Part shown: positions 1 through 64,000 of the stretch, piece by piece
Layout: the number at the start of each line of letters is the position of its first letter
Position numbering within the stretch: position 1 is the first letter of the stretch
Source: the human T2T-CHM13v2.0 reference genome, Homo sapiens
Direction: 5' to 3'
Assembly: GCA_009914755.4 (NCBI GenBank)
Contig: CP086569.2
Span: forward strand, 24,800,001-24,864,000
DNA: 64,000 nucleotides
Translations under genes and position numbers: made by a program
Notes under the pieces: model-generated
The model's database searches: none
The model's input: the letters and a program-made list of their open reading frames with translations, nothing else
What the model was told of the DNA's origin: nothing

Positions 1-13319: not shown

Positions 13320-14580
13320 ACAGCCTAGAAACCTGAGGGACACCATCAAGCAGCCATACATATGCATTTTGGAAGTTCCAAGGAAGAGACAAAAACTCAT
13401 GGATACTATTTAACAACATAGTCATAAAGAATGCAACAATTTAAGACAATAAGTAAGCACCCAAGGAGCTCAACAGACTCCAAGTAACAAAAACTCAAAG
13501 AAACAAACTCAAACTTACCTGATAATTAAACTGTCTAAAATAAATACAAAGAGAACCTTGAGGATTTTCAAGGGAAGCAGGGGAAGTAGCTAGTCATGTA
13601 AAAGGGACCCTAAAAATAACCAGTGGATCACTTATCTGAATAACCACCGAAAAGCAGTAGATTTCTTATCTGAAAACTGAGATAGAAAGCAGTAGCCTCA
13701 TATATTCCAAGTGATGTCAGAAAAAACTGTCAAGCCTAAACATTATGATCCACCAAACTGTCCATCAAAGGTGAGGGACAAATTATGACATTCCCATATA
13801 AAAACTGGCACCTTTTACAAGTAGACTACCCTTTAAGAAATGTCTTATGGAGTACTTCAGGGTAGAATGGACAGATACTCAAAAGCAGTATGAACAAACA
13901 AAGATTAAGGTAAAGATAAATACATGAACAAATATGTAAGATAAAAAATTTGGCTGGGCTCAGTGGCTCACACCTGTAATCCCAGCATTTTGGGAGGCTG
14001 AGGTGCTTGGATCACGAGGTCAGGAGATCGAGACAATCCTGGCTAACATGGTGAAACCCCGTCTCTACTAAAAATACAACAAATTCGTAGGGCCAGGTGG
14101 CAGGTGCCTGTAGTCTCAGCTACTCGGGAGGCTGAGACAGGAGAATGGCATGAATCCGGGAGGTGGAGCTTGTAGTGAGCCAAGATCTCACTACTGCACT
14201 CCAGCCTCATTGACAGGGCGAGACTCCATCTCAAAACAAAACAAAACAAAACAAAACAAAACGAACAATTAACAATGTGCACCTCCACAATTTGTTCTCC
14301 ACATAACTTAAAACACAAATATATTTAATAAAAAAACTACCACTAATTTGTGTTTTTGACATAAAATCAATAAAGGTATAATTTTGAGAACTCAGTAAGT
14401 GAAATAATGGAGGTACATTATACAGGAGTAAAGGCTTTGTATGTTACTGAAGGTAAGCTAGTGTAACTTTAAAAATGTTATAACATTAGAATGTTCCATA
14501 TAATCGTCATAGCAACCACAATTAAACAAAGAAACACAAAAGAGTAACAGGCAGGAAGAAAGCTTTCTGTACTACACCAG
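13320..14580 (+). mobile_element. Ancient L1 fragment (ORF1-like) upstream of the intact CDY, paralogous to 9905-10785. It carries a nested Alu at 13952-14263.
   Basis: This is the same sequence family as 9905-10785, e.g. 'ccaaggagctcaacagactccaagtaacaaaaactcaaagaaacaaactcaaacttacctgataattaaactgtctaaaataaatacaaagagaaccttgaggattttcaagggaagcag', which is L1 ORF1-like. Confidence 0.5.
13952..14263 (+). mobile_element. Alu SINE with an (AAAAC)n tail.
   Basis: The element runs 'ggctgggctcagtggctcacacctgtaatcccagcattttgggaggctgagg...gtgagccaagatctcactactgcactccagcctc...caaaacaaaacaaaacaaaac'. Confidence 0.92.
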
Positions 14581-14871
14581 AGGGTTGGGGCTGTGGATTT
14601 AGCTACTCTCACCTGAGGCTACTGAGCAAGTTGTCATGCACCATGAGACAAAGCCCAAGCTGTCCCACCAGGCAGTAAGTATGGAGAGGTTCAGGCACAT
14701 GGCATAGCTGCTATTTCGCACAATTTTCACTACACCAGTGGTGACAAAATAGAAGAGGTTCATCCATACACAGAACCTGGTGAAGAGTTGGAGGCAGAAA
14801 GAAGTGTCTATGTGGAGACGCAACTGAAACAAAGGTGGCACAGCAACTGTTCCAATCCCGTGTCTTTCCTC

Positions 14872-16494
14872 ATGGCTTCCCAGGAGTTTGAGGTTGAAGC
14901 TATTGTTGACAAAAGACAGGATAAAAATGGGAATACACAGTATTTGGTTCGGTGGAAAGGTTATGACAAACAGGATGACACTTGGGAACCAGAGCAGCAC
15001 CTCATGAACTGTGAAAAATGTGTACATGATTTTAATAGACGACAGACTGAAAAACAGAAAAAACTGACATGGACTACAACCAGTAGAATTTTTTCAAACA
15101 ATGCCAGAAGAAGAACTTCCAGATCTACAAAAGCAAACTATTCTAAGAACTCTCCTAAAACGCCAGTGACTGATAAACACCACAGGTCCAAAAACCGCAA
15201 GTTATTTGCTGCCAGCAAGAACGTTAGGAGAAAGGCAGCTTCAATTCTCTCTGACACAAAGAATATGGAGATAATAAATTCAACTATTGAGACCCTTGCA
15301 CCTGACAGCCCCTTTGACCACAAAACTGTGAGTGGCTTTCAGAAACTTGAGAAACTGGACCCTATTGCAGCAGATCAGCAGGACACGGTGGTCTTCAAGG
15401 TGACAGAAGGGAAACTCCTCCGGGACCCTTTGTCACGTCCTGGTGCAGAACAGACTGGAATACAGAACAAGACTCAGATACACCCACTAATGTCGCAGAT
15501 GTCTGGCTCAGTTACTGCTTCTATGGCCACAGGTTCAGCTACCCGAAAGGGTATAGTGGTATTAATAGACCCATTAGCAGCCAATGGGACAACAGACATG
15601 CATACCTCAGTTCCAAGAGTGAAAGGTGGGCAAAGAAATATTACTGATGACAGCAGAGACCAGCCTTTTATCAAGAAGATGCACTTCACCATAAGGCTAA
15701 CAGAAAGTGCCAGCACATACAGAGACATTGTAGTGAAGAAAGAGGATGGATTCACCCAGATAGTGCTATCAACTAGATCGACAGAAAAAAATGCACTGAA
15801 TACAGAAGTAATTAAAGAAATAGTTAATGCTCTGAATAGCGCTGCTGCAGATGACAGCAAGCTCGTGCTGTTCAGTGCAGCTGGAAGTGTCTTTTGCTGC
15901 GGTCTTGATTTTGGGTACTTTGTGAAGCACTTAAGGAATAACAGAAACACAGCAAGCCTTGAAATGGTGGACACCATCAAGAACTTTGTGAATACTTTTA
16001 TTCAATTTAAAAAGCCTATTGTTGTATCAGTCAATGGCCCTGCGATTGGACTAGGTGCATCCATCCTGCCTCTTTGTGATCTCGTGTGGGCTAATGAAAA
16101 GGCTTGGTTCCAAACCCCTTATACGACCTTTGGACAGAGTCCAGATGGCTGTTCTTCTATTACATTCCCCAAAATGATGGGTAAAGCATCTGCCAATGAA
16201 ATGTTAATTGCTGGGCGAAAGCTGACAGCAAGGGAGGCATGCGCCAAAGGCCTGGTCTCTCAGGTATTTTTGACTGGAACTTTCACCCAAGAGGTTATGA
16301 TTCAAATTAAGGAGCTTGCCTCATACAATCCAATTGTACTGGAAGAATGTAAGGCCCTCGTTCGCTGTAATATTAAGTTGGAGTTGGAACAGGCCAATGA
16401 GAGAGAGTGTGAGGTGCTGAGGAAGATCTGGAGCTCAGCCCAAGGGATAGAATCCATGTTAAAGTATGTTGAAAATAAAATTGATGAGTTTTAA
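14872..16494 (+). CDS. CDY1: Chromodomain protein Y-linked (CDY family, CDY1/CDY2), 540 aa. It has an N-terminal chromodomain and a C-terminal enoyl-CoA hydratase/crotonase-like domain. It is an intronless retrogene.
   Basis: The in-frame ATG at 14872 starts '[44 protein letters not shown]', which is a chromodomain. The hydratase-like '[22 protein letters not shown]...[48 protein letters not shown]' follows, ending '...[11 protein letters not shown]' with stop TAA at 16492-16494. I recognise this from memory as human CDY; I cannot discriminate CDY1 from CDY2 (about 98% identical). The six-frame ORF 14788-16494 extends upstream to an earlier in-frame Met, but the MASQEF start is the known one. 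A 5'UTR-like segment at about 14580-14871 is conserved with the pseudogene copy. Confidence 0.92.
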
Positions 16495-17989
16495 TTGTCA
16501 GTCTGTCTGCTCAGGACACAAGAACTAAGGGGCAACAAATGCATCATGAGTTGCAAGATGCCCTAATCCATCTTCATAGCCCAAAACAATTTCACCCATA
16601 GCTAAGGCTTGGAAACAGAACTGGAAATGTCCAAGCTATGTATTTAAATTATCACATCATTTTTAAGCACTGTAGCTTTACAAGGAGTAACAAAACAGCC
16701 TCTTTGCCCAAATGTGATTATTTTATGCACACCTAAGCCCAAATATAAAAACAGACTCTTCTTGCAAGCTCTAATATGTATCTATGGCTACTACTATATA
16801 TAAGACCAGAGTTGTGTTTTATTAGATGTTTGTGACAGAGAATCCTGTAATAATGTTGATTTTTTCTTATTTTTATATCCTAGAATACCTCTGTTGGGAT
16901 ATAAAGCAGCCTTCCCTCCCAGAAAGACACAGAATGATCAGAGATGGTGCCCTTGACTTTATAGTGGCACAAACGCTTCAGAGACACACAATTATAAGAG
17001 ACTTATCTTTTAGCATAAATACTTATGGCTCAAAATCCACTGACGATCATTCTCCTAAACTGAACACATGACTAGAATTGGTGGTGAGATATCGCTTGAT
17101 TTTCTTTTCCTTTATAAATGTCTAGTTCTTACCCAGTTAACAAAAGAAAACTTTATCGCTCTAAAGTAAAACTTGTTACACCACATTAGTGAATTATGGA
17201 ATGATTTTGGTGGAAATATCCAGGTTCTAATGTGTGGAATGTGCAGATTTAGGTTACTTTAGTGTATGTTCTAGTTAATAAGTTAAAATTCTGGACACAT
17301 TATTAAAGGCAGAAACTTCTTTCAAAGCAAACACCGCTACACTTTGTATGACCTTTACAATTATCAGTGTCTCTTTTTATGAGCACACAATTTTCTAGAA
17401 CACTGTATGTGCTCAGTTATGCAAAAGCTCTATGAATCCTGTCTTGTTGGTTTTTATCGAGGCTCCATTACATAGACATAATTGAATAATCCACTGGCCA
17501 CTGGTGATGAATGTCATCTTTGTCACAAGATCTCTAGGGTGTCACTTCACCAGCCAAGAACCTCTGTGGATGATGGCACCTTTGTGCAAGGTTCCCTTGA
17601 GCCTGCTTTTCTAATTTTACAAACCCATCTTACAGGCTGCACTCAGCTCAAACTATGGGCTTAGGTTTCATTTTGCTATGGATGCACCAGGCACAGACTG
17701 GAGGCAGATGCATGAGTGAGTGTTGGTTCAGTCCAGCCACTGCACACAGCTTTGCCTGTTATCTGTGATGAGGTAAGCAGGTCAGGTGCTGGTACAGGTG
17801 ACAGCTCCCTGCAAATCTTTAGGTGAATCAGGCATACCACAAGCTTTCTCTTCTGCAGGCACTGAAGAATGCAGTGGCATCCACAAAAGAAGAAATGCCA
17901 GAAAATGCAAAGGCCCAAGGACGTCATCCTAGCCCTGGCATGGGAAAGGTTTAGAGCTGGGGTATCTAAAGGGCCAATGTCCTGCTTTC

Positions 17990-18950
17990 TTTTTCCTTTT
18001 TTCTTTTTTTTTTTTTTTTTTCTTATCTATGGGATCACTATGACTTAAATTAGGGTTTTCAAAGGGCTCTGTCTCTCTTTCTACTGGAAATTAGCATCTT
18101 GTCTTTTCTTCACTCTTTCTCTCTTTGACTGCTTTTTATTTACTATGACATGCTATAGAAGAAATGCGTCTTGGCCCAGCATCTTTCTGTTGACTGTAGG
18201 GCTATTTGTCAGAAGCAGTAAGATTTTGGCTCAGCAATAAGGTAACATCTTCCCATTTAAGACCAAAAAAAGGGCTAGATATTAGAAAGGCTCTATATAT
18301 TTATTGATGTATCAGAAAACTTCCCCAGGTCTTACTTTATTTGTTTAAGGTACTGTAATGAAAAAGAAACTTGCACTTTACTGGCACCTCATTCATTGGG
18401 CATTTCCTATAGGGGTAGTAAGGAACGTGGAGGGTTGGATGTAAAAACTGGAAAAGCTGATGATGATGTGACTAAAAGGTTCTCTGCATCAAGAAGATGA
18501 GAAAACCTGTGGTAACAAATGTGGTTTTGAGTGTTTCCAGGGAGAATGTTTCTCTGACGTTTGGGAGTTGTTTCTTGTGGGCTTTTCTGATATGACTGCT
18601 AAGAAAGCAGGAACAATTTTACAGTATTTACAAAGATGTGGGTGGTTTCACAGGGCAAAAAGCCTTGCACATAGGGAACTTCAAACAATGTGCCTTTGAC
18701 TCTCAGAAACTATCTAGGTTTTCAATAGTATTGACAAAGAAAAGCTACATAGTTGTGGTGGATTATTGGTAAAATTTCTGCAAGCAGAGAAACAGCCTGA
18801 AATATCAGGCTGCAGACACAAATTTAAGAATCCTGCACAATCCTGTGGCACAAGCAAATAATTTTTTTAAAAAAGCCCAACTTTTTGTGTGTGTGTGCTT
18901 AAGACATGCCCACAGCTACTCAGATAAAAAAAAAAAAAAAAAAAAACAAG
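17990..18950 (+). repeat. 'S' module copy, a low-copy segment of about 0.9 kb that recurs at 29700-30295, 37150-38010 and 38711-39580 (inverted).
   Basis: Shared blocks include 'tttacaaagatgtgggtggtttc...' ~ 'tttacaaatatctgggttgtttgc...' and 'cagcctgaaatatcaggctgcagacacaaattt' ~ 'caggctaaaataccaggctgcaggcagattttt'. Identity is about 70-80% by eye. Confidence 0.55.
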
Positions 18951-19114
18951 ACCCCGCATTAAAATGTTGTGTCTTTTGTGTAACCAGAGTGCTTCCAGGA
19001 AATAGTCTCTCTCTTTTTTAGAACTTGTACATATTGGACTCCAATGTGTTACAAAGGGTACCTTATATTACTAAACATACTTCAGACTCCGAGCCAAATT
19101 TCTGTAAATTATCA

Positions 19115-19215
19115 TTTAAGACTCTGGTCCCAGGCCAAGGTCCTGGGCCATGCTTTCCCTTTAGCTCTTGTGTGGCTCAGGGCCAAGTTCCTGAGCCAAG
19201 CTGAGTCATTACATC
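19115..19215 (+). repeat. Copy 2 of the CCAAGG/CCAGG module.
   Basis: The read is 'ctggtcccaggccaaggtcctgggccatgctttccctttagctcttgtgtggctcagggccaagttcctgagccaagctgagtc'. Confidence 0.6.
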
Positions 19216-19545
19216 CGCCATTAATAGTTCCAGGCACAAGGACCCAGAAAAGATGAGAAGTGCTTTCTTCAAAACTAGTTAGTACCTTTTCTTCCTTCTG
19301 AGTCCATAAAAATATGAGACTCTTTCTCAAAGTGGGCAACTGACTCTACTCCACCAGAAGTTAACATATTAAACATTTACTATCATCTCACCTTTTGCAT
19401 TCCTAATTTTTAATTTTCTTGAAATTAAAAAGATCTGTGTGTCACCTAAAAATGAGAGACTGATACATTGTGGTTCACTGGGGGACAGCAAGGTTTGTTT
19501 TTGGTTCATGGACTTGGAAAGGCCTTAATTAAAAAGGTCAGTAGG

Positions 19546-19837
19546 GGCTGGGCATGGTGGCTCATGACTGTTATCGCAGCACTTTGGGTGGCCAATGTGG
19601 GAAGATCAGGAGGAGATCAAGATGGAGATCATCCTGGCTAACATGGTGAAGCCCTCATGAAGTCTACCAAAAATACAAAAAATTAGCAGGGTGTGGTGGT
19701 GGGCACCTTTAGTGACAGTTGCTTGGTAGGCTAAGGCAGGAGAATGGCATAAACCCGGGAAATGGAGCTTGCAGTTAGCCAAGATCATGCAACTGGACTC
19801 CAGTTTAAGTGACAGAGAATCCATTAGAAAAAAAAAG
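19546..19837 (+). mobile_element. Alu SINE (diverged).
   Basis: The element runs 'ggctgggcatggtggctcatgactgttatcgcagcactttgggtggcc...catcctggctaacatggtgaagccc...gcagttagccaagatcatgcaactggactccag...aaaaaaaaag'. Confidence 0.88.
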
Positions 19838-19899
19838 TGAGTAGGGGTGCCATTCCAAACTATTTACATTCATATCTTCAGCTTGTCCTCTATTTGCTT

Positions 19900-21250
19900 T
19901 CATATCTGCAGCTTGTTCTCAGTTTTTGTTTGTTTGTTTTTGTTATTTGTTTTTTTCTTTTTTTTTAATGTCTGAAGAGCAAACAAAGCTCTGGACCAGT
20001 GCCAGGTAAAATCCGATGGATTGCCTGCCATTCTTACAAAGCTTAGGAGAAAGGGATTCTGGGAGACACATTGGCAGTCTCCTTTCACCCTCCGCTGTTG
20101 AAAGTGTTGCCTCTGTTCCAACTGTTTTCTTTCAGAGAGGATCCAGCTGTCACATAGGACTGAAAGGATATCTAAGTTAATTGAAGATTTCTGGTTAAGG
20201 CTATACCACAGTGTTACGTGAAGGCCTCAAAACTAACTCCAGTTTCTGACAGCCCATCAGAGTGTTGCCACCAAAATTTCCAGGCTTTTCTGTGGCATTT
20301 TATTTATTTGTTTTTTGTCATTGTGTGGCTAATGTCCCTCCTATTTCTTCTTTGTATGCCATGTTGAGACCTGGAGATACAAGCTTACTGGTAAAAGTCA
20401 GTCAGTAGAAATATAATTCAAAGAGTTGCTATTTTGTGTTTTTTTTTCTTTCAAAAGAGGAAGAATTCAAAATTGTGGTCTAAAAATTTTTATTTGATAA
20501 GGGTCTTTTTGTCCGCCGATGATAGACATTCATGACACTGTAGGGAATGGCATACATTCAAATAAATTTTCCCTGTTTGGCGGGTGATTTCTCTTTAAAA
20601 AGCTCAGCACAGCCATATATATCTAAACAGTTTCTTTGTGAGACACATCTTCTTTTTTCTGCAGAGACACATACTGTGGGGACAGGCGATGGAGCGTTAA
20701 CCTTCCTTTTCTCAGTTTTGACTATATAAACCTGGAATTCAGCATTTTCATGGAATATCTGAGATCTTAAAATGCAACCTAGTAAAATGAGGTTTTTCTC
20801 TTGGGGAAGCCTTGTCAGTACTTTGCACAAAACCCTTGGATTTTAATTCCTCTCTCTGTTATATCTCTCTAACTCTGTGCCCTATCAGTAAACAGAAAAT
20901 TTCCACTTTCAATAATCAGAAAGAAGGTGTCTTTGAGAGACATATTTTAGCTAAGTGCTGTCTTATGAAAGCCAGCCATACAAGCTTTACTTGCTTTGAG
21001 GCACACCTTCTTCCTCCAGCAGCACTGACATTTAAACTAACGGAGAATTTTATGTTTCAACTCAATCTATCTTATTTCCTGCAATTTCAGTATTTTTTCT
21101 AGGCCATAGCAAGGGAAGCCACAAATAGTATTAAAATTCTTACTCTATACAAGTGTCTTGCTAGAATCCAATGACTATATAATCTTTTTTTTAGGCTCCC
21201 AAGTTACTCTGGGTATCTTCTGGGTTGAGTAGGCTTAAGAAATCAACAAA
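19900..21250 (+). repeat. 'T' module of about 1.3 kb, paralogous to 39660-40970.
   Basis: '...gagcaaacaaagctctggaccagtgccaggtaaaatccgatggattgcctgccattcttacaaagcttaggagaaagggattctgggagacacattggcagtctcctttcaccctccgctgttgaaagtgttgcctctgttccaact...' parallels 'tactcaagagcaaacaacactgagccagtgtcagccagttcaaatcaaaaggatgacttccagccttataagactcaggtgacaggccagatagagagaactttgacaatcccccaacatcctcagttgatgaaaactttggctctgttccaact'. Later blocks are also collinear ('ctatgtcccatctctaagcagaaaatctccactttcaacagtcaaaaagaag' ~ 'ctgtgccctatcagtaaacagaaaatttccactttcaataatcagaaagaag'). Confidence 0.6.
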
Positions 21251-22914
21251 GAGTCACCAGTAGAGAGCTAAAGCCTCTGCAGGAAAATGTTACTTGTCCT
21301 GCTGTCTAGATCCTCTAGAACTGTGGGTGAAGGTTTAGCTTCCATCCATGGGGGACACCTATGTCAGTCACCAGACTCAGAAAAGACAAGAGGAATTCAA
21401 AAACAAGGAATATCCTATCTTTTTATTCAGTCAGGGCTATTTCAAAAGGGGGAAAAAGAGAATAGGAATTTTTTTTATATATTTCTTTAGAAACTTCACA
21501 AACTGTCTGCAGTACGCACCTCTCTAGATTACATTCTGAAACACAGAAATTTCATTGACTGTGAGACTCTGAAAAATGAAAGTGGCTTATTTATGTATTT
21601 ATTGCTCAAGGGCATGACAGCCCTACCAGCTCCAGGACAGACATGCCTAGCTTTCTGAGGGAAGTGTTCGCTTTAGTACTATTCAACAGGTATATCTTTT
21701 CTTCAGATGGCAAAGAAAAGAGTATGATTTTTTTTTTCTTTTTTGGACAACCTTACTTTGACTGGGGAGACAACCCAGATCTTTCTAAGTATTGTAAAAA
21801 TGACTCTGCCCTCTTGGCAGTCATAACAGGCAAGTTTCAAGAGATAATTCATTAAAGTCAGAGACAAGCCCCTGAGGAACACTCAAATTTATCTTCTAAA
21901 TGTCACACCTGCCACCCTCATTTAGAAGTTCCAATAGCCATTTCATCATCTTGTCTTGTTGTGCCACTAAGGAAAACCAAAACTCACTGTTGCCCCTGTA
22001 GAAAATACTCCATAGATGTGATACTAGTATAGCAGAAGTTTTCTTCTCATTGCAAGGACTTAGACAAAAAAAAATGAAAAAGATAAGCAAATGTCCTCTG
22101 ATGACCCTGGTGGATATACAGAGATATTTCAAAATCTAACTCAAATGTTCAATCATACCTGAATAGATGATACATTACTGCTAAACCAACCCCTAACTGT
22201 TGCCCTAAAGCAGGCAGCTTTACAGAGAGCAGAGTTATCCATGGATGAACCACATGTCTTTTATAAAATCTTGAAAAAGGGAGGGTGAAAAGGAATAAAA
22301 AAAGTTGAACTGATAACAGAATTCTTATTCGTAATAGGAAAGGACGGAGTGCTGAAAACTCGATTGGAATCTTATTGGTCCTATAGAGGAGTGAAAAAAA
22401 AATTAGTGAGCCTACTGGAAGGCTTATAAGTGAACAGGACAAAACTTCATAATTACTCTAAACTATTCATAATAGGTTAAAATCACAGAAAAATTATAGA
22501 GCCTTTTTTAAAATCCTGAGAGAGGCTTTAGTGAAACACATGTTCCTATCTCCCTATTGGGTTAAGATAAAGTTAATCTTAAGAGAAAAGTTTATTACTC
22601 AAGCAGACCCTGACATCAAAAGAAAACTGCAAAAATGTGTCATAGGTTCAGATAATATTGTTCTTTTAACAATGCACCAAGACATAACAGCCTTTCTTTC
22701 ATTTGAGATTACACTAAGAGTCTTTTTTTTACATTTAAGAAGATTAAGGACTGTAGACAAAGGAAACTGTTTGGAGCAAAAGTTTAAATAAGTGGCAAAA
22801 GCAGCTCTCTGCCAGCAGAGATAGAAGCTTGAATAAGTTGTCCACTGGGGTTTAAGGTTTTTATGGCCTAAAAAATAAAGATATATACTTAGTTTGCAAG
22901 CTGTCTTGGAGAAT

Positions 22915-23100
22915 GGGTGACTTAGCTTTGCCCTGGCCCAGGACCTATTAGACAGCTTAGCCCAGGCACTTTGCCTGGGAGCAGTCTGAGGTGGTAATTT
23001 GCAAAGACTGCTTAGCTTGGTACAGGACCTAAAGTAAAAGCTTGTTCTGGGATGCTGGCTCAGGACCAATCAGGGACTGAAGTGATGATTCATATGGGTT
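22915..23100 (+). repeat. Copy 3 of the CCAAGG/CCAGG module, followed by the 'beta' continuation that in copy 5 leads into ERV gag-NC/protease sequence.
   Basis: 'gctttgccctggcccaggacctattagacagcttagcccaggcactttgcctgggagcagtc...gcttggtacaggacctaaagtaaaagcttgttctgggatgctggctcaggaccaatcagggactgaagtgatgattcat' is followed by 'gcactgcgtttatgccc' ~ 'ccactgtgtttatgcc' (32510). Confidence 0.6.
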
Positions 23101-26100
23101 GAGCAACCAGTGAAATACAAAAATAAATATTTCATCCAATACCCGCTAGATCGCACTGCGTTTATGCCCACAAAAAACAAAACAAAACAAAACAAAAAAC
23201 AACTTTATTTTCTGAAAGCCCTCTGAGTATACAGAAAACAACAAGCCTATGCCAGGCATTGGTTCCCCATCTGAATCAGTGGGAGGTTTGTACAAGATTT
23301 TATCTGAATGGACTGAAGGTTCTGTTATCTGTGCTGTCAGGCACAACCTTCTGTGTTAAATCTCTTACTGGTACACACACGTTTTTTTTTGGTCTGGTTA
23401 TTATGTTATGTTGGAATCAGGCCCTTACTTGTTTACTGGAGGTCTTCCAGGAACCCATTCCTTGCTGTTTACATGGGAAAAGCTGGCTAAGTTGTCTTTG
23501 TCCTCCCTCAGAAATGAAAACTCTAACTTCTCTTAGGAGATTGGGCATTGGTCTTTCTGGATACTTTCTGCTGGAGAAGAGTGTTGTGTAGAAAACAGTA
23601 TGTAGGATCTACTGAGGGTTGGTTTAAGTGTTTGTAGAAGAAAGGCCTGTTAATGCATGGTTTTATTTGCATTACATTTTAAAGTGTGATAGACTTTAGG
23701 CACAAAAAGAAAACCAGTTTGGATTATTAGAAAAAGCATATCACAACTAGACAAGGAGAGTAAGAACAGCTGAAATACTTCAAGGCTGCTGACGTGCCCG
23801 TGTAACTGTGGCTACATTTACACCTGTTAAGATTTTGTTACATGAGACTTGGATTTATTTAGCTTTCTTGATTTGATCCTTTGAAACAAAAATTCTGTTA
23901 CAGAAACCCTATTTTCTTTTATGACCTGCAAATATTTGTGGAATGAGTTCCCAGAATTAGAATATTGTTCTAGATTTATCTGTTACTCATATCTTTCTGT
24001 TTTCCAAGAACGGTAGCTGGACCTCACCAGTTGGTTCACAGAAAAAAAAAAAAAAAAAAAGGTTAATTAATATTGTACAAACATCTTAAAAACAACATAT
24101 GAGATGAGAAGTTAGTGATAGAGGTGTGATAGGCTGTGAGACATCTATCTTTTTTTTAGTCCTAATTTTTGTTAAGAACGAATTATGACAAAAGTTGGTT
24201 GTTGGCAAAACAGACTTGTCCTACACTTAGCCAGAATATTTTTGTACAGTGCTGTGGGAAATACCTTTACATGTGCTTTCCTCATGGGCTTTTATGAATC
24301 TCTATTCTACAAGGAATCTTAAATAGGACATTATAAAGCTGAGTCCAACTATAGGTTTGACCCTTAGATACATGTTATTTGGATAAACTCCTCTATTTTT
24401 TTGAGATTCCAAGTGCATGTGGTTCCTAGGCCTGATAGAAAGTGGCTTTTTTTTTTTTCCTCTTACCGCAGATTAGAAAACCTGTATTGGGACTGTGTAA
24501 ACAAAGTATAAGGCTGCGTTTCTTAGGGGGCTTTTATTGGTTCTAGAAGTCAGACGTAAGTCATTAAAGAAGGCACACTCTTCCAGTCAAAGCCTTTGGA
24601 AATCAACCAGCTTATTCTATTGGGTTATGTTGCAAATGAAAATACATTTTTGTTGCACTGAGTAAAACAATTATATTGTTGTAAGTTAAGAATAATCACA
24701 CATACTTTCCGAATTTTAGAGGAACTAGGCACAGAGGAAAAAAGCATGTTTCAAGTTTTGCTAACAGGAGTATACCAATTGACAGTGTTAAAAGCTGTAG
24801 CTACTTTAAAAGAAAGTGCGCTTGACTTTAAAAAACAAAACAAGAATTAGAAATGTTCTAAAATAAAGATAAAGAGATTGTTTCATTCTTCTGTTAGTTT
24901 AGTCTATTTTAACATTTGTCCTGCTTGACATTTATAAGCATTTTAGCTATTCCTAAGTTCTGTACATTTTCCTGTTATAAAAAAACCTACAGTTGAGAAC
25001 AGCTGGTACAGTTCTACAGCTAATTATAAGTCGTTATTCTTGATGAAGATTAAATGTCTGTAAATGACAAAATGTCTAGTGTGGTTAGAAACAGCATAGG
25101 CAAAGACATTTGGTTACTTCCGTGGTTTACAATAGCTTAACATAATAACTTTAAATAAAAATTGTAGCACGTATTCAGATATTAAGAACCTTAAAAACCT
25201 CATGTGGTTTTGAGCCCTGTGTTAATGTTACCCACTAAAATATATTCTGAAAAAAATAAAATATTACCATCAAAATCACATGTATTTAAATGTGCTTTAT
25301 AATCCTGTTTAACTTTTTCTTTTATGCCCCAGGGGCTCTCTGAGGCATCCAAAATATAGGGTTCAGAAAATACATCCTTGAAGTTAAAATTTTATTCTGG
25401 GAAGCCTGCCAAATATTTTAGAGGATTAAGACACTTAATGTTATGAAATCCAATTCCAGATTTCCATAAATCATTTGTTTTGCCAAAATACAGTTGGTAG
25501 AAATGTTTGAAAGGGCAGAAACACTTTTATCAGCCTTCAATATTACATGATAATCTCTTTCAGAAGGACAAATTTTCCCCTTGTAGTTGTCTCCTAATGT
25601 TAACCCTAAGCTTAATGAAACCTTATGTAAAATTATTTTAACCTTAGAAAGTTTGACAAAGAAGTGAGATTTTCACAAACTTATTACAACATTTTAACAA
25701 ACTTTTACAAATTTGCTAAAGAGAAGATTAATGTTTCAAGAAATTTTTGTTGTGTTTTCACTTCAATGCTTAATGGCAGAAATAAACATAATACCCTTTT
25801 CAATCTAGTTAGTAGGTTCACAGGGTTTTCTTTTGCAAGATTAATTTTTTTGCAGTATTTTTCACAATTTGTGTAAACAGCTTTATTTTAGTTAATTAAA
25901 GAAAATTCTTTAACTCTAGGCAAAATGTACATTTCCATGCCTTTCTATAATTTATTCTCACTACAAACACATTTTACTCTTCTACCACACCTGGCAATTA
26001 AATTTATATACAGTATTCTCAATTACACATTATAGTAATATCTTTTAACAATTAATAACTTGACTATAAAACCTGGTGAGTTTATAAAATTACAGGCTGG

Positions 26101-50924: not shown

Positions 50925-53900
50925 TTCTGTAACCCTAAACTTAATCATAACGTTAACCTTAACTCAGCCTCTACCCCGATCCTAAGCAGGAATCCCTAAC
51001 ACTAACAGCAACTCTAAGCCACAGACTTGACCCCAACATCAACCCTATGCCTAGCCACTCACCAAAACCTAAACCCTAAAACAAATCCCAACTCTAAATC
51101 CTAAATCTAACAGCTAAACCTGAATTTGACCCTGACCCTGAAAATAACCCTAATCCAAGTGTAATGCAAACATTACAGAAACCTGAACTTAAGCTCTAAG
51201 CCTAAAACCTTAACCCTGAAACACTAACCGTAAGACAAAAACACTAACAGTAAGCAAAAAAACCATCTCTAACCCTCAAAAGCTAATGTTAAGCCTAACA
51301 CTAACAACAACCCCTAAATCTAACCCTAAATTCTAACTTCTAAACCTGCTTTTTGAGCATGATCATAACATTCACAATAAGTCTAATACTAACCCCTGAC
51401 CCGAATGCTAAAACTCTTATTACTACCTTAACCCTACACCTACATGACAGTGAAACCTAGCTGTTACATAAAACCTAAACCCTAATCCTAACATTAATCT
51501 TTAGGTCAACCCTAACCCTATACCTAATCCTAACCCCTGACCCTAAGCCTGACTACTAACATTAACTCTAACCCTAATGTGTTACTGCAATCTGTATCCT
51601 AATGCTCATCCTAACACTAATTCTAACCAATAATTGTAACCTCAACTGTAATCATATTAATAAACATAACCTGAACCCCTTAATCTAAATTTAAACACTC
51701 ACCATAACTATAACCCTAAAGCTTAATCTACTCTTACCCTAACCCTAAAAATAACATTAAACAATAATTCTAATCTGAATCCTAATTCTAACACGGTGTC
51801 CTATCTGTAACACCAACAGACCCACAACCACTAAACTCCAACCCTAATACTAACCCCTAACACTAATTCTATATCCTAAAGCTAACTCTAACCCTGAATT
51901 TTAACCTGTAACGCTGTAACCTAAACGCTGTATGCTAAACACTAAACGCATACCCTGTAACACTAAACATAAAAGTTACTCTATCTGATAACCTAAATGT
52001 AATTCTTCCCCTAAATACTAACCCTAACACTTAGTCCAAAATCTAACCTTGAAAACATAACCCAAAGCAAACCCCTTATTTTTAAATGTAATCCTAATGT
52101 TAACAATAAAACACTGAAAAACTACACCTAACCACAAACTCAACACATAACCCTAACAATAACACTAATCCTAACTGTAAAAGCATGAAACCTGAACTTT
52201 AACATTAAAACCAACCTAACTCTAAACCCATTAATAAAAATAAGCCTAAATCATTACTCTAAACCTAAAGCCTAAAACCTAACTATAATCTTAATCCTAA
52301 ACCATAAACTCTAACTGTAACCTGTAACTGTATCCATAAACCAAAACCCTAACCCTAAATGCTAAACTAAACCTTAGTCCCTAACTGTAACCCTAACTAA
52401 AATGCTAATACCCAACACTAATCCTAAACCCTAACACTAACTGAAAACTCTATTCCTAATCCCTACCCCAAATCCTAACCGGAACTTCAACACTAACACC
52501 AACCCCAAATGTACGCCCTAACAGTAAGCCTAACACTAAGCCTAACCTTACCACAAATCCTAACCCTTTTACCCTCAACTTAACCCTACCCCTACATGAA
52601 CACCAACCCCAAACATAAACATAAACCCTACTTTACACTAAACAGAGAATCCTAAGCCCAAATCCTAAACCTAATTATAACACTAACCCTAAACAATGCC
52701 CTAACCTTTAGCAAAACCCTAAACCCTAACTCTAACACTAACACCTCATCAAAAGCCCTACTCTAAGCCTAACACTAACCCTCAGCCTAATCTTTAGCCA
52801 AACGCTTTGACCATCATCCTAACCCTAACTCAACCACAACCAGGCACCCAATGTTAAACCACAAACTAACACTAAACCCTAATCCTAAATTTTAACAATA
52901 AACCAAACATTTTAATTATAACTCTAACACTAAGCATAACACTTGCCCTAATTTTAACCCTCATCCTGAATCCTAAACCTAACCCTCACCCAAACTCTAA
53001 TCGGAACCCTTACACTACCACATAAAGCTAACCCTAATTCTAACTATAAATCCCCAAATCCCAAAAACACTGAAGGTAGCTTTAACTGCATCCCATAACT
53101 CTAAAACTCACACTAACACTAACCCTAATACCTTTATCCTAAGAGTAAAACTAACATAATTCTAACATAATCTTAACCTTAGCACCAAACCTAAAAATAA
53201 CTCTTATCCTAAACACTGAACCTAATCATAACCTGAACCCTAAATGAGAAAACCTAACCCTTAACACTAACCCTAGTCCTAAAGCAAAATCTGTAACCCT
53301 AATTAAAACTAAACCCTTAACCTAAACCTAATCTTAGCCCCTAACTCTACAAAAACCTTAATACTAACACTAACAATAAATGCTAACCCCTAACCTTAAC
53401 ACTAAACAAAACCCTAACACTAAACCCTAACCCTAACCCTAAACTCTAAACTGAACCCTAACTGTTACCCTAATTGTGACCACTAACCTCAACCTCAACA
53501 CAAACTCAGCCTTAACAGTCATGCTAAACTTAAATCAAAAACCCCAACCATATGCCCAACACTATCACTAACATCTAACCATAAATGTTGATCACTATCA
53601 TTAACAATATCCCTAAACCCTAACCCAGAACCCTGAACTCTAACCCTACATGTAACCCTAAGCCCTATCCTAATGCTAAACACTAACCCAAATACTGAAA
53701 TACTCTAACACTTACCCTCACACTAAACCTCAATACTAACACTAACCCCGGCCAGGACCCTGATTCCTAACCTCTAACTGGAAGCCTGTCTTTTTACCCT
53801 AAACCTAAGCATAACCCAACCCCAAACCTAACCTCTAACCCTGATTCTGACCCCTAGCCCTAAACTCAACCCTAACCCATAAACCTAATCTTAACCCTAA

Positions 53901-54015
53901 CTGGAACCCTAATCCTACCACAACACTAAATCTTATTTCAAGCCCAGCCCTAACCCTCAATCTAATCCTGAACTTTTTCTGCAATTGTAAACCCTATCCC
54001 AATCCTCCGTTTCTA
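50925..54015. repeat. Highly degenerate telomere-like hexamer array of about 3.1 kb, (CTAACC)n = (CCCTAA)n on this strand.
   Basis: A 6-bp periodicity is visible for about 500 units, with typical units ctaacc, ctaaac, ctaatc, ctaagc and cctaac. Clean stretches include 'cctaaccctaaccctaaactctaaactgaaccctaactg' (about 53425) and 'cctaaaccctaacactaaaccctaaccctaaccctaaac'. The plus strand is strongly C+A rich, and this explains the ORF desert at 50813-54410. Confidence 0.85.
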
Positions 54016-54691
54016 TTCTATCCTTAAGGTTACACCATTATGCTTAAAAAACTTTAAATACATCCTGTATGACTCTAACCTCTAGCCCCTTATACCCATA
54101 AGAGTACAAGAAGTCATATCTCTTTTTAAGCCCAAATTAGTGTTGAATTAAACAAATGGTATCACTGGGACAAAAAACTAAATGTTACTATATCTGCTAA
54201 CTATAGACATTATAATCTTTAACCAAATAAGTGAAGACATTATAAACCACGATGTTTAAGATCTTTTCTCAGAAAATCAAGTTTTGTTTTTTTTTTACCA
54301 TTCTAACGTCATCCCTTTTCAACATATTATGTAAATCAAATGTTGAAATACACCACGTTTGTCTCAACTTTTATAAAAAGTACTTAAAGACAGTCAACAC
54401 ATTTAATAATTAAAAATCCAATAAACTGTATTTCAATTTTTTCCCATGATAAAACATCTTTATGCAAAACCGATAATAATCATCATCTAAATTGTTGGGA
54501 ATGAAAGCTTTAAGATGAGGAACACAGCATTGATGCTCAACTGTATTAAACCCTGTACTAGAAGTTCCAGAAGAACAATTACATATATATATGCAAACAC
54601 ACACAAAGCTATTCATATGTGGAAGAGAAAAGTAAAACTATTCACAGATCTCATACACAGAAAACCATAAGGAACCATCTAGAAATTATGA

Positions 54692-55080
<389 letters not shown>

Positions 55081-56213
55081 ACAAAATCTATTTCTATTCA
55101 CTAGTAATAAACCCTATAAAAATGAAATTAAGATGACAACTTTATTTCTAAAAAAAAAAGAAGAAGCAGCTGGAATATTTCCCACTGCCCTGAAAGACAC
55201 AGATATCAGGCAGCCGAGGTCTGGGACAGCCTTTGAGTTGAGGCTGTGCTACTATATTGGGACCTGGCTGGAATCACTGTGGGGCTAACCAGAAACTGTT
55301 CAAGTTCCTGAGAAATCAACGTCGAATTCCTTTAAAATATAATGGATGAAGAAAAGAAAATCTCTAGCGGTTTTGAAAACCCTAATGCCATGATGTCAAA
55401 TAATGTCTTTTGAGTCATAAATTTTTAGAAAAAATCCTGCACAAACATCAGCAATAATGAAACAGTAGTTGAGTGGCCCAGGCCATTTTGCTGAGAAGAA
55501 AACCATTGAGGTCAATTTGAGAGACATCCCTTCATGAGCACTGTCAAGAGCATGCACATATTTTACCTACACATTTTACTATACCTACAGCTCCACAGGG
55601 ATTTTTAAATTCTGATTTCACATAAAACTGCACTAGAATTTCTGACGGCTGTAAACTTTCTAGATTGTATGTAAATACAATTGATTGTGTATCAATACAA
55701 TAGATTGATATAATAAAATAAATTATAATCACCTGGTAACTCTTTTCAGTGTTTAAGACTTGTAGTTGAGTTTGTATTTTTTCACAGACAGTACATTCCC
55801 TGTATGCAATGTAACTATAAAATTAATTGCTATGAAGGTTGTCTTCAGTTTTTCATAACAGAGTTGAAATTTGTTTGCAATGTCAACAAATTAAGGACAT
55901 TTTCATAACTGAGAAATAAACAAATATGGCAATTCATAGGTGGTTTTGCTTTATCCTATGGATATGACTTTTAAAATGAACAATGATGATCTAGAAAATG
56001 CTGGAAACTAGAACTAATAAACATGTTTTTCAGTTAAACAATTGGGCTAAGTGTTTTTATGTGTTTAGTTATTTGTTAATAAAATTCTTCAGTTTGTAGC
56101 TGCCCATAGCATTGCTGGAGTTATTCAAATAATTGCATTATAGGTATGCTCATAACTTAGCCAAAACATTGATTTATTTTTACTGACCCTGACACAATAA
56201 ATGTTGTATTGAT

Positions 56214-56475
56214 GCCTGTAATCTCAGCACTTTGAGAAGTCAAGGCAGGCACATCTCTTGAGCCCAGAGGTTTCAGAAGAGCCCAGGCAACATGGCAAAC
56301 CATTGTCTCCAAGAAAATAAAAAAGAAAGAAAAAGAAAAATAATTAGCCAGGTATTGCAGTGGAAGCTAAGGCAGACAGATTCAAAGGAGCCCGGGAGTG
56401 AGAAGCTGCAGGCTGCAATGAGCCATGATGGCTCATTGTAGTCCACACTTGACAAAAAGTGAGACCCTGTCTGAA
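56214..56475 (+). mobile_element. Alu SINE, slightly 5'-truncated, whose tail has expanded into the adjacent tetranucleotide STR.
   Basis: The element runs 'gcctgtaatctcagcactttgagaagtcaaggcaggcacatctcttgagcccagaggtttcag...aattagccaggtattgcagtgg...gctgcaggctgcaatgagccatgatggctcattgtagtccacacttgacaaaaagtgagaccctgtctgaaag'. Confidence 0.85.
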
Positions 56476-56480
56476 AGACA

Positions 56481-56568
<88 letters not shown>

Positions 56569-56700
56569 AGGAAAGGAAGGAAGGAAGGAAGGAAGGAAGG
56601 AAGGAAGGAAGGAAGGAAGGAAGGAAGGAAGGAAGGGAGAGAGAGAGAAAGAAAGAGAGAAAGAAAGAAAGAAAAAAGAAAGGAAGAAAAAGAGAGATAT
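56476..56700. repeat. Compound tetranucleotide microsatellite (AAAG)~22 (AAGG)~15 followed by imperfect (GA)n/(AAAG)n.
   Basis: 'acaaagaaagaaag...(aaag)n...gaaggaaaggaagg(aagg)n gagagagagagaaagaaagagagaaagaaagaaag'. This explains the K/E/R-rich ORFs at 56425-56799 and the S/F/L-rich ORF at 56344-56760(-). Confidence 0.97.
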
Positions 56701-57021
56701 GAGTTGAAATTCCTTAAGTCCTTTGATAAACTTCAGTATTGTTTTAATGTGTCTTGTCATCTCATTTTTTTATTACTACAATTCAAGGAGTTTATTTAAA
56801 GACAATTTGGGAAGGTTAACAGCTACAAATTTTTAAGAAGTAATTGAACTTTACCCAGGTGGTTGATAAGTCAACTATACAACTTAGAGTTCTTGTGCAT
56901 TATGTCTTCTGGCCAATTCAAAGTACTATATTTTCATTGATTATAAAGCAAATTATCCTTTTCAACTTTCAAAACAGAAACCAAAAACAAACAAACAAAC
57001 AACAACAACAACAACAAAACA

Positions 57022-57190
57022 GGCTGAATGTTGTGGCTTACACCTGTAATTCCAGTACTTTGGGAGGCCAAGCAGGGAGGATTGCTCAAGCCCAAGTGTT
57101 TGAAGCTGCAGTGAGCTATGATTGCACAAGTACGTTCCCACATGGGCCAAAGAATAAGGCCCTGTCTCAAAGAGCAACAACAAAAAGCCA
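57022..57190 (+). mobile_element. Alu-like partial element (left-monomer start joined to right-arm end, an internally deleted Alu or FLAM-like element), preceded by (CAAA)n(CAA)n.
   Basis: The element runs 'ggctgaatgttgtggcttacacctgtaattccagtactttgggaggccaagcagggaggattgctcaagcccaagtgtttgaagctgcagtgagctatgattgcacaagtacg...ggccctgtctcaaagagcaacaacaaaaag'. Confidence 0.6.
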
Positions 57191-57239
57191 ACGATCATAA
57201 AGTTTTCAAGACGAACTTTTATCAAGGTGCAAGAATTAG

Positions 57240-58160
57240 ACATGAAAAATTACAAAATACTGCTGAAATAAATTCCAGAAACCCTTCATAAACGTAAAGA
57301 TACTCAGTGCTTTTGGATTAGAAGATGATTCTTATGTGACAATACTGCACAAAGCAAACTACAAATTCATTGTGATTTCTATGAAAATACCAAAGTCCTT
57401 TTGGCAGAAATGGGCAAGCCAATTCTAACATTCATATACATTTCAGGGGATGCTGAATAGCCAAAATATTCTTGAAAACAAAAACAAATATTGCTGCTAA
57501 GCAGCAGTCATCAAAACAGCATAATACTGGTGTAAGGACACACACAGAGGTCAATGGAACTGAAGGTTAATTCCAACTGTACCTCTATAGTCAATTGATT
57601 TTTGACAGGTAACCAAGATCAGTAAATTCAACAAATGCTGTTATGCAACTGAATACCGCATTCAGACAAAGAAATTGTACTTTTCTCACAACAGAACATA
57701 AAATTAACAGAAAATGTTTCAAAGCCTACATATTAGAGGTAAAAAAAGAAACTTTAGAAGAATATATGGGGATAGATCTTCATAATGTTGGATTTAGCAG
57801 TGGTTTCTTAGATCTGATACCAAAAGCACAGTCAACTAAAGAAAGAATTTTCTCAAAATTAAACATTTTTGTGCATCAAAAGACACTGTCAAGAAAGTGA
57901 AAAGACATGGTACAGAAAGGAAGGCTTGCATTTTATGTATGTAACAACAGTCTGCTATCGACAATGTATGAAGACTTTGCATACCTCAGTAACAAAATAA
58001 AAGACAAACAATCCAGGTACAAAACAGAGAAGTAGTTGAATACACACTTCACCAAAAAGACATGCATATGGAATACAAGCACATAAAAAGATGACCAGTA
58101 AAATATATAAGTTTTACTCCATCAGGTGTTTCCTAAATAAGCTTTTCTCATAGTCATGTG
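57240..58160 (+). mobile_element. Old L1 (L1M/L1P-like) ORF2 C-terminal fragment.
   Basis: 'gatcttcataatgttggatttagcagtggtttcttagatctgataccaaaagcacagtcaactaaagaaagaatt' ~ L1 'gacattggtcttggcaatgatttcttggatatgacaccaaaagcacaagcaacaaaagcaaaaata'. ORF 57643-57900 'MQLNTAFRQRNCTFLTTEHKINRKCFKAYILEVKKETLEEYMGIDLHNVGFSSGFLDLIPKAQSTKERIFSKLNIFVHQK' is L1 ORF2-like. Confidence 0.6.
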
Positions 58161-59589
58161 ATTCCGTGTGGGAAAATTAGTCCTATCCAGCTCGACTTAA
58201 GGAGCAGCTAAGTTAACAATACTGCTGGGGAGCAAGTTTGCTTGGATGAGAAAATAAATACCTGGCAAGAAATAATATTCTGAAATGAAAACTTTCTTGC
58301 TGGACTAAAGTTTCCAGTAGAGCTGATAGTTTGTCCCTCAGCCTCCATGGGCCCAAAATTTATCATCCAGCAGGAAGTAATAAGGGAAGTCATTAAGTTA
58401 ATGAGGTACATGGGTACACAAATGCCCCAAGTCTCATATCAAAGCTGTGACATAATTACATACCCTCACAGCATTTCAATATTCAAATATTAACAATTCA
58501 TCTGCTTAAATATCTAAGCTTACTTTATTTACTTTACACTATACAGTTAAGGAGGTTTACAAATATTTATATGAATTGTCATGTCGTGTTCTAGGGCTTT
58601 TTTGTCACTTAAATGTATTGATGGACTACGTTACATGTAAGTACTTAAACCTAACATAACTTGGAAATAATAACACACGGTTACGGAAGATAGCAAGGTA
58701 ACAGTCTGCCCGATAAATTCTTATGTAATTTCAATAATTAATAGTGTCATTAGTCTTCAGCACTGAGATGTTTTATTTACTAATTTCCCCAAACATGAAC
58801 TTTCATTGCATTAACTATTATTTCCTTGATTTATAAATTGAGAGTGATCTCATCAATTATCTAACAAATAATGAATTTCTTTTTATCTTTAGAAACAGCA
58901 CATCATTATCTTTTCTACAGTTAAATAGCACAAGCTCTGACTTTATTAGCTGGACAAAGCCTTGGGAAATTAGATAAGTGTGGGCACTAGGTGAATAGAT
59001 TGAGAGATAGCACATAAAATTCCTGAGACACTCCAGACACTGTGTTACCACAATTAAAATCAGATGAGACTGCAGGTAGTTGAGCAGACTGAGTGGGCAC
59101 AGGAAACAGGCAGGAGAACTTGGGGTCTGCAGCTATGGTGAGTTCTATGGTTCTTGTTCTAAGGTCAGTGGGAAACCATTGGCAAAATTAAATCAGGAGA
59201 GTGACAGGATGAAACTTGTGTTTGTAAGTGAATATTTTGCCATTACCCTTACCAGTACCAACCCTGTATTTCCCGATGTTGTAGTTATGTGGTGGTACCC
59301 TTGGAGAATGTCTCCACTTTTTGTAAAACCCACTGGGATATTTTGCATAAAGCTTCAAATCTGGCACAGCAGAAACCACTGGAGATTCTGGGAGAGAGGA
59401 TTACTCTATACTAATAGCTATTGGAAGTTTCCTAGAAGTATGAAATTATTGAGAAATAAACTACTTTTTAATAAAAACAACCATGTCAATACCTTGTCAC
59501 TAAAGCAGAGACAACAACATCAAACATCATTATAGAGGCCAAATCCAACCCAAATCCAGCTCAGTGGAAGCTCTGAAAAAAAGTGCCCT

Positions 59590-60180
59590 GGTAAGAGTAG
59601 GAATGTTATGACAGCATTGCAGGTGTTACATCTTTATGTTGAGAGTTACATCAGTAATTATGGGTGTTACATCATATTATGGTTGTTTCATTTGTATTAC
59701 AAATGTTGTGTTAGTATTATGGGTGTTAGTATTACCGGTGTTACATCAGTATTACAGTTGTTACATCAGTATTACGGTTGCTATATTTGTATTGCAGGAT
59801 GATATAATGGTATTATGAGTGGTATAATGGTATTATGAGTGTTACAGTTGTATTACAGGTGTCAGGACAGCATTATTACACAAGTGTTATGGATGTTTCA
59901 TTTGTATTGTGGGTTGTATATTGGTATTATGAGCTTGGCACTTGTATTATGGGTCTTAGATAAGTATTCCGGTTGTTATATTTGTGTTTCAGATGGTATA
60001 CTGGTATTATGAGTGTTTTATTGCTGTTAATGAGTGTTACAGTGGTAATACGGGTGTTAGATGAGTATTTCAGGTGTTACATTAGTATTACGAATGACAC
60101 ATCTGTATTATGGTTGATATATTTGTTTACAGATGTTATATTTCTATTACAGATGTTATATGATGAATGATACATTTGTG
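59590..60180. repeat. Minisatellite (VNTR-like) of about 30 degenerate copies of a unit of about 20 bp, consensus roughly GGTGTTACATCAGTATTACR.
   Basis: The read runs 'gtgttacatctttatgttgagagttacatcagtaattatgggtgttacatcatattatggttgtttcatttgtattacaaatgttgtgttagtattatgggtgttagtattaccggtgttacatcagtattacagttgttacatcagtattacggttgc...'. The periodic 'gtattatgagtg', 'gtattacaggtg' and 'gtattacgaatg' are visible. ORFs at 59608-60170 are artefacts (YYGCY/ITGVT periodic peptides). Confidence 0.85.
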
Positions 60181-60224
60181 GCACGAGGCCACGGTGTGGA
60201 CCTGGCATTGTGGCCACCACAAAT

Positions 60225-60600
60225 TGTGTGTGGGGAAGGACGTTGGGGTGCACTTAAAGCCATGGGATATTTTTATGTTTAATTTTCCACAAGAAGCCCT
60301 TCTCCTGGGTCCCTGATCCTCAGCAGTCAGAGGGAAATTTTTATTTACCACTCCCTCCAGCTGTCCCACAGCAAGGCGTTGTTGCTCTGGTCTGTGCTGA
60401 GAAGAACGCTGCTCTCCCCCTCAAGCAGCATGCGCTGAAAACACCTGCACTCCCAGGGTCAGAAAAGGCAGACTCTTGCGTCCCCTGCTAGCAGCCGGAA
60501 GAACTGCAGGACACTCATGGTCAAGGTGAAGCAGCCGCGTGCGTGCGACGCCCCACCTGGCTGGCCTGCGGCACCAAATAAAAGCAGAGGTCAGACTGTT
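60225..60600 (+). mobile_element. Possible solo LTR remnant (tentative).
   Basis: It begins 'tgtgtgtggggaaggacgttggggtgcac', which resembles ERV LTR 5' ends (TGTGGGGAA...). It contains 'caaataaaagcagaggtc' (AATAAA) near its end and is GC-rich relative to its surroundings. It directly abuts the poly-T end of the L1 at 60640. The evidence is weak. Confidence 0.2.
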
Positions 60601-60639
60601 CAAAGCCGTCATTTTAGAAATTCAAATGGAAATGTTGCC

Positions 60640-64000
<3,361 letters not shown>

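What the first reader, a model, noticed from the sequence alone, without database searches (positions are those of the whole stretch)
56214..56700. Alu-tail-derived compound (AAAG)~22(AAGG)~15 tetranucleotide STR, a candidate multi-copy Y-STR
The poly-A tail of the Alu at 56214-56475 has evolved into two long uninterrupted tetranucleotide arrays. Such long pure arrays are highly mutable. On the opposite strand this reads (CCTT)15(CTTT)22. From memory, the multi-copy AZFc marker DYS464 is a (CCTT)n repeat with modal alleles around 15, and several rapidly mutating Y-STRs (DYF387S1, DYS385, DYS627) are AAAG/GAAG/AAGG compounds. If this is a Y-ampliconic region, this locus is a plausible named forensic or genealogical Y-STR.
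Basis: inference. Interest (0 to 1): 0.5.

Follow-up and report, generated by a model that had tools for sequence, protein, structure and literature searches.

The report
Known Y-chromosome marker DYS724 (CDY a/b)
The long AAAG/AAGG repeat is real and is almost certainly DYS724, a known fast-mutating two-copy human Y-chromosome marker (called "CDY a/b" by genealogists) lying 40 kb from the CDY1 gene, so it is correctly spotted but not new.

Summary
An old, 5'-truncated Alu (56210-56479) ends in (AAAG)22 AAGGA (AAGG)16 (56480-56636). A degenerate purine tail follows to 56697, giving a 218-nt purine-only tract, the only one of 40 nt or more in the window.

The window is human Y chromosome. An intronless ORF at 14872-16494 is residue-for-residue human CDY1 isoform a, the gene of the AZFc "yellow" amplicons. 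The repeat starts 39,986 bp downstream of it.

On the minus strand the array reads (CCTT)16 TCCTT (CTTT)22. This is exactly the published structure of DYS724, N18(CCTT)m TCCTT(CTTT)n with allele = m+n, including the odd 5-base TCCTT junction. The allele here would be 38. Published Han genotypes run 31-40, mostly two alleles per man. Published mutation rates are about 2.5-4.8 x 10^-2 per generation.

DYS724 primers were not in the held literature, so in-silico PCR could not be run.

One side result: the DYF404S1 primers find their best window-wide matches (3 and 5 mismatches) facing the repeat from both flanks. Human contigs also show a roughly 94% identical paralogue carrying a plain (AGAA)n array. 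DYF404S1 is therefore probably a diverged paralogue.

Verdict: already known, low interest.

The parts
56210..56479 (+). Old, 5'-truncated, internally deleted Alu (AluJ-like). Its 3' end abuts the repeat.
   Evidence: Alignment to an Alu consensus scores 216 against 60.7 +/- 6.6 for shuffles. The consensus was typed from my own knowledge.
56480..56567 (+). (AAAG)22, which is the (CTTT)n block of DYS724 on the minus strand (n = 22).
   Evidence: Regex count; TRF.
56568..56572 (+). AAGGA junction, which is the TCCTT interruption in the published DYS724 formula.
   Evidence: The exact minus-strand match of (CCTT)3 TCCTT (CTTT)3 at 56556-56584 has 0 expected by chance. Formula from PMC9804972 Table 1.
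56573..56636 (+). (AAGG)16, which is the (CCTT)m block of DYS724 on the minus strand (m = 16).
   Evidence: Regex count.
56637..56697 (+). Degenerate purine tail, (AG)n/(AAAG)n remnants that are not counted in the allele. Part of it probably corresponds to the 'N18' of the published formula.
   Evidence: Sequence. The assignment to N18 is inference.
56739..56758 (-). Site resembling the published DYF404S1 forward primer (17/20 identical), pointing at the repeat.
   Evidence: It is the only match with up to 3 mismatches in the window, where 0.02 are expected by chance.
56347..56366 (+). Best window-wide match of the published DYF404S1 reverse primer (15/20 identical), inside the Alu and pointing at the repeat.
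   Evidence: This is weak on its own; its weight comes from pairing with the forward site.
14872..16494 (+). Context: an intact intronless CDY1 coding sequence (540 aa plus stop), 39,986 bp upstream of the repeat on the same strand.
   Evidence: Exact-sequence look-up returns human CDY1 isoform a / CDY1_HUMAN. It is identical to the CDY1 structure 2fbm over the catalytic domain and differs from CDY2 (2fw2) at 4 residues. Distance.

Best explanation
This is one copy of DYS724, the two-copy, rapidly mutating human Y-STR that genetic genealogists call 'CDY a/b'. It lies in the CDY1-bearing yellow amplicon of AZFc.

Origin (inferred): the A-rich tail of an old Alu acquired G substitutions and expanded into an (AAAG)n microsatellite. 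Part of that was converted to (AAGG)n and expanded separately.

How it behaves: it has no known cellular function. It is a neutral, hypermutable length polymorphism. Two long uninterrupted blocks of 22 and 16 units slip during replication, mostly by single-unit gains and losses. The published rate is about 2.5-4.8 per 100 father-son transmissions. The amplicon is present in two copies of over 99.9% identity, so a man shows an unordered pair of alleles. Gene conversion between the copies and AZFc duplications or deletions can equalise alleles or change the copy number.

Shown here: the sequence anatomy, the exact structural match, the linkage to CDY1, and an allele within the published range.

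Taken from the literature: copy number and mutation rate.

Inferred: the Alu-tail origin, the slippage mechanism and the role of gene conversion.
For: 1. The minus strand reads (CCTT)16 TCCTT (CTTT)22. The published DYS724 structure is N18(CCTT)m TCCTT(CTTT)n, allele = m+n, with nomenclature from FamilyTreeDNA (PMC9804972 Table 1). Motifs, order, strand relation and the unusual 5-nt junction all agree.
2. The allele m+n = 38 lies inside the 31-40 range of DYS724 genotypes in Han father-son pairs, mostly two alleles per man (PMC9489694 Table S1).
3. The same window holds an ORF exactly equal to human CDY1 isoform a. It is CDY1 and not CDY2. CDY1 sits in the yellow AZFc amplicons, one unit per amplicon copy, with copies over 99.9% identical (PMC2918367). 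[quoted passage not shown] The alias 'CDY' for DYS724 is from my own knowledge.
4. Mutation rates fit long pure arrays: 24.5 x 10^-3, 35.8 x 10^-3, 34.8-40.4 x 10^-3, 38.4 x 10^-3 from 167 mutations in 4354 meioses against a 48.0 x 10^-3 reference. One-step father-son changes are visible.
Against: No DYS724 primer pair or reference coordinate could be obtained, so the identification rests on repeat structure, allele range and linkage to CDY1, not on in-silico PCR. The 'N18' element of the published formula cannot be mapped unambiguously onto the degenerate tail. Diverged paralogues of the flank exist in the human genome, so in principle a paralogue could carry a similar array. The one paralogous array seen (L005) is a plain (AGAA)n. 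Copy number cannot be checked from one 64-kb window.
Confidence: 0.93

Rival explanations
1. It is one of the markers the first reader named: DYS464 (a (CCTT)n marker), DYF387S1, DYS385, DYS518 or DYS627.
For: These markers share CCTT/AAGG or AAAG motifs. DYS464 alleles are near 15-16 (control DNA 9948 types 15,16), similar to the 16 AAGG units here.
Against: Published primers for all five have at least 5 mismatches everywhere in the window. The one exception is the DYS464 reverse primer, which is itself AAGG-repeat sequence and lands inside the array with 3 mismatches. Their published structures differ from this locus. DYS464 is (CCTT)9-20 N46 (CCTT)3 N8 (CCTT)4 with no adjoining CTTT block. 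DYS385 has AAGG before GAAA, the opposite order. DYF387S1, DYS518 and DYS627 contain GTAG, GAAG, GGAG or AGAG blocks that are absent here.
Confidence: 0.01
2. It is a paralogous locus, either DYF404S1 itself or an unnamed DYS724-like copy elsewhere, and not DYS724 proper.
For: The DYF404S1 primers have their best window-wide hits on both flanks, facing the array. The non-repeat length of that would-be amplicon (about 255 bp) is close to that of DYF404S1 (about 240-250 bp, from 290-318 bp with 10-20 repeats). Diverged human paralogues of the flank exist.
Against: Three plus five mismatches are too many for the true priming sites. DYF404S1 is (TTTC)10-20 N42 (TTTC)3 with alleles 12-17, not a 38-unit CCTT/CTTT compound. 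The window carries the exact CDY1 ORF, and its array matches the DYS724 formula down to the junction.
Confidence: 0.04
3. It is an ordinary unnamed Alu-tail microsatellite whose match to the DYS724 formula is coincidental.
For: AAAG/AAGG compound arrays at Alu tails are common in the human genome, and the published formula is short.
Against: This would require a chance match of motif order, the TCCTT junction and the summed allele size, together with location next to CDY1, the gene the marker's genealogical name refers to.
Confidence: 0.02

Closest known systems
DYS724 (alias CDY a/b), a two-copy rapidly mutating Y-STR in the RMplex and 26 RM Yplex panels
   Same: The repeat structure (CCTT)m TCCTT (CTTT)n is identical, including the junction. 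Allele 38 is within the observed range. The locus is on the Y chromosome next to CDY1 in duplicated AZFc sequence.
   Different: Nothing found to differ.
DYF404S1, a two-copy rapidly mutating Y-STR at Yq11.23 with structure (TTTC)10-20 N42 (TTTC)3
   Same: It has the same purine/pyrimidine tetranucleotide class. Its primers resemble both flanks of this locus (17/20 and 15/20 identical) in the correct facing orientation and at a similar non-repeat spacing, so it is probably a diverged paralogue.
   Different: The priming sites are not identical. Its array is a simple short TTTC run with alleles 12-17 and no CCTT block.
DYS464, a four-copy (CCTT)n Y-STR
   Same: It has the CCTT motif and a similar unit count of about 15-16, and it is multi-copy (DYS464 a-d).
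   Different: Its flanks differ (forward primer at least 6 mismatches anywhere in the window). It has no adjoining (CTTT)n block, and its structure is (CCTT)n N46 (CCTT)3 N8 (CCTT)4.
Alu poly-A-tail-derived microsatellites in general
   Same: The array begins directly after the Alu 3' end ...GAGACCCTGTCT, and the Alu's internal A-rich linker (56314-56340) has also drifted towards AAAG-like units.
   Different: It is unusually long and pure: two blocks totalling 38 units inside a 218-nt purine tract. No target-site duplication is recognisable, because the Alu is old and truncated.

Membership tests
DYS724 (CDY a/b) | Repeat structure (CCTT)m TCCTT (CTTT)n | tested here: met
   The minus strand reads (CCTT)16 TCCTT (CTTT)22. 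The junction matches exactly, with 0 expected by chance. Formula from PMC9804972 Table 1.
DYS724 (CDY a/b) | Allele (m+n) within the population range | tested here: met
   16 + 22 = 38. Han genotypes span 31-40.
DYS724 (CDY a/b) | Lies on the human Y chromosome in CDY1-linked duplicated sequence | tested here: met
   An exact human CDY1 isoform a ORF lies 39,986 bp upstream. CDY1 is in the yellow amplicons of AZFc. The link between the marker name 'CDY' and DYS724 is from my own knowledge.
DYS724 (CDY a/b) | Two copies per reference Y chromosome | not testable with these tools
   No human genome collection is available. The literature reports a two-copy locus, and yellow amplicon copies are over 99.9% identical.
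DYS724 (CDY a/b) | Published PCR primers bind both flanks | not testable with these tools
   Ralf et al. 2020 and 2021 are not held, and no supplement with DYS724 primers is held. Kayser et al. 2004 was not looked up because I had no PMC id for it.
DYS724 (CDY a/b) | Mutation rate of at least 10^-2 per generation | not testable with these tools
   This is a property of pedigrees, not of one sequence. Published rates are 24.5-48 x 10^-3.
DYS464 | Published primers and the structure (CCTT)9-20 N46 (CCTT)3 N8 (CCTT)4 | tested here: not met
   The forward primer has at least 6 mismatches anywhere in the window. The reverse primer matches only inside the AAGG array. The structure differs.
DYF387S1 / DYS385 / DYS518 / DYS627 | Published primers bind the flanks and the published repeat structure is present | tested here: not met
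   All primers have at least 5 mismatches anywhere in the window. The structures differ.
DYF404S1 | Published primers bind the flanks and the structure is (TTTC)10-20 N42 (TTTC)3 | tested here: not met
   The primers sit at the flanks but with 3 and 5 mismatches, and the structure differs. This points to a paralogue, not the same locus.
Alu-tail-derived microsatellite | The array starts at the 3' end of an Alu in the sense orientation | tested here: met
   The Alu alignment ends at ...GAGACCCTGTCT, 7 nt before the array. Rfam did not call this old copy; it detected only the younger Alu at 57023.

The most novel reading that the evidence does not exclude
DYS724, DYF404S1 and at least one further human locus (seen as the 5-7% diverged part of contig L005, which carries a plain (AGAA)n array) may descend from a single ancestral Alu-tail microsatellite copied by segmental duplication. 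The copies would then have evolved very different array architectures: a 38-unit CCTT/CTTT compound against a 12-17-unit simple TTTC run. That would be a natural experiment on how array composition sets the Y-STR mutation rate. It may already be implicit in reference-genome annotation.
Probability: 0.5. Interest if true: 0.2.

Novelty: already known. Interest (0 to 1): 0.1.

Why it matters
It matters little scientifically, because the locus is an established forensic and genealogical marker. Practically, the result anchors the window to the CDY1 (yellow) amplicon of human AZFc. It also shows that the first-stage reader can recognise a real named Y-STR from raw sequence, even though it guessed the wrong names. 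The apparent paralogy with DYF404S1 is a small point of interest for people designing locus-specific primers or interpreting multi-copy rapidly mutating Y-STR genotypes.

Tried and rejected
1. DYS724 primers were not obtainable. Ralf et al. 2020 (by DOI and PubMed id) and Ralf et al. 2021 are not held, and Ballantyne et al. 2010 is not held. The supplements of PMC12218846 and PMC9804972 are not held as text. The CSYseq supplements have no DYS724 entry. I decided against tiling the flanks as search terms across the library. Only 6 held papers mention DYS724 and none gives primers in its main text.

2. A search for 'CDYa/CDYb' returned almost only unrelated hits. One genealogy paper confirms CDY as a fast multi-copy marker but does not give the DYS724 alias.

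3. Exact scans of JGI metagenome contigs for the right flank and for the DYF404S1 forward primer found nothing.

4. Exact look-ups of the ORFs at 55061-55285 and 56425-56796, the latter spanning the array, were not on record. No independent assembly spanning the whole array was obtained. Short-read contigs stop at the array or at the neighbouring Alu.

5. I found no target-site duplication of 7 nt or more for the Alu, and no second copy of either flank inside the window.

6. Rfam did not detect the old Alu. It detected only the younger one at 57023, plus Alu-derived miRNA-family noise.

7. The (TTC)~63 array at 38.1 kb was compared with the published formulas of DYF1000, DYS688, DYS612 and DYF393S1, and with the DYS612 and DYF393S1 primers. 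None matched.

Full report
**Observation.**
Reading 55900-57100 and counting motifs gives pure (AAAG)22 at 56480-56567, a five-base AAGGA junction at 56568-56572 and pure (AAGG)16 at 56573-56636. A degenerate purine tail runs on to 56697. Tandem Repeats Finder reports one period-4 array at 56480-56689 with 52.8 copies and score 259.

These are the only pure tetranucleotide arrays of at least 8 copies in the window, apart from a dinucleotide (AC)n run that the same regex picks up. The 218-nt purine-only run is the only one of 40 nt or more.

The sequence just upstream (56210-56479) aligns to positions 17-281 of an AluJ-type consensus typed from my own knowledge. The score is 216 against 60.7 +/- 6.6 for shuffles. 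It is an old, 5'-truncated, internally deleted Alu whose 3' end ...GAGACCCTGTCT sits directly before the array. The observation and its coordinates are confirmed.

**Where the window comes from.**
The longest ORF in the window (14788-16494, with the CDY start at 14872) is a chromodomain plus enoyl-CoA-hydratase-like protein. Against solved structures it is identical to human CDY1 (2fbm) across the catalytic domain and differs from CDY2 (2fw2) at four residues. An exact-sequence look-up finds the 540-aa product as [quoted passage not shown] / CDY1_HUMAN.

[quoted passage not shown] The repeat begins 39,986 bp downstream of the CDY1 stop codon on the same strand.

**What the repeat is.**
On the minus strand the array reads (CCTT)16 TCCTT (CTTT)22. 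Table 1 of the 26 RM Yplex paper gives DYS724 as "N18(CCTT)m TCCTT (CTTT)n", allele = m+n, with nomenclature adopted from FamilyTreeDNA (PMC9804972).

Motifs, their order and the unusual 5-base TCCTT junction all agree. The junction string (CCTT)3 TCCTT (CTTT)3 occurs once in the window, with none expected by chance. The allele would be 38. DYS724 genotypes in Han father-son pairs span 31-40, mostly two alleles per man, and one-step father-son changes are visible (PMC9489694 Table S1).

DYS724 is described as a two-copy locus among the 12 rapidly mutating Y-STRs added by Ralf et al. 2020 (PMC12218846). From my own knowledge, DYS724 is the marker sold by genealogy companies as "CDY a/b", named for its proximity to the CDY genes. 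That fits the linkage found here.

Supplementary Table S1 of PMC9222627 lists primers and repeat structures for 19 Y-STRs, including DYS464, DYF387S1, DYS385, DYS518 and DYS627. I searched every primer against both strands of the whole window.

All primers of the five named markers have at least 5 mismatches everywhere. The one exception is the DYS464 reverse primer, which is itself AAGG-repeat sequence and lands trivially inside the array. Their published structures also differ:
- DYS464 has no adjoining CTTT block.
- DYS385 has the AAGG and GAAA blocks in the opposite order.
- DYF387S1, DYS518 and DYS627 contain GTAG, GAAG, GGAG or AGAG blocks that are absent here.

**An unplanned result.**
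The DYF404S1 forward primer has exactly one match with up to 3 mismatches in the window. It is at 56739-56758 on the minus strand, 42 bp from the end of the purine tract and pointing at it, where 0.02 matches are expected by chance. The reverse primer's best window-wide match (5 mismatches) is at 56347-56366 on the plus strand, on the other side and also pointing at the array. The non-repeat length between the two sites is about 255 bp, close to what DYF404S1 amplicon sizes imply.

DYF404S1 is a different marker, (TTTC)10-20 N42 (TTTC)3 with alleles 12-17. I read this as paralogy, not identity.

Independent support comes from host DNA in public assemblies. An 85-aa ORF 1 kb downstream of the repeat is found on 24 short contigs. 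Most of the ten contigs shown come from PRJEB21933; papers citing that accession include a paediatric Crohn's disease study that profiled biopsies (PMC5769311), though I did not open it to confirm the link. The contigs are labelled human gut metagenome, so I treat the host DNA as human.

Two Logan contigs, one from this look-up and one from the 151-aa ORF look-up, are 99.9-100% identical to the window. The rest are 94-99% identical and differ from one another. Mismatches are concentrated in blocks. This suggests either mosaics of this locus with one or more paralogues about 5-7% diverged, or several paralogues.

Contig L005 reaches the repeat position through a 5-7% diverged flank and there carries a plain (AGAA)n array of at least 10 units. 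No contig spans the whole array. Contigs stop at the array or at the adjacent Alu.

**Mechanism.**
Nothing suggests a cellular function. The best-supported account is a neutral, hypermutable microsatellite:
- An Alu A-tail acquired G substitutions and expanded as (AAAG)n. Part of it became (AAGG)n and expanded separately (inferred from the anatomy).
- Two long uninterrupted blocks undergo replication slippage (established knowledge of microsatellites).
- Published rates for DYS724 are 24.5 x 10^-3, 35.8 x 10^-3, 34.8-40.4 x 10^-3, and 38.4 x 10^-3 from 167 mutations in 4354 meioses against a 48.0 x 10^-3 father-son reference.
- Because the amplicon is duplicated, men show unordered allele pairs. 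Single-allele calls and three-copy genotypes occur. These fit gene conversion between amplicon copies and AZFc copy-number rearrangements (inference; the AZFc background is).

**Limits.**
I could not obtain DYS724 primers or reference coordinates and have no human genome to map against. The identification therefore rests on exact structure, allele range and CDY1 linkage. The "N18" of the published formula cannot be placed unambiguously in the degenerate tail. I put the identification at about 0.93.

**Verdict.**
This is a real feature. Interest is low. The only mildly new point is the probable paralogy between DYS724 and DYF404S1.

Noticed in passing
window 14872-16494 (+): An intact intronless ORF exactly equal to human CDY1 isoform a (540 aa). 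This places the window in the yellow amplicon of AZFc on the human Y chromosome.
   Followed up: yes
window 56739-56758 (-) and 56347-56366 (+): The published DYF404S1 primers have their best window-wide matches (3 and 5 mismatches) on the two flanks of the repeat, facing it. DYF404S1 is probably a diverged paralogue of this locus.
   Followed up: partly
L002-L010 against window 56609-60807: Host-DNA contigs, labelled human gut metagenome, are only 94-99% identical to the window. Mismatches fall in blocks, and the contigs differ from one another. The region downstream of the repeat therefore has one or more diverged paralogues in the human genome. L005 carries a plain (AGAA)n array at the homologous position.
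   Followed up: partly
window 38117-38304: A very long trinucleotide array, (TTC)~63 with a few CTC and TGC interruptions, inside a 163-nt pyrimidine-only run. It is likely polymorphic and possibly another named Y-STR. It did not match the published formulas of DYF1000, DYS688, DYS612 or DYF393S1, or the DYS612 and DYF393S1 primers.
   Followed up: partly
window 52260-53917: About 1.6 kb of degenerate telomere-like (CCCTAA)n-derived repeats (TRF periods 6, 19, 26, 31, 37 and 44), an interstitial telomere-like tract.
   Followed up: no
window 59612-59862: A tandem array of a roughly 20-bp unit (CAGTATTACAGGTGTTACAT), about 8-12 diverged copies, of unknown family.
   Followed up: no
window 41401-41697: A complex TA/TG/CA-rich tandem repeat region (periods 16-45). 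It produces a spurious 173-aa ORF at 41196-41717.
   Followed up: no
window 158-931 (-): A 257-aa ORF whose translation looks like a LINE-1 ORF2 fragment. This is judged from my own knowledge of L1 sequences and was not tested.
   Followed up: no
window 56971-57330: A second, younger Alu in the plus orientation starts at about 57023 (weak Metazoa_SRP hit at 57023-57169). It is preceded by an (AAAC)n/(AAC)n A-rich microsatellite at 56971-57021. Short-read contigs tend to break here.
   Followed up: partly
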